Below, piece by piece: positions 1 to 64,000 of a stretch of 64,000 bases of DNA. The translations under genes were made by a program, and so were the position numbers. Source of the stretch: Minisyncoccota bacterium (GTDB lineage Bacteria > Patescibacteriota > Minisyncoccia > Minisyncoccales > JAGOPM01); contig JBAZJI010000001.1 of the NCBI GenBank assembly GCA_041651395.1, positions 379,920-443,919 of the forward strand, read 5' to 3'. Numbering within the stretch: the first letter of the stretch is position 1; the number at the start of each line of letters is the position of its first letter. Below the pieces are notes generated by a model. That model did not search any database and was not told the DNA's origin. It saw nothing but the letters and a program-made list of their open reading frames with translations.

Positions 1-57
1 TACTCCGTAATCGAAACGCATAAATTCACTGGAAAAGCATAAAGAATAAATAAACCT

Positions 58-1386
58 ATGAAAATACATTTTGTAGGCATAGGTGGAATAGGTATTAGTG
101 CCATAGCTCAGTATTACCGGGCGCTTGGCCATCATGTCACGGGTACCAATCTTGAGCATACAGAAATTATCGAGGCTATGCGCCGTCGCGACATAGAGGT
201 TTTTGTCGGGGCACACGAAGAATATGTTCCGCGGCTTAAAAATATGCAACTGGATTTGGTTGTCCACAACCCGGCCGTACCGGTGAATAACCCGGAAATT
301 ATCGAAGCTAAGAGACTGGGCATAAAGGTAATGTCCGCTCCCGAGCTTTTGGGCCAGATTACCAAAGAGAAATACACTATCGCGGTTTGCGGGTCGCATG
401 GCAAAAGCACCACTACTTCCATGTTAGCCGTGGCTATGATTAATTTGGGGCTTGATCCCACAGTCATTGTCGGTACTGCCTTAAAGGAGTTTGGGGATAG
501 TAATTTTCGTTTAGGCAAAAGCAAGTATTTATTAATTGAAGCTGATGAGTATAAGAGCTCATTTTTGAATTACTGGCCCCAGATTATTGTTTGCACTAAT
601 ATTGAGGCTGACCATCTAGATTACTTCAAGACTTTTGGCAATATCGTCAAAAATTTTCAACAATTTGTTTCTCATTTGGGCCCGGGAGGGTTTCTAGTAG
701 CGAGCAAAGACGGAGGAGTCAAAAAGAAACTTAAGATTAAAAAAGACGCGCAATTTCAGGTTATCGAGTACTCAAAAAAGCAGCGCGATGCCGCAGCAGT
801 TAAGCGGGCGGTTTTTGTTCCTGGAGAGCATAATGTTTCTAATGCCATGGCAGCTCTGGAAGTTTGTCGGATTTTGGATAAAAAAGACAAAGACATTTTG
901 CCCGCTATTGGCCACTACCATGGCGCATGGAGACGTTTTGAAACCTCGGAGATAAAGATTTATACCCAAGTTGGCCCTAAGGATGCCACCTTCATTTCCG
1001 ACTATGCGCACCATCCTACGGAAATTTTGAGCACTCTGCAGGCCTGTAAGGAAAAATATAAAAACCGCAAGATTATCGCCATTAATCAGCCCCACCAATA
1101 CGAAAGGACGCTTAATTTGAAAAAAGAATTTATTAAGGCTTATAAAACCGCTTCCAAGAAAAAATATTTCGACCACCTTTTCATAACCGATATTTACGAT
1201 GTGAAGGGGCGCGAAAACAGCGCAATTAAGCAGCAGATTAATGCTCAGATGCTCGCGCAGGCCTGTAAAGATAAAAAGATTTCCTATTTGCGTAAGGAGG
1301 AAGTTAAAGATGTTCTTAAGCGCCTGGTTATGGGCGGAGAGGTAATTTTATTGATGAGCGCCGGAGATTTTTACAGGCTTAGCTAA
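58..1386 (+). CDS. murC: UDP-N-acetylmuramate--L-alanine ligase
   Basis: 442 aa. N-terminal Rossmann motif VGIGGIGISA and Mur-ligase P-loop CGSHGKSTTTSM. Full-length Mur ligase layout. Confidence 0.9.
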   Translation: MKIHFVGIGGIGISAIAQYYRALGHHVTGTNLEHTEIIEAMRRRDIEVFVGAHEEYVPRLKNMQLDLVVHNPAVPVNNPEIIEAKRLGIKVMSAPELLGQITKEKYTIAVCGSHGKSTTTSMLAVAMINLGLDPTVIVGTALKEFGDSNFRLGKSKYLLIEADEYKSSFLNYWPQIIVCTNIEADHLDYFKTFGNIVKNFQQFVSHLGPGGFLVASKDGGVKKKLKIKKDAQFQVIEYSKKQRDAAAVKRAVFVPGEHNVSNAMAALEVCRILDKKDKDILPAIGHYHGAWRRFETSEIKIYTQVGPKDATFISDYAHHPTEILSTLQACKEKYKNRKIIAINQPHQYERTLNLKKEFIKAYKTASKKKYFDHLFITDIYDVKGRENSAIKQQINAQMLAQACKDKKISYLRKEEVKDVLKRLVMGGEVILLMSAGDFYRLS

Positions 1387-1397
1387 AATATTAAAAT

Positions 1398-2534
1398 ATG
1401 CAAAGCCAAATAAAAAAAATCGGGATTTTCCCCCTGCATCCTTTTCTGTATCCGGGAGGGGTAAAAAACCATGTCTTTGAACTAAAAAAGTACCTAAAGA
1501 AAAAGGGCTATAATTGCAAAATAGGCGTGCCTCGTGGTTCTCTAACTGAGAAATATGCAGATAAGGACATTCGCTTAATCGGTACGGCTTTAACCATTCC
1601 TTTTAATGGCGGTTATGGCGATTTGGCGGTTTGCGCCGCGCCCGGGCAGCTGGAGTATTGGCTGGAAAAAGAAAAATTCGATGTTTTCCATTTTCATAAT
1701 ATCGGTTTTCATAGCTGGCAAATAATGAATAGGACTAATGGCGTAAATGTGCTGACTTTTCATAGTAATTTAGGGGATGTGCCCGGCGGCAAAGAAGTTT
1801 TGGCCATGACCAAGGAGCTTATGGGTAAGGTGCATGGTATAATTGGGGTTTCCAAAGTCGCTTTGGCGCAATTTAAGGATTTTTCCGGACCAAAAATTGT
1901 CATTCCCAACGGCATTGATGTTAAAAAATTTAATCCGAAAACCAAAAAGTTGAAAAAATTTTTGGATGGGAAAATTAACATTTTATTCATGGGCCGGTTA
2001 CAGGAGCGTAAGGGCCCGATGGAAATGCTTAAGGCTTATAAAATTGTGCAAAGCAGCCGGGATAATGTGCGCCTTATCATGTGCGGTGACGGGGAGCAAC
2101 GTGGCGAATGTGAAAAATTTGTCGCAGATAATAAATTAAAAAATGTGGTTTTTGAAGGCCGAGTTCTGGAAAAAGACGCACCTAATTATTATGCGACCTG
2201 TGATATTTATTGCAGCCCGGCGGTTTTTGGGGAGAGCTTTGGTATTGTGCTTTTGGAAGGCATGGCAAGCAAAAAGCCGGTTATCGCTTATAATATTGAC
2301 GGTTACCGGGAAGTGCTCGCCAAGCATCCCAAGGATTTTATGGTCAAATGCCGTGATTTCCAAGCTTTAGGAAAACGTCTGGGTGAGCTGGCGGATAATG
2401 GCGCCAAGCGTGAGAAGTTGGCGCAAATAGGTTACCAGATTGCCCAGGAATATGCGTGGGAAAGGGTTACGGATAGGATACTTGCTTTTTACAAGGAATG
2501 CGCCAAATACAAAGAAGAATTGACAAAATCGTAA
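1398..2534 (+). CDS. Glycosyltransferase, GT4/GT-B family
   Basis: 378 aa. C-terminal GT-B signature GESFGIVLLEGMASKKPVIAYNIDGYREVL. Confidence 0.8.
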   Translation: MQSQIKKIGIFPLHPFLYPGGVKNHVFELKKYLKKKGYNCKIGVPRGSLTEKYADKDIRLIGTALTIPFNGGYGDLAVCAAPGQLEYWLEKEKFDVFHFHNIGFHSWQIMNRTNGVNVLTFHSNLGDVPGGKEVLAMTKELMGKVHGIIGVSKVALAQFKDFSGPKIVIPNGIDVKKFNPKTKKLKKFLDGKINILFMGRLQERKGPMEMLKAYKIVQSSRDNVRLIMCGDGEQRGECEKFVADNKLKNVVFEGRVLEKDAPNYYATCDIYCSPAVFGESFGIVLLEGMASKKPVIAYNIDGYREVLAKHPKDFMVKCRDFQALGKRLGELADNGAKREKLAQIGYQIAQEYAWERVTDRILAFYKECAKYKEELTKS

Positions 2535-2587
2535 AATCATTTACAATGGACAGACGACCTTATCGGTCTATTTAATTTGTAAACGTT

Positions 2588-3241
2588 ATGATTAATTTAC
2601 CCGCACAAAAAAGAGACGCAAAAATTGACGCTCAGGAAATCCGTCAGAATGGGTTTATCCCGGCCATCATTTATGGCCCCGGAATTTCTAATGCCATGAT
2701 TCAAGTTTCGGCCAAGGAATTTGAGACAGTTTTGAAAGAGGCCGGAGAAACAACCCTTATCAATATTGATTTAGCTGGCGAAAAATACACTGTTTTGGTT
2801 AAAGATCTCGCCGTAGACCCAGTTTCCGAAGCTGTTACCCATATAGATTTATATGCTCCGAATTTGAAAGTGGAAACCACTGCCAATGTACCATTGGTTT
2901 TTGTTGGGGAGGCTGCCGCTATTAAGGACTTGAAGGGAACTTTGGTAAAGAATATCCACGAGCTTGAAGTGAAGTGCCTGCCGCAAGATATCCCGCACGA
3001 AATTTCTGTTGATATTTCCAAGTTGGCCACTTTCGAGGATTATTTTTGCGTCAAGGATCTTAAGGTTGGGGCAAAGGTGCAGATCTTGAAGAACCCCGAA
3101 GAAATTATTGCCTTTGTAGCCAAACCGGCTGATGTGGAAAAAGAATTGGAAGTACCTATCGAGGGCGATGTGGAGAAGGTAGAGAAGATTGAAAAGGAGA
3201 AGAAAGAAGAAATGCCTACCGATGCTCCGGCCGCCGAATAA
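2588..3241 (+). CDS. rplY: 50S ribosomal protein L25/Ctc (long form)
   Basis: 217 aa. N-terminus RQNGFIPAIIYGPG is typical of bL25/Ctc. Acidic C-terminal tail. Confidence 0.85.
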   Translation: MINLPAQKRDAKIDAQEIRQNGFIPAIIYGPGISNAMIQVSAKEFETVLKEAGETTLINIDLAGEKYTVLVKDLAVDPVSEAVTHIDLYAPNLKVETTANVPLVFVGEAAAIKDLKGTLVKNIHELEVKCLPQDIPHEISVDISKLATFEDYFCVKDLKVGAKVQILKNPEEIIAFVAKPADVEKELEVPIEGDVEKVEKIEKEKKEEMPTDAPAAE

Positions 3242-3342
3242 TATTGATTTAGAAAGCACCCTGCCACTAGCGGGGTGTTTTTATGTTCTAATATTCCACA
3301 GCCAAAATTTGGAGAAAATCGTTTGATTGGTTACAAATAGTT

Positions 3343-4746
3343 ATGGGAAAAAACTGTAAAACGTTTTGGGTTTTTTTAGCCATGGCTATAGTTGCCTTAA
3401 TACTTAGCGCCAATTCGGTTGCCTTAGCTTTTGAGGCATCCGATGCTGTGTGCGCCGAAAAGGCCTTGGATGCTTTTTGCGCCAAAGTAGAAAAGGAGGA
3501 GTGCGATATCAGCCTAAAGGCTTGTTTGGCAATGTTTGAACAGCGCGCCAAAATTTTTGATGCCGGTGTCCAAGAAGCTAAACAAAAAGGTAAAACCTTA
3601 AGCGGGGAAATTTCGTCTTTGCAATCGAAAATTAAAAAATTGGATAACGAAATCCAACATAATACGGTTATCATCAAAGATTTGACAGTCCAAGTTAAAA
3701 GCACCGAGGAATCCATTACTGACACCCAATCAAAAATTGAAGCAGCCCGGGAAAGGCTTAAGAGTTTGCTCGTTTCCATTTTTAAGGAGGATAATAAATC
3801 TGGCTTGGAGCTTATTTTGGGTGGGGAAAATTTGACCGAGACAGCTGATAATTTTATTGGTTTGAAAACCCTTTCAGAAAGGAATCAAGCGCTTTTGGCC
3901 ACGATCGTTGACTTGAAGACTTATTTAGAAAATCAGAAACAAAAGCTTGGGGAGCAAAAAGGGAGTTTAGAAGATGCGGTTGCAAAAAAAGAAGTGCAGA
4001 AAAACCAGAACGTGGAGTTGAAAGAGGAGAAAAATGAGGTTCTAACCCAAACTAAAGGCGAAGAAGCGCTCTTCCAGCAATACAAGCAGCAGGCTGAGGC
4101 ACGCGCCGCAAAAATCCGTTCTCGTATTTTTCAGCTAGCCGGCATTTCCGGGGTTTCCAAGGCGCCAAGCTTTGGTGAAGCCATTGAGATTGCACAGCGC
4201 GCTGGCGCCAAAGTTGGCGTTCGGCCGTCATTTATTTTGGCTATTCTAGCCCAGGAAACTCGCATTGGACAAAATGTGGGCAAATGTTACGTTGTGACTG
4301 AAGATGGCAAAGGCGCTAACGGCAAGCCAGTGATGCGGGCTAATCAAGTGATAGCCTTTATTCAAATCACCAAAGATGCCGGGCTTGATTTTAAGAGCGT
4401 GCCTGTTTCTTGCCCGATTCCCTCTATGGGGTGTCCCTATGGTGGGGCTATGGGCCCGGCGCAATTCATGCCAACCACTTGGAATCTTTTCAAAGATCAA
4501 ATTTCTGCTATTACCGGAAGAGCAGCCAATCCTTGGAATATCGAAGATGCTTTTTATGCCGCAGCCTTATTTGTTAAGGATGCCGGCGCCAATGCGGCCG
4601 GGAAGGGAGAGCTCAAAGCAGCGGCCAGATATTTTGGCTCCGGAGCTTATGGCTATCAAAACCAAGTGCAGGTGCGCGCTTCTTGTATCGAGAAATTTAT
4701 CGCCGAGGGAACGATGAGCACTAAGTGCGAGTCCATGATATTTTAA
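3343..4746 (+). CDS. Secreted coiled-coil protein with C-terminal MltB/SLT-like lytic transglycosylase domain
   Basis: 467 aa. Signal/TM segment FWVFLAMAIVALILSA, long heptad-rich middle region, and C-terminal SFILAILAQETRIGQN resembling the catalytic-Glu motif of lytic transglycosylases. Confidence 0.55.
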   Translation: MGKNCKTFWVFLAMAIVALILSANSVALAFEASDAVCAEKALDAFCAKVEKEECDISLKACLAMFEQRAKIFDAGVQEAKQKGKTLSGEISSLQSKIKKLDNEIQHNTVIIKDLTVQVKSTEESITDTQSKIEAARERLKSLLVSIFKEDNKSGLELILGGENLTETADNFIGLKTLSERNQALLATIVDLKTYLENQKQKLGEQKGSLEDAVAKKEVQKNQNVELKEEKNEVLTQTKGEEALFQQYKQQAEARAAKIRSRIFQLAGISGVSKAPSFGEAIEIAQRAGAKVGVRPSFILAILAQETRIGQNVGKCYVVTEDGKGANGKPVMRANQVIAFIQITKDAGLDFKSVPVSCPIPSMGCPYGGAMGPAQFMPTTWNLFKDQISAITGRAANPWNIEDAFYAAALFVKDAGANAAGKGELKAAARYFGSGAYGYQNQVQVRASCIEKFIAEGTMSTKCESMIF

Positions 4747-4849
4747 GAAAAACATCGCGAATGCGTGAGAGATAGTTTTTCTTAAACCTCACCAAAGTGT
4801 AATCACGGCGGCGGGGTAGCTCAATTAAAATCCGATAACTAAATAAAAC

Positions 4850-4878
4850 AAAAAGCCCCTTTCGGGGCCTTTTGTTTT
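4850..4878. terminator. Bidirectional intrinsic terminator between convergent genes
   Basis: AGCCCC-TTTC-GGGGCC hairpin flanked by an A-run and a T-run. Confidence 0.7.
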
Positions 4879-5626
4879 ATTTCTGAAATTCTTGTATTAC
4901 TTTATCGATTTTTCCGGCCATAATTTTTTCAATATTATGCCAAGATTTATTTAAGCGGTGGTCAGTAATCCTATCTTGAGGGAAGTTATAAGTGCGGATT
5001 TTTTCGCTCCGGTCGGCGGAACCAATTTGGGCATTACGCTCCGCTTGCACGCTGCCCGTGGCGCTATTTTCTTTAATCTCTAAAAGTTTGGCACGCAAGA
5101 GATTCATGGCGTTTTCGCGGTTTTGCTGTTGGCTGCGCTCGGTTTGCGAAGTTACGGCGATATTGGTCGGGATATGAACTAAGCGCACGGCGGTCTCACG
5201 TTTATTTACATTTTGTCCGCCTGCGCCGCCGGCTTTACTGGTTTCAAAGCGGATATCCGAGGGATTAATTTTAAGTTCGGTTTCTCTAGGAATTCTTAAA
5301 ACCGCAACAGAGACGGTTGAGGTATGAACTCGGCCTTGGCGCTCGGTTTGCGGTACTCTTTGCACGCGATGCACACCGCCCTCCTGCTTAAAGAGGCGAT
5401 AAACTGCAGGGCCGCTGATGATAAAGCTGATCTGCTTAAAGCCTGCCAAATCTGTTGGGCTTTCTTCGGTAATTTTTACGCCGAAACCTTGCGATTGGGC
5501 ATAACGGATATACATATTGGCCAAATCAGACGCAAAAAGAGCGGACTCTTGCCCGCCCACTCCGGCGCGGATTTCCACCGCGACGCTTTCTTGCTGCCCA
5601 AGGTTTGTATTTTGGGCAATTTCCAT
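4877..5626 (-). CDS. prfA: Peptide chain release factor 1-like, lacking N-terminal domain 1
   Basis: 249 aa. GGQ motif ([12 protein letters not shown]), RF1-type codon-recognition loop [17 protein letters not shown] (PxT), and RF1-like [19 protein letters not shown]. The ORF cannot extend 5' because rpmE ends 3 nt upstream. Confidence 0.8.
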
Positions 5627-5629
5627 ATA

Positions 5630-5899
5630 TTATTCGGCTTTAGCTTTGGCAGCCTTCTTAGCAGCTCTTTTAGCTTTCTTGGAGATGATTCCTTCTTTTT
5701 TGGCAGTCTGCCTCTGTTTGAATTTTTGAATCTGGCCGACAGTTTCAAGGATTTTTTCCTGGCCGGTATAGAAGGGGTGGCATTTAGGGCAAATTTCAAC
5801 CTCGATGTACTCCTTGGTGGAGCCAGTGGTAAAGGTATTGCCGCAAGCGCACCTAATAGTGGCTGCTTCAAAATATTTTGGGTGGATATCCTTTTTCAT
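5630..5899 (-). CDS. rpmE: 50S ribosomal protein L31
   Basis: 89 aa. MKKDIHPKY start and a CxxC...C..CHPFYTG zinc ribbon. Confidence 0.9.
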
Positions 5900-6114
5900 A
5901 ATAGTCCGATATATTCGTTAACAAATATGTTTAACATAAAAAAATGAAATATGCAAGAGGGGAGAGCTGTCAGTTTTGCTAGGGGCATTAAGATTTTGTC
6001 TCTTAAGGGAGGGAAATCATTCATTATTGACATGGTAAAAATATTGTGTTATGAATAGATAGTATCAATTTCATAAATGTGCCCAAAAGTGATTAGGGCG
6101 CTATAAGGAGGAAA

Positions 6115-6273
6115 ATGGGTTCAAAAAACAGACGCAGCAGTCTCACTAAGGACAAGGCGACGGAGCGCAGTCTTCGCCAACAGATTCAGGCCGAAACCGA
6201 AGAGTTGGTATGCGAAGGCTCTCCCAGCAGTATGCCGGAAACTTCAATCCCGAAGGGTAAAAAAAAGAAATAA
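6115..6273 (+). CDS. Small basic hypothetical protein (52 aa)
   Basis: Not in the ORF track because it is under 60 aa. AAGGAGG sits 4-5 nt upstream of the ATG, with a TTGACA-type promoter near 6026. Translation: MGSKNRRSSLTKDKATERSLRQQIQ... Confidence 0.4.
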   Translation: MGSKNRRSSLTKDKATERSLRQQIQAETEELVCEGSPSSMPETSIPKGKKKK

Positions 6274-6363
6274 CTTTTCTTCCGAATCATTAATAATATA
6301 TCCCCCTCATTTTGGGGTTTTTATTTGCCGAACGGGAATATAAATCGCAAAAAAGGAGGTAGT

Positions 6364-6714
6364 GTGGCAGAAAAAGAGCAAGATGGTATCGGGCAGAACG
6401 GGTTCGACCTTGAAACTCTCCAGTTTTTCGCAACCCAAAAATGCGACGCAGACGGTGTTTGCTATTCGCTGGATTTTACAGGAGATTTTGTTTCTGGGGC
6501 GAAACTTAGTATGTTTACGGGCGGCAAAGAAGAGAAGAAACTAGTATTTGTGGCCAGCATTGTTCCTGAAAAACTATACCCCACTAAAATTGCTGATGAA
6601 TTATTGCGCCAGCTTGTTGCCCCGCGCGGCGGTTTATTTACCGAGCGGGTTCCGCTAGTCTTGGTTAAGGCATTCGACGAGCTGATTGGCAAAGCACTTA
6701 GCACCAAAAATTAA
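6364..6714 (+). CDS. Hypothetical protein
   Basis: The ORF is open from 6325 (TTG). GTG at 6364 is preferred because AGGAGG lies 4 nt upstream. A terminator hairpin follows (TCCCA-N-TGGGA TTTTT). Confidence 0.5.
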   Translation: MAEKEQDGIGQNGFDLETLQFFATQKCDADGVCYSLDFTGDFVSGAKLSMFTGGKEEKKLVFVASIVPEKLYPTKIADELLRQLVAPRGGLFTERVPLVLVKAFDELIGKALSTKN

Positions 6715-6835
6715 TCCCATTACTTTGGGATTTTTGTTTTTGTTAATGATTGTTCACTATGGGGTCTTGCATATTTTTGAACTTATGATATTATATTGCG
6801 TAATCAAATTACTTAATTACTAATCCAAGCAAACC

Positions 6836-7540
6836 ATGATCGCAGAAGAGCAAAAAGAACAATCGAGCGAAATGCTCAATAAGGGAATTGTACTCGGACA
6901 TCAAGTTGCCCGCAGACATCCAAAAATGAAGCCTTTCATTTCCGGAATCAAGGCCGGTTTTGATGTGATTGATGAGGAAAAGACAAATTCCAGTCTTTTA
7001 GCCGCCAAGAACGCCATTCGGGATCTGATTTTGGCCGGCAAGACCATTCTGGTCGTGGGCACAAAAGTCCAAGCTAAAGATATGGTCAAGGATTTTGCGG
7101 TTGCCTGCAACCTTCCTTATGTCAATTTGCGTTGGCTTGGTGGAACCATTTCTAACTTTGAAGTTTTGAAAAAGAGGGTTAGCCACATGAAGTCTATTGA
7201 AATACTGAAAGCAACTGGAGAAATTTCTAAGTATACCAAAAAAGAGCAGGGTAAGATGCAGAAGGAATTAGAAAAGCTCTTAGCCAAATATGATGGCATT
7301 AGGGCGATGGATAGGCTGCCTGACGCGATCTTGGTTATGGATATGAAGAAAGATCATTTTGCCATCAAGGAAGCTAAAGACCGCAAGATTACCGTGATTG
7401 CTGTGGCTGATACCAATGTTGACCCGACTCCTGCTAGTTATCCGATTTACGCCAGTGACGATACTACTAATTCCATTAGATTTATTCTAGACGGCATCAA
7501 GGAATCGATACTCTCAGTCAGGGGACCACAGGCTAAGTGA
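6836..7540 (+). CDS. rpsB: 30S ribosomal protein S2
   Basis: 234 aa. GHQVARRHPKMKPFI and RWLGGTISNF are uS2 signatures. TGA stop. Confidence 0.9.
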   Translation: MIAEEQKEQSSEMLNKGIVLGHQVARRHPKMKPFISGIKAGFDVIDEEKTNSSLLAAKNAIRDLILAGKTILVVGTKVQAKDMVKDFAVACNLPYVNLRWLGGTISNFEVLKKRVSHMKSIEILKATGEISKYTKKEQGKMQKELEKLLAKYDGIRAMDRLPDAILVMDMKKDHFAIKEAKDRKITVIAVADTNVDPTPASYPIYASDDTTNSIRFILDGIKESILSVRGPQAK

Positions 7541-7578
7541 ACTCCCAAAAATTAATTGCATTTTTTACAATCAAAACT

Positions 7579-8166
7579 ATGGCCACAATCGAGCAAGTCA
7601 AAGAGTTGCGTGAAATCACCGGCGTTTCTATCTCTAAATGCAAGGAAGCTCTTGAGCAGAGCAACGGTGATATGAATGCTGCCAAAGATCTTTTGCGCAA
7701 ATGGGGGCAAAATGTCGCCGAAAAGAAGATGTCGCGCGTTGCCAACAAGGGCATTATTGATTCTTATATTCACTTCAACAAACAGGTTGGGGTACTTTTG
7801 GATTTACGCTGCGAAACGGATTTTGTGGCCCGCAACCCTGAATTTGTTGAATTGGCACACGCTTTATGCCTGCATATTGCCGTCATGAAGCCTCAATATA
7901 TTAAGCCCGAAGATATCCCGGCGGAAATCGTGGATAAAGAAAAAGCATTTTACACTGAAGAATTTGCCAAATCCGGCAAACCGCAAAATATTATTGATAA
8001 AATGATGGAGGGCAAACTCAATAAGTTCTATGAAGAGAGGTGCCTTATCAAGCAGCCGATGATGAATGAAGATGGCAAAACTGTCGAACAGTATATGATT
8101 GAGAAAATTCAGAGAATCGGCGAGAATTTACTCATTCATCGGTTTGAAAGATTTGATATTGTCTAA
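7579..8166 (+). CDS. tsf: Elongation factor Ts (short form)
   Basis: UBA-like N-terminus MATIEQVKELREITGVSISKCKEALEQSNGDMNAAKDLLRKWG. The start is taken at the internal ATG of ORF 7537-8166. Conserved rpsB-tsf order. Confidence 0.9.
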   Translation: MATIEQVKELREITGVSISKCKEALEQSNGDMNAAKDLLRKWGQNVAEKKMSRVANKGIIDSYIHFNKQVGVLLDLRCETDFVARNPEFVELAHALCLHIAVMKPQYIKPEDIPAEIVDKEKAFYTEEFAKSGKPQNIIDKMMEGKLNKFYEERCLIKQPMMNEDGKTVEQYMIEKIQRIGENLLIHRFERFDIV

Positions 8167-8172
8167 AATATC

Positions 8173-8808
8173 ATGGATTTAATGTGGATTGCGCTTCTGG
8201 TAGCCGTAGCAAGCGCGATCATAATTATTATATTTTTATCCCGCAAGGCAAAAGTACTTGCGGATGTTGAGCCGCATAATGTAACGATTTCGCCGATACT
8301 TAATAAGGTAAAGGTGAAGGTTGGCAAATACAATGTTTTCAAAGATTTGGTGGCGGTTACGCTTTTGGAGAAGCTGATTATCAAGGTCAGGATTTGGGCG
8401 CAAAAGATAGAGAACCAAACTTTGCATTGGTTGGAACATTTGCGCGTGAATTATAAAAAAGAAAACCCTAATCCGGTTTTTTCTCCGGAATATTGGGACA
8501 ATTTGAAGCAGATGGCAGGCAAGAAGATACCAAGGAAGCAAAGTTCAAAATTCGAAGCTAGGAATCCGAATCAAGGTCTAAATCCTAAGCCCGAAATTAA
8601 AACGGAAATCAGGAAGCCCGAAGAGCAGAAGCCGCAACCCGCTCCTATATCACAAGTAAAGCCAGAGAATAAAAAACCCGAAGTGCGGAAATCCCAACAA
8701 GGTCCGGCGGTGCAGCCAAAAACAGAAGTAAAGAAACCAGAAGTGCAAGCACAACAAATAAATTCAGTTCAGCCAGTCAAGAATAAAATTGAAGAACGAG
8801 TTAAATAA
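8173..8808 (+). CDS. Membrane-anchored hypothetical protein with Lys/Pro/Glu-rich repeats
   Basis: N-terminal TM segment WIALLVAVASAIIIIIFL. C-terminal degenerate KPE/KKPEV repeats. Hairpin terminator at 8813-8834. Confidence 0.5.
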   Translation: MDLMWIALLVAVASAIIIIIFLSRKAKVLADVEPHNVTISPILNKVKVKVGKYNVFKDLVAVTLLEKLIIKVRIWAQKIENQTLHWLEHLRVNYKKENPNPVFSPEYWDNLKQMAGKKIPRKQSSKFEARNPNQGLNPKPEIKTEIRKPEEQKPQPAPISQVKPENKKPEVRKSQQGPAVQPKTEVKKPEVQAQQINSVQPVKNKIEERVK

Positions 8809-8835
8809 AATGTGCGGTTAGCCGCACGTTTTGTA

Positions 8836-8878
8836 ATGCCGGTGTACCTGCCTGCCGGCAGGCAGGGCTCAGTGGCAG
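8836..8878 (+). pseudogene. tRNA-Thr 5' fragment (acceptor 5' strand plus D-arm) interrupted by a 20-nt palindrome
   Basis: ATGCCGGTGTA (8836-8846) and GCTCAGTGGCAG (8867-8878) are identical to 9130-9152 of the intact tRNA. The two pieces are separated by CCTGCCTGCCGGCAGGCAGG. Confidence 0.7.
8847..8866. repeat. Perfect 20-nt palindrome CCTGCCTGCCGGCAGGCAGG (copy 1)
   Basis: Self-complementary. An identical copy lies at 51706-51725. Confidence 0.9.
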
Positions 8879-8886
8879 GAATAATC

Positions 8887-9141
8887 ATGAAATTCCATGT
8901 TTATGCCATAGTTAGCCTCAAGAAGAAAATGATTTATGTTGGCATGAGTAATAGTGTTTTCCGGAGAATTAAAGAGCATAATATGGGCACTGTACGCTCA
9001 ACAAAAGCATTTCGGCCGTGGAAATTAATATTTTCAAAAGAATTGTCGACGCGCGCCGAAGCGAGACGAGAAGAAAAAAAATTCAAAAGTGGTTCGTATA
9101 AAGAATATCTATATTCATTAATAAAAAATATGCCGGTGTAG
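8887..9141 (+). CDS. Small GIY-YIG nuclease family protein
   Basis: 84 aa starting MKFHVYAIVS...MIYVGMSNSVFRRIKEHN (the GIY...YVG motif region), followed by R...E...K. The last 4 codons and the stop are made of tRNA-Thr sequence. Confidence 0.75.
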   Translation: MKFHVYAIVSLKKKMIYVGMSNSVFRRIKEHNMGTVRSTKAFRPWKLIFSKELSTRAEARREEKKFKSGSYKEYLYSLIKNMPV

Positions 9142-9206
9142 CTCAGTGGCAGAGCAACTGTTTTGTAAACAGTAGGTCGGGGGTTCAAATCCCTTCACCG
9201 GCTCCA
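9132..9206 (+). tRNA. tRNA-Thr (anticodon UGU), CCA encoded
   Basis: Cloverleaf: GCCGGTG / GCTC..GAGC / ACTGT-TTTGTAA-ACAGT / GGGGG-TTCAAAT-CCCTT / CACCGGC, then T-CCA. Confidence 0.9.
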
Positions 9207-9220
9207 AGATAAATATAATC

Positions 9221-9369
9221 GCAACTGTTTTGTAAGCCGGTCGCCTTTGGCGAACCAGGCCGTCTTTCCGCTTAGAGTATCGGCCACCGCCGATAATTTA
9301 GTAATTTGTTTACTAAAGTAAACAAGGCGGTAAACAGTAGGTCGGGGGTTCAAATCCCTTCACCGGCTC
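9221..9369 (+). pseudogene. tRNA-Thr fragment (anticodon arm to 3' end) with an insert of about 98 nt in the anticodon loop
   Basis: GCAACTGTTTTGTAA (9221-9235) and ACAGTAGGTCGGGGGTTCAAATCCCTTCACCGGCTC (9334-9369) are identical to the intact gene. There is no acceptor 5' strand or D-arm. Confidence 0.65.
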
Positions 9370-9430
9370 ACTTTATAAAAACGCCATGCAAGTGGCGCTT
9401 TTATAAAATGGAAATTTAACTCTGTTGTTA

Positions 9431-9458
9431 TTGACATTTTTTGAATAAGTTATATAAT
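9431..9458 (+). promoter_or_regulatory. Sigma-70-type promoter (TTGACA-N16-TATAAT)
   Basis: Consensus hexamers at 9431-9436 and 9453-9458. Followed by a leader hairpin plus T-run at 9468-9504. Confidence 0.6.
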
Positions 9459-9545
9459 ATATTTATAGTAACACTTGAAAGATTTCGAGTGCTTACGTTT
9501 TTTTCAAAATTTAATAACGCATAAATATGCGGACAGGAGGATATA

Positions 9546-10874
9546 ATGACGGATAAGGGTGGTTGCTTTGGCCATAAAACGTGGCAAAGCGTTGAGTTTC
9601 CTGATGTATTTCCCAATCGAAAACGCCAAAGGATAATCGGAATGACGTTCCCGCGCTGTGACTTAAGCCTGGGGTTAGAGCCCTCAATTTTAACGGTACT
9701 GCCACCGGGTGACAATGTTGAGTACAATTTGACAAATGATTGTTTTAATGACGACGATGTAGAATATTACCTCTGCTCTGTTTATATCAGTGGACTTGAT
9801 GAATTCATTAAATGGGCCTCCAAACATGATAAAAACAAGATCGTGGTTGGCGGTTATCACCCAACAACATTTCCCGAAGATTTTACTCAACATGCTTTCA
9901 AGATAGTTCGGGGCCCTTGCGACGATTTTTTTGCAACCATCGCGCAATCCGGGCAAGTCGTTTTTGGGGTTACGAATTACCTCAATCTCCCGCGCCGAGA
10001 CCTTTATGACATGGCGTGCAATCAGCAAATTATACCCGACAAGCAAAAGGAGGATACTGTCGTATCAATTAATACTTCTTTAGGTTGCAACACAAAACCG
10101 CCCTGCGATTTTTGCTGCACCCCTATGATGTGCGCCAAGCTTTTATCCAAGCCGATAGAAGTTGTGAAAAATGAGACCTTGGAACTTGTGAAGTATAATC
10201 CCAAATTTATGTTTATTCGGGATGAAAATTTTACAATGCAGCCTGATTGGCGCCAACGCCTCATCTTAATGCATGGTATTTTGCCGAACACAAAGATTTA
10301 TCTTTTTGCTTCGGCTAATACTTTTACCAAGGAAGCGGCGAAGTTCATGTCAGAAAACGGCGTGTATATGGTTTGTTTGGGCCTTGAAGATCCAACAGTC
10401 CATTATGGGAAAAATCGGAATTTAGACAATGTCGTATCTTGGCTTAAGGAGTATGGGATCTATGTCTATCTTTCATTTATTGTTAACCCCTTGAATATTA
10501 TTGGCCGGCAAAAAGCTGAACAATTCTATAAAATCCTAATGGATAGAATTTTTGAGCTGGCTCCGGAAATGATATGTGGCAATTTTTTGATGCCATTTAG
10601 GGGAACCAAGATTTGGGATATCTACTATGCCCATGTTTCAAGAGAAGACTACAAATTCTATGACTCCAAAACACCTTTTCTAGTGCACAACGAAGTTGTG
10701 CGCGAGAAGATGAAGTTTTTTCTCTTCTGGTATCAGTGGCAATATTTCACCTCTGACTTTTACAACAGTAAGGTCAGAAAATTCGACACTGGAGACACTC
10801 TACATTTAAGATTTCTGGAACTCTATGACGTTTTCCGGAAGAAGTATGAGTTGATCTGGAATGAGAGGGCATAA
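9546..10874 (+). CDS. B12-binding-domain radical SAM protein (class B-like)
   Basis: 442 aa. VVGGYHPTTFPEDF resembles a cobalamin-binding domain. Cys cluster SLGCNTKPPCDFCC (Cx5Cx2C spacing). AGGAGG SD. Confidence 0.65.
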   Translation: MTDKGGCFGHKTWQSVEFPDVFPNRKRQRIIGMTFPRCDLSLGLEPSILTVLPPGDNVEYNLTNDCFNDDDVEYYLCSVYISGLDEFIKWASKHDKNKIVVGGYHPTTFPEDFTQHAFKIVRGPCDDFFATIAQSGQVVFGVTNYLNLPRRDLYDMACNQQIIPDKQKEDTVVSINTSLGCNTKPPCDFCCTPMMCAKLLSKPIEVVKNETLELVKYNPKFMFIRDENFTMQPDWRQRLILMHGILPNTKIYLFASANTFTKEAAKFMSENGVYMVCLGLEDPTVHYGKNRNLDNVVSWLKEYGIYVYLSFIVNPLNIIGRQKAEQFYKILMDRIFELAPEMICGNFLMPFRGTKIWDIYYAHVSREDYKFYDSKTPFLVHNEVVREKMKFFLFWYQWQYFTSDFYNSKVRKFDTGDTLHLRFLELYDVFRKKYELIWNERA

Positions 10875-11407
10875 TGGAAAAACTTGTCGTTATCAATGGA
10901 AGCCATCACAAGCAAGGAACGACCACGAAGTGTTTGGAGGCTATCGCCGAAAAACTATCTGAAAAATATAATCTTGAATCGGAGTTTTTCTGGTTGAAAG
11001 ATAATATTCGCTCTTGCGTCAGTTGTGGGCCGGCGAATTGTATTGCGTGGTGCCGCTTTCAAGATCAATTCCAAGAGATTGCCAAAGCCATACAAGCCGC
11101 ACCAATGGTTTTGATAGGCAGTCCGGTTTACCTAGATCTCCCGACATCAAAAACTGTCGCTTTTCTCTCCCGCCTTAACAGTTTGGCAGAACCTACTAAC
11201 CGCGAATTCTTCCGTGGTAAAAAGGTATATTTACATGCCAATGGATATTGCAGCGGTACAAAAGCGGTAATCAATGCAATGCGTGGAGCGGTAGAAATGT
11301 TGGGCTTTGATTGTGATGGGCGCTCATCAACCGAATATGTAGAAATTTGGAAAGACAGAAAAATTCGGGGCGGTATGAAGCGCGAAGATTCCTGTTACTT
11401 GAAATAA
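10874..11407 (+). CDS. Flavodoxin-like fold / iron-sulfur flavoprotein-type NAD(P)H-FMN reductase
   Basis: 177 aa. VVINGSHHKQGTT and GSPVYLDLPTSK are flavodoxin-like motifs. Cys cluster CVSCGPANCIAWC. Start overlaps the radical SAM stop (TAATG). Terminator at 11410-11432. Confidence 0.6.
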   Translation: MEKLVVINGSHHKQGTTTKCLEAIAEKLSEKYNLESEFFWLKDNIRSCVSCGPANCIAWCRFQDQFQEIAKAIQAAPMVLIGSPVYLDLPTSKTVAFLSRLNSLAEPTNREFFRGKKVYLHANGYCSGTKAVINAMRGAVEMLGFDCDGRSSTEYVEIWKDRKIRGGMKREDSCYLK

Positions 11408-11539
11408 AATACGCGGGCAAACTGCCCGCTTTTTAGTTAAATAAAATAATGAGTTCTTACACCAATCTTATCTTTGCAGACTTTTGGAGAAAATCAGCCG
11501 CTATCTCGGGGTACGTGTACCCGGATTGGCTTTGGGGTA

Positions 11540-11568
11540 TTGACAGTATTTTCTTGGTCTGCTAAACT
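11540..11568 (+). promoter_or_regulatory. Candidate 16S promoter (TTGACA-N17-TAAACT)
   Basis: Hexamers at 11540-11545 and 11563-11568, upstream of the rRNA precursor stem. Confidence 0.5.
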
Positions 11569-11723
11569 GCCAACACGTGACTAACCACGTCACTAGATCG
11601 TTTCAAATTGAATAACCACCTAAATTATTGATTTATATTTTTGGTGCCAGCCAAAAATATATTAGACGAAGCAATTTTTTGCGGCATTGGCCGTTAAAAG
11701 TTGTTTCATTATACGTTTATTTT

Positions 11724-13200
<1,477 letters not shown>

Positions 13201-13453
13201 TATTTTTTCATCTTTTTTCTTCGGAAAAATGCATGAAAGAAAAGGCGATAGGGTTTGAGAACTGGAATTCCGTTCTTAAATTCACAACTTAGCCTTACCC
13301 TTTGGGGCATCTTAGGAAATACCGAAGGGGACGTATAATGGACAACTTTTAGTGGCAAATGTTTTAGATGGTTATTCAATTTGAAGCGAAGCCCGCCGAA
13401 AGGCGGGTTTTTGCGTGTAATAAAAAACAGCTTAGTTAAAGCTGTTATGATGA

Positions 13454-14023
13454 TTAAACTTCAAGAATGGTAAAACCTCCGTTTTGTTCCAGTGTTTCAA
13501 TGGCGGCCCGGATAAACTCGCGGCGGAATTTGCGCACAACTCTTCTTTGCGGATCGGTTTTGAGTATTTTGTCCAATTCCCAAATGCGGATAAAAATCCA
13601 ATCAAGGAAATCGACAAAATCATATTCATTGATGATATCCCGGAAGTGTTTAGCCTCCTTGCGCCGAAGGTGAAAATATTCCTTGCGTAGCTTGTTGCAC
13701 TGCACGATTTTTCCCAAAAGCTTAAGTAAGTCTGAATAGATCCGCTTGTTTATCTTTTCTTTAATGCCCAGCTCATTAACAATACAGATGACCACCTCTT
13801 GTGGAAAACGCTCATTAAAGGGCTCGTGGAAAGAAAAATGTTCCTCGGGCGGCGGACGCGGCAGGCTATGCGAAAACGGCATGTCTCCCAGCTCTTCATC
13901 TTTCATGCGGACTCGTGGGGCAATGTGATGCCTCGAAGTCCTTTTTGTATACGAGTGCCGTTTTTGATTGGGTGAGATAATTTTTGAGTAACGGCAACCC
14001 AGCGAAACGGTAGCGGGTCCCAT
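13454..14023 (-). CDS. Hypothetical protein
   Basis: The ORF is open to 14029. The second ATG (14023) is preferred because AGAAAGGAGG lies 6 nt upstream. No recognisable motif. Confidence 0.5.
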   Translation of the reverse strand: MGPATVSLGCRYSKIISPNQKRHSYTKRTSRHHIAPRVRMKDEELGDMPFSHSLPRPPPEEHFSFHEPFNERFPQEVVICIVNELGIKEKINKRIYSDLLKLLGKIVQCNKLRKEYFHLRRKEAKHFRDIINEYDFVDFLDWIFIRIWELDKILKTDPQRRVVRKFRREFIRAAIETLEQNGGFTILEV

Positions 14024-14195
14024 AAGCATCCTCCTTTCTTGATAATGGACTGCCTAATTTTAAGCGACAAGCAAAGTTTAGGGCAAATTGCTTTTCCCCA
14101 ACAAAAATGGTAAAAAATTTGTGATGGATTTGTCAATCGATAAATATACTTGCATTTAAGTGGGCTGCGTGCTTATATGGTGGCAAGACAAATAT

Positions 14196-15059
14196 ATGGA
14201 CAAAGTATTAATTTCAAGGTTGTTGAAAATCGGCGGTATTATCGCTGCCTTTGCAATACTATTTGCAGTTGATGCTTGGCTTTACGAAAATAAAAATAAT
14301 AAATTTCCTCCCGTCAGGAGCGAGCTCGAAGAAGAGGAACAGTTTACGGAGGAGGCTGATTTAGGTGGTGATCGGACTGTAGGCGGGCAGATAGCAACAA
14401 AAGAGGAATTTTCAAATAACGAAATTGAAGATGCGAACTCTGATACACAACAAAAACCTTCAGAGATTACAATAAAAAGTAGTGAGATAAAAATCAGCAG
14501 CAAGCCCTCCATAAAACCGCAAGTGGCCGGAGTTAATAGTGTTCTGACAGAAAAAATCCAATATCAAATATTGGCGCCAAACATTTCGCGGGCTATGGGG
14601 TTTTCTTTCAAATATCCGGCCAATATTTTTAAGGTCAGTGCGGGCAAGACGAGCCTTTTACTTTTTAGCCAATATTCCTTTATCAGTAACTTTTCCGGGC
14701 TTTCGGGTCAGAAAATGTCTCATAACTATTCCATTGAATTTGTAAATTATAACAGCGATTTACAGGAGGCGCTCAAAAAAGAAATGCCTTATGCGGTCGG
14801 GCAGATTTTTAAGGATGGGAAATTTGTTCCCGTTCCCGGTTACGCAGAAAAATTCTCATTGGCCGGCCAAGATGGTTTTGTGGTAATGGAGGGTGCGGAG
14901 GGATTGAATATGCATTACTTTTTCTTGCCCAAAACAGCCAAGACGTCACTGGTTATTAGGTTCAAATTTATTGGAGAAAACCTAAAGCCCAAGCTTTCGG
15001 AAATCGAGCAGAAAAAATATTTTAACGAAGTATTATCATCGTTAGTAATAAAGAAATAA
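14196..15059 (+). CDS. Membrane-anchored/secreted hypothetical protein
   Basis: Internal ATG of ORF 14160-15059. TM segment IGGIIAAFAILFAV followed by an acidic linker. Terminator at 15074-15100. Confidence 0.5.
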   Translation: MDKVLISRLLKIGGIIAAFAILFAVDAWLYENKNNKFPPVRSELEEEEQFTEEADLGGDRTVGGQIATKEEFSNNEIEDANSDTQQKPSEITIKSSEIKISSKPSIKPQVAGVNSVLTEKIQYQILAPNISRAMGFSFKYPANIFKVSAGKTSLLLFSQYSFISNFSGLSGQKMSHNYSIEFVNYNSDLQEALKKEMPYAVGQIFKDGKFVPVPGYAEKFSLAGQDGFVVMEGAEGLNMHYFFLPKTAKTSLVIRFKFIGENLKPKLSEIEQKKYFNEVLSSLVIKK

Positions 15060-15162
15060 ATTTGATTGCTAAAAGCCCCACCCAATAATCGGTGGGGCTT
15101 TGACTTTAGGGCTTTTTGTGCTTAAATGCTTTTGTTCTTTGATTACTTAAAAAGGAGGAAAA

Positions 15163-15828
15163 ATGAATCGCAAATTCCCAAGTATGGAGCCGGATTCGGT
15201 TGATGAGACTTTGCAGATCCGACCAATGACCAATGATGGCCGGCAAATTATGCCGGCTAGGGAGCGAATGCCTCAAAAATGTTTTGATGAAGCATGCAAG
15301 TTTAATGTTTTTGGCTATGTTGCGGTGATTATCGAGGAAGATTCGCATTTATTTTTTAGCAATAATGCCCGAAGGGATCCGGTAATCTGGATTGCGGATA
15401 CCAGGATGTTTATGGGGGAAACTATTGCCGATGCAGCCGCAAGAACGATTCGAGAAAGGTTTTCTTTTGAATGTGACAAGGCGCGCTTCATTGAAACCGG
15501 CCGTTACGTGTCAGGAGTATTTGGGGCCAACAGCCAAACCAAACAGCCAGTTCATAAGCTGATATTGATTAATGCTTTGCTGATAACATCTAAGGAACGC
15601 AAAGCTTTGAAGATCAGCGGAAAGTATGATGGCTATCATTGGCTTTTAGCGGGAGAACCTTTGCATAGCAAAAGTTCTAAATATGCCCCGCTTCTCCGGC
15701 AGATTTTGGCCAAATACGTTGATTGGATACGCAAAGAAGGCAAAAAACCCTATCATGAAATGCTGGAAAAAATCCGTGCCCAGAACGAAAAAGACCTGAA
15801 GGATGAAAAGAATTCCTCTTTAATCTAA
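15163..15828 (+). CDS. Hypothetical protein, possible degenerate Nudix-like fold
   Basis: AGGAGG SD. GETIADAAARTIRERFSFE weakly resembles a Nudix box, but the key Glu residues are not all present. Confidence 0.4.
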   Translation: MNRKFPSMEPDSVDETLQIRPMTNDGRQIMPARERMPQKCFDEACKFNVFGYVAVIIEEDSHLFFSNNARRDPVIWIADTRMFMGETIADAAARTIRERFSFECDKARFIETGRYVSGVFGANSQTKQPVHKLILINALLITSKERKALKISGKYDGYHWLLAGEPLHSKSSKYAPLLRQILAKYVDWIRKEGKKPYHEMLEKIRAQNEKDLKDEKNSSLI

Positions 15829-15902
15829 GCCCCCCTAAAAGGGCTTTTTTCTTTTGTGCAAAAAAGGCTTGACTGGGGTTTTGGTCCCGGTAAAATAAAG
15901 AT

Positions 15903-16199
15903 ACAAGCTTTAGGGAAAATTTTTCCTAACTGCGCGCGCACCTTCTAAATCTGCATCAGCAGACTCTAAGATTAAAACAAGCCGACTTACTTATATTTTG
16001 TTTTCCGGATTAAGGAAAACTCACTCGATTGATTTGCCACAAAAGTCAATCATTTCATTTTCATTCTCATATAGAATTACGTTTTCGCTCGAGCAAAAAT
16101 CCGTTTCAAACAAATATAAGCCAAAAAAGCTACATAATATCTTAGTATCAGCTGCTGAAAAATCTCTTAAACGGCGCCCCAACAGGCGCCTTCCTTTTT
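15903..16199 (+). ncRNA. Candidate non-coding transcript (orphan promoter-to-terminator unit)
   Basis: TTGACT-N16-TAAAAT at 15869-15896 and terminator GGCGCC-CCAACA-GGCGCC-TTCCTTTTT at 16173-16199. No SD-led ORF inside. The family is not recognised. Confidence 0.25.
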
Positions 16200-16272
16200 C
16201 TTTGTTAATATTGACACATTAAAATATTTATTGTATTTATTAAGTATTAAAAATTATATAAGGAGGAAATGG

Positions 16273-16722
16273 ATGAGAACAATTTGGGACCTTATCCCGC
16301 CATATGATCGCGATGAGTATGCGGCAGCATTGGTAAGCGACGTGAACCGTAACGTGGCTATTTATTCGGAAGAGGCAAAGAAAACCGACGATAAGATGAA
16401 ATTGGTGGAGCTGATTTTACTCAAGCTTGGACACTTCAACGAGAAGTATCCGTTCTTCCTGCTTAACCATCATGCCAGAAAACTTCTCGAAGGCGCCGAG
16501 GTAGAAACCACCAACGAAAAATCCGCTTGGAAGATGCTCAAGAAATTTACCTTGCCCGGCGGAAGAGTGGTTTTGGAAAAGGTGCAGGATTCCGAAAGGA
16601 ACATTAAGATCGCCAGCCGAACATTCCTCAAGCTGGTTGACGAGAATGGCCAAGACATTCCAGAGACTGTTTGGACCGATGTGCAAAAGCTCAATACTTT
16701 ACATCTAGCTATTGGTAGTTAG
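16273..16722 (+). CDS. Hypothetical protein
   Basis: Internal ATG with AAGGAGG upstream. Terminator ACCCCG-TTATGCG-CGGGGT follows. Confidence 0.5.
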   Translation: MRTIWDLIPPYDRDEYAAALVSDVNRNVAIYSEEAKKTDDKMKLVELILLKLGHFNEKYPFFLLNHHARKLLEGAEVETTNEKSAWKMLKKFTLPGGRVVLEKVQDSERNIKIASRTFLKLVDENGQDIPETVWTDVQKLNTLHLAIGS

Positions 16723-16826
16723 CGTCAAAAAATTAACCCCGTTATGCGCGGGGTTCTTTATTTAATAATTTGACTTTGGGCCAAGGCTAAGTTATAAAAT
16801 GGCACATTCAAAATTTAGGAGGCGAA

Positions 16827-17429
16827 ATGGAGAACGATGATTATGACTTAGATTATGTGCGTAAATGTGCTGCGAAATGGCAGCTTGCATTTTTTATCGC
16901 AATGGCTTTGTTGCTTATCTCTCTGCTTATTATTTGGATGATTTGCGACAAAAATGTTTTAGTGCCAAAGGGGCAGGGTTATGACGGCAAAAACAAAATA
17001 TTCATCGAATATGTCGGTGAACCGACCCCAGTGCAGTCGCAAAACGAAGGATCCGCGGTTGTTGCAGAGAAGGCTTGGCGCTTCGAGCAAAAAATTGTTG
17101 CCACACAGGAAACGGACCAATCTTTAATTGCTAAAATCCAGCAAGCTAAGGATGAGGAGAAAATCATAGTGGATAAGGTAAAAGAATTGTATCGCAACGG
17201 CAACACGGTTTATGTTTTGACCGCTGCGGGCAGCTCTTTGGCCACTAATGAATACTACTACCTGTGGCGGGACAAATTTGAACGCAAAGATATCTCCTTT
17301 TACTTCGGGAATTATGCATCGGCCTATATTTTCACTTTTGTCGACAAGCCTCAAAAACCGGTATTTTATATTCCTGCTTCATGGCAAAAAGAATGCCAAA
17401 ATGTTTTCGAAAAACAAAAACCCCGCTGA
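16827..17429 (+). CDS. Membrane-anchored hypothetical protein
   Basis: AGGAGG SD. TM segment LAFFIAMALLLISLLIIWMI. Confidence 0.5.
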   Translation: MENDDYDLDYVRKCAAKWQLAFFIAMALLLISLLIIWMICDKNVLVPKGQGYDGKNKIFIEYVGEPTPVQSQNEGSAVVAEKAWRFEQKIVATQETDQSLIAKIQQAKDEEKIIVDKVKELYRNGNTVYVLTAAGSSLATNEYYYLWRDKFERKDISFYFGNYASAYIFTFVDKPQKPVFYIPASWQKECQNVFEKQKPR

Positions 17430-17446
17430 TAAGCAGGGTTCTTTTA

Positions 17447-18430
17447 TTATTTGAGGTAACCGTTTTCCTTATACCATTTAACTCCACGCTTGATGGCTTC
17501 GCGGATTGGGGTATAAACCAGCCCTAGTTCTTTAATCGATTTTTTGTTGTTGAAGTAAAATTTGATGCCGTGGAATTTAACCATGTCCAAAGTCATTTTT
17601 GGGCGGCCACCGGTTGCCCTCTTAAGTAAATCATTGGCGGCAGTCATTATCCATAAAATAAACTCTGGTAGGGGGATAAAAGGCGCTTGCGCTCCAATTT
17701 CTTGAGCGATTATTTTTTTGAGGCGATAATAAGAAATATTTTCCGCGCAAATGATATAGCGTTGGCCTTTTTTGCCATTTTCGATAGCTAAGCAGATGGC
17801 ACGGGCCACATCTTTAACGTCGACAACCGATTGCCCATTTTGGGGATAAAAAATATTATAAGGGAAACTGAATTTGAATAGGGAATCGGTAGTAATCCGG
17901 CGAATATCGCCATCACCATGCATGGAGGCGGGGCATAAGATGGTGGCGTCCAGGCCTAAGGTTACGGCTTTGAGCACTTCCTGCTCGCCGAAATATTTCG
18001 AGTCGCAATAGGCCACATTAAGCTTAGCCAAATTATAAACGGTATTTTCATCGGCAGGGGTATGGTCTTCATTATAACCAATGGTTACCGTGGAGCTGAT
18101 ATGGATAAGTTTTTTGATTTTATTTTTAAGGCAAGCCAAGGCGACATTTTTTGCCCCCTGATGGTTAACCTTAAACATTAAGTCGTTTTGCTTGCGCCAA
18201 TAGCTTACGATTCCGGCCATATTGACGACCGCATCATAGCCAATGATAAGTTTCTCTAACTGTTTTGCATCCGTAACATCCCCGAAAACCAGTTTAATTT
18301 TATTAGTATCTAAAAGTTCGGTTTTTGAAGTATCGGGCACCATAACCGTGACCTCGTGACCTTCAGAGATGAGTAAATTGGCCGTGTGATGGCCCAGAAA
18401 ACCTGAACCGCCTACAATTAATATCTTCAT
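17447..18430 (-). CDS. NAD-dependent epimerase/dehydratase (extended SDR)
   Basis: Start taken at MKILIVGGSGFLGHH (Rossmann GxxGxxG). YxxxK in AYCDSKYFGE. Confidence 0.8.
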   Translation of the reverse strand: MKILIVGGSGFLGHHTANLLISEGHEVTVMVPDTSKTELLDTNKIKLVFGDVTDAKQLEKLIIGYDAVVNMAGIVSYWRKQNDLMFKVNHQGAKNVALACLKNKIKKLIHISSTVTIGYNEDHTPADENTVYNLAKLNVAYCDSKYFGEQEVLKAVTLGLDATILCPASMHGDGDIRRITTDSLFKFSFPYNIFYPQNGQSVVDVKDVARAICLAIENGKKGQRYIICAENISYYRLKKIIAQEIGAQAPFIPLPEFILWIMTAANDLLKRATGGRPKMTLDMVKFHGIKFYFNNKKSIKELGLVYTPIREAIKRGVKWYKENGYLK

Positions 18431-18596
18431 AACAATATGCCATCTTACCAAAAAGGGGATATATTTTCCACAGGGGGATATTTTCAAAATAAAAGACTTG
18501 CTATAATAAGGCACAAGGTCGCGGGCCTGTAAAAGGCCTCAGTTATTAAAATAATCCCGCCCTGCCCGGGCATAAGGCAGGAAAAAAGTAATAAAC

Positions 18597-19280
18597 ATGA
18601 TTGATTTTAATGCATTCGTGACACCGTTTCAGGCGACCCTCGTGGACTCCCTGACTGCGGTTGTTCTTTTCCTGCCCAAGCTGATCCTGGCCCTTCTTGT
18701 TGCTTGGATCGGTTTCTGGATTGCGGGACTATTCGGCAAAGTCATTTCTGAGATTATCAAAGCCGTCAAATTTGATAAGATCTTTGAAGACAAGGGCTGG
18801 AGTGAAGCCCTCAAGAAAGCCGACATCGATGGCGCCCCTTCTTCATTTATTGGCGCGATCATCAAGTGGATTTTTGTCATCATTTTCTTAGTGATGATTT
18901 CGGACATTTTGGGTTTAGGGACATTTAGCGTTCTTCTTAAGGAGATCGTTGCCTACTTGCCCAATGTTGCCATTGCTTCTTTGCTTTTTGTGGCCACTGT
19001 CATTATCACTGACCTTGTTGAGAAAGTGATCGTGGTCTCCATTGGCGGAATGAAAGTTAGCTATGCAACGGCTATCGGTTCTGTGGTCAAATGGGCTATT
19101 TGGATTTTCTCCATTTTTGCCATCATGGACCAGCTAAGAATCGCCCCTTACATTGCCCAGACTTTGTTTGCCGGAATTACTTACTTCTTCGTTTTAGCCT
19201 TGGGCCTTGCCTTTGGGCTTGGCGGAAAGGAAGTGGCTGGAGATATCTTAAAAGATATCCGCGACAAATTCCGCAAGTAA
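18597..19280 (+). CDS. Integral membrane protein (multi-TM; small-conductance-channel-like TM repeats)
   Basis: 227 aa with at least 5 hydrophobic helices. Terminator at 19293-19320. Confidence 0.5.
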   Translation: MIDFNAFVTPFQATLVDSLTAVVLFLPKLILALLVAWIGFWIAGLFGKVISEIIKAVKFDKIFEDKGWSEALKKADIDGAPSSFIGAIIKWIFVIIFLVMISDILGLGTFSVLLKEIVAYLPNVAIASLLFVATVIITDLVEKVIVVSIGGMKVSYATAIGSVVKWAIWIFSIFAIMDQLRIAPYIAQTLFAGITYFFVLALGLAFGLGGKEVAGDILKDIRDKFRK

Positions 19281-19335
19281 TTTGCAATTAAAAGAACCCG
19301 CCTTTATTGGGCGGGTTTTTTGATAATTGCTAATA

Positions 19336-19731
19336 TTACTTGATTGTAAGCGTGTAGTTGGTTCCATCGCTGGTAATTTGTACTTTGTTTGGATCTGATT
19401 TTCCGGATTCAGTAAAGAGCACCTTAACATTTGGAAGAATTTTTGGAAGTACAAAATAGCGGATGCAATCACCTTCGTATCCCGAGCATGATTCGAGAAC
19501 GTGATATCCAAGTGAACCGATGCATGGTTTTTCGTCGACAAGCTTTGCGCGTCCAAAAACAAGTCCGCCTAGTTTTTCTACCAATCCTTGCCCGGGGGAG
19601 TACCTCATCGTCAGAACGATTCCACTTCCATCAAAGACTCGGCTTTCGGTCAAATTAAAGCTTTGCCAGTCAAAGATATCCGTCTCAAATAAGACCTCAT
19701 TTTCATTTTTATTCTTCGTTTTGTTTCGCAA
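19336..19731 (-). CDS. Hypothetical protein (TTG start)
   Basis: 131 aa. AAGGAGG lies 5 nt upstream of the TTG. Confidence 0.45.
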   Translation of the reverse strand: MRNKTKNKNENEVLFETDIFDWQSFNLTESRVFDGSGIVLTMRYSPGQGLVEKLGGLVFGRAKLVDEKPCIGSLGYHVLESCSGYEGDCIRYFVLPKILPNVKVLFTESGKSDPNKVQITSDGTNYTLTIK

Positions 19732-19843
19732 AACAACCTCCTTAAAGATCTATTTACTATAACGATGTTATAGCGATATTTATAGATTTGTCAAGAATAG
19801 TGGTATCGCTTGCGGTTTCCACAACTTAGCCGCCCTTAGGCTA

Positions 19844-19872
19844 TTGACAGTGTTTGTGGATTTTGCTAATAT
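19844..19872 (+). promoter_or_regulatory. Candidate 23S-5S promoter (TTGACA-N17-TAATAT)
   Basis: Hexamers at 19844-19849 and 19867-19872. Same TTGACAGT context as the 16S promoter. Confidence 0.5.
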
Positions 19873-20123
19873 GCCCTTACGCTCAGAAATGACTAAAACC
19901 TATTTTAAGAGCATCAAAAAACGTCAAGCGATTAACTAACCGTCCATTTGGACTGTGGTTAAGTCGCTCAAAAGCGACTTTTTTGTTTCTCACATTTCTG
20001 CCGCGGGTTCTTAAACAACTGAATATTAGAGAATATAAGATAAGGAAAATAATAAGAGTAAAGAACAAAGAAAATAAACAATAATATTATTTATATTATT
20101 GTGGTCTTAAATTGCTAGTTGAA

Positions 20124-23075
<2,952 letters not shown>

Positions 23076-23133
23076 CAGCTAGCAATTTAGGATCTCAGTA
23101 TCGTTAGCTTATATTCTTTTTGTGCACATTTAT

Positions 23134-23236
23134 TGGGGGCTATGCCAGTGTTGTCCCACCCGTTCCCATTCCGAACACGGAAGTGAAATACACTATGGCC
23201 GATGATAGTCGCAAGGCGAAAGTAGGTAGCCCCCGA
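23134..23236 (+). rRNA. rrf: 5S ribosomal RNA
   Basis: CCCACCCGTTCCCATTCCGAACACGGAAGTGAAA core. Flanked by the inverted repeat TGTGCACATTTAT / ATAAATGTGCACA. Confidence 0.9.
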
Positions 23237-23251
23237 TAAATGTGCACAAGC

Positions 23252-23281
23252 AAGGCCACCCGGAAGGGCGGTTTTTTGTTT
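23252..23281 (+). terminator. rRNA operon terminator
   Basis: GCCACCC-GGAA-GGGCGGT hairpin followed by TTTTTTG. Confidence 0.6.
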
Positions 23282-23341
23282 GCATTAGTTTATCGCCCGT
23301 GATAGTCTGTAAAAAGTATCTTAACAACAAAGGGGGTGTTT

Positions 23342-23836
23342 ATGCTCGATAAAAACAAGGCAGAAGATAGGGTAAGAAAAAGGCTTGACGAACTTGGGAT
23401 GGTTGTTTTTGCTGGTAGAGTTATAGTTCCAATAGATAAGGCGGTACTTGGCACTATCTCTTTGGGAAATTTCAAATCTGTAAAAAAGAATCGTCCAGTC
23501 GCTTACATCAGGAGTTGGCAGTCGGCTTCCTTAATGAAGATGCGCACCGACGCACACGGTCGCGCCGTTGGTTTCTACGATGCCAAAAGTTGGGATATGG
23601 GGATATCTTTTGCTGTTATCCGCGAAAAGGACAAAGGCTTGGTTTTCGAAACTGCTAAAAAATTATGCACGCGGAAAGTCTTGGGGGGATGTGACCAGCT
23701 AGTAATCAATATAAAGGAATACTCTTCGAAGGAGCCATATTTTCTTTGGAGGGTTCCAATTATACCAACTATACGTCGATATTTTTACATCGAGTATAGC
23801 GGTTCGGGCCTGCCCAAAATTGAGGAATATATATAG
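23342..23836 (+). CDS. Hypothetical protein upstream of the Ubl cassette (own terminator)
   Basis: ATG at 23342 with AAGGGGG upstream. 164 aa. Very weak PD-(D/E)xK-like pattern (AEDRVRKRLDELGMVVF ... WDMGISFAV ... LVFETAKK). Terminator TAGCC-GTGA-GGCTA-T7 at 23834-23855. Confidence 0.5.
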   Translation: MLDKNKAEDRVRKRLDELGMVVFAGRVIVPIDKAVLGTISLGNFKSVKKNRPVAYIRSWQSASLMKMRTDAHGRAVGFYDAKSWDMGISFAVIREKDKGLVFETAKKLCTRKVLGGCDQLVINIKEYSSKEPYFLWRVPIIPTIRRYFYIEYSGSGLPKIEEYI

Positions 23837-23917
23837 CCGTGAGGCTATTTTTTTATTGACAAAATTAAAGACTTATTGTATCGTATAACATTCACAATTT
23901 AATAAGAAGGAGGATAG

Positions 23918-25039
23918 ATGAATATTAAGGATTGCCGAGTCGGAGAAATGGTAATGATTAAGGCTACTTTAATTGAAAAGTTAAAGAGCTGCGTGAGATC
24001 CAGTGATAGCCGGAAGTCGTATTATGGAAAAGCCGTGACCATTTCTTACCTCGATCGCGTTAAGTGCCGGGCGAAAATCTTTGAGGATGGCCAGGAAGAT
24101 TGGTGGGAGGTATCGCTATTCGAAAAAGTTGAAGTTCCAATTAGCGTCGAAATTAAAAATGAGTTTGTTTACTACTACACTTCTACAACCAAGAGGGAAT
24201 CGACCACTTGGGAACTAAGGCGCAAGGTGCCGCTGGTCAAGCTACTCAAAAATTTGGAAGTCACAAAAAACATCGTAAATAGCGGTGGCACTGAGGCCTT
24301 GCCTAATGGGACAAGATTTTATTCTCGCATTGGGCAAAGTGAAGTGATTGTTCTTGAACAAGCCCCCAAAGTCGTCGATATCATGATAGGCGAGGACGCT
24401 TTTAGGTCAGATGGCAAAAGTGTGGCGAAATATTTTCTGGGAAAGTGGGAAAATCGTCATCATGTTGATAAGCCCTTCAAAATCGCTTATCCGTATGTGA
24501 TTTTTGTCGCTTATTTTCAGGAAAAATATCTTCGCACGCTTTCGGTATACTTCAGTAATGAAAGTATTTGTGACATTAACAACCCGCTGTTTTGCCCCCA
24601 TACACTGAATACGTGCATTGATTCTAGCGGATTTAACACTGTTTGTTTAGGCGATTACGAGACTAATACAGAGCAATCGCTCTGTGAACGGGTTAATGAT
24701 CTGCTCGATTATTTTTGGCATTCAGAGTGGGGAGACGATTATTACGACTACGACGATAGTGTGGAGGATGAAGACCAAGGCCTGGCCTTTGTGCGAAATC
24801 GCGATCTTGATAAGAGGGTCAAAACATTTAGCGCCTGGCAAACGGCTACCGAAAGGGATCCATTATTTGTTTGCAAGATAAATTGGGTGCCAACCGATTT
24901 GACAGTAGGGCAGGCAATGGCCGCGGCGCTCCGTGACGATTATGGCGATTTCGGGGAGAACGGCCTCATAGAACGTTCCTTGCATGATTACACCATCGAA
25001 TCTCTCACAGACGTCATTTATCAGACGCCTGAAGAGTAG
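23918..25039 (+). CDS. Candidate E2/UBC-like protein with extra N-terminal and acidic C-terminal regions
   Basis: 373 aa. AGGAGG SD and its own promoter/terminator. Beta-rich core (FKIAYPYVIFVAYFQEKYLRTLSVYF) followed by PLFCPHTLNTCIDSSGFNTVCLGDY, which resembles the E2 flap plus catalytic-Cys (G-x-x-hCL-D) layout. Assignment is by motif and context only. Confidence 0.4.
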   Translation: MNIKDCRVGEMVMIKATLIEKLKSCVRSSDSRKSYYGKAVTISYLDRVKCRAKIFEDGQEDWWEVSLFEKVEVPISVEIKNEFVYYYTSTTKRESTTWELRRKVPLVKLLKNLEVTKNIVNSGGTEALPNGTRFYSRIGQSEVIVLEQAPKVVDIMIGEDAFRSDGKSVAKYFLGKWENRHHVDKPFKIAYPYVIFVAYFQEKYLRTLSVYFSNESICDINNPLFCPHTLNTCIDSSGFNTVCLGDYETNTEQSLCERVNDLLDYFWHSEWGDDYYDYDDSVEDEDQGLAFVRNRDLDKRVKTFSAWQTATERDPLFVCKINWVPTDLTVGQAMAAALRDDYGDFGENGLIERSLHDYTIESLTDVIYQTPEE

Positions 25040-25132
25040 AATAGCGCCTTTTGGCGCTTTTTTGCTATATTGACACCAAGAAGAAAATATGTTAAAAAAT
25101 AATATTAACAAAACTATAAGGAGGAGGTTGAG

Positions 25133-25906
25133 GTGCTTGATATTTTTTATCTTGATGACCAGTTTAAGTTTGAGTCGGTGAAGAAAAACAGCTTTTATGT
25201 ATTGGCGAGTAACGGTTTATTTTTTTATCGGAAAATGAAGTTTTTTACTTCTTTGACCCCGGTATTCTTGCCAGCAAAAAAGCAATCGATTAGTCAGCTC
25301 CAGGCGGTTAAGCCATTTGTTGCGCTAAGTTTACCCAAGAAAATTCCTAATACGATTTTTGGGCAGGCTTTGTCGTTTTTTGGCGAAGTATTCAGCAAGT
25401 TCGCTGGGTCTGAGGCGGTTGTTCTGATTTATTGGAACAGCCTGACGGAAGAATATGATTTGCGCTGTCCCAAACAGGAAGTTGGTATCGGCTATATTAG
25501 CAGTTACGAGGTTGGGCCTAACCCGCCAAATTGTTTGCGCCTAGGAACCATTCATTCGCACGGTTCCATGGCGGCATTCCATTCCGGAGTCGATGACAAG
25601 GATGAGGAGCATGATGATGGCATCCACATTACAATCGGAACCATCAATTCTATGCCCAGTATTTCTTGTTCGGTCGTTATTTCCGGCGAGCGCTTTGAGA
25701 TTTCCGAAAAGGATATTTTTGAATATCCCAATGCTGGCCAGCATGATTTGCAGTGGATAAGGTCAGTCAAAAAAGCCGCGGTGGCCAGCTACTATGGAAA
25801 GAATAAAGTAGCTACGAGCAAGGGTAATTCTAAGATTTCCAGTTCGGACCTCGGTGATTTTTCATTGAGCAAATGCGTTCCGGAAATTTATGGACAGGAG
25901 GGCTAA
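25133..25906 (+). CDS. JAB/MPN (JAMM) metalloisopeptidase
   Basis: 257 aa with a GTG start 8 nt after AGGAGG. Complete JAMM signature: upstream Glu (GSEAVVLIYW) and HSHGSMAAFHSGVD (HxHx7Sx2D). Confidence 0.8.
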   Translation: MLDIFYLDDQFKFESVKKNSFYVLASNGLFFYRKMKFFTSLTPVFLPAKKQSISQLQAVKPFVALSLPKKIPNTIFGQALSFFGEVFSKFAGSEAVVLIYWNSLTEEYDLRCPKQEVGIGYISSYEVGPNPPNCLRLGTIHSHGSMAAFHSGVDDKDEEHDDGIHITIGTINSMPSISCSVVISGERFEISEKDIFEYPNAGQHDLQWIRSVKKAAVASYYGKNKVATSKGNSKISSSDLGDFSLSKCVPEIYGQEG

Positions 25907-26590
25907 TTGAATTGCAAAATTATTGGTTGCGGGGGAATTGGCACTTGGTTAGCAGAACCTTTGTGCCGTTATCTTAATCATAAGGAAGGACGGCATTGTG
26001 TCACCTTTATTGATGGGGACACCTTTGTGCCGGAGAATTCCTTACGCCAGTCGTTTGGTTCGCAAGGCAAAAAGGCGCGTGTTAAAGCCGGCGAGATTGC
26101 TCCTCGCTTTCGAAATTTGTCAGTGCGCGATATTGTGCAATACGTCACTAAAGAAAATATCAGTGCAGTCATCGCCCAAGGGGACACAGTGTTTCTTTGT
26201 GTCGATAATCACCAAACACGAAAACTTGTTTCTGACTATTGCCAGAAGCTTGATTGTGTGGTATTGATTTCGGGTGGCAATGAGTTAACAGATGGCAATA
26301 TCCAAACTTATATCAAGCGTGATGGTTTGGAAATTTGCCCACCAATAACTTATATGCATCCCGAAATTGTCAATCCCGATGACAGTAACCCGGGAGAAAT
26401 GAGTTGCGAGGAACTGTCACGCAGCGTTTCGGGCAAGCAAATTATCTTTACCAATTTTATGGCTGCCGCTTGCATGCTCGGTGCGTTTTTCTTGATTGAG
26501 GAGGATAGGCTTGATGATGTTGGGGAAATGTTCTTTGATTTGTTGACAGGTTCTGTCAAAAAAATTCCAAGGAGGAAAAGTCATGACTGA
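25907..26590 (+). CDS. Minimal E1-like (ThiF/MoeB family) adenylyltransferase
   Basis: 227 aa with a TTG start directly after the JAB stop. Motifs: IIGCGGIGTWLAEPL (GxGxxG), FIDGDTFVPENSLRQ, GKKARVKA, LCVDNHQTRKL. Candidate Cys in GEMSCEEL. No CxxC zinc motifs or rhodanese domain. Confidence 0.8.
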   Translation: MNCKIIGCGGIGTWLAEPLCRYLNHKEGRHCVTFIDGDTFVPENSLRQSFGSQGKKARVKAGEIAPRFRNLSVRDIVQYVTKENISAVIAQGDTVFLCVDNHQTRKLVSDYCQKLDCVVLISGGNELTDGNIQTYIKRDGLEICPPITYMHPEIVNPDDSNPGEMSCEELSRSVSGKQIIFTNFMAAACMLGAFFLIEEDRLDDVGEMFFDLLTGSVKKIPRRKSHD

Positions 26591-26843
26591 AGAAGAAAAA
26601 AAGGTTGAAGGCGCAGTAGAGACAGATGGCATTCTCGTTACCGTCATTTACGGTGCCAACGAGGAAACCATCAATGGGTTTACCGGCAAAACAGTCGGCG
26701 AAATCCGTCAGGCAAAGAGGGAATCTATGAATATCCCGCAGGGCGCCACAGCCTACTTGAATGGCGACCCGGTTGACGATGATGCCGTTGTCGAAGATGG
26801 AGATTCTCTGGAATTTTCCAAACTTTCCGGCAGAAAAGGCTAG
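26583..26843 (+). CDS. Ubiquitin-like beta-grasp protein (ThiS/MoaD-like) ending in Gly
   Basis: 86 aa. YLNGDPVDDDAVVEDGDSLEFSKLSGRKG-stop. Overlaps the E1 stop by 8 nt. AGGAGG SD. Confidence 0.7.
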   Translation: MTEEEKKVEGAVETDGILVTVIYGANEETINGFTGKTVGEIRQAKRESMNIPQGATAYLNGDPVDDDAVVEDGDSLEFSKLSGRKG

Positions 26844-26900
26844 TGCGCCAAGCCGAATCGATTTTTTTCTCAAAGTTTTTGTTAAAAAATTTTGAATTAT

Positions 26901-26924
26901 AGCCCTAGAAAAAGGGCTTTTTTA
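26901..26924 (+). terminator. Terminator of the JAB-E1-Ubl operon
   Basis: AGCCCT-AGAAAA-AGGGCT followed by TTTTT. A second hairpin lies at 26933-26950. Confidence 0.65.
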
Positions 26925-27071
26925 TTAAATAAAACTCCGTAAAACGGAGTAAGTTTTCTAGCTGTAGTCAATTAGCGTGTTGGGTCAGGCGGCGCACCAA
27001 ATCGTTTGACGTGCCCATATAAAAACGACCCGATGATATGCTCTCAAGTATATAAACGAAGTATTTCACGG

Positions 27072-27143
27072 TGGGCGATAGAGGATTCGAACCTCTAACC
27101 CTTCGCACGTCAAGCGAATGCTCTACCGTTGAGCTAACCGCCC
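27072..27143 (-). tRNA. tRNA-Val (anticodon GAC)
   Basis: Reverse complement GGGCGGT-TA-GCTC..GAGC-A-TTCGC-TTGACGT-GCGAA-..-AGAGG-TTCGAAT-CCTCT-ATCGCCC-A. CCA is not encoded. Confidence 0.9.
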
Positions 27144-27196
27144 ATGAATATTTACTTTTTTAGATTAGCATAAAATTAATAAAAAACAAGAGCGGA

Positions 27197-27568
27197 TTAT
27201 TTTTTAATCCGCTGTCCTTTGGCTTCAGCCAAAATTTCGTCCCAGGCTTTGAATATCGGGATGCTCGGCGCTTCATAGAGAGAGGCGGCCGTGTTCCGAA
27301 TTGCATCAGCCTTCTCTTTACCCAAAATACTGCGCAAGAGGGAAAAGGCGGCGCTAAAGAGAATAATGAAGAATAGTATCGCAATGAGAAGTCCAAAAAG
27401 CCGCACACCGGTATCCAATAACCAGAGAACCATTGAAGTGTTTGTAAAATATCTGAGCTTAAAAGCGACAAAATAAATTATTCCGAGAACTATGCAGATT
27501 GGGGCAATTCGCATAGTCCACTTTACCCATTTCCCCAAAGTTCTTACCCATGCCTCGCTGATTTTCAT
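27197..27568 (-). CDS. Small membrane protein, hypothetical
   Basis: 123 aa with 3 hydrophobic segments. AAGGAGG lies 4 nt upstream of the ATG. Confidence 0.5.
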   Translation of the reverse strand: MKISEAWVRTLGKWVKWTMRIAPICIVLGIIYFVAFKLRYFTNTSMVLWLLDTGVRLFGLLIAILFFIILFSAAFSLLRSILGKEKADAIRNTAASLYEAPSIPIFKAWDEILAEAKGQRIKK

Positions 27569-27684
27569 TTGTCCTCCTTGATATTATAATTATAGCATAT
27601 ATTTGTTAGAAAGTCAAATATAACGCTTCTTTGATATCCGAATAGCATTTGTAATTCCTTTTGAAATAGAGTAAATTACCAATA

Positions 27685-28467
27685 ATGGTTGCCAGCAGCC
27701 AAACAAATAAATATTTGTTTTTACTGGGCATATTTTTGGTGCTTTACACTTTTCAATCACCGATCCGGAGTGCTTTCATTTTTGCAACTTCACCATTGCA
27801 AGTTACTGGAACTTTTTTAGCTAGCAGTGTTAATGGCAGCTTGAACTATTTTTTTAACGCGGGTAATTTTCAACGCGAAAACGGCATCTTGCGCCTGAAA
27901 ATTGCCTCGCTGGAAGCCGAGTTAGCCCAATTACAGGAGATCCGCCGAGAAAATGAATCTTTACGCGAGGGCATGCAACTGAACTTGCAAAAAAAGCTTA
28001 ATGTGATTTCTGCCAAAACCATTCTTAAAAATCCTCAAACCGATACTTTGCTGGTCAATAAAGGCGAAATTCATGGAGTTCTGAAAGGTATGGCCGTTAT
28101 TACTCCGGAAAATATACTTATTGGTCGTGTAGGTGAAGTTTATTCCAGCTACTCTAGCGTCGATATGATTAGTAATACGTCTTTTCCGCTTTTTAATGCT
28201 AAGGTTGCCACTTCCGGTTTGGAAGTTGTGGTCCGCGGCAAGGGAAATGGTTTGATGGGGTTAGAGTTTGCCCCGGCCGATAAGGCTTTCCACGAGGGGG
28301 ATATTTTGGTATCAACCTTAACCGGGGGGATTTTCCCCGAGGGCCTACTAGTTGGTAAAATTTCTAAATTCAAAAAAAATGACACTGATCCGGTGCCGAC
28401 CGTTGAAGTGTCTTCCGATTACCGTTTTACCGGTTCGGATTATGTATTTTTGGTGGCGCCCAAATAA
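27685..28467 (+). CDS. mreC: Rod shape-determining protein MreC
   Basis: 260 aa. N-terminal TM segment, coiled coil LRLKIASLEAELAQLQEIRRENESL, beta-rich C-terminus. Followed by mreD and PBP2. Confidence 0.8.
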   Translation: MVASSQTNKYLFLLGIFLVLYTFQSPIRSAFIFATSPLQVTGTFLASSVNGSLNYFFNAGNFQRENGILRLKIASLEAELAQLQEIRRENESLREGMQLNLQKKLNVISAKTILKNPQTDTLLVNKGEIHGVLKGMAVITPENILIGRVGEVYSSYSSVDMISNTSFPLFNAKVATSGLEVVVRGKGNGLMGLEFAPADKAFHEGDILVSTLTGGIFPEGLLVGKISKFKKNDTDPVPTVEVSSDYRFTGSDYVFLVAPK

Positions 28468-28468
28468 C

Positions 28469-28966
28469 ATGAGCACGATTTCTAAATATTTATTGCTGCT
28501 TTTTTCGGCTATATTGCAAGTCAGTTTTTTTAACCACATTTCCGTATATGGTTATGTGCCGAATTTCTTTTTGATTTTGTTGGTGGCTTTGATTTTTACC
28601 GAATCTCCTTCGCAGTTTGAGGCGCCATATTTTGCCTTTTTCGCCGGAGTAATTTGGGATTTGCTGTTTGCCGCCAAATTTGGAGTTTGCACGATTTTAT
28701 TTTTCCTTCTCGCGCTTGCCCTGAAGCGCTTGCGTGAGGCCTTTGAGCCCGGTTTCTGGTTTTACTTAGTTTTTATTTTGGTGTTTTTCGCTTCTTATTT
28801 TGCCTTGGAGCCTTTAATGCTTGGCTATAATTTTCAAAATTTATTCCAAGCCAATAATTTTGCGCGCTTGGGCACAAATTTTGCGATTAATTTTTTTTGC
28901 ACTTTGGGAGCTTTTATTATAATGGATTATGGATTCGGATTTATTCGTAACAAGGCCACATTCTGA
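28469..28966 (+). CDS. mreD: Rod shape-determining protein MreD (probable)
   Basis: Start at MSTISKYLLLLFSAILQVSFF, 1 nt after the mreC stop. Polytopic and about 165 aa. Assignment rests on position between mreC and mrdA. Confidence 0.6.
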   Translation: MSTISKYLLLLFSAILQVSFFNHISVYGYVPNFFLILLVALIFTESPSQFEAPYFAFFAGVIWDLLFAAKFGVCTILFFLLALALKRLREAFEPGFWFYLVFILVFFASYFALEPLMLGYNFQNLFQANNFARLGTNFAINFFCTLGAFIIMDYGFGFIRNKATF

Positions 28967-30938
28967 AAAGGATTTAGAACCACAGGAAATCCTTTTAGAC
29001 TCGTTATCCATGCGCCACGAAGTGGAGATGGGCCGCTTTGAAGTACCCATTTCGCATTTTGTTTTAAGGGCGGTCATGGTAATTTTTGCTATTTGTTTTA
29101 TTGTTCTTTCAATTAGAGCTATGCAGCTGCAAATAGCCGGCTTCGGGAAATATAAAGGCCTCTCAGACCGTAACCAGTTTACTTTTAAGCAGGCGCAAGC
29201 CTCGCGCGGAGTGATGTATGACCGTAATGGTAAACAGCTGATTTACAATACTTCTAAATTTGATTTAGTTTGCGAAAAACAATTTTTTCGTGATGATTAT
29301 TTGAAGCTAATTGCCCCGCATCTAGGCAAAGACCCGGAGGATTTGAAAAAAGAAATCAAAGAGCGCGATAATACTTTGATTATTGCCAAAAATATGAACC
29401 AAGCGCAGGTAGTGGCTATGCACTTGCGTTTGGCTGAGCTGCCCGGCTGCCGGATTAATAACGACGTAACGCGTAAATACGAGGATGGGCTTTACATGAG
29501 CCACCTTATCGGTTATCGGCGCGAGGATGGCAAGGGAGATGGTTTAGAATGGCAATATAACAGCACTTTAGATCCCAAAGAGGCTAAAATTCGTATCGAG
29601 CGTAATGCTAAAAATGAGGCTGTTTCCCAGACTATTGATGCGTATCCCGAGCCGGGGCGCTCACTGGTCTTGGGCATTGATGCGGATTTGCAAAAAAAGA
29701 TAGTCGACGAATTAAGGCCCGCTCTGGAAGCCAGCGGGGCGGTTTCCGCCGCGGCTGTGGCGCTTGATCCGCGCACGGGTGAGGTTTTAGCCTTAGTGTC
29801 TTTGCCCGGGTATGATAATAACATTTTTACTTTGGGTGTAAAAAACGACGAGTGGGAAAAACTGCAACAAAACAAGTATAGCCCTTTTATGAACCGGGCA
29901 ATTTCCGGGCAGTATCCCAGCGGTTCAACAATCAAGCCCTTTGTAGCATTAGCGGCGCTAGAGAATAATATTATTAAAGAAAATACTTCTTTATATTGTC
30001 CTTTGGATATTTGTATTGCCAATAAATATTCCGGAGGGCAACAGTGTTTTGTAGATTGGAAATTCCATGGCTCAAGCAATGTTAAGCGCGCCATTGCCGA
30101 ATCGGTTAACCCATTTTTTTACATCGTTTCGGGCGGTTATCAAAATATCAAAGGAATGGGGGCGCAAAAATTTATCGATTATTTATCCAAGTTTAATTTT
30201 GGGCAAACAACAGGTATTGATTTGCCCGGCGAGCAAGAGGGGATTTTGCCCAGCCCGCAATGGAAAGAAGAAAAACTCAAGAGCCGTTGGAGCTTGGGCG
30301 ATACTTACAATATGTCTATTGGGCAGGGTTATTTGCAGGTTACACCTTTGCAGATGGCGGCCGGAGTGGGGGCTATTGCTAATGCCGGCACATATTACCG
30401 GCCCCATGTTGTCACTAAGATTGTCGACGAAGAAAAAAAGGTAATTCAGGAAATTAAGCCCGAGGTCATAAAAAGCGATATCGCACCTAGTGATTATTTA
30501 AGAATAGTGCGTGAGGGTATGCGCCAAACCGTTGTCTCGCCAGCCGGCACAGCTCATTTATTGGACTATTTGCCAACCAGCTCGGCGGCCAAAACCGGCA
30601 CTGCCCAAGTGCCCAGGCCCAATCATTATGATACGTGGATAGAAATTTTTGCCCCTTATGATAATCCCCAAATTGTTTTGGTAATTGTTGCTGAGGAAGT
30701 GCCAACCAAGAGATTTTTTATTCTGCAAACAAGCTACGATATTTTGCGTTGGTATTTTTCGCCTAAGAAAAATGCCAACGAGGCGCCAAGCAGTAGTGTG
30801 CCTGTTTTAACCACTAGCAGTAATGATGTAAATAGCACCTCAGCACAACGGCAAATACTTTTTGAAGAAATTAATGAGCTTGTCCAACAAAGGCAGCAAA
30901 CTTCCAGTATGGTCCAGGGCACAAGTACGATAAGATAA
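28929..30938 (+). CDS. mrdA: Penicillin-binding protein 2 (class B transpeptidase)
   Basis: 669 aa. SGSTIKPF (SxxK) and KTGTAQ (KTG) motifs. N-terminal TM anchor. Confidence 0.85.
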   Translation: MDSDLFVTRPHSEKDLEPQEILLDSLSMRHEVEMGRFEVPISHFVLRAVMVIFAICFIVLSIRAMQLQIAGFGKYKGLSDRNQFTFKQAQASRGVMYDRNGKQLIYNTSKFDLVCEKQFFRDDYLKLIAPHLGKDPEDLKKEIKERDNTLIIAKNMNQAQVVAMHLRLAELPGCRINNDVTRKYEDGLYMSHLIGYRREDGKGDGLEWQYNSTLDPKEAKIRIERNAKNEAVSQTIDAYPEPGRSLVLGIDADLQKKIVDELRPALEASGAVSAAAVALDPRTGEVLALVSLPGYDNNIFTLGVKNDEWEKLQQNKYSPFMNRAISGQYPSGSTIKPFVALAALENNIIKENTSLYCPLDICIANKYSGGQQCFVDWKFHGSSNVKRAIAESVNPFFYIVSGGYQNIKGMGAQKFIDYLSKFNFGQTTGIDLPGEQEGILPSPQWKEEKLKSRWSLGDTYNMSIGQGYLQVTPLQMAAGVGAIANAGTYYRPHVVTKIVDEEKKVIQEIKPEVIKSDIAPSDYLRIVREGMRQTVVSPAGTAHLLDYLPTSSAAKTGTAQVPRPNHYDTWIEIFAPYDNPQIVLVIVAEEVPTKRFFILQTSYDILRWYFSPKKNANEAPSSSVPVLTTSSNDVNSTSAQRQILFEEINELVQQRQQTSSMVQGTSTIR

Positions 30939-30968
30939 AAAAGAACCCCCTTTAGAGGGGGTTTTGTT

Positions 30969-33149
30969 TTAGATCATGCGCGACTTAAGGAAGTAATAGC
31001 CGCCATAAATAAGGATGGCTAAGCCAGTAGCGCAAAGGGCAATGATTTTTACGCTCGGGCTTGGATTGCCAAAGATAAATACTGAATTAATGGCAACCAA
31101 GTTAATGACTGTGATTTGCGTATTAAGGCTTGGTCCGGCCGTGTCTTTGAGCGGGTCTCCAACAATATCTCCGGCTACTGCAGCATTGTGGATAATTTTC
31201 CACGCAGCGTAAGCAACGTTGAATTCGTCGTCAGTGGCGAAGTCTGCTCTTTTCGGTTTCTTGCTCTCAACTACTTTTTTGGCATTATCCCAGTTTCCGC
31301 CAGCATTGGCCATAAACAAAGCCAGAACCAGACCAACGATTATTGCGCCAAGGATAAAGCCAGCAGTAGCCGAGGGGCCAAGGATGAGATAGACAAGCAG
31401 AGTAGCGACAACAGTTAGAAGAGAAGGTCCCACTAGGTTTCTCTGTGCTCCAGAAGTTGCAATGGAAATCGATGGTTTGTAGTCTGGCAAGTCCCTGAAG
31501 TTTGGTTTGCCTTCAAGGTAGTGGGGATTTTTCTGCAATTTTTCGCGAAGCTGCTGGGCAATTACATCAATCATTTTGGCGGCATTTCTTCTGACTGCCG
31601 AAATAGCGAATGCCGAGAACATGACAGGCATGCAAGCGCCGATTAAAGCGCCAGCCGCCACTTCGACTTGGAATAGGTCGGCAATCAAATCAATTTGCAG
31701 GGTCGCTTGGACTACTTCCTTGAAAGCGAACAGCAGTACAACGACAGAAATGCCCGCCAAACCGATGGCAATGCCTTTCGTGATAGCTTTTACAGTATTG
31801 CCAGCTGAATCTAAAACATCAGCGACAGCTACATGCTCTTCACAAAATCCGCCTTGTTCGGCAATGCCTTTGGCATTATCTACGATTGGCCCATATGCGT
31901 CATTAGAAACAACTATACCGACAATGGAAATCATGCCCAAAGCGGCAAAGCCTATTCCGATTACCGCCATATTAGGTCCCAACGGCGCACAAATCCAGCC
32001 AGCAGCAATTGCCGCTCCGGCAATGATGACGGTGGGAAGAATAACGCTTTGAAGCCCGGCGGTCATACCGCTTAGAAATGCAGGCGCCGACCCTTGTTCA
32101 GCGGCTTCAGCCGTATCTTTTACTGGCCGTTTTTCGCTGTCAGTGTAGTAGTCAGTGATAAAGCCGATAGCTGCGCCAGCCACTAATCCGCATACTGGAG
32201 CCAGCCAGAGCCTAAAATCAAAGCCAAGTGCCCAGACAATGATACCGGAAAATACGGCAAAGAGCGCGCAGGTCAGATAGGTTCCAGTGTTAAGCGCCTT
32301 GGTTGGATTGCCAACAATTTTCATTTTGTTGACTACCAGCACGCCAATCATGGAAGCCAGAATTCCCAGTGAGACAAATAAGACGACTAGAACAGTGAGT
32401 TTGCCCTCAGTAAGGATGACTGTGAGCAGGTTGCAAGAGATGATAGCTGCGATAAACGAATCAGCCAAATCTGCCCCCATGCCTGCGCAGTCTCCGACGT
32501 TATCTCCAACGTTGTCAGCAATTACTGCTGGATTTCGCGGATCATCTTCTGGCATATCAAAGCCGCATTTGCCGACCAAGTCCGCGGCCATATCCGCAGT
32601 CTTGGTGAATATTCCGCCTCCAAATTTAGCGAATAGGGCGGTAAGAGATGCGCCTAAGCTGAAGAATGTCAGTAATGGCTCATTATTTCCAGAAACTAGT
32701 GCAATAATGCAAATGCCTAAAAATGAAATGCCGACAGTGAGCATGCCCATCATGGCGCCTGCTCGGTAGGCGGGCCTGAAAGCCGCATTAACTCCGCTGC
32801 GCGTTTGATAAGCAGTCCTCATGTTGGCTTGAACTGCGCCCAGCATGCCGATAACGCCAGCTGCCGCCGAAGCGATGCACCCGACCAAGAACATTCCCCC
32901 GTACAAAAACCAGTCTATGTTTCCGGTAATTGGCCAAGGAGACGCGATCAGCATGGCAAAGACAAGGGCAGTGTAGGCAAGCGTGGAATACTGCTTGAGT
33001 AAAAAAATACGTGAAGATTCTTGTATCAGTTTGCCGATTTTAGCAAGAACAGAACCTCCTCGCTTGCCCCTCATCATTAGCAGATACATGTAGATTCCGC
33101 AACCGATTGCGATACATGCACCAATTACTCCATACCACCAGTAGTTCAT
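30969..33149 (-). CDS. hppA: Membrane-bound ion-translocating pyrophosphatase
   Basis: 726 aa and polytopic. ADNVGDNVGDCAGMGADL and DPLKDTAGPSLN signatures. AAAGGAGG SD. Confidence 0.9.
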   Translation of the reverse strand: MNYWWYGVIGACIAIGCGIYMYLLMMRGKRGGSVLAKIGKLIQESSRIFLLKQYSTLAYTALVFAMLIASPWPITGNIDWFLYGGMFLVGCIASAAAGVIGMLGAVQANMRTAYQTRSGVNAAFRPAYRAGAMMGMLTVGISFLGICIIALVSGNNEPLLTFFSLGASLTALFAKFGGGIFTKTADMAADLVGKCGFDMPEDDPRNPAVIADNVGDNVGDCAGMGADLADSFIAAIISCNLLTVILTEGKLTVLVVLFVSLGILASMIGVLVVNKMKIVGNPTKALNTGTYLTCALFAVFSGIIVWALGFDFRLWLAPVCGLVAGAAIGFITDYYTDSEKRPVKDTAEAAEQGSAPAFLSGMTAGLQSVILPTVIIAGAAIAAGWICAPLGPNMAVIGIGFAALGMISIVGIVVSNDAYGPIVDNAKGIAEQGGFCEEHVAVADVLDSAGNTVKAITKGIAIGLAGISVVVLLFAFKEVVQATLQIDLIADLFQVEVAAGALIGACMPVMFSAFAISAVRRNAAKMIDVIAQQLREKLQKNPHYLEGKPNFRDLPDYKPSISIATSGAQRNLVGPSLLTVVATLLVYLILGPSATAGFILGAIIVGLVLALFMANAGGNWDNAKKVVESKKPKRADFATDDEFNVAYAAWKIIHNAAVAGDIVGDPLKDTAGPSLNTQITVINLVAINSVFIFGNPSPSVKIIALCATGLAILIYGGYYFLKSRMI

Positions 33150-33337
33150 TAAACCTCCTTTAGGTTTGTATTTTCTTGTAAAAATGCGGTGTATTTCCCG
33201 CGCCCTTCATATCTTGCAATACTATATCAAGACTGTAAATATTGACTGTTTTTTAAGTTATAGTTTGATTATAATCAGTGTGGAAAGCGGAATTGACATA
33301 AGGATATTAGTCCGTATTATTATTGTGATTTAATCAC

Positions 33338-33805
33338 ATGATAAAACAGTTAACTAAGGAAGGTTTCGAAAAACTAAAGAAAGAGCTTGAGGAGTTAAAA
33401 AGTCAGCGCGTCGAGATTGCCAACCGCCTAAAGAAGGCGATTTCTTATGGTGATCTTTCGGAAAACGCCGATTACCATCAAGCTAAAGAAGACCAAAGTT
33501 TCTTGGAGGGCAGAATCGTCGACCTTGAAGAGATTTTGCGCAATGCCGTTATTATTGAAAAAATGGAAGGGGATAGGGGCTGTGTGCAAATTGGCACCAA
33601 GGTTACGGTGCAGCGCATTAAACCCAAAGCCGATGGCACGGAAGTCTATATCATTGTCGGAGCGGCCGAGGCAAATATGGCCGAAGGCAAAGTATCTTTG
33701 GAAAGTCCGCTCGGTAAAGCTTTGATGGGCAAACGTAAAGGGGATATTGCCGAATTCAATGCTCCAAAGGGTAAGATTGAATACGAAATCAAAAAAATCG
33801 ACTAA
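33338..33805 (+). CDS. greA: Transcription elongation factor GreA
   Basis: 155 aa. LTKEGFEKLKKELEELK...YGDLSENADYHQAKEDQ. Confidence 0.9.
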   Translation: MIKQLTKEGFEKLKKELEELKSQRVEIANRLKKAISYGDLSENADYHQAKEDQSFLEGRIVDLEEILRNAVIIEKMEGDRGCVQIGTKVTVQRIKPKADGTEVYIIVGAAEANMAEGKVSLESPLGKALMGKRKGDIAEFNAPKGKIEYEIKKID

Positions 33806-33985
33806 AACAAAAAGCCTTAGAAATAGGGCTTTTTTGATATAAGATACCATTGACATTTTTAGTATAAATGATATAATTAATATACAACAATGGCCGTGAA
33901 TTTGTCCAAATACCCCACAAAATGACGTGGCTGGGGCAAATAAAAACGGAAAGCAGCACGTTAAGTAAAAAATATCGGAGGTAAA

Positions 33986-34867
33986 ATGCTTGGAGGAGGA
34001 CTTTCAATAATTCCAACTGTTATTGCCGCTTCCAATCTTGGCGGCGGAGTGCCTTCTGGCACTGGCGATTTTGGAGCTTCAGGGGAAAAAGGATTTTCGG
34101 CAAAGCTAAAAAAATTCAGTCCGCATTTGAAGACTCTTGAGCAAAAAGCGCTCGATTCACTAAGTGAGAGCCAGAAAGAAATATTCAGGCTGGCGGCATT
34201 TAAGCAGGATCCTTGCCTGATAGTTGATGGCGAGCTTTATAATATAGACGCCGTGAATGAATATTTTTGTCAACTATTCATTGAGTGGATCCTTGATTCG
34301 CCGCCCTGCAGTCTTATTTTGGGCGTCCGTTATCTGGAGCCATTTCTCACAAAAATTACACGTCCCTTAGGGTACACCGAAAAAGCGCAAAGATTAAAAG
34401 TGTTCGAAAAGGCGCTATCAGATGAGAATTGCAATGCATTTCTAGAATATGGCATCATTCGGACAATGGTTTCTTCCTATGAGCAGATGCACTATTCGTG
34501 CGAATGGCTAAGGAGGGGACTTATTTCCAGTGCTATAAGGTATGATTTCGAGTCGGCATTGTTTTTTGCCGAAAAACTGGCCAAGCAAGACCCGCATCAT
34601 TTACTGTATGATAAGCCGCCAGTAAATGAAATTCTGAGATGCATGGTATACGAAAAAAATCCGATCGGCAAGGATACTAGGTTGTATCACATACCAAACG
34701 AGAATTTTTTAACTACTGAATGGTTGCAGAGGCTCCTTGTACTAAAGCCGGACCGAGAAGAGTTGTTTGAAATGTACGGAGAATGGTATTATTCACTTTC
34801 AGATGAGTATCGTCAAATCATTTCTCGATATCTGGGAATTCCAGCAAATATCCCTCCAGAAAGTTGA
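33986..34867 (+). CDS. Hypothetical protein
   Basis: 293 aa. GGAGG SD. TTGACA-N16-TATAAT promoter at about 33853-33880. No recognisable motif. Confidence 0.5.
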   Translation: MLGGGLSIIPTVIAASNLGGGVPSGTGDFGASGEKGFSAKLKKFSPHLKTLEQKALDSLSESQKEIFRLAAFKQDPCLIVDGELYNIDAVNEYFCQLFIEWILDSPPCSLILGVRYLEPFLTKITRPLGYTEKAQRLKVFEKALSDENCNAFLEYGIIRTMVSSYEQMHYSCEWLRRGLISSAIRYDFESALFFAEKLAKQDPHHLLYDKPPVNEILRCMVYEKNPIGKDTRLYHIPNENFLTTEWLQRLLVLKPDREELFEMYGEWYYSLSDEYRQIISRYLGIPANIPPES

Positions 34868-34958
34868 GTATAGTTTTCAAAATACGCTGCTTCAAAAAAA
34901 GCAGCTTTTTATTTTTGACATTTTATGTAATAAATTGTATTGTTAGTTTGATATTATT

Positions 34959-36416
34959 ATGCCTTCGATCGAAGAAATTCGCGAAAATCGCCTAAAAAAA
35001 CTGCAAAAAATCAAGTCTTTGGGAATTGATGCTTTTCCTATTGAGTCTAAACGTACGCACTCCGTTGCCGATACACTTAAGAATTTCAAAAAACTCGAGG
35101 CTTCAAAAAAACAAGTTGTTTTGGCCGGGAGAATAATGGCTAGCCGCAGTTTCGGGGCCTTGGCTTTCATAAAATTCGAGGATCCCAGCGGGAAGTTTCA
35201 AGCGGTTTTCCGCAAAGAAGGCATGGGGGAAAAAGCCTTTGACCAATTTTTCGAATTAGTCGATATCGGGGATTTTTGCGAATTCAAAGGGCAAATAGTG
35301 GAAACAAAAACCGGAGAAAAATCTATTGATGTGCAATCTTGGAAAATTTTGGCAAAGGGCTTAATGCCCATGCCGGAGAAATGGCATGGCTTGCAGGATT
35401 TGGAAGAAAGATATCGCAAGAGGTATTTGGATTTACTATTTAATCCTGAAGTCAAAGAAAAGTTTGCCATGCGCTCACAAATAATTGCTTTAATTCGTGA
35501 ATTTATGGGTAAGCAGGGCTTTATGGAAGTGGAAACGCCTATTTTGCAGCCCCTATACGGTGGCGCCAAAGCTAAGCCGTTCAAAACCCACATCAATGCC
35601 TTTGATTTGGATATATTTTTGCGCGTTGCCCCGGAACTTTACTTAAAACGCTTGATAATTGGTGGATACGAAAAGGTTTATGAAATCGGCAAGGCCTTCC
35701 GCAATGAGGGGGTGGACAAATACCATAATCCTGATTTTACCATCATGGAATATTATTGGGCTTATGCCGATTATCGCGACATGATGAAAATGACTGAGAA
35801 GATGTTTGCTTTCTTGACCAAGAAAATTTTTAACTCGTCCAAAATAAAAATTGGCGAGCATGAAATTGAATTCAAGGCTCCTTGGACACGCATTGAGTTC
35901 CGCGATCTTTTGCAAAAATACGCCAAAATTGATTACGATTTGTATGATGCCAAGGGTTTGGCCGAGCAAGCCAAGAAATTAGGCGTAGAGATCGAAAAGG
36001 GAGCGGGGAAGGCTGAAATTGCCGATGAGATTTATAAAAAATTCTGCCGCCCCAATTTAATCAATCCAACCTTTATTATTCATCACCCACTGGGCTTCCA
36101 ACCATTAGCCAAAGCCAAAGATGATAAGCATTTGGCCAATTTCCAAGTTGTTTTGGCCGGAACGGAAATTATCAATGCCTTTTCCGAGCTCAACGACCCG
36201 ATCGAGCAAAGAAAAAGATTTGAGCAGCAGGCCGAACTTTTCAAACAAGGCTTTTCTGAAGCTCAACAAAATGATGTGGAGTTTGTGGAAGCCTTGGAAC
36301 ATGGTATGCCCCCCAGTGCCGGCTTTGGTCTGGGTGTAGATAGGTTGATAATGCTTTTAACTAACTCCACCAATCTACGCGATGCTATTTTGTTCCCGTT
36401 GATGAAACCTAGATAA
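34959..36416 (+). CDS. lysS: Lysine--tRNA ligase (class II)
   Basis: 485 aa. OB-fold N-terminus, FRNEG motif 2 region, and GFGLGVDRLIMLLT motif 3. Confidence 0.9.
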   Translation: MPSIEEIRENRLKKLQKIKSLGIDAFPIESKRTHSVADTLKNFKKLEASKKQVVLAGRIMASRSFGALAFIKFEDPSGKFQAVFRKEGMGEKAFDQFFELVDIGDFCEFKGQIVETKTGEKSIDVQSWKILAKGLMPMPEKWHGLQDLEERYRKRYLDLLFNPEVKEKFAMRSQIIALIREFMGKQGFMEVETPILQPLYGGAKAKPFKTHINAFDLDIFLRVAPELYLKRLIIGGYEKVYEIGKAFRNEGVDKYHNPDFTIMEYYWAYADYRDMMKMTEKMFAFLTKKIFNSSKIKIGEHEIEFKAPWTRIEFRDLLQKYAKIDYDLYDAKGLAEQAKKLGVEIEKGAGKAEIADEIYKKFCRPNLINPTFIIHHPLGFQPLAKAKDDKHLANFQVVLAGTEIINAFSELNDPIEQRKRFEQQAELFKQGFSEAQQNDVEFVEALEHGMPPSAGFGLGVDRLIMLLTNSTNLRDAILFPLMKPR

Positions 36417-36466
36417 TCATCAAAAAGCTGCCCAGAAGGGGCAGTTTTTTTGCATGATTCATATAT

Positions 36467-36494
36467 TTGACAAAGTAATTTTTAATGCTATAAT
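36467..36494 (+). promoter_or_regulatory. Promoter TTGACA-N16-TATAAT (paralog 1)
   Basis: Consensus hexamers at 36467-36472 and 36489-36494. Confidence 0.6.
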
Positions 36495-36503
36495 TAATCA
36501 ACT

Positions 36504-36553
36504 TTAACAACATAGCGGTTTATGGCATTGCCGCAAAAGGTAAAATGCCACTG
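36504..36553 (+). promoter_or_regulatory. Conserved 5' leader RNA element, copy 1
   Basis: TTAACAAC plus a 40-nt block, AGCGGTTTATGGCATTGCCGCAAAAGGTAAAATGCCACTG, identical to 37145-37184. Pseudoknot-capable. Confidence 0.55.
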
Positions 36554-36573
36554 CAATACTTTGGAGGATTGTT

Positions 36574-37065
36574 ATGCCATTTGATACCAGAGGAGTATCT
36601 GAAAAATCAAAAATAGTAAAAGAATTTACCATTAGCGTTGACGTTAGTAAGGAATCCACTTGCAATTTTTTTTCGGGTGATTTTGTGGAAGTTGATGTAA
36701 TTAAATTGACTGCAGTATTTTGCTTCGAAGGCGGGGAGCACGCACAATTTTCCCGTATCTATAGAGATGAATACGGATATGACTTCCGAACTCTCGTTGA
36801 TGACATTGTCGGAATATACATATTGGCCACAAATAAGCCTGATGGAAAATTCTATTTTTCCAACACCGACTCTTCCAAGATCCAAATCGTTAAACAGGGA
36901 GATTGGCATGCTTCATGGGGCGTTGTATTGCACTGGAAATATGAAGGCTCTAATGAGTACGGATACATAACAGTTGAACAAGAGCCGATAGGATATCTAC
37001 TCAATCAGTCCGATCTTATGGCGCTCGGCGAAAAGCTTTATAAGAGATCAGCCAACAACAAATAG
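36574..37065 (+). CDS. Hypothetical protein (MPF-paralog 1)
   Basis: 163 aa. GGAGG SD. Shares the MPF start and the C-terminal ...DL.ALGE.L motif with 37203-37730. Own terminator. Confidence 0.55.
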   Translation: MPFDTRGVSEKSKIVKEFTISVDVSKESTCNFFSGDFVEVDVIKLTAVFCFEGGEHAQFSRIYRDEYGYDFRTLVDDIVGIYILATNKPDGKFYFSNTDSSKIQIVKQGDWHASWGVVLHWKYEGSNEYGYITVEQEPIGYLLNQSDLMALGEKLYKRSANNK

Positions 37066-37134
37066 CCCCGTTATTCGGGGCTTTTATTTTAGATTGACAA
37101 ATCACAATATTAGGTTATAATCAAAATAGTATTA

Positions 37135-37184
37135 TTAACAACCCAGCGGTTTATGGCATTGCCGCAAAAGGTAAAATGCCACTG
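37135..37184 (+). promoter_or_regulatory. Conserved 5' leader RNA element, copy 2
   Basis: Same element downstream of TTGACA (37094-37099) -N16- TATAAT (37116-37121). Confidence 0.55.
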
Positions 37185-37202
37185 TATTAATGGAAGGATA
37201 AT

Positions 37203-37730
37203 ATGCCATTTCAAGTTAAAGCTTCTTCTCATGTCATACTCAATCGGGACAAGGTCACGAGTTGCGACTTTGATATAAGTGCGGAAACCGAAAAAGTTAC
37301 AGACTGGTGCTTAAGTGACGGGGACTTAAATGATAGCGATCCCGGCGAACATATGACTTTTAATCGAGTGAAACTTAGTTTTCGTATTGTATTCCAGCTG
37401 GAAAAATATGGAAGGCTGAGTCAGGACAAAACTTATAAGTTTGACTATTCGTCAGACTCTTCAATTAAAGATTTTCTGCAGGATTATAAAGCAATATACG
37501 GATTATCCAAGGCTGCAAAGAATGCAAGTGTTGTGATATCAAAAGCCGTTTCTCCGACGATTTGGCTGACTAATTACCGCCCAAATGACATAACGTTTTA
37601 CGTTGGTATTGGTTTTATTGAAAAGGGTGATTGCAATACCCCATATCTGAATGTCGATGGAACCGGTTATTATTTGGAAAAAGAGGATCTCAAAGCTCTC
37701 GGTGAATGGTTGTTATCTAATGTTAAATAG
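37203..37730 (+). CDS. Hypothetical protein (MPF-paralog 2)
   Basis: 175 aa. A distant paralog of 36574-37065. Own terminator. Confidence 0.55.
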   Translation: MPFQVKASSHVILNRDKVTSCDFDISAETEKVTDWCLSDGDLNDSDPGEHMTFNRVKLSFRIVFQLEKYGRLSQDKTYKFDYSSDSSIKDFLQDYKAIYGLSKAAKNASVVISKAVSPTIWLTNYRPNDITFYVGIGFIEKGDCNTPYLNVDGTGYYLEKEDLKALGEWLLSNVK

Positions 37731-37862
37731 CCCCACTACCCGGGGCTTTTATTTTAGAAAATATGGGGAATAAAGGGAATTATATGAAGCTTGTATATTG
37801 ACAAATTATGTAATAATGCTATATTATACATAGCTTAAAAACTGCATATTTAGGAGGATGTT

Positions 37863-38204
37863 ATGATATTCTACGACGAACTTGGAGAGTTCATGCGCTC
37901 GGGTGGCTGGATTAATTGGCCACTGGCAATCGTCTGGCTTGTTCTAGCCGCTCTGCTGGCTGTTGTCTATTGTTTTGTGCGGCCAGAAATCGGCAAAATT
38001 GGGCAAGATATGTCGCTTAAAATCATCGGTGGATTCATTGCCTTTATCGGACTTCTCTCAACTTGGGAAGTTTGGCATAAGTTATGGGTGCTGTCGATGA
38101 TGGTGCCATTGCTTGGCCACTGCGTAGTCATATTTTTTGCCGGGGTTGCAGCAGTGATAATATTTGTTGTGACAATCGGCTTCCCTTTAACCAGAGTTAA
38201 ATAA
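37863..38204 (+). CDS. Small polytopic membrane protein
   Basis: 113 aa with 3-4 TM segments. AGGAGG SD. TTGACA promoter near 37799. Confidence 0.5.
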   Translation: MIFYDELGEFMRSGGWINWPLAIVWLVLAALLAVVYCFVRPEIGKIGQDMSLKIIGGFIAFIGLLSTWEVWHKLWVLSMMVPLLGHCVVIFFAGVAAVIIFVVTIGFPLTRVK

Positions 38205-38214
38205 GGAGGAATGA

Positions 38215-38352
38215 ATGGAAGAAACAATGGTTATGTATTTTTCGGTGTTTGATGTTGTTTTGTGGGTCTTGGTAATTGTGGTGATCTTTGCCGTCGGTTT
38301 TATGCTCGGGCGTTTTTTTGCAAAAAAGCCCATAGCTAAGACGTCAGCATAG
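38215..38352 (+). CDS. Single-TM micro-protein (45 aa)
   Basis: Not in the ORF track. AAGGAGG lies 5 nt upstream. Translation: MEETMVMYFSVFDVVLWVLVIVVIFAVGFMLGRFFAKKPIAKTSA. A terminator follows. Confidence 0.4.
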   Translation: MEETMVMYFSVFDVVLWVLVIVVIFAVGFMLGRFFAKKPIAKTSA

Positions 38353-38469
38353 TAAGTATCTCTGATTATCGATTATACCCCTTCGCTTGAAGGGGTTTTT
38401 ATTTTGCTAATTTTGACATTTCGCCAACCAAATATTAAACTATATGAAAGCTGGAAAACGGCTCATTTT

Positions 38470-39741
38470 ATGTTGGATATCAAATTCATCAGAGAGAATT
38501 TAACCTTGATGCGCGAGGTCGCCAAAAACAAACGAATCGAGCTAGATTTCGAAAATCTTTTGGCTATTGACGATAAGCGCCGCGAGCTTTTAGCGCAAAG
38601 CGAAACTATCCGTGCCAGCCAAAAAAAATTGGGTAAAGACGATATTGCCAAAGCTAAGGAACTAAAAGAACAATATCAGAAATTGGAAGCCGAATTAAAA
38701 ATAATTCAGGCAGAGTTCGAAACCCAAATGGCCTTTGTACCTAATATTTATTCCGACGATACGCCAGTTGGCAAAAGCGAGTGTGACAATCAGGAAATCA
38801 GTAAATGGGGTGAACCCAGAAAATTTGATTTTTCCCCGCTTGACCATATCGCCTTGGGCAAGAAATTGGACATTATCGACACGGAACGTGGTACGGAAGT
38901 CTCGGGCTTTCGCGGCTATTATTTGAAAAACGAAGGAGCAATGTTGCAGTTCGCCCTAATGTGGCATGCTCTAAAAAAACTCCAAGCCAAGGGGTTCAAT
39001 TTGATGTTTACTCCGACAATTTTACGTGAATTTTCTTTGTTCGGCTCCGGCCATTTGCCACAAGGGCGCGATAATATTTACCAAATTGCCAACGCGCCCG
39101 ATATTTGCACTACCGGCGAAGAAAAAGAGCCTAAATATATGGCGGGCACTTCAGAGAGCGCACTTTTGGCATATTATGCCGGGCAAACTTTAGAAGAGAA
39201 TAAGCTACCCATAAAATTAGCCGGGTATTCACAATGCTACAGAAGTGAAATTGGTAGTTATGGCAAGGATACCAAGGGCCTTTATCGCGTGCATGAATTT
39301 TCCAAGGTTGAGCAGATTGTTATTTGTAAAGCTGATAAAACGGTGGCCGAAGGAATTTTTCAAGAGCTACATAAAAATTCTTGCGAGCTTTTGGAAGAAC
39401 TAGGGTTGCCGTATCGGACTTTGCGCATTTGCACGGCCGATATGGGCGCGGGTAAATACAAAATGTATGATGTGGAGACTTGGATGCCTAGCCGGCAGGC
39501 CTATGGCGAAACGCATAGTGACTCTAATTTAACCGATTGGCAAGCCAGAAGGTTAAATATTAAGTATAAAAATCAAAAAGGGGAGAAACTGTTTGCTTAT
39601 ACGCTCAATAATACAATGGTAGCCAGCCCACGTATCCTTATCGCGATTTTAGAAAACCATCAACAGGCTGACGGCAGTGTAGCCGTCCCTGATGTTTTGC
39701 AGCCATATTTGGGATTTAAGGTTATAAAACCAAAGAATTAA
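38470..39741 (+). CDS. serS: Serine--tRNA ligase
   Basis: Start at MLDIKFIRENL. Coiled-coil arm. RVHEFSKVEQ and class II motifs. Confidence 0.9.
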   Translation: MLDIKFIRENLTLMREVAKNKRIELDFENLLAIDDKRRELLAQSETIRASQKKLGKDDIAKAKELKEQYQKLEAELKIIQAEFETQMAFVPNIYSDDTPVGKSECDNQEISKWGEPRKFDFSPLDHIALGKKLDIIDTERGTEVSGFRGYYLKNEGAMLQFALMWHALKKLQAKGFNLMFTPTILREFSLFGSGHLPQGRDNIYQIANAPDICTTGEEKEPKYMAGTSESALLAYYAGQTLEENKLPIKLAGYSQCYRSEIGSYGKDTKGLYRVHEFSKVEQIVICKADKTVAEGIFQELHKNSCELLEELGLPYRTLRICTADMGAGKYKMYDVETWMPSRQAYGETHSDSNLTDWQARRLNIKYKNQKGEKLFAYTLNNTMVASPRILIAILENHQQADGSVAVPDVLQPYLGFKVIKPKN

Positions 39742-39744
39742 TCG

Positions 39745-40521
39745 ATGGCCTCTGCAGAAAACACAATTTACTTTGATAGCCTAAAAGTTAATTATCGAAC
39801 GGCCGGCATTGGCCCGGTAGTTTTGCTCATGCATGGCTGGTTACATTGCTCACGGAATTGGGTCATAACCCAAGATAAAATCGCCCAAAACGGTTTTCAG
39901 GTAGTGAGTGTAGATCTGCCCGGTTTTGGCCAAAGCAGCGAACCGCCAATAGACTGGAATATCGACAAATATGCCGATTTTATTACAAGGCTAACGATTG
40001 AATTGGATATTAAACCTTTTTGTCTTGTGGGCCATTCTTTTGGAGGCCGCATAGCGATGAAATTAGCCGCCCAAAAACAGCCGATTTGCCAGAAGGTGGT
40101 TTTGGTTGATGCGGCGGGTATGAACACCGGGCGCACCCTAAAACAAAAAATCGTTATTACTATTTCTTCACTGTTTTCGCCCTTACTTAATTTGTTGGGC
40201 CCGTTAAAAAATACGGCCAAAGATTTTATATATAAGGCAATGCACCGCCGCGATTATAATGAGGTGAGCCTGCGGATGCGTGGCGTTTATTCTTTGGCAG
40301 TTAAAGAGGATTTGAAATTAACTGCCGCTCAAATAGTATTGCCGACTTTAATCGTGTGGGGCGAAAAAGATAAATCGACTCCCATGTCTGATGCTCTCAT
40401 GCTTAAAAAACTGATTAAAAATTCCCAGTTGCAAATCATAAAAGATTCGGGCCACTCGCCTAATGTGCATAAGCCCGAAGCGCTCGCTGATCTTATCATT
40501 AATTTTTTGAAAAATGATTGA
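39745..40521 (+). CDS. Alpha/beta hydrolase
   Basis: 258 aa. HGW oxyanion region, nucleophile elbow GHSFGG, and C-terminal SGHSPNVH. Confidence 0.8.
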   Translation: MASAENTIYFDSLKVNYRTAGIGPVVLLMHGWLHCSRNWVITQDKIAQNGFQVVSVDLPGFGQSSEPPIDWNIDKYADFITRLTIELDIKPFCLVGHSFGGRIAMKLAAQKQPICQKVVLVDAAGMNTGRTLKQKIVITISSLFSPLLNLLGPLKNTAKDFIYKAMHRRDYNEVSLRMRGVYSLAVKEDLKLTAAQIVLPTLIVWGEKDKSTPMSDALMLKKLIKNSQLQIIKDSGHSPNVHKPEALADLIINFLKND

Positions 40522-42181
40522 AGCCAATTCTAATATCGTTGTTTTGTTTTGGTTGTTCGTAGAGATGAAATCCCTTTTGTTTTGGGTTTACCTTTGGCAG
40601 CTTAAGGATTACCATATCGGCCGTTTTTTGGCACACTTTCAAACAGCTAATGGGCGAAATGCCTACCTTGGTTTGCAAAACCGCTTAAAGTTTTTACTGT
40701 TTTTGGCCGCGGTTCTAACTGCGTATTTTTACAATTCCCTTCCGACGGAATTTGCCCGCCTTTTATTTAACTTGCTGCCGTTTGCCATTGCCTGGCTTTA
40801 TATTTTTCTGGGTGTCAAAGCAGCTTTTTCGCTTTTGTTTGGTAAAACGGCTACGCCCAAACTAAACCTTAAAACTATTTTTCTTCTGATGATGGGCGCG
40901 GGTATGTTTTTGGTATTGGAAGAAAAAATTACCTCTATTATTTTATCCTTTCACTGGCTTTTTCTTATCAGTGGGGGCAATACAATCGCCTTGCTGATAA
41001 TCGATTTGCTGTTACCCATAGCCCTCAGCTTCTTAATTATTTTTTTGCAGCCCTTAACAGTTGTTTGGCGGACTTTTGTAATTTTGGCTGCCAAGATAAA
41101 GAGGTCACAATTAAAAAATCTTAAGGTTATCGGCATTACCGGCAGTTATGGCAAAAGCACCACCAAAGAAATTTTGGCGCATATCTTATCGACCGATTTT
41201 CGGGTTGTTAAAACACCCAAGAATCAAAATTCTGAAATCGGAATAGCTAATACAATTCTCAAGTCTCTTAAAAAAGACACACAATATTTTATCTGCGAAA
41301 TGGGAGCTTACAATAAAGGAGGTATAAAATTCCTTTGCGACATTGCCAAGCCCCAAATGGGTATCTTAAGCGGCATTAACGAACAACATTTGGCAACTTT
41401 TGGCAGTCTGGCCAATACTACGAGCGCTAAATTTGAACTTATACGCTACCTTAAGAAGGGTGATAAGGCGATTTTGAATTTTGCCAACGATTTGATTAAA
41501 AGGGAAGCCCAAAAACAGAAATTTGCCGCCCAACCAATCAGCGTCGGGGACAATAAGGGCGATTATTCTTATACTGTTAAATCTTTAACTAAAAACAGTG
41601 TGGAGTTTTTGTTTTGCGGCCAAAATCAGAAAACGGACATTCTAATAAATTTGCCCGGAGGCTTAGGTTTAGTCCAAAATGCTTCCTTGGCCATCGCTGC
41701 TGCGCTGCAATGCGGTATCAGTTTGCAAGCTATCGCAGCTTCCCTGAAACTTTTAAGCTCGGAAATTTCTCCATATAAACTCGTTAGGAGCGCCAGTGGC
41801 CGGGAAATAATTTTAGCCACTTATTCGGCCAATCCCGAAAGTGTCCGCGGTGCCTTACAATACCTTAGCCTGTTTTCCGGCAAAAAGATTTTTATCATGC
41901 CTTGCTTGATAGAACTGGGATCGTCGGCCAAAAAAATTCACGAGGAATTTGGTAGGCTTATTGCCCAGAATTGCGATTTGGCTATTATTACGAGTCGCGA
42001 TTATTATTCTGAAATTAAAAACGGAGCCATTGCGCAGGGAACTGCGCCGGGGCGCATCCTGTTTATGTCCGAAGGCAAAGCCATTGCAAAATTACTCGCT
42101 CAGTTTACCGAGAGTGGCGATACAATTATGATTAGTGGTCGAGTTAATCAAATAATTGAAAACGAGGCGCAAAAAGTATGA
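40514..42181 (+). CDS. murF: MurF-like Mur ligase fused to an N-terminal polytopic membrane region of about 190 aa
   Basis: 555 aa. P-loop IGITGSYGKSTTKE at about residue 207, preceded by at least 5 hydrophobic helices. Central and C-terminal Mur ligase domains follow. Confidence 0.65.
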   Translation: MIEANSNIVVLFWLFVEMKSLLFWVYLWQLKDYHIGRFLAHFQTANGRNAYLGLQNRLKFLLFLAAVLTAYFYNSLPTEFARLLFNLLPFAIAWLYIFLGVKAAFSLLFGKTATPKLNLKTIFLLMMGAGMFLVLEEKITSIILSFHWLFLISGGNTIALLIIDLLLPIALSFLIIFLQPLTVVWRTFVILAAKIKRSQLKNLKVIGITGSYGKSTTKEILAHILSTDFRVVKTPKNQNSEIGIANTILKSLKKDTQYFICEMGAYNKGGIKFLCDIAKPQMGILSGINEQHLATFGSLANTTSAKFELIRYLKKGDKAILNFANDLIKREAQKQKFAAQPISVGDNKGDYSYTVKSLTKNSVEFLFCGQNQKTDILINLPGGLGLVQNASLAIAAALQCGISLQAIAASLKLLSSEISPYKLVRSASGREIILATYSANPESVRGALQYLSLFSGKKIFIMPCLIELGSSAKKIHEEFGRLIAQNCDLAIITSRDYYSEIKNGAIAQGTAPGRILFMSEGKAIAKLLAQFTESGDTIMISGRVNQIIENEAQKV

Positions 42182-43455
42182 TTCCCAAACGCCCAATTTC
42201 TAACGCCTTAGCTCCCAATATTCAAAAAGATGATGTTTTTTTGGCCAAAAAGCTGCTTTCTGGAGCCAGCCTTTTCACTATGCCTAATGGGGTAAAAGTA
42301 GCTGTAAGGGGCCAAAGAACGGCTCTGGAGGCCTATTTTTGCGCTAGATTTGGGGTAAAAAAGGCTTTTGCTTTCAATGCCGGCCGTTCAGCCCTTTTAG
42401 CTATTTTGCGCGCCTTAAGCTTGCCGCCGGGCAGCCAAATCGCGGTTCAGGCCTTTACCTGTAATGCCGTCATTAATCCTATATTAAAGGCCGGCTATCG
42501 GCCGGTTTATATTGATATTGATGACGATCTGAACTTGGATGTTTCTAAATTAAAACAGAAACTCGGCGAGGTTCGCGCTATCCTTGTGCAGCATACCTTT
42601 GGCATGCCGGCCAAGATTAAAGAAATTTGTGCGCTAGCCGAAGAGAAGAATATTTTTGTTATTGAAGATTGTGCGCATGCATTAGGCGTATCGCTTGAAG
42701 GCCAACCCTTAGGCGGTTTTGGCGACGCGGCATTTTTTAGCTTCGGGCGCGACAAAGTCATTTCTTCAACCTACGGCGGTTTGGCTCTGGCCAAGAATCC
42801 AGCGATCGTAGCTGCTCTGGAGGGTTTTTATCAAAATTGCGCCCTAGCAAACCCCGAATGGACCAAACGCCAATTACGCCATCCGGTATTATTTAATAAT
42901 GTCGTTTTGCCTTTTTATAATTTTTTCGATTTGGGTAAAAAATTCCTCTCTCTGTATCTTAGAACCCGGAGGCTTAGCCGCGCAGTGGAGCCGCAGGAAT
43001 GTTTGGGCCAATGGAGCGAATCATTCCCGTTTTTACTGCCAGATGAATTAGCGGTTTTAGCCCTTAATCAGCTGCAAAAACTTTCCGAATTTAGCCGGCA
43101 CCGCGAAGCTCTTGCTGCGCAATATTTTTCCCTTTTGCAGGGTAACTTAAAAATTGCTTTGCCTTTTATTGAAGCTCAAAAACAGCCCTTGCCCTTTATG
43201 CGTTTTCCAATTTTAGCTAAAGACCGAGCGCCGGTTTTGAAGTATTTTGCCAAGCAGGGGATATATCTGGATGATGGTTGGGGCGGAAAAAACATTGTTC
43301 CGGCGCAAACAGATTTGTCGCGCATGGGCTATATCTTAGGGTCTTGTCCGCGTTCCGAAATTATTGCAAAAAAAATTATTAATCTGCCCCTGAATATCAA
43401 CACAAGTTTGTCGGAAGCCAAAAAAATAGTCGATAAATTGGAAAACATATTATGA
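42178..43455 (+). CDS. DegT/DnrJ/EryC1/StrS-family PLP-dependent aminotransferase
   Basis: 425 aa. IEDCAHALG and FSFGRDKVISS (PLP-Lys region). 4-nt overlaps with both neighbours. Confidence 0.7.
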   Translation: MIPKRPISNALAPNIQKDDVFLAKKLLSGASLFTMPNGVKVAVRGQRTALEAYFCARFGVKKAFAFNAGRSALLAILRALSLPPGSQIAVQAFTCNAVINPILKAGYRPVYIDIDDDLNLDVSKLKQKLGEVRAILVQHTFGMPAKIKEICALAEEKNIFVIEDCAHALGVSLEGQPLGGFGDAAFFSFGRDKVISSTYGGLALAKNPAIVAALEGFYQNCALANPEWTKRQLRHPVLFNNVVLPFYNFFDLGKKFLSLYLRTRRLSRAVEPQECLGQWSESFPFLLPDELAVLALNQLQKLSEFSRHREALAAQYFSLLQGNLKIALPFIEAQKQPLPFMRFPILAKDRAPVLKYFAKQGIYLDDGWGGKNIVPAQTDLSRMGYILGSCPRSEIIAKKIINLPLNINTSLSEAKKIVDKLENIL

Positions 43456-44525
43456 AATTGCAAGTGCGCCCGATAATTGAAAAGGCCCAATGGGAAGATT
43501 TTTGCCAGCAAGCCCAAAACAAGACTTTTCTTAATTCCTGGAATTGGGGAGTTTTTTACAATTCACTAGGCAATAAAATATGGCGCCTGGGTGTTTATGA
43601 TGGTTCAAAGCTTTTGGCGGCCTGTTTAGCCATTAAAAAAATAGCCAAGCGCGGCACGCACATTTTTGTGCCCCATGGCCCGATTTTTTTTGCCGGGATA
43701 AAAGATAATTCCGAGCTTTCTCAAGTTGCTAAGGCTTTAGTGGAGGAGCTGGCTGTTTTAGCTAAAAACGAAAATTGCGCTTATTTGAAAATTTCGCCCA
43801 CCCTAAGTAATGCCAAAGAAAATATTAGTTTGTTTACTAAATTAGGTTTTATAGAAGCGGCGATGTTTGTCCACCCGGAAATCAGCTGGATATTGAATCT
43901 GGAAAAGAGTGAAGATGAGTTGCTTTCGGCTATGCGCAAAACAACGCGCTATATGATCCGCCAGGCTCAAAAGAGCCAAGTAGAAATCATCATCTCTACC
44001 GACCCTAAAGATATTGCGCAATATAATGAATTGTATTTGGCAACCGTGGCCCGGCATGATTTTATCCCATTTTCACAAGAGTATTTAGAAAAAGAATTAG
44101 CGGCTTTTTCTACCGATAAGCAAGTGGAAATATTTTTCGCCAAGCATAATGGGAAAATCGTTTCCGGCGCTATTATTATTTATTGGCAAAAAACCGCCTA
44201 TTACCACCAAGGAGCCTCGGATAATTCTGGCGCTGCGGCCAAATCGGGCGCTTCCTATCTATTGCAGTGGCAAATTATCAAACGCGCCAAAGAACTAGGC
44301 TGCACGACTTATAATTTTTGGGGCATTGTCCCGCAAATGCGCCGCCTGGAAGATCTTAATAACCGCAAATTCAAAAATCACCCTTGGTATGGATTATCTT
44401 TATTCAAAATGGGCTTTGGCGGAGAATGCACTGAGTATATGCCCACCATGAATAAGCCGATTGGAGCTTTTAGCTGGCTATCTTTTCTTTATGAAAAGCT
44501 GGAACGAATTAAAAAAAGGTTATAA
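43452..44525 (+). CDS. FemAB-family peptidoglycan interpeptide-bridge peptidyltransferase
   Basis: 357 aa. FLNSWNWG, YHQGASD and YNFWGI are FemX/FemAB-like motifs. Confidence 0.7.
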   Translation: MKLQVRPIIEKAQWEDFCQQAQNKTFLNSWNWGVFYNSLGNKIWRLGVYDGSKLLAACLAIKKIAKRGTHIFVPHGPIFFAGIKDNSELSQVAKALVEELAVLAKNENCAYLKISPTLSNAKENISLFTKLGFIEAAMFVHPEISWILNLEKSEDELLSAMRKTTRYMIRQAQKSQVEIIISTDPKDIAQYNELYLATVARHDFIPFSQEYLEKELAAFSTDKQVEIFFAKHNGKIVSGAIIIYWQKTAYYHQGASDNSGAAAKSGASYLLQWQIIKRAKELGCTTYNFWGIVPQMRRLEDLNNRKFKNHPWYGLSLFKMGFGGECTEYMPTMNKPIGAFSWLSFLYEKLERIKKRL

Positions 44526-44531
44526 ATTATC

Positions 44532-45446
44532 GTGGCAAATATAAAGTTACGTTCCAAACATAAAATCCGCAAACCCAAGCCTCTTTACGCGACGGCGGCC
44601 TTTCGGATCGGCATCCTCAGTGTTATTTTACTAGTTGGTTCCGTTTATTGCATTTTTTTCTTCGATTATTTTAAGATAAAAAATGTAAAAATTGAAGGTA
44701 TCCAAAAAATTTCCGCCCAAGAGATACAAAATCAAGTTTGGGAAGTTTTGAATACTAAAACTACGCTGCCGAAAAACGGAATATTCACCGTTCCGGGCGC
44801 TCAAATAACCAAGCAGTTAAAGGAGCGTTTCCCGGTTGCGCAAAGCGTGTCGGTTGCAAAAAATTTACCTGCGACAATCGTGATAAAAATTACTGAGCGG
44901 CAGCCTTTAGCCCTTTGGTGCCCTTGCGAGATCCCCAGCGATAGCCTTTTGCCCTCCTATACTTCCAGCACGGCCACCTCGAGCTTGGCTAATTTTAGCG
45001 ATTTTCGAACTTTTTTTGCGAAACAGAACTGCCACACTGCAGATAATTTTGATTGCTATTTAGTGGATAAGAGCGGCATTAAATTCGAAAATTCCCACGA
45101 ATTTCCGTTTCGGATTGTAGCAGCCAAAAATTCCGCCACCCTCGGCCAAACGGCTATCGAGGGCAATATTTTGGCAACTATTCTAAAGATTAAGGAAAAA
45201 ATCAGCCAAAAAATATCAGCCAGTTGCGATCTTGCCTACATTTATTCTCCGGCCCAAATTAACTTTCGGCTTGACGGCTACTGGTGGGCATATTTTAACC
45301 CCAAAAAAGATATTGATTGGCAGATAAATGCTTTGTCGGCGGTTTTAGAGAAAAAACTTAGCCAACAAGAAAAAGAAAGACTTGAATACATTGATTTGCG
45401 CTTCGAAAATATTTCCGTGGTCAGTAAGCCGGAAAATAGCAAATAA
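44532..45446 (+). CDS. ftsQ: Cell division protein FtsQ/DivIB-like (POTRA)
   Basis: 304 aa. TM anchor followed by FKIKNVKIEGIQKISAQEI (POTRA start). Confidence 0.65.
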   Translation: MANIKLRSKHKIRKPKPLYATAAFRIGILSVILLVGSVYCIFFFDYFKIKNVKIEGIQKISAQEIQNQVWEVLNTKTTLPKNGIFTVPGAQITKQLKERFPVAQSVSVAKNLPATIVIKITERQPLALWCPCEIPSDSLLPSYTSSTATSSLANFSDFRTFFAKQNCHTADNFDCYLVDKSGIKFENSHEFPFRIVAAKNSATLGQTAIEGNILATILKIKEKISQKISASCDLAYIYSPAQINFRLDGYWWAYFNPKKDIDWQINALSAVLEKKLSQQEKERLEYIDLRFENISVVSKPENSK

Positions 45447-45486
45447 ACTCAAATTAAATCCCCGCCGATGAGCGGGGAATTTTATT

Positions 45487-47253
45487 TTAGTCTATCTTGA
45501 ATAAATATATTGACCGGCCAATGACTGCCGTGGGCCGCACTCCGCGCAGCCAGGAATAGTAAAGGGTATCATCAGGATTATATTTTTTGATTTCCGGCAA
45601 AGGAGTTGCGGTGCCATTTTTATAGTAAGTCGCGGAAATCGCGATCCAGCCCTTTTGTGGCCCACTATAACGATCGATTTTTGTATAACCGGCGCCAAAA
45701 AAATATTGCGGATCGCTGCCGCCCAAAAAATGCATTTTAATGTTCCTAATCCCGTTTTCTTGGGCGTAGCGGTTGAGTTTATAAAAATCTTGGCCCCAAT
45801 CAACATTAGAATCAACAACAAAATTGCGTCCATTTTCTATCGGCCCCACAAGCTCATTAAAGTAGGAAATATAATCAGGGTAGGCCCGCAATGGCTGAAT
45901 TGCATACCAGGCAATTAAAACCCAAAAAATGAAAATCGCCAAAGTTTTGCCGGCGCGATTCTGCGGGGAAAAATGTTTCCAAAAATAAATCGTGCCCTGA
46001 GCTGTCAAAATCATCATAAAAGGAATGGCGGGCAAAAGGTGGCGGATGCCGATATTAAGATTGCCAAACACCGAAATCGCCCAATAAATCAAAATCCATA
46101 AAATTATTGCAGCCATTTCGAAATTGGCTTTTAGGCGATTGAGAAGCTTTTTCTCTCCGGCTCTTTTAACCCAGGCCCACAAACCCAAGGCCGCAAAAAC
46201 AAAAATTGCCAGAGGGGTTTTTATTCCATAAACAACCGGAAAGTATTGCCACCACGCCGTATTGTTTATTTGGCCCATGAAAAATGTTGTATTGCCAAAT
46301 ATTGTTCTATGTCCGGCCTTAAAAAATCCGATAAGATATATCCCCAAGGGCCGCAGAACCGGAATATTGAGAATTTGGATCGCGATATTGCGGAATAAGC
46401 TCATTTGCGGGCCTTCCAATAGGGTATTAGCATCGTAAACAAGCTTGGCGAGGGGTTCATTATAGGATTGGACATGGTAAAGGGGGATAATAATAAGAAA
46501 AACCGCAATCAAGCCGGCGGCCAGGCAATAAAAAATGTAGCGGAAAACAGAAACTGCCGATTTTTCTTTTTTCCACGCATAGCAAATGGCTAAAAAGCCC
46601 AAGAAGGGGATCAAAAGAACAGTTGAAAATTTGAAACAGAGGGCAATGCCCAGGCCCAAGCCTGCCCAAATTATACTGCCCAAATTCGGCGCCCGAAACA
46701 TTTGCAAAAAAAGCATTGTCGCCAAAACAATGCCAAAAGTTGCGCCGATATCCGTAGTAACCAGCCTTCCGTGCGCCAAAAAATTCGGGCAAAAGGTATA
46801 AAAAAATAAAGAAAGCAGGGCAACTTTATTGCCAAAATATCGGCGGGCGAAAATAAAAATTATCAAACCCAAAAGTATTGTTAAGGCAATCATGGGCAGG
46901 CGAGCAGCCAAAATAATAGCAAAAGGATTATTACCCGAGTGCCAGATGAATTGCGTGCCCGTGTCATATTGTATCCACCATTCGTTATTTTTAATATCAG
47001 AAAATGCGGGATTATCTTTGGGCCATTGCAAATCCATAAATTGCAGAGGCAGGGCGGCCAAATCTTTGGCCAAGGGCGGGTGCTCAGGATTAATACGATA
47101 ATCTTTAAGTTTCAAATAAGAATAGCCGGCCGGAATATGCGCCAGTTCATCGTAGGTTAGAGCTGTATCTTTTAAGCTAAAAAACATCATTGCCCCCATG
47201 GCGCAAAGCAAAAGAAAGGCAAACAAATTCGTCCACTTAGTATTAAGCTCCAT
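45487..47253 (-). CDS. Family 39/ArnT-like lipid-carrier-dependent glycosyltransferase
   Basis: 588 aa and polytopic. N-terminal loop YDELAHIPAGYSY (DE motif). Confidence 0.7.
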   Translation of the reverse strand: MELNTKWTNLFAFLLLCAMGAMMFFSLKDTALTYDELAHIPAGYSYLKLKDYRINPEHPPLAKDLAALPLQFMDLQWPKDNPAFSDIKNNEWWIQYDTGTQFIWHSGNNPFAIILAARLPMIALTILLGLIIFIFARRYFGNKVALLSLFFYTFCPNFLAHGRLVTTDIGATFGIVLATMLFLQMFRAPNLGSIIWAGLGLGIALCFKFSTVLLIPFLGFLAICYAWKKEKSAVSVFRYIFYCLAAGLIAVFLIIIPLYHVQSYNEPLAKLVYDANTLLEGPQMSLFRNIAIQILNIPVLRPLGIYLIGFFKAGHRTIFGNTTFFMGQINNTAWWQYFPVVYGIKTPLAIFVFAALGLWAWVKRAGEKKLLNRLKANFEMAAIILWILIYWAISVFGNLNIGIRHLLPAIPFMMILTAQGTIYFWKHFSPQNRAGKTLAIFIFWVLIAWYAIQPLRAYPDYISYFNELVGPIENGRNFVVDSNVDWGQDFYKLNRYAQENGIRNIKMHFLGGSDPQYFFGAGYTKIDRYSGPQKGWIAISATYYKNGTATPLPEIKKYNPDDTLYYSWLRGVRPTAVIGRSIYLFKID

Positions 47254-47309
47254 ATAGCTTTATTATAGTGGACCGCCCAAAACTTGCCCGAAACTTTTCC
47301 ACAACACGA

Positions 47310-47336
47310 TTAGCAGTCTAGGGTCTTGACTGCTAA
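47310..47336 (+). promoter_or_regulatory. CIRCE-like HrcA operator (TTAGCAGTC-N9-GACTGCTAA)
   Basis: Perfect 9-bp inverted repeat with a 9-nt spacer. Overlaps the -35 box (TTGACT, 47326-47331) of a TATAAT promoter (47348-47353). Confidence 0.8.
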
Positions 47337-47359
47337 TTTAGACGCGCTATAATCCGAGA

Positions 47360-48145
47360 GTGAATATGACCACCCGGCAAGAAAAAATCTTAAATGCGGT
47401 CATTAGGGAATACGTCAAAAGCGGCCAGCCTGTCGCTTCCTCTTCGCTAATCGGCAAGAGCAAGTTTGACCTAAGCCCGGCCACTATGCGTTTGGAATTT
47501 AACGTTTTGGAAAAAGAGGGAATGCTTTTTCAGCCCTACGTTTCCTCGGGTAGCATTCCCACGGATAAAGCTTATCGTTTATTCGTAAATAAATTACTAG
47601 ATAAAGATGGTGAGCCCGAGCTTATCTCTGCTCCGGCTAAACGATTTGGCCAAGAACTAGAATCATACGAGCACGAAGATGATTTTACTAAATATATGCA
47701 GGAATCGGCGCGGCGCTTAGCGCACATGACTTCTTCTTTAGCGCTGGCATATTTGACGGATGATGACTTGGTTTTGAGGGAGGGTTGGGGGGAAGTGATA
47801 AAAATGCACGAATTCGAGCAGGCTAACTCTATCCGCAATTTAATCTCAACAATAACTAAATTGGAGGCACAAATGGATGAATTTGAGGCGAGCATCGAGG
47901 AAGTTAGCCCAACGCAAAATGATATTATGGTTTTTATCGGTAAAGAATTGACTCACAGCGGCGCCGCAGATTTCAGCCTAATAATTTCACGTTGCCAAAG
48001 CCCTGACTGCTCTAGAAAAGGACTAATCGCGCTCATTGGGCCTAAGAGAATGGAATATGGCAAAAATATTGAACTGCTAAGGATAGCCAAGAAAGCAATT
48101 GAAAAAAAGAAAAAAAATGACAGAAAAAAATCCCAAACACGCTAA
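47360..48145 (+). CDS. hrcA: Heat-inducible transcription repressor HrcA (short form)
   Basis: 261 aa. Winged-helix N-terminus TTRQEKILNAVIREYVKSGQPVASSSL. Confidence 0.8.
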   Translation: MNMTTRQEKILNAVIREYVKSGQPVASSSLIGKSKFDLSPATMRLEFNVLEKEGMLFQPYVSSGSIPTDKAYRLFVNKLLDKDGEPELISAPAKRFGQELESYEHEDDFTKYMQESARRLAHMTSSLALAYLTDDDLVLREGWGEVIKMHEFEQANSIRNLISTITKLEAQMDEFEASIEEVSPTQNDIMVFIGKELTHSGAADFSLIISRCQSPDCSRKGLIALIGPKRMEYGKNIELLRIAKKAIEKKKKNDRKKSQTR

Positions 48146-48638
48146 GTGCGATTGCGAAGATCTAAAAACGCAGCTAGAGAAACTGGAAACAAAGCTTCAG
48201 GATATCGCCGCTCAAAGCGAAACATTCAAAAGTAATTGGCAGAGAGAGCGCGCTGATTTTCTTAACTATAAAAAGGAGGAAGGCGAACGACTCAAGCAAA
48301 TGCGGCAATATGCGCTAGAATCACTGCTTGAACGCCTGCTGCCAGCCCTTGATTCGTTTGACATGGCCAAAACCCATTTGAGCGAAGCTCAGTTTAAGGA
48401 GGCGGGCACGCAGGGATTGCTGATGACCGGAAAGATGATTGTTGAGGCTTTCAAAAGTATGGGGGTAGAACAAATCAGCTATCTTGGCCGCCAATATGAT
48501 CCAGTAGAGTGCGAGGTAATAGAGGAAGTGGAAAATACCGAAACCCTACCCGGGACAGTGGTTGAAGAAATGCAAATCGGATACAAAACTAAAGAAAGGC
48601 TATTACGGCCTTGTAAAGTAAAAATTTCTAAAAATTAA
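48099..48638 (+). CDS. grpE: Nucleotide exchange factor GrpE
   Basis: NWQRERADFLNYKKE and a C-terminal beta domain. Alternative ATG at 48117. Confidence 0.85.
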   Translation: MKKRKKMTEKNPKHAKCDCEDLKTQLEKLETKLQDIAAQSETFKSNWQRERADFLNYKKEEGERLKQMRQYALESLLERLLPALDSFDMAKTHLSEAQFKEAGTQGLLMTGKMIVEAFKSMGVEQISYLGRQYDPVECEVIEEVENTETLPGTVVEEMQIGYKTKERLLRPCKVKISKN

Positions 48639-48650
48639 AATATAAATTAT

Positions 48651-50591
48651 ATGGCAAAAATACTTGGAATCGATTTAGGTACCACGATCACTAAAATGGC
48701 CACTATTCAAAACGGTGAGCCGAAGTGTTTAGAATCGCACGAAGGTAATGTTTTAGTGCCTTCTTATGTGGCCCTAAATAAAAATAATGAAAGGTTAGTT
48801 GGAATTTTGGCTTATCGCCAGGCAGTTACAAATCCAAAAAATACTATTCATGCTGTTAAGCGGTTTATCGGCCGCAAATATAGCGACCCGGAAGTGCAGG
48901 AGCAGCTTAAAAAACTCTCTTACGAAACCCGCCAGAGTTCTGACGGCGGCGTGGAAGTGAAAATGGGTGAAAAATGGTATTCGCCGGTAGAAATTTCTTC
49001 CATGATTTTGCAGAAAATCAAAATGGACGCTGAGGAAAAACTTGGCGAAAAAGTTGAAAATGTTGTCATAACCTGCCCAGCGAACTTTGATGATTCGCAG
49101 CGCAAAGCCACCAAGGCCGCGGGTGAAATTGCCGGCTTTAATGTCCTCAAAGTCATTAATGAGCCGACGGCCGCTTCCTTGGCCTATGGTTTGGGCAAAA
49201 AGCAGAACCAAAAAGTTTTGGTTTATGATTACGGCGGGGGAACTTTTGACGTAACTATTCTTAATGTTACCCCTGAGGTTGTCGAAGTTATCGCCACTGG
49301 CGGTGAAGCGCATTTAGGCGGAAATGATTTTGACCAGGCCATTATGGATTGGATGATTAATGAATTTAAGAAGGAACAGGGGATTGACCTTTCCAAAGAC
49401 TCTTTGGCTCTGCAACGCTTAAAAGAAGCAGCGGAAAAAGCTAAAATTGAGCTCTCCTCAGCCATGGAGACTGAGATTAATTTGCCATTTGTGACCAGTG
49501 GCAGTGATGGCCCTAAGCATTTGAATTACAAAATTTCCCGAACAAAATTTAATGAAATCACTAGGCATTTGGTGGACCGCTCCATTGAAAGATGCAGAAA
49601 AACCATTGAAGAGGCGGTCAGTAAAAAAGATGAGCCGAAATTGGCCAGCCAATCAAATATTGATGAAATTGTTTTTGTTGGTGGAACTACCCTGATCCCG
49701 GCTATCAAGGATGCGGTTAAGGCCGCATTTGGCAAGGAACCGAATAAAACACTTAACCCTGAAGAAGTTGTGGCTATGGGTGCCTCTATCCAGGCAGAAA
49801 TTTTAACCGCCGCGAAGGAGGGCCGGGCCCCGGAAGGCGATATTAAAAGTGTTTTACTATTGGACGTTTTGCCGCTTTCTTTGGGTATTGAAACTATGGG
49901 CGGAATTAATACGGTTATGATATCGAAAAATACGACCATTCCGACTTCAAAGAACCAAATATTTTCCACAGCCGCCGACAGTCAGCCCTCGGTAGAAATT
50001 AATGTTTTACAGGGAGAGCGGGCCATGAGCCACGATAATCGTTCCTTGGGTCGTTTTATGCTTGATGGAATTTTACCTGCTCCCCGCGGCGTACCACAAA
50101 TTGAAGTGACTTTCGATGTTGATGCTAGCGGTATCGTGACAGTTTCAGCCAAGGATAAGGGCACAGGCAAAGCCCAATCGATAAAAATTACCGGCAACGT
50201 GGGCATTTCCAAAGAGGAAATTGAAAAAATGAAAAAAGAAGCGGAGCTGCATGCCGAAGAGGATAAAAATAAACGCGAGGCTATTGAGATTAAAAATCAA
50301 GCCGAACAGTTAATTTATCTGAATGAAAAGACCCTTAAAGAAAATGGCGATAAAGTTCCTGCCGATATAAAAAAGGAAGTGGAAGAAAAAATTGAAAACC
50401 TCAAAAAAGTTAAAGACGGCACAGATAGCACTGCTATCAAAAAGGCCAGTGACGAGTTGATGGTTTCAATGCAAAAAATCGGGCAGGCGGTTTATCAAGC
50501 TCAACAGCAAGCACAACAAGCCCAAAGCAATCCCGAAAACCAGCAAAAAAATCCCAATAATGCCCAAGAAGGCGAAGTAAAGGAAAAATAA
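48651..50591 (+). CDS. dnaK: Chaperone DnaK (Hsp70)
   Basis: 646 aa. GIDLGTT, DLGGGTFD-like YDYGGGTFDV, and the full Hsp70 layout. Confidence 0.95.
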   Translation: MAKILGIDLGTTITKMATIQNGEPKCLESHEGNVLVPSYVALNKNNERLVGILAYRQAVTNPKNTIHAVKRFIGRKYSDPEVQEQLKKLSYETRQSSDGGVEVKMGEKWYSPVEISSMILQKIKMDAEEKLGEKVENVVITCPANFDDSQRKATKAAGEIAGFNVLKVINEPTAASLAYGLGKKQNQKVLVYDYGGGTFDVTILNVTPEVVEVIATGGEAHLGGNDFDQAIMDWMINEFKKEQGIDLSKDSLALQRLKEAAEKAKIELSSAMETEINLPFVTSGSDGPKHLNYKISRTKFNEITRHLVDRSIERCRKTIEEAVSKKDEPKLASQSNIDEIVFVGGTTLIPAIKDAVKAAFGKEPNKTLNPEEVVAMGASIQAEILTAAKEGRAPEGDIKSVLLLDVLPLSLGIETMGGINTVMISKNTTIPTSKNQIFSTAADSQPSVEINVLQGERAMSHDNRSLGRFMLDGILPAPRGVPQIEVTFDVDASGIVTVSAKDKGTGKAQSIKITGNVGISKEEIEKMKKEAELHAEEDKNKREAIEIKNQAEQLIYLNEKTLKENGDKVPADIKKEVEEKIENLKKVKDGTDSTAIKKASDELMVSMQKIGQAVYQAQQQAQQAQSNPENQQKNPNNAQEGEVKEK

Positions 50592-50594
50592 TTT

Positions 50595-51653
50595 GTGGCC
50601 AAAGACTACTACAATATTTTGGGCGTGAGCAAGACTGCCTCGCAAGACGAAATTAAGAAAGCCTATTATAATCTCGCTCACCAGCACCATCCAGATAAGG
50701 GCGGCAGTGCGGAAAAGTTCAAAGAAATACACGAAGCGTATCAGGTGCTTTCTGATCCGCAGAAACGCGCCACCTATGACCAGTATGGCGAAATTCCCCA
50801 AAATCAGGGCTTTGGTGGTTGGGGGCAGGGCGGCTTTACAGAAGCTGATTTTGACTTCGGCGGCTTTGGTGATATTTTTGAAGAATTTTTTGGCGGATAT
50901 GCCGGCAATCAAAGAGGCGGCCGCCGTGGATCAGATATCCAAGCTGATTTTGAGCTCACATTAGAGGAGGCTTTTTATCCCCAACACAAAACCATAAAGG
51001 TAGAAAAAGTTTCTGTTTGCCCCAAGTGTTCCGGCAGCGGGGCTGATCCGGCTTTTGGTATGGAGAGGTGTTCAACTTGTGGCGGCTCGGGCGTAGCCCA
51101 AAAAGTTATCCGCACGCCATTTGGTAATGCGGCAACCCGGATTACCTGCCCAGAGTGCCATGGCCAAGGACAAAAACCCAAAAAAAAATGCCCGGAGTGC
51201 CGAGGAGAAGGAAATGTGCGGCGTGCTGAAGTAATTGAATTTGATATTCCCGCCGGCATTGATTCCAATAACGTCATAACTATTCGCGGCAAGGGCAATG
51301 CCGGCAAGCAAGGCGCCCCGGCCGGAGATTTCCATGCCCGAATTTTTATAAAACCTCATGCGAATTTTCGCCGGCAAAACGCTGACCTTTATTCGACTGT
51401 TGCAATCCCGATGACTAAGGCTGCTCTGGGAGGTGATGTGGAAATTAAGACAATCGAAGAAAAAAAACTGTTGTTAAAAATTCCCGCCGGCACACAGCCC
51501 GGAAAGGTCTTCAAAATTTCCGAACGCGGCATGCCTAAATTGCGCGGTAATGGCAGGGGAGATCTCTATGTGGAAATTGTAGTTAAAGTGCCGACTAAGC
51601 TATCTAAAGATCAAAAACGATTGCTGGAGGAAATGGCACTGGAGGAATTATAA
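50595..51653 (+). CDS. dnaJ: Chaperone DnaJ
   Basis: GTG start. J-domain with HPD, a G/F region, and four CxxCxGxG zinc-finger repeats. Confidence 0.95.
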
Positions 51654-51705
51654 AGAAAAATTACCCCGGACAAGCGAGCCCCGGAAGTGTCGCGAGTACG
51701 CGGCA

Positions 51706-51725
51706 CCTGCCTGCCGGCAGGCAGG
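51706..51725. repeat. Perfect 20-nt palindrome CCTGCCTGCCGGCAGGCAGG (copy 2)
   Basis: Identical to 8847-8866. Here the palindrome extends to 22 nt (A...T). Confidence 0.9.
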
Positions 51726-51842
51726 TACAAGAAGTTCTAAAGCTCACATTGTTCGCTTTGAACTTCAAATAAATCGGACCAATGTCCGACAGCTACCGAG
51801 CAATATAAAACAAGATGGAGAAATCCATCTTGTTTTATATTG

Positions 51843-51913
51843 TGCCCCCGGAAGGAATCGGACCCTCGTCAACGGCTTAAAAGGCCGCTGCTCTACCATT
51901 GAGCTACGGGGGC
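51843..51913 (-). tRNA. tRNA-Lys (anticodon UUU)
   Basis: Reverse complement GCCCCCG-TA-GCTC..GAGC-A-GCGGC-CTTTTAA-GCCGT-TGAC-GAGGG-TCCGATT-CCTTC-CGGGGGC-A. Terminator hairpin at 51797-51832. Confidence 0.85.
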
Positions 51914-52050
51914 TAAACAACTTTTGTATTTTATTATAAATCGGCAAAAATGTCAACGTATTAAGCGTGTGGATACAGACGATTTTTGTTATATTGCACA
52001 TTAATACCAATTTGTTAAAATGGCCTAGGCGATAAAGCCTGTTTTATTTT

Positions 52051-53253
52051 ATGGATCAGAATATAAAAAATAATCTCCGGAAGTGGTTGACTGTTATTGC
52101 TATAATCGGTTTGGCCTTTTTGGGCGGAATGAAATTCCAACAATATCAAAATCCGCCGCCGAGCAAAATGCCCGTGGATGCAGATTTTTCCATTGTCTGG
52201 GATGTTTGGAATCAATTAGAAAATAAATACGTCGGCAACTTGGATAAAGAAAAAATGGTTTATGGGGCCGCCAAGGGCTTAACTGCCGCTTTAGAAGACC
52301 CTTACACAGTCTTTTTGGAGCCGGAAATGGCCAAAGCTCTTAATGAAGATATCTCCGGAAAATTTGAAGGAGTGGGTATGGTTTTAGATGTCAAAGATGG
52401 CCAATTAGTGGTGGTTTCACCGATTAAGGGCACGCCAGCCTATAAAGCCGGGGTTAAAGCCGGGGATAAAATTCTTAAAATTAATGGCACCTCCACCCAA
52501 GATATCCAGCTCGATCAGGCTGTTAAATTCATCCGCGGGCCCAAAGGAACTAAGATTACGATAACGATTTTGCGTGGCGCCCTAGATGCCAAGAACATTA
52601 AAGAGATTGAACTTACCCGCGATGTAATTAATGTGCCCTCTGTAGAATTGGAATACAAGAAAAATAAAAATAACGAGGAGATTGCCGTTATTAAAGTTAC
52701 CCAGTTCCAAGATAATACCGTGCAAGAATTCGAAAAAATTCTGCAAGAGGTAATGCTCAAAAAATCAAAAAGAATAATTATTGACCTGCGGAATAACCCC
52801 GGTGGGCTTTTAGATCAAGCCCAAGCCGTTGCGCAATATTTCCTCAAGTCCGGCGACCCGATTGTTTACGAGGGCAATAGCAAAATAATGCCCGAAGTGC
52901 CTTACATTTCCCAAATTGACGGCCCATTACGCGGCTATCCCTTAGTTGTGCTTATCAATCAAGGCTCGGCCTCTGGTGCTGAAATTTTGGCCGCGGCTTT
53001 AAGCGAAAACGGCGCCGCTAAATTGGTTGGCGAAAATTCTTTTGGCAAGGGCTCGGTGCAGCTGCCCCAAATGCTACGCAGCAAGAGTATGCTTAAAGTT
53101 ACCATCGCGCAGTGGATGACTCCCAAGCGCAATATTATCGACAAAAAAGGAATTAAACCTGATATTGAGGTAAAAATTACCGAAGAGGATGTTAAAAACG
53201 AGAAGGACCCCCAGATGGAAAAAGCTATTGAAATTGTTTCGGAAATGCAATAA
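52051..53253 (+). CDS. S41 family C-terminal processing peptidase with PDZ domain
   Basis: 400 aa. TM anchor, PDZ (GTPAYKAGVKAGDKILKING), RNNPGG, and GSASGAEILAAAL (catalytic Ser region). Confidence 0.85.
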   Translation: MDQNIKNNLRKWLTVIAIIGLAFLGGMKFQQYQNPPPSKMPVDADFSIVWDVWNQLENKYVGNLDKEKMVYGAAKGLTAALEDPYTVFLEPEMAKALNEDISGKFEGVGMVLDVKDGQLVVVSPIKGTPAYKAGVKAGDKILKINGTSTQDIQLDQAVKFIRGPKGTKITITILRGALDAKNIKEIELTRDVINVPSVELEYKKNKNNEEIAVIKVTQFQDNTVQEFEKILQEVMLKKSKRIIIDLRNNPGGLLDQAQAVAQYFLKSGDPIVYEGNSKIMPEVPYISQIDGPLRGYPLVVLINQGSASGAEILAAALSENGAAKLVGENSFGKGSVQLPQMLRSKSMLKVTIAQWMTPKRNIIDKKGIKPDIEVKITEEDVKNEKDPQMEKAIEIVSEMQ

Positions 53254-53276
53254 AATAGGCATTAGAAATCAAAACT

Positions 53277-53741
53277 ATGAAAGTCATACTCCTAAAAGAC
53301 ATTGAGAACCTCGGCCGCAAATTTGAGGTCAAAGAAGTTTCCGACGGCTATGCCCGCAATAGGCTTTTCCCGGATAAACTGGCCAAAATGGCTACCCCTG
53401 ATGAGCTTAAAAAATTAGAAAAAGAAAAGACAAAGAAAGCCAGCCAAGCGGAGGCCAATTTGGCAGGTATCGAGGAATTAGTCGGCAAGATTGATGGAAC
53501 CGAGATTGCCATCCCCATGAAGATTGCTAAAACTGGCAAGCTCTATGAATCGGTTAATGCCCAGAGAATTTCTTTAGAGCTTAAAAAGATAGGGTTTGAA
53601 GTCAAAAAGAGCCAAGTGGCACTCGAACACCCCATTAAAGAGTTAGGAGAATATAATGTTAGGCTGGAATTTGATATGGGCCTGGAAGCGGAGATTAGAG
53701 TCATCATTACCGAAGATCAAGAACAAAAAAAGGAGGATTAA
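53277..53741 (+). CDS. rplI: 50S ribosomal protein L9
   Basis: [28 protein letters not shown]. Confidence 0.9.
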
Positions 53742-53766
53742 ATCCTCCTTTTTGCTTATATAGATT

Positions 53767-54039
53767 TCATTCAACACTGGCAAATTTAGCAATGCGCTGA
53801 GTTCCATCAAACTTGCGTATCCTTTTGGTGCTAAATTTTACCACGCCGTCGGCCATAGCAAAAATCGTATGGTCTTTGCCTAATTTGGTATTCTTGCCGG
53901 AGCGGATTTTGGTTCCGCGCTGTCGAACGATAACCTGGCCAATTTTGACTTTCTCACCGGCGAAAAGCTTAACTCCCAAATATTTGGGGTTGGAATCGCG
54001 GCCTAATCTTGTAGAACCACCTGATTTCTTTGTTGCCAT
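53767..54039 (-). CDS. rpmA: 50S ribosomal protein L27
   Basis: [24 protein letters not shown]...IVRQRGTK. Confidence 0.9.
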
Positions 54040-54094
54040 AGTAGTAAATTTCGGTTAAATTAAGACATACAAATATTAACAGAAAAACCTGAAT

Positions 54095-54823
54095 ATGTCA
54101 ACAAAATACCCTAAATTTGAAAATTTACCCCGCCACATTGCCTTTATTCCTGACGGTAACCGCCGTTGGGCCAAGGCTAGGGGATTAGCCCCTTGGATGG
54201 GCCATTATGAGGGCTTTAAGGCCGTAGAAAAAGTCTTCAAAGCTTGTTTTGACATGAATATCGGCTGCGTCTCGCTTTGGGCGGCCAGCCGTGACAACAT
54301 CTTAAAAAGAGACCCGGAAGAAATTAAATATTTGTTGAATTTATTCGCAGAAAAATTTTCCGAATTAGCGGATGAAAAATTTATTCACAAACAAAAAGTA
54401 AAAATAACTTTTTTCGGTGATTGGCAGGAGCTTTGCCCGGAAAAAGTGGTCAAAGCCATAGAGAAGTGCCATAAAAAGACCACCAAATACCACGACAAAA
54501 ATCTGAATATTTTTGTCGGCTATAGCGGCACCAAAGAGATGATTGACGCCTGTACTTCAATCGCTAGCGCTAAAGCAAAAAATAAAGACCTGCTCATTAA
54601 CGGCGAGCTAGTCAAAGCCAATTTATATACCAAAGATTTGCCGCCAGTTGATTATGTAATACGCACAGGAGGGGAGCCGCATAATTCTGATGGTTTTATG
54701 ATGTGGGATACGGCCAACGCCCAAATTTTCAACTCGACCAAACATTGGCCGGATTTTAAGGAAAAAGAGTTGATAGAAACCTTAGAAGAGTATAATAAAA
54801 GAGAGAGGAGACTCGGAAAATAA
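54095..54823 (+). CDS. uppS: Undecaprenyl (isoprenyl) diphosphate synthase
   Basis: IAFIPDGNRRWAK and the C-terminal RRLGK motif. Confidence 0.9.
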   Translation: MSTKYPKFENLPRHIAFIPDGNRRWAKARGLAPWMGHYEGFKAVEKVFKACFDMNIGCVSLWAASRDNILKRDPEEIKYLLNLFAEKFSELADEKFIHKQKVKITFFGDWQELCPEKVVKAIEKCHKKTTKYHDKNLNIFVGYSGTKEMIDACTSIASAKAKNKDLLINGELVKANLYTKDLPPVDYVIRTGGEPHNSDGFMMWDTANAQIFNSTKHWPDFKEKELIETLEEYNKRERRLGK

Positions 54824-55036
54824 TAATGCAAAAAACAGTGTATATCGAACACTGTTTTTTGTTTGACAATTATAAAAAATTTGGCATAATGTAAAGAATT
54901 AACAATTAAATAAAGGAGGAATAATAAGCACTAGTTGAACATTTTAGCCTGGGCCCCCAGGCATTATTTGTTGATTTTGAGAATATTTTTGGCTCGATAA
55001 TATATTTTAAGTGTGAAAAATCAAAAGGAGGTCAAA

Positions 55037-55492
55037 ATGTTGCCGATATGGATGTATGTTTTTTGTGTTTTACTGGCCGTAGGAGGCTTATTGATCTTGG
55101 ATGCCAAAGGCGGTTGGAGAGATACGCTAGCCGGTTTAGGACTTGTCTTTGGAATTATAGGAATTATTGCTGTAACGCTTGTATGGGTTGGGCGGTATTC
55201 GCTGACCTCAGCCGCTATTAAGGACGCGGAAGTAACCGCTGAAAAAATGCTCTTAATATCCACTCGAGGACAAACTACAGAAACAATTTATGACTTTGAT
55301 AAGCTCAGAATCGACAAAAATCTTTTTGATTTGAGCAACCCCGTCCATCGAGAATTAATCGGAGAAATTGAAGAGACTAACGCCATTATCAGAATGGCCC
55401 AAGATGCCAAAAAAGGCCCATGGAGCTTGTTTTACCCAAGCTTCGATAAATATCCGCCAATCATCGAATTTGTCGATGATAAGACGCCTTAA
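55037..55492 (+). CDS. Membrane hypothetical protein
   Basis: ATG 7 nt after AAGGAGG. Two TM helices followed by a soluble tail. Confidence 0.5.
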   Translation: MLPIWMYVFCVLLAVGGLLILDAKGGWRDTLAGLGLVFGIIGIIAVTLVWVGRYSLTSAAIKDAEVTAEKMLLISTRGQTTETIYDFDKLRIDKNLFDLSNPVHRELIGEIEETNAIIRMAQDAKKGPWSLFYPSFDKYPPIIEFVDDKTP

Positions 55493-55528
55493 ACTAGGCA
55501 TAAATCAGACACGAAAGGGAGCTAGCAA

Positions 55529-56149
55529 ATGATAATCACAATACTGCTCGCTATGATTTGCATCGTGATTATTTTGGGCAGAACCCAGAAAGGGCCTGAA
55601 ACAAAAAATCCGCAAGAAGAATTTCTGAAAGATCTGAAAAATATTAGGCGCTGGCCTGATATCAAATTTTGGCAAAAAGTTATTTTGTCGCGTAAGAATA
55701 TGCGTTCTGATTTCGAGAAAATTTGCCAGATGTGTACAGGTTCGGAAGAAAATCCAAATACCGAACTTGCCGGGTTAATAGAAAGGATTATTAATATCCT
55801 TTCTATTAACCAATCTTGCTATGAATATATTGTCCGTGAAAGAATTTGGAATAACAAAGAAATCGTTTTGCCGATTGTCAGGGCGCTTTTCAGCTCCAAT
55901 GTTTTTCTGAGTTTCGTTGATATGAAAATCCTCGCAATTAGTGTACACTCTCTTGGTGATAGGGTGCGCAATTTGGGTGGCAGTCAAGCAGACGATGAAA
56001 GGACCAAACGGGAAATTTCATACATGGAGAAAATTCAGTTTCAGAGAATAGCCGCCGACATCATAAGCCAGAAAGAAGAAATAGAGGAAATCGAAAAAGA
56101 ATTTCGAGAATCAGGAGTTATTCTTGAAATTCTAAAAACCGCCCAATAG
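55529..56149 (+). CDS. Hypothetical protein with N-terminal TM anchor
   Basis: 206 aa with a weak SD (AAGGGAG). Terminator at 56140-56162. Confidence 0.5.
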   Translation: MIITILLAMICIVIILGRTQKGPETKNPQEEFLKDLKNIRRWPDIKFWQKVILSRKNMRSDFEKICQMCTGSEENPNTELAGLIERIINILSINQSCYEYIVRERIWNNKEIVLPIVRALFSSNVFLSFVDMKILAISVHSLGDRVRNLGGSQADDERTKREISYMEKIQFQRIAADIISQKEEIEEIEKEFRESGVILEILKTAQ

Positions 56150-56161
56150 GCGGTTCTTTTT

Positions 56162-57106
56162 TTAGGCGTTTAGCGAATGGTGCTTTTTATGAATGTCTTT
56201 AAGCCGTTTAGAGGTTACATGAGTATATATTTGGGTGGCAGTGATAGAGCGATGGCCCAAAAATTCCTGAACAACCCTTAAATCAACCCCTTGGGAGAGC
56301 AAATCCGTGGCAAAGCTATGGCGCATAACGTGGGGCGTGGTATTGGCCGGCAAACCCGCCAAAAGCGCACATCTTTTTATCATCTTTTCAATAAAACGCG
56401 GTGTAAGCCTTTTAGAATTTCTCGCCCCGCGAAAATTTACAAATAGAGCCTTTTCTGTATCTTTGCTGCCGCGCATTTTCAAATATTCTCGTATCCAATT
56501 CAGGGCACGTTTGGAGAAATAAACCGTGCGGGTATGCGAGCCCTTACCAACTATCGAAAGCTCGAAATCCTCGGCCTCGGGGGCAATTTTGAGCTGCTCA
56601 GCATTAAGCGCGGTAAGCTCAGAAATACGCATTCCGGTGGAAAAAAATGTTTCTAAAATTGCCCGATCGCGGCAGCCATTTAACTTTTTTACATCAGGAA
56701 CGGAAAATAATTTTTCAACCTGCTCAACTGTCAAAAACCTGACTAGTTTTTCTTCCTTGGCTCGCGCCAATTTTATTTTTTCCGTCGGCAGGGAATTGAT
56801 ATCGTGCTCGGCAAAATAGCTCATTAGCTGCCTTAAGGCGATTAAGTAGTAGTTCTGGGTGGTCTTTTTAAGCCCAACCGAGCCGGCAGCAGAACGGCTC
56901 AGGTAGACCCGATAATCCCAAATATGCTCAGGGGTAAGCTCATGAGGCTTAAGGGAAGAGAGTTTTTTAATTTCCAACCATTTCAAAAATTTCCGAAGGA
57001 ATCTGGAATAATTTTCCTGCGTTTTTGAACCTAATCCTTTTTCTACATCAAGCCAGTCTAAAAAGTCGTTTAAGTGTTGGGGAAGTGCTTTTTCCGAATT
57101 CTTCAT
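56162..57106 (-). CDS. Tyrosine recombinase, XerC/XerD family
   Basis: 314 aa. Catalytic pattern includes R (GMRISEL region), HVMRHSFAT, and LGHRSITATQIYTHV (the Tyr). Confidence 0.85.
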   Translation of the reverse strand: MKNSEKALPQHLNDFLDWLDVEKGLGSKTQENYSRFLRKFLKWLEIKKLSSLKPHELTPEHIWDYRVYLSRSAAGSVGLKKTTQNYYLIALRQLMSYFAEHDINSLPTEKIKLARAKEEKLVRFLTVEQVEKLFSVPDVKKLNGCRDRAILETFFSTGMRISELTALNAEQLKIAPEAEDFELSIVGKGSHTRTVYFSKRALNWIREYLKMRGSKDTEKALFVNFRGARNSKRLTPRFIEKMIKRCALLAGLPANTTPHVMRHSFATDLLSQGVDLRVVQEFLGHRSITATQIYTHVTSKRLKDIHKKHHSLNA

Positions 57107-57132
57107 TGTATATAGGAAAACAATACTGCCCT

Positions 57133-57162
57133 ATGTTCGCTTAAGTTAAATTATGCGAACAT
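57133..57162. promoter_or_regulatory. dif-like recombination site candidate (12-6-12)
   Basis: ATGTTCGCTTAA-GTTAAA-TTATGCGAACAT. The two arms are inverted repeats with 1 mismatch. The arm GTTCGCATAA matches the E. coli dif XerC arm GTGCGCATAA at 9 of 10 positions. Lies 27 nt upstream of the xer start. Confidence 0.5.
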
Positions 57163-57198
57163 ATATTAATTTCTGTTCTTTGCTTGCTATTATTCCCT

Positions 57199-57573
57199 CT
57201 AAGGCTTAGCCGGAACCTCTTTGCTACCGAAAAATACTCGTATCGCGCTCCAAATGCGGTTATTCTCAAAAAAACCTTTCCAGTCATTTTGCAGCTCATC
57301 TTTTTCCGCGGCGTATTCCTTAATAGCCATTTCGAAACGAAAAGAAAAAAAATTTTTTACAGAAGCCATGGTCGAGCTTAGGAAGCTGGTAGCATCATTG
57401 GTAGCACCCTTGGCCCGGTCTTTGATATCAGTTGGTAGACCACTTCCCTGCAAAAGCCCTAAATTGCCACTTTCAGCCCCTCGGGCCAAAGTAGGCTTAA
57501 AAACATAAAAAGAGAAAACTGTCAAAAAAATAGCAATGAAATAAAAATATTTTTTACAATATTTTATTCCCAT
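57199..57573 (-). CDS. Small secreted/membrane-anchored hypothetical protein
   Basis: 124 aa. Signal-like segment FYFIAIFLTVFSFYVF. Overlaps the gltX stop by 10 nt. Confidence 0.45.
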   Translation of the reverse strand: MGIKYCKKYFYFIAIFLTVFSFYVFKPTLARGAESGNLGLLQGSGLPTDIKDRAKGATNDATSFLSSTMASVKNFFSFRFEMAIKEYAAEKDELQNDWKGFFENNRIWSAIRVFFGSKEVPAKP

Positions 57574-59048
57574 AATTTTTTTGCATAATTTACTCGGCGA
57601 AGAAACCGGTCTTTGCCTAAAACCGCACCAACTTCAAAGGGCCCGGCCGAAGCCTTTTTTCCGGTTAAAAGGACGCGCATTGGCCAAAGTAACTGGCCGC
57701 GGACCTTAACCTTGGCCGCGGGTAAATCAATATACCCTAAATAAATTTTTTCCAAAATTTCTTTAGTCCATTGCGAATCAGAAATGGTATCGGCTAATTC
57801 CCCTATTACCTGAAGGGAATTTTTAATATCTTGATCGGTCATATCTTTCCAGCGTAAAAGTTCTTTCTCGTAGACAATCTCTGTCTTAAAGAAAAAATCC
57901 GCGATATCGGGAAATTCCGCTAAAGTAACCAAACGGTCTTTATAGAGCGCAATCGCCGCCTCTAAGTAGTGCTCATTGGAAAAAGCTTCCTCGCTTAGCC
58001 CGGCTTTACGCAAAAATGGCTTAAGCAGATTAGCCAGCTCCCCTAAAGGTTTGGTGCGGATATACATACCGTTAAACCAATTAAGCTTTTGAACATTAAA
58101 TATTGCGCCACTGGGCCTCACCCGCTCAATACTAAACTCCGCCACTAGTTGCTCCAAAGAAAACATTTCCCGCTCATCGCCCGGGTTCCAGCCTAAAAAC
58201 ACGATAAAATTATTAATGGCCTCAGGCAAATACCCCTGATTAAAATAAAAATTTACCGGCTCGGCATTATGGCGCTTGGAAAGTTTAGACTTATCCGGAC
58301 CTAAAATCATAGGCATGTGTGCGTAGACAATACCGGGAAAGCCCAGAGCCTCTTGTAACTGGATTTGCTTGGGGGTGTTGGGAATATGGTCTTCGCCGCG
58401 AATGACGTGGCTAATTTTCATTTCATAATCATCGATAACACATGCGAGATTGTAAAGCGGCGTCGAAATATCAGTGGCAATAACTGTATCCCCGAACAAG
58501 GCCGTATCGAATTCCACCTTGCCCCTGATTAAATCATGAAATGAAACTTTTTTATTGTTGCTTTTGAAGCGAATAACACAAGGTAAGCCCTTTTGCAGAT
58601 TCTCTTTTATAGTTTGAGGTGGCAGATCAGCGCATTTGCCGTCATACTTGGGCTGTATCCCCTGCTCGATTTGATAATTTTTCTTTGCCTCCAATTCGTC
58701 TTTGGTGCAAAAACAATAATATGCCTTGCCTTCGGCGATTAATTTTTCTAGATATTTTTTATAAATTTCCCGCCTTTCGCTTTGCCGATATGGGCCATAT
58801 TCGCCACCAATATCGGGCCCCTCATCATAATTAAGCCCTAACCATTTAAGCCCGGCGAGTATATCCAGCTCAAACTCTTTTTTACTTCTTGAAATATCGG
58901 TATCTTCCACGCGCAAAATAAACTTGCCGCCGTGTTTTTTGGCAAAAAGGTAATTATAAAGCGCGGCCCGTACGCTGCCGATATGCAAAAAACCGGTTGG
59001 ACTGGGAGCAAAACGGGTCCGTAAATTTTTTATCTCAGGATCAGACAT
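57564..59048 (-). CDS. gltX: Glutamate--tRNA ligase
   Basis: Start at MSDPEIKNLRTRFAPSPTGFLHIGS (HIGH motif). KLSKR (KMSKS motif). Confidence 0.9.
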   Translation of the reverse strand: MSDPEIKNLRTRFAPSPTGFLHIGSVRAALYNYLFAKKHGGKFILRVEDTDISRSKKEFELDILAGLKWLGLNYDEGPDIGGEYGPYRQSERREIYKKYLEKLIAEGKAYYCFCTKDELEAKKNYQIEQGIQPKYDGKCADLPPQTIKENLQKGLPCVIRFKSNNKKVSFHDLIRGKVEFDTALFGDTVIATDISTPLYNLACVIDDYEMKISHVIRGEDHIPNTPKQIQLQEALGFPGIVYAHMPMILGPDKSKLSKRHNAEPVNFYFNQGYLPEAINNFIVFLGWNPGDEREMFSLEQLVAEFSIERVRPSGAIFNVQKLNWFNGMYIRTKPLGELANLLKPFLRKAGLSEEAFSNEHYLEAAIALYKDRLVTLAEFPDIADFFFKTEIVYEKELLRWKDMTDQDIKNSLQVIGELADTISDSQWTKEILEKIYLGYIDLPAAKVKVRGQLLWPMRVLLTGKKASAGPFEVGAVLGKDRFLRRVNYAKKLWE

Positions 59049-59096
59049 AAATGTTTGTTCGCATAATTTATACCCCAAAAAGGGCAAAAATTCAAC

Positions 59097-60257
59097 TTAC
59101 GAAAGTAAAGAATAGATATCCGAGGCAATTATTTGGGCAGCGTTAATCTTGGCAAATTCTCTAGCGGCTCTACTCATTTGCTCTCGCTTAGCCGAATCAT
59201 TGGCAATAACCCGGATTTGCTCCAAAAACAAATTAGGCGTAAAGTTCCCCTCCTCCATAATAGTGGCCGCCCCGGTGCGAGAATAAATAAAAGCATTCAT
59301 GGATTGGTGGTTTTGGGCGGATTCGGGTAAAGGAATTAAAATACTGGGCTTGCCGGCTTTGGCAATTTCAAAAATACTGCCCGAACCGGCCCGGCTAATA
59401 ACAACATCAGCGGCCGCCAAGGCATTGGCATACTGCGCATCATCTAAAAAACCGGCCAAATGATAGTATTTGCATAAATTTTCCGGCATTAAACGTTCAC
59501 ACATTTGCAAATATTGTTTGATATTGGCCGTGCCGCACTGATGGATAACTTCAAACTCAAGCAAAATTTGGTCTAAAACATTAAGCACCATGTCGTTAAA
59601 CCTTTGGGAGCCTTGCGAACCACCGACAATTAAAATTATCGGTTTCTCAAAGCTCAAAGAAAACATTTGTCCGGCCGTGCCCTTATTGCCTAAGAGTAAT
59701 GATTCTCTGACCGGATTACCAACCAAAGTGGTTTTTTGCGGCGGGAACCATAATTTCTTTTGCGCAAAGGAAATATAAATTTTCTCCGCAAACATTCCTA
59801 TCAAACGGTTAGCCGCCCCGGGAATAGAATCAGATTCATGGAGATAAACTTTTTTATAAAGCAGCCAGCCGGCAAATGAAGCCGGCACCGCCCCATAACC
59901 CCCTTTGCAAAAAATCAACTTGACGGAAAATAAATTAAATAAAATCCAAAAATAAGCTTGAATAAGCCCGAAGGGAATTCGAAAAATTATATCGATAAAA
60001 TTATTAAAAATATCTAAAACGCTTCCTGTCCGGCGGAACTTCCCTGAAGAAATATTTACAACTTTAATCCCCTCTTCAATTAACAAATAATCCAATTCCC
60101 CTTTAGGGCCCAAGAATACATATTCGAGCGTATCGTAAACCACGCCTTTTTTGGTTTGCCTGGCAATGGTCTGTTCATATTTTTTTAACTCGCGGACTAT
60201 GGCAATAATGGGAATGATATGCCCGCCGGAGCCGCCGCCCGCAAAAACAATTTTCAT
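59097..60257 (-). CDS. murG: Lipid II synthase MurG (undecaprenyl-PP-MurNAc-pentapeptide GlcNAc transferase)
   Basis: Start at MKIVFAGGGSGGHIIP. C-terminal SRAGSGSIFEIA. 4-nt overlap with ftsW. Confidence 0.85.
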   Translation of the reverse strand: MKIVFAGGGSGGHIIPIIAIVRELKKYEQTIARQTKKGVVYDTLEYVFLGPKGELDYLLIEEGIKVVNISSGKFRRTGSVLDIFNNFIDIIFRIPFGLIQAYFWILFNLFSVKLIFCKGGYGAVPASFAGWLLYKKVYLHESDSIPGAANRLIGMFAEKIYISFAQKKLWFPPQKTTLVGNPVRESLLLGNKGTAGQMFSLSFEKPIILIVGGSQGSQRFNDMVLNVLDQILLEFEVIHQCGTANIKQYLQMCERLMPENLCKYYHLAGFLDDAQYANALAAADVVISRAGSGSIFEIAKAGKPSILIPLPESAQNHQSMNAFIYSRTGAATIMEEGNFTPNLFLEQIRVIANDSAKREQMSRAAREFAKINAAQIIASDIYSLLS

Positions 60258-61345
60258 GTTTGGGATTTTGAAATATTTAATATAACGCCGCACGCCGTCA
60301 AAACCAAAAGCAAAGCCGTGCCCCCGGCACTCATGAAGGGCAATGGTAGACCCGTGACTGGCAGAAATCCAATCGAAGAAAAAATATGGATAAAGGCTTG
60401 AATACCGATCCAAGAAGTAATCCCGGCCGAGAGCATTTTACTAAACGTATCGCGCGAGCGAATGGCAATACTTATTCCCTGCCAAATAAACCAGACGTAT
60501 AGGCCAACTACGCATAAGGCCCCAAAAAATCCCGTTTCCTCGGCAATAATGGCAAAAATAGAATCAGTGGCGGCCTGCGGCACTCCGCCATACTTTTGGC
60601 GGCTCATATTTAAGCCAACTCCAGTAATACCCCCCGAACCCACGGTAATCATTAATTGCTTTTGATGATAACCCACACTGGAAGGATCGGAATCATTTGT
60701 AACCAAAGCCTTGATACGGGCAAAACGATAGGCCTCAGTAAAAGCCAAAAAGGAAATTAAAACTCCGATACAACAGAAAATAATAGCAATATGTTTAAGC
60801 TTAGCCTCGGAGAACAGATAAATCACACCGACTGAAAACATCGTAACAATCAGAGTACTCAAATCTTTTTGCAAAATAATCGGCAAGGCCGCGGCCAAAG
60901 CAATGCCTAAAAAAATAAAAGAATCTTTTAGTTTTTTGACCCGGCGGACGCTAAAGTAATACGAAAAATAAATTATCAACGCCAGCTTAAAAAATTCCGA
61001 GGGCTGAACAGTTGTAAAATGCAAATTAATCCAACGGCTGGCGCCCCCGGCATTCATACCTATGACGGGCAAAAAAACCGCAAACATCAAAACATAACAT
61101 GCCAAAACAAAATGCAAAGCATATTTTTTCAAAATGTCCAAATTGCGCATCCCTAAAATTGTAAACATTATCACTAGCCCGGGGATAATGGCAAAAACCA
61201 ACTGTTTAATGATTACCGAATAAGGATTAGTAGTCCCGCGGATCGAAGCCGAGGCCGTAGAGATTCCGGCTAAAATCGCAAAACCCAAAATCAAAAGCAG
61301 TAGAATACAGCTTAAAAAAGAAATGGTGGCTTGTGGTAATTTCAT
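60254..61345 (-). CDS. ftsW: SEDS-family peptidoglycan glycosyltransferase FtsW/RodA
   Basis: 363 aa and polytopic. QPSEFFK, TDSIFAIIAEE and PFMSAGGT motifs. Confidence 0.85.
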   Translation of the reverse strand: MKLPQATISFLSCILLLLILGFAILAGISTASASIRGTTNPYSVIIKQLVFAIIPGLVIMFTILGMRNLDILKKYALHFVLACYVLMFAVFLPVIGMNAGGASRWINLHFTTVQPSEFFKLALIIYFSYYFSVRRVKKLKDSFIFLGIALAAALPIILQKDLSTLIVTMFSVGVIYLFSEAKLKHIAIIFCCIGVLISFLAFTEAYRFARIKALVTNDSDPSSVGYHQKQLMITVGSGGITGVGLNMSRQKYGGVPQAATDSIFAIIAEETGFFGALCVVGLYVWFIWQGISIAIRSRDTFSKMLSAGITSWIGIQAFIHIFSSIGFLPVTGLPLPFMSAGGTALLLVLTACGVILNISKSQT

Positions 61346-62679
61346 TGGTATTTTATGATCTCGTTCTTAAATTGCTCGCCGCGGTCTCTATAATCCTTAA
61401 ATAATCCGAAACTTGGCGCAGCGCAGGAAAGTAAGCAGGACATTCCTTGGGGCGTATGCTTAATGCAGAACTCTACAGCCTGGCGCATGTTACTGGCAAA
61501 AATATAATCAGGCAACGGGATTTCGCGTTTCTTGCACAAGTCCCCTATTGCAGAGAGCATGAACTTTCCCGACTCAGGAAAAAAGGCGATTTTTTTGATA
61601 TTGGCCCCGATAATGGCAAGTGCCAACTGGTCGTATTTAATTTTCCGATCGTAGCCCCCTAAAATTATTGAGCCGACTTTACCGTTAAGCGACTTAATAG
61701 CGGCGATCGTGGCTTCTGGGATAGTTGCTAAGCTGTCATCGTAAAAATCAATGCCATAATAATTGCCCAAATATTGCATTCGATGCTCAAGAGGCCTGAA
61801 AGTTTTAAGCGCTTTTTCAATTTTCCCCGCCTCCAGGCGCAAGGCTAAAGCGACTACAATGGCGGCTTGGATATTTTCCCGGTAAATTTCCGGCGATATC
61901 GGCAAATCGTTTTCCTCGACAAAATTAGAAATGGCTATCTGGTTAAAATCAATGGCGCTGGCTTTAGTCTTTTTAACGAGCTTGGCGATTAATTCCGAAT
62001 TACCATTATAAACAAAAATCCCGTTCTTTTTCTGCCACAAAACTATATTGGCTTTGGCCTTAAAATATTCGTTAAAATCTTTGTAATAATCCAGATGCTC
62101 GGGGTAAACATTAAGAAAAACAGAAATATCCGGGCTAATCTCTAAACGGTCCAGCTGGTGCGAAGACATTTCATATACACACCATTGCCCGGCCCGCAAT
62201 TTTGGCAAAATGGAAAGCGGCGGGATACCTATATTGCCCAAAAGCTGCGTCTTAAATCCGGCGGTTTTCAGAATGTGATAAACAAGCGAAGCCGTGGTGC
62301 TTTTGCCTTTTGTGCCCGTTACCCCGATAACCCAAGCGGGACAGTTTTTCAAAAATATTTCAGTTTCCGAGGTAACCTTGCAACCTCGCGGCAGCAACTT
62401 TTGAATTTTACGCAAAGGCAATCCGGGGGTTTTGATAACTACGTCAATCCCTTCAAAAGCTAAAGGAAAATCAGCTCCTAGAAATAATTTTATTTTAGCT
62501 TTACGCGCTTTTTTCAAAAGTCGGCGCCCTTCTAAATCAAAATCGTCGAAAGCCTTTTCGTCGGCAATGGAAATTTTGCGCGAAATCTTCGCCTCAAAAA
62601 TCCACTTTAAGGTTTCCCGGCCTTCCCGGCCAAAACCCAAAACCAATATTTTTTTCTGTTTCAAGTCGGCGATTTTCAT
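61342..62679 (-). CDS. murD: UDP-N-acetylmuramoylalanine--glutamate ligase
   Basis: 445 aa. VLGFGREGRE Rossmann motif and P-loop GVTGTKGKSTTASL. Confidence 0.85.
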   Translation of the reverse strand: MKIADLKQKKILVLGFGREGRETLKWIFEAKISRKISIADEKAFDDFDLEGRRLLKKARKAKIKLFLGADFPLAFEGIDVVIKTPGLPLRKIQKLLPRGCKVTSETEIFLKNCPAWVIGVTGTKGKSTTASLVYHILKTAGFKTQLLGNIGIPPLSILPKLRAGQWCVYEMSSHQLDRLEISPDISVFLNVYPEHLDYYKDFNEYFKAKANIVLWQKKNGIFVYNGNSELIAKLVKKTKASAIDFNQIAISNFVEENDLPISPEIYRENIQAAIVVALALRLEAGKIEKALKTFRPLEHRMQYLGNYYGIDFYDDSLATIPEATIAAIKSLNGKVGSIILGGYDRKIKYDQLALAIIGANIKKIAFFPESGKFMLSAIGDLCKKREIPLPDYIFASNMRQAVEFCIKHTPQGMSCLLSCAAPSFGLFKDYRDRGEQFKNEIIKYQ

Positions 62680-64000
62680 AGCAAAGTCTTAAGACCAGCC
62701 AGTAATTTTTTCGGCAAAAAATTCTTTTGCAATTTGAATAACGCTTTTAATTGGGTTTTGGAAATCTTTTTCTTGGCTAATATCTCCCGGGCGCGTTTTA
62801 GAAGCACCTGATCAGGCAAAGCGTTTTGCCGATTATATTCCAAACCAAATTTTAATGCGGCTAAAGTTTCCAAACGCATCCCTACGCATTCCAAGGGCTT
62901 GCCTTGGGTATACCCGCTAAGCGCTTCTAAATCCCCTATCAAGGCGCTGTTCTCGAATAGATCGCTGCCAAAAATTTCTATGGCTTTTTCTTTACCCAAA
63001 AACGGATAAAGTATCAAATAGGCAAAAAGGCACTTACTGCAATTACCACACCAAGAAAATGTCGGTTTTTTGGTGCCCGAATACGAACGTTGAGCCACAT
63101 TGCAGCTCAAAAATATTTTATGATACTGCGTCAGTGAAGAAAAAATTTGCGCGCACTTTATCTCATTTAAGGGCCGGATGATACTGAAATATTCTAAGTC
63201 GCGGGAAATATTTTCCGACAAATAGCGGCGGAAATCCTTTTCGAATGCCAGGCTTTTGGAATATTGGTGGTTTATCTTTTTTTCCTGCCAAATTAGCGAC
63301 TCCTCATTGGCGCTATTCTCATTGGCGACAACAAAACCCTTATAGCCCCCCAAAATCGCACACAATGTTCCCAAAAAAGCCAAATAGGCCGAAAATGGGG
63401 TGTGGCCATTCAAAAATCCTTGTTGATTTAATTCTAAAAGCTTTGGGCAAATTTTGCGTTCAATAATAACCTGATCTTGAGCTCCGCTGATTTTGGCCAT
63501 CTCCAAGCTCGAGGGGATCGGGTTAAGCATCAGAACAGAAAAATTTTCTGAGGCTTTTTTGAACACCTCTATGCCCACGGCCGAATCCTTTCCCCCACCA
63601 AGTCCAAAAAGATAATCACGAGTCTTAAAATGTTTTGTGGGCACGGACTTGGCTTTGGAAAATGAAAAATCTACAAAATTTTTCTTCGAAAAATCGACAA
63701 TATTATTCTCATAAAAATATTGCCCCATTCCCTGCAAAAGTAATTTCTTCCAAAAGACAGCCTGCTTTTGGCTAAGCGTCCCTTTTTCGATGATAATCTT
63801 TGGGCTACAAAAGGCCTTCCAATAAGAGAATAATTCGATTAAGCCTAAGTTAAAAACCAAAGTATCGATAATTGGTTTATTAGCCGCTTGCGTGACCCAA
63901 GCCTCAAGGCCTACAATATTTTTTATCCGCACCCGAGGGAAAAACTCATGCTCCCCGGCAACAAAAGCAAAATCAACAACAAAATCGTTGTTTTCATCTA
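62676..64000 (-). CDS. PP-loop-like (GGGKDS) protein translationally coupled to murD; 5' end outside the window
   Basis: The frame stays open to the window edge. LFGLGGGKDSAVG resembles the SGGKDS PP-loop motif. C-terminal CGNCSKC. 4-nt overlap with the murD start. Confidence 0.5.
   Translation of the reverse strand, partial: DENNDFVVDFAFVAGEHEFFPRVRIKNIVGLEAWVTQAANKPIIDTLVFNLGLIELFSYWKAFCSPKIIIEKGTLSQKQAVFWKKLLLQGMGQYFYENNIVDFSKKNFVDFSFSKAKSVPTKHFKTRDYLFGLGGGKDSAVGIEVFKKASENFSVLMLNPIPSSLEMAKISGAQDQVIIERKICPKLLELNQQGFLNGHTPFSAYLAFLGTLCAILGGYKGFVVANENSANEESLIWQEKKINHQYSKSLAFEKDFRRYLSENISRDLEYFSIIRPLNEIKCAQIFSSLTQYHKIFLSCNVAQRSYSGTKKPTFSWCGNCSKCLFAYLILYPFLGKEKAIEIFGSDLFENSALIGDLEALSGYTQGKPLECVGMRLETLAALKFGLEYNRQNALPDQVLLKRAREILAKKKISKTQLKALFKLQKNFLPKKLLAGLKTLL

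Follow-up and report, generated by a model that had tools for sequence, protein, structure and literature searches.

The closest known analogue of the locus described here is the phage enzyme SegB. SegB is a GIY-YIG enzyme which cuts within tRNA genes and homes together with neighbouring tRNA genes (PMC2330249; PMC13096335), and which promotes the recombination-dependent amplification of the segment made up of segB and the tRNA genes (PMC13096335). The stand-alone Slx1-like GIY-YIG family has been described, in a 2006 survey of the superfamily, as conserved and mostly inherited vertically; the survey also cites an earlier prediction that the prokaryotic members have a role in double-strand-break repair, and gives the absence of a conserved C-terminal Asn as a criterion for Slx1-like proteins (PMC1564403).

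Here we describe a GIY-YIG gene that ends inside a bacterial tRNA-Thr(UGU) gene. By "the window" we mean the whole stretch of 64,000 nucleotides that was analysed. We think that this tRNA gene has probably been colonised by a small selfish cassette, similar to a homing endonuclease, which carries or regenerates a working tRNA. The relevant features of the window are:

8811..8833, plus strand: terminator-like hairpin of the upstream 211-aa gene; marks the ancestral start position of tRNA-Thr
8838..8846, plus strand: outer tRNA-Thr piece 1, positions 1-9; exact copy of 9132-9140, at the ancestral tRNA position (alignment to relatives)
8847..8866, unstranded: 20-bp perfect palindrome CCTGCCTGCCGGCAGGCAGG, between tRNA positions 9 and 10; no target-site duplication; absent from relatives
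8867..8878, plus strand: outer tRNA-Thr piece 2, positions 10-21; exact copy of 9141-9152
8879..9220, plus strand: 342-bp inserted block with 8-nt leader, GIY-YIG ORF, complete tRNA-Thr and 14-nt 3' flank; replaces the resident A22; absent from the relatives L133, L134 and L135
8887..9141, plus strand: GIY-YIG nuclease ORF, 84 aa (Pfam PF01541); its stop codon TAG is tRNA nucleotides 8-10
9132..9206, plus strand: inner tRNA-Thr(UGU) with encoded CCA, presumably functional (ARAGORN; Rfam tRNA, 73.5 bits)
9207..9220, plus strand: 14-nt 3' flank AGATAAATATAATC of the inner tRNA, read from the sequence
9221..9235, plus strand: outer tRNA-Thr piece 3, positions 23-37; exact copy of 9154-9168
9236..9329, plus strand: 94-nt structured insert in the outer anticodon loop (canonical position 37/38); GTAA at both flanks; RNA fold z-score -3.2
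9330..9369, plus strand: outer tRNA-Thr piece 4, positions 34-73; exact 40-nt copy of 9165-9204, no CCA
26971..27072, minus strand: truncated GIY-YIG remnant (...KYFVYILESISSGRFYMGTSNDLVRRLTQHAN*); family-HMM match with E 3.4e-6 at profile positions 3-33; directly 3' of tRNA-Val(GAC) 27070-27143, minus strand
51706..51725, unstranded: second perfect copy of the palindrome, solo; intergenic, ~117 nt 3' of tRNA-Lys(UUU)

The whole tRNA-Thr(UGU) gene is duplicated, with an intact inner copy (9132-9206), which is called by both ARAGORN and Rfam (73.5 bits), and a disrupted outer copy. The latter consists of four collinear pieces (8838-8846, 8867-8878, 9221-9235 and 9330-9369), which enclose the ORF and the intact tRNA and are separated by three insertions, i.e. 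the 20-bp perfect palindrome, the 342-bp block and the 94-nt structured insert. All pieces match the inner tRNA with 100% identity and between them lack nothing but A22 and the CCA end; joined in silico, they give a cloverleaf fold. Every tRNA position is found only once in the outer copy, except for a 4-nt overlap (GTAA), and the break is exactly complementary: the upstream piece stops at position 21 and the downstream piece restarts at 23. Since the block supplies a complete tRNA-Thr, the cell would retain one working tRNA, with the old gene dead.

The first-pass annotation had described a 23-nt repeat of the tRNA-Thr 5' part that occurs twice and is split once by the palindrome. Indeed, ATGCCGGTGTA (8836-8846) and GCTCAGTGGCAG (8867-8878) are exact repeats of 9130-9140 and 9141-9152, and the pattern GCCGGTGTA-N(0-30)-GCTCAGTGGCAG has two matches in the window and none in 100 dinucleotide-preserving shuffles. 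The accompanying suggestion, that the 5' end of the tRNA had been inserted into or duplicated, is right as far as the 5' part goes, but the rest of the tRNA is duplicated as well, and the resident gene is split in the D-arm at 21/22. The downstream tRNA duplication had been missed, as had the second palindrome at 51706-51725 and the GIY-YIG remnant at tRNA-Val.

Three relatives (L133, L134 and L135) share the rpsB-tsf-X synteny, with EF-Ts proteins that are 88%, 71% and 56% identical. In all three, exactly the place that the palindrome-split 5' fragment takes in the window is occupied by a tRNA-Thr(UGU) without interruption, and neither the ORF nor the palindrome nor the 94-nt insert is found at their sites. 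It follows that these features of the window are insertions. In the two closest relatives the contigs stop inside the T-arm of the tRNA, so that the empty-site comparison there reaches up to the T-arm. In L133, the same terminator-like hairpin is followed by 9 nt and then by the uninterrupted tRNA-Thr. These empty sites support the claim that a mobile GIY-YIG gene has inserted at tRNA-Thr and has left a functional tRNA behind, and related genomes with the same arrangement and no repeats, which would have spoken against it, are not what we see here. Downstream of piece 4, the native terminator (9382-9397) is followed by the promoter of a radical-SAM gene (9431-9458, 12/12 match to sigma-70); the nearest homologue of the radical-SAM gene is not syntenic.

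An assembly artefact at the tRNA-Thr locus is unlikely. The longest internal repeat has 40 nt, compared with the 141-nt k-mer implied by the contig name (k141_...), and a contig from a different sample, which begins within the repeated T-arm, has the same downstream flank as the window.

On its 3' side the inner tRNA reads CCA-AGATAAAT, similar to the native CCA-AGAAAAAT at the tRNA-Thr of L135, which would be weak evidence for an import from another tRNA-Thr locus. This likeness extends over just 10/11 nt of AT-rich sequence, which counts against the import reading. As the inner and the outer tRNA-Thr are identical, an import from another genome is not demonstrable. For the 94-nt insert we were not able to find a match in Rfam or another copy in the window or in the fetched loci, and the relatives do not have it.

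The ORF (8887-9141) encodes 84 aa and ends with ...AAT ATG CCG GTG TAG, i.e. in tRNA sequence, so that the stop codon is made of tRNA nucleotides 8-10. Ahead of it, an AGGA Shine-Dalgarno motif was created at the junction between fragment and block. The match to the Pfam GIY-YIG profile PF01541 (E 8.9e-14, 52 bits with a cut-off of 22.6, residues 3-68 corresponding to profile positions 2-70 of 78) agrees with the earlier identification of an 84-aa GIY-YIG ORF between the repeats. This single catalytic domain fills nearly the whole protein, and there is no second domain. In a comparison of 14 homologues (32-54% pairwise identity), the catalytic residues Y6, G19, H31, N32 and E63 are invariant, Y17 and R27 are conserved in at least 90%, an HN motif follows the conserved Arg, and there is no invariant Asn after E63. 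Family members have 80-91 aa after the removal of miscalled extensions. The best PDB matches are 1YWL (E 2e-4) and 1ZG2 (E 2e-3), both of them UPF0213 proteins, followed by weak SLX1 matches; among the PDB hits at E<=1 there is no match to I-TevI or UvrC, and the NCBIfam model for group I intron endonucleases stays below its threshold (16.9 bits, cut-off 56). Judged by its sequence, the protein is a minimal stand-alone nuclease of the Slx1/UPF0213 type, which keeps the catalytic residues. The likeness to the homing endonuclease SegB, which the first-pass annotation had drawn, would hold for the association with tRNA, but not for the protein, which is no Seg/I-TevI-type enzyme but an 84-aa catalytic domain without a DNA-binding domain.

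The GIY-YIG ORF is the sole ORF of the 342-bp block, which contains neither a tyrosine nor a serine recombinase. At E<=1e-3, 3,914 representative clusters match the family. Two single-protein queries of the IMG/VR viral contigs gave no relatives. Matches in phages are 34-36% identical, and the one that was checked for its context is not adjacent to a tRNA; the one match on a plasmid is B. subtilis yazA. The expectation of vertical inheritance does not hold at this locus: the gene is missing in three syntenic relatives, copies are decaying, and target duplications flank it.

A tRNA gene on the same strand lies within ~110 nt of 17 of the 25 family ORFs in the first set of loci, and of 20 of the 29 when L141, L142 and L143 are included (the other nine have no nearby tRNA); by a rough estimate, 1-2% of random genes would be expected to show such adjacency. 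An association of the family with tRNA genes and with the palindrome, which the earlier reading implied, is therefore present on both counts, as the palindrome also recurs with the family. In 17 of the 20 tRNA-adjacent cases, part of the same tRNA is found a second time on the opposite side of the ORF. The isoacceptors involved are Thr, Arg-CCU, Arg-UCG, Pro-CGG, Lys-CUU, Asn, Ser, Leu and Met, and the hosts include Paceibacterota, Gottesmanbacteria, Bacteroidota and Ignavibacteriota. We thus see a design that recurs in several phyla and at more than 15 independent tRNA loci: a tRNA fragment, often with a palindrome, then the ORF, then an intact tRNA, or the mirror image of this order. We refer to loci with the ORF upstream of the tRNA as class A, and to those with the ORF downstream as class B. 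The end-points of the class A fragments range from position 21 to position 54, and such wide variation is unlike a precise site-specific insertion. Fragments on both sides of the ORF and tRNA are found in the window and in L009 only. Most loci are one-sided, so a cassette that carries its own tRNA may not be general.

Several copies are in decay. The remnant next to tRNA-Val is, judged by its sequence, another copy that this genome has at a tRNA, now decayed; further pseudogenised copies are found in L050 and, as a second copy, in L006, and the ORFs of L143 and L144 are truncated to 60 aa, compared with 91 aa in L004 and L142. In L008 (5349-5588) there is a displaced copy that has dragged along the tRNA-Met 3' end and its terminator. 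The elements at tRNA-Met group together across Agriterribacter, Moheibacter and Melioribacteraceae, and those at tRNA-Pro(CGG) group together as well, which suggests target-specific lineages within the family. In the openly accessible full-text literature, which was searched also with the palindrome sequence, we were not able to find an account either of minimal chromosomal GIY-YIG genes located in tRNA genes or of the palindrome.

If a selfish cassette has indeed colonised the tRNA gene, the nuclease would break or nick tRNA genes, with likely cut sites in the D-arm for class A and in the T-arm or variable region for class B, and the break would be repaired from an ORF-bearing copy in a homing-like manner. 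One side of the repair would use tRNA homology, and the other may often be joined illegitimately; such one-sided illegitimate joining would account for the variable fragment end-points and for the duplication of a part or the whole of the tRNA. In the window, a donor tRNA-Thr locus may have served as the template: copying, primed by the left end (positions 1-21), would have run through the ORF, the tRNA and 14 nt, and end-joining would then have connected the product with position 23. The tRNA's own upstream signals probably drive the ORF and the tRNA as one transcript, and the 3' end of the mRNA would then be set where RNase P cuts at the 5' end of the tRNA. We infer the cleavage site, the mechanism of mobility and the role of the palindrome. 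If the D-arm is the target, then the inner tRNA still bears it, and self-cleavage calls for an extra explanation. That the putative nuclease comes without a DNA-binding domain, and that its family is described as mostly vertical (PMC1564403), speaks against a homing reading.

The palindrome CCTGCCTGCCGGCAGGCAGG consists of 10+10 nt with no spacer and lies 20 nt upstream of the ORF start. It recurs within tRNA fragments upstream of homologous ORFs: identical copies are found in L004, L143 and L144 (Arg-CCU) and in L056, L062, L085 and L106, and a one-mismatch variant flanks the ORF of L141. Among the 150 closest family representatives, 20 (at least 13%) encode the palindrome or a one-mismatch variant, in three reading frames; the distance to the true start is 8-29 nt, with a median of 16.5 (14 representatives measurable). 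More than 120 stretches of metagenome DNA contain the same palindrome, in unrelated surroundings and at a GC content of 29-71%. We analysed 127 copies in 120 of these loci, and most of them are solo. In summary, it is dispersed, multi-copy and extragenic, with no target-site duplication. In silico deletion of the palindrome never restores a full tRNA (0/130); it sits only in partial fragments. Around the copy at 51706 no tRNA-Lys fragments were detected. The palindrome and the GIY-YIG gene do recur together, as the first-pass annotation had proposed, but not as one obligatory cassette: many family members have no palindrome, and most palindrome copies have no companion. As a recurrent companion of the ORF, it may mark the end of the element or serve as its recognition site, but it may equally be a scar or have hitch-hiked independently. 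A 20-bp sequence that is fixed at every position in DNA of such different composition points to recognition by a conserved protein, and it offers a direct handle for biochemistry.

Some candidate properties of the palindromes were rejected. A preference for the loops of pre-existing hairpins is not significant (Mann-Whitney p=0.07 in a comparison with random junctions of the same loci). The idea that palindromes shield the element by breaking the flanking repeat has no consistent support, as L002 keeps a nearly uninterrupted repeat of ~62 nt and L006-L009 keep 27-28 nt. A second palindrome family (TCCCGAC...GTCGGGA), seen at position 20780 of the window, is there a helix of the 23S rRNA gene, i.e. 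a coincidence.

It is conceivable, though doubtful, that the palindrome and the nuclease make up a transposon-like system, with the palindrome as its end or recognition site and the minimal GIY-YIG nuclease as its sole protein. Solo palindromes would then be non-autonomous copies, or footprints that remain after flanking palindromes recombine and delete the ORF. The tRNA genes would merely be the sites where ORF-bearing copies survive, which overlaps in part with the selfish cassette that we prefer. The palindrome keeps a tight distance from the ATG (8-29 nt in 14 clusters; for the window, L141, L085 and L106 it is 19-22 nt), but its position in the D-arm shifts from 9/10 to ~23/24. Palindrome-bearing fragments flank the ORF on both sides in L062 and L141, and palindromes are found downstream of the ORF in L102, P0315 and P0351; however, the two-sided repeats include tRNA sequence, which gives them the look of a duplicated target rather than of an element end. 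Within 1.5 kb of the palindrome, no protein family is as large as GIY-YIG, and no other clearly recurs (6 of the 120 loci, with other clusters in at most 2). On the other hand, ~92% of the palindrome copies have no GIY-YIG gene in the fetched flanks, and IS200/RAYT-like ORFs, which are found near the palindrome in two or three of the 120 loci, offer an alternative mobiliser. The palindrome is conserved at 20 of 20 positions across 29-71% GC, with proteins that are just 32-57% identical, and its insertions are precise, without target-site duplication; against this, many family members lack it or have another one (TCCCGAC...GTCGGGA or TCCGCCGCGGCGGA). GIY-YIG restriction enzymes recognise short palindromes as oligomers, but we know of no transposase in prokaryotes that consists of a GIY-YIG domain only. 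With the same reserve, the palindrome and the 84-aa nuclease, which has a catalytic domain only, could be an unrecognised class of minimal mobile element. In this one tentative reading, the palindrome, or its hairpin or cruciform, would be what the nuclease recognises or cuts, ORF copies would persist at tRNA genes by regenerating the tRNA and riding on its transcription, and the solo palindromes, hundreds of them in different phyla, would be non-autonomous copies or footprints.

We consider it unlikely that the locus arose by two or more local events, i.e. that an element with the ORF only and a 5' duplication came first, and that a partial duplication or an amplification stimulated by the nuclease made the 3' fragment later. 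Most class A loci have a 5' fragment and none downstream (L004 with L142 and L143; L005, L056 and L106), as such a series of events would have it, and tandem arrays of tRNA, ORF and fragment are seen in L006, L062, L085 and L141. SegB drives just such a recombination-dependent tandem amplification of the segment with segB and tRNA (PMC13096335). However, the nesting of the window (21 | 23) would have to be a coincidence, and by a rough estimate complementary end-points at 21 and 23 are expected in ~4% of independent events. The presence of each outer tRNA position once, bar the GTAA overlap, and the comparable nesting of L009 argue against it as well.

That we are dealing with an ordinary housekeeping gene for a repair nuclease beside a tRNA, with repeats due to chance, an artefact or the att sites of an integrase island, is very improbable. 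It is true that integration at tRNA genes, with direct repeats on either side, is a classical pattern. The Slx1-like family is, moreover, described as mostly vertical, with a predicted role in repair (PMC1564403). But shuffled sequences yielded no such repeats, the repeats (<=40 nt) are far below the assembly k-mer, the second-sample contig agrees, and an integrase is absent from an element of only ~340 bp. Empty sites in relatives, more than 15 independent tRNA loci and a patchy set of copies, some of them decaying, also stand against it.

We give hardly any credence to an outer copy that is a functional split or multi-intron tRNA with an intron-encoded homing endonuclease, similar to group I or archaeal introns: the collinear pieces can be joined to give a good cloverleaf, the structure of the 94-nt insert is significant, and ARAGORN takes this insert as an intron at 37/38 (calling 96 nt, with the other two insertions removed by hand), but between 8300 and 9900 there is no match to a group I or group II intron or a ribozyme at E<=10 (only tRNA is significant), a 20-nt palindrome and a 342-nt block that bears a tRNA are not known types of bacterial introns, the 94-nt insert is too short for a group I intron by usual intron sizes, the genome is bacterial (EF-Ts, S2) and the archaeal splicing endonuclease is not known from bacteria, and the outer copy lacks A22, is uninterrupted in the relatives and is made dispensable by the intact inner tRNA-Thr.

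The UPF0213/COG2827 Slx1-like proteins are annotated as putative repair nucleases, and our reading means that one subfamily acts as a selfish, tRNA-specialised element in at least three phyla, including reduced CPR genomes. An essential single-copy RNA gene can be invaded without an intron, because the element duplicates or brings the tRNA. Should the doubtful minimal-element reading be true, a part of the "housekeeping" UPF0213/Slx1-like family would be selfish DNA, and a mobilisation system could consist of a nuclease and a 20-bp site alone. The stand-alone Slx1-like proteins comprise thousands of representative clusters in all. In practical terms, the elements leave behind tRNA fragments, miscalled N- or C-terminal extensions (...LPAGRQ..., ...GVEQSGSSRGS) and assembly breaks, which matters for the calling of tRNAs and genes in metagenome-assembled genomes.

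Compared with known systems, the protein is most like UPF0213/COG2827 proteins such as EF2693 of E. faecalis (1YWL) and BH0048 of B. halodurans (1ZG2), which have ~80-100 aa, a lone GIY-YIG domain and the HN motif; E. coli YhbQ is a stand-alone Slx1-like member of the same family. In contrast to UPF0213, the family described here looks mobile (empty sites, decay, target duplications), and its identity to the solved proteins is low. Integrase-type islands and prophages also sit in a tRNA gene, are flanked by partial tRNA repeats and regenerate an intact tRNA. Here, however, there is no recombinase, the element measures ~0.3 kb, and the repeats are 5', 3' or whole tRNA sequences with varying ends; the arrangement in the window is simply nested and not of the Campbell type. 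REP elements with RAYT are dispersed GC-rich palindromes of intergenic DNA as well, and so are the GC clusters that go with mobile endonuclease ORFs in fungal mitochondria; like them, the palindrome inserts with no obvious target-site duplication, and some of its copies lie beside a putatively selfish nuclease ORF. Unlike the species-specific and imperfect REPs, the palindrome is perfect and identical across 29-71% GC; RAYT genes are not consistently nearby, and it favours GIY-YIG genes as companions and, for its lodging, the D-arm of defunct tRNA fragments. In the anticodon loops of bacterial tRNAs, group I introns with homing endonuclease genes are similar in that mobile DNA interrupts a tRNA and may encode a GIY-YIG protein (PMC3984707), and one of our inserts lies at 37/38; but here there is no ribozyme, the ORF block is in the D-arm, and function is retained by a duplicate tRNA and not by splicing.

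With SegB of T4 and T6, the locus shares a free-standing GIY-YIG gene at tRNA genes, many isotypes and truncated copies (PMC2330249; PMC13096335). The target of SegB contains a conserved tRNA stem-loop motif, and SegB spreads with nearby tRNA genes, likewise promoting the duplication of the segment. Among the traits of Seg and Mob enzymes, the combination of an N-terminal GIY-YIG and a C-terminal DNA-binding domain is absent here, whereas an empty cognate site, the lack of an intron and the association with tRNA are present. SegB is a phage protein of the HEase/UvrC lineage with a DNA-binding region and a 27-bp recognition site, whereas the 84-aa protein is catalytic only and belongs to the Slx1/UPF0213 lineage. 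It is chromosomal (CPR bacteria, Bacteroidota, Ignavibacteriota), with no relatives in IMG/VR by the two single-protein queries. Finally, the ORF sits directly against the tRNA or overlaps with it, and partial tRNA copies and palindromes lie to its sides, two features that do not appear in the sections on SegB that we compared.

The tRNA-Thr locus is nested: an old tRNA-Thr gene carries three insertions, and a new tRNA-Thr lies inside one of them. We call the old copy, now in four pieces, the outer tRNA-Thr and the intact copy the inner one. In window coordinates, the features are:

8838-8846: outer tRNA, positions 1-9
8847-8866: 20-bp palindrome
8867-8878: outer tRNA, positions 10-21
8879-9220: 342-bp block of 8-nt leader, ORF, intact tRNA-Thr with CCA, and 14 nt
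9221-9235: outer tRNA, positions 23-37
9236-9329: 94-nt insert, GTAA at both sides
9330-9369: outer tRNA, positions 34-73
9382-9397: terminator
9431-9458: promoter of the next gene

The first-pass annotation had described a repeat of the tRNA-Thr 5' part, a palindrome splitting it, an intact tRNA and a GIY-YIG ORF, and all four were found where it had placed them. ATGCCGGTGTA at 8836-8846 and GCTCAGTGGCAG at 8867-8878 are copies of 9130-9152, where two leader bases precede nucleotides 1-21 of tRNA-Thr(UGU), and the perfect 20-bp palindrome CCTGCCTGCCGGCAGGCAGG sits between the two halves; this split pattern occurs twice in the window and not once in 100 shuffles. The intact tRNA (9132-9206) is called by ARAGORN and Rfam alike, and the ORF (8887-9141, 84 aa) ends in a TAG that is tRNA nucleotides 8-10. 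The duplication of the 5' part is exact, but the remainder has been duplicated as well, downstream of the intact copy: positions 23-37 (9221-9235) and 34-73 (9330-9369) are each 100% identical. Joined in silico, the outer pieces give a cloverleaf with a single A22-to-G change.

The dead tRNA copy has the 94-nt insert in its anticodon loop, at position 37/38; the insert contains three hairpins (RNA fold z-score -3.2). It has no Rfam match and no second copy in the window or the fetched loci (L-numbers below). Its first six bases, GCCGGT, are also the first six of the tRNA.

Next, we looked at the same site in relatives, selected via the neighbouring tsf gene and required to show rpsB-tsf-X synteny. 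In L133 (EF-Ts 88% identical) the shared terminator hairpin is followed 9 nt on by an uninterrupted tRNA-Thr(UGU), and in L134 and L135 (71% and 56% EF-Ts identity) an uninterrupted tRNA-Thr comes directly after gene X. Palindrome, ORF and 94-nt insert are absent from all three, the L133 and L134 contigs being visible only to the T-arm. Because the tRNA-Thr of the relatives is uninterrupted there, the outer 5' piece is at the ancestral gene position, and because the three relatives are without them, all three insertions are specific to the lineage of the window. The proposal that a tRNA-Thr gene was invaded while a working tRNA was kept is supported by three syntenic empty sites.

The flank 3' of the inner tRNA-Thr-CCA reads AGATAAATATAATC. 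The inner CCA-AGATAAAT is similar to CCA-AGAAAAAT of L135, and the outer piece ends in ...GGCTCAC without CCA; the sequences hint, weakly, that the inner tRNA and its flank may have been imported. The tRNA-Thr T-arm is also the contig end in both closest relatives (L133 6329, L134 3339), and position 1 of L137, from another sample of the same species, again falls inside it. This suggests that in the L133, L134 and L137 populations, too, the 3' half of the tRNA is repeated or polymorphic and makes the assembly graph branch.

The 84-aa product is a GIY-YIG catalytic domain alone (Pfam E 8.9e-14). Of the solved structures, two stand-alone UPF0213 proteins match it best, EF2693 (1YWL) first and BH0048 (1ZG2) second; eukaryotic SLX1 structures rank next as weak matches. 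Judged by sequence, the protein belongs to the "minimal prokaryotic Slx1-like" group of a 2006 superfamily survey (PMC1564403). That survey describes the stand-alone Slx1-like family as mostly vertically inherited, does not mention tRNA genes, and cites an earlier prediction that the prokaryotic members act in double-strand-break repair (PMC1564403). Across 14 homologues (32-54% identity) Y6, G19, H31, N32, T39, E63 and K67 never vary and Y17 and R27 hardly do; conservation at such identity argues that the enzyme is under selection. The C-termini are variable and often tRNA-encoded. At E<=1e-3 the family comprises 3,914 representative clusters, of which 177 remain at E<=1e-10. The public 109-aa gene call is a miscall that translates through the tRNA fragment and the palindrome. 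Similarly, the C-terminal tails ...GVEQSGSSRGS of the representative clusters P0265, P0328, P0351 and P0372 come from translation that runs on into an initiator-like tRNA-Met gene and covers its 5' half (CGCGGGGTAGAGCAGTCTGGTAGCTCG...); therefore, public gene calls of this family often hold extensions derived from tRNA or palindrome.

The suspected tie between this family and tRNA genes held. Each homologue with sufficient flanking sequence directly adjoins a tRNA on its own strand. In the full count, the first locus set has 25 family ORFs, 17 of them with a same-strand tRNA within about 110 nt; with the L141, L142 and L143 loci added the figure is 20 of 29, against a roughly estimated 1-2% for random genes. 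Hosts include Paceibacterota, Gottesmanbacteria, Ignavibacteriota and Bacteroidota (Agriterribacter, Moheibacter and a contig with Flavo-1 RNA). The loci follow two mirror-image layouts:

Class A layout: 5' tRNA fragment, ORF, intact tRNA
Class A loci: window (Thr); L004, L142, L143, L144 (Arg-CCU); L005 (Pro-CGG); L009 (Lys-CUU)
Class A loci, further: L056, L141 (Asn); L062 (Ser); L106 (Arg-UCG); L085 (Lys)
Class B layout: intact tRNA (and terminator), ORF, 3' tRNA fragment (and terminator copy)
Class B loci: L002 (Leu-UAA); L006, L007 (Pro-CGG); L008, L010 (Met)

In L012 (Met), L064 (Ser) and a tRNA-Val remnant in the window the order is tRNA, then ORF, with no 3' fragment detected. In most class A loci the ORF ends -27 to +8 nt from tRNA position 1, the exceptions being L062 (87 nt) and L141 (about 107 nt, with another fragment between). 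The fragment end-points of class A vary over positions 21-54. L009 is nested like the window, with fragments flanking ORF and tRNA on both sides. To some extent, proteins from different taxa group according to their tRNA, with one group for Met and one for Pro-CGG, although the tree of these short proteins is weak. In L085 the upstream fragment is Lys-UUU-like and the adjacent intact tRNA is Lys-CUU; therefore, fragments can move along with the ORF. The fragment in L144 has the native promoter of the tRNA (TTGAAC-17-TATAAT) in front of it, and thus this promoter probably drives transcription of the ORF. In L056 (about 1107-1198) the tRNA-Asn flanks lengthen the acceptor helix by 9 bp (ATCCTAAGC ... 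GCTTAGGAT), and 18 nt of this leader recur in the duplication ahead of the ORF.

Several of these copies have decayed or moved. L143 and L144 have only 60 aa of the ORF, which is 91 aa long in L004 and L142, and decayed copies occur in L050, as a second copy in L006, and in the window:

26971-27072, minus strand: truncated GIY-YIG N-terminus (...KYFVYILESISSGRFYMGTSNDLVRRLTQHAN*), beginning at the 3' end of tRNA-Val (27070-27143)

With it, the genome has two tRNA-associated copies, of which this one has decayed. The sequence beyond it showed no fragment of tRNA-Val. In L008 the tRNA-Met-associated ORF has a second copy 2.3 kb away (5349-5588). The final bases of tRNA-Met and its terminator stand in front of this copy, and its C-terminus continues into unrelated coding sequence; it was apparently displaced and took its tRNA flank along. 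Decay, truncation and displacement, signs of a selfish-gene life cycle, are all present. Elsewhere in the window, the rRNA genes are unlinked, with the 16S gene at 11722-13205 and the 23S and 5S genes at 20118-23081 and 23132-23238; about 6.9 kb of protein-coding genes on both strands lie between.

Is the palindrome part of the same unit? Units of palindrome and GIY-YIG gene do stand beside other tRNAs: the 5' fragment carries the identical 20-mer in its D-arm part in L004, L143, L144, L056, L062, L085 (twice) and L106 (twice), and L141 has a variant with one mismatch. In L062 and L141 palindrome-bearing fragments lie on both sides of the ORF. An unbiased probe of the family agrees with this: a palindrome-encoded peptide occurs in 20 of the 150 closest family representatives, for 18 of them inside a miscalled N-terminal extension. 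The peptides come in three frames (LPAGRQ, PACRQA, CLPAGR), so the conservation is at the DNA level. From palindrome end to true start codon there are 8-29 nt (median 16.5 in 14 measurable clusters; 20 nt in the window).

On the other hand, the palindrome occurs in more than 120 metagenome stretches, a lower bound, with unrelated flanks and no target-site duplication. Among the matches listed, its loci span 29% to 71% GC and a GIY-YIG gene lies within 600 nt of only about 8 of 127 copies. GIY-YIG is nevertheless the largest and sole clearly recurrent protein family within 1.5 kb (6 loci among these matches; no other cluster exceeds 2). The reading of palindrome and gene as one cassette stands in part: the two recur together, but the palindrome also exists independently, most listed copies having no such gene within 600 nt. 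Among the copies examined, the palindrome is never inside a complete tRNA. One solo copy is in the window:

51706-51725: second perfect palindrome copy, intergenic, about 117 nt 3' of tRNA-Lys(UUU), past its terminator

This copy extends to 22 bp counting the flanking A and T, and TGTA precedes it on the minus strand, as at the tRNA-Thr copy. The unrelated contigs L037, L097 and L129 share CG, palindrome and GCC(TAC)TCTAACGGG, a sub-variant with a conserved 12-nt tail and no Rfam match; their other flanks are unrelated. IS200/RAYT-like transposase ORFs (YHIYNRG...LMPNHFHLL) lie near the palindrome in L023 (506-1204) and L054 (about 3593), and in L054 it breaks the MPNHVH motif of one such ORF. 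The palindrome could alternatively be mobilised by this transposase family.

In loci without the 20-mer, other GC-rich palindromes replace or split stem-loops of dead tRNA fragments. TCCCGAC(N3-7)GTCGGGA takes the place of the anticodon arm in L006 (3260), L007 (1565) and L009 (2961 and 3327), and TCCGCCGCGGCGGA is found in dead fragments of L008 (2861, 3256). In L002 a dead fragment holds a double hairpin of 52 nt in its T-loop (about 4290-4345), and L005 has an 87-nt D-loop element with 9-nt inverted ends (about 2840-2930). Such elements never occur in the intact tRNAs of these six loci. A different GIY-YIG subfamily (...REKEIKKWRREKK...NPQW...), not tRNA-adjacent, is found at L102 4955-5538, flanked by a repeat family TGTCAT(T/A)TCGAGGGAAG...CGACGAGA and GTCATTCTGAGCG-type hairpins. 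These repeats are also in the flanks of L010, L014, L057, L068, L090 and L125, and the 20-bp palindrome is inserted into several of the repeats.

The loci demonstrate that the resident gene was invaded, that a functional tRNA was kept and that the arrangement recurs and decays; the other steps of the mechanism we infer by analogy with SegB. This phage GIY-YIG enzyme cuts tRNA genes at a conserved motif in the T-arm and homes jointly with the tRNA genes next to it; it also drives an amplification of the segB-plus-tRNA segment that depends on recombination (PMC2330249; PMC13096335). In our proposal, the nuclease may break or nick tRNA genes. Repair would then take the ORF from a locus that already has it, guided on one side by tRNA homology and often joining the other side illegitimately, which would lead to variable fragment ends and partial or complete tRNA duplications. 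For the locus in the window, copying that starts at the end of positions 1-21 and runs on through the ORF, the tRNA and 14 nt would give exactly the observed structure once the product was end-joined to position 23 and A22 was lost. Two points weigh against this proposal. The 84-aa enzyme lacks a DNA-binding domain, so that it might recognise structures such as hairpins or cruciforms, as Slx1 does, an idea we find attractive. In addition, any D-arm target is still present in the inner tRNA.

The palindrome linked to this subfamily is identical across hosts of very different base composition. That palindrome and nuclease together make up a new type of minimal mobile element has, in our view, an appreciable chance, though one well below even. 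Three features appear undescribed in the searchable literature: a chromosomal, catalytic-domain-only Slx1/UPF0213-type subfamily wedged into tRNA genes of several bacterial phyla, its signature of flanking tRNA fragments, and its link to the 20-bp palindrome. The closest known system, SegB, is likewise a free-standing GIY-YIG enzyme near tRNA genes, but in phages.
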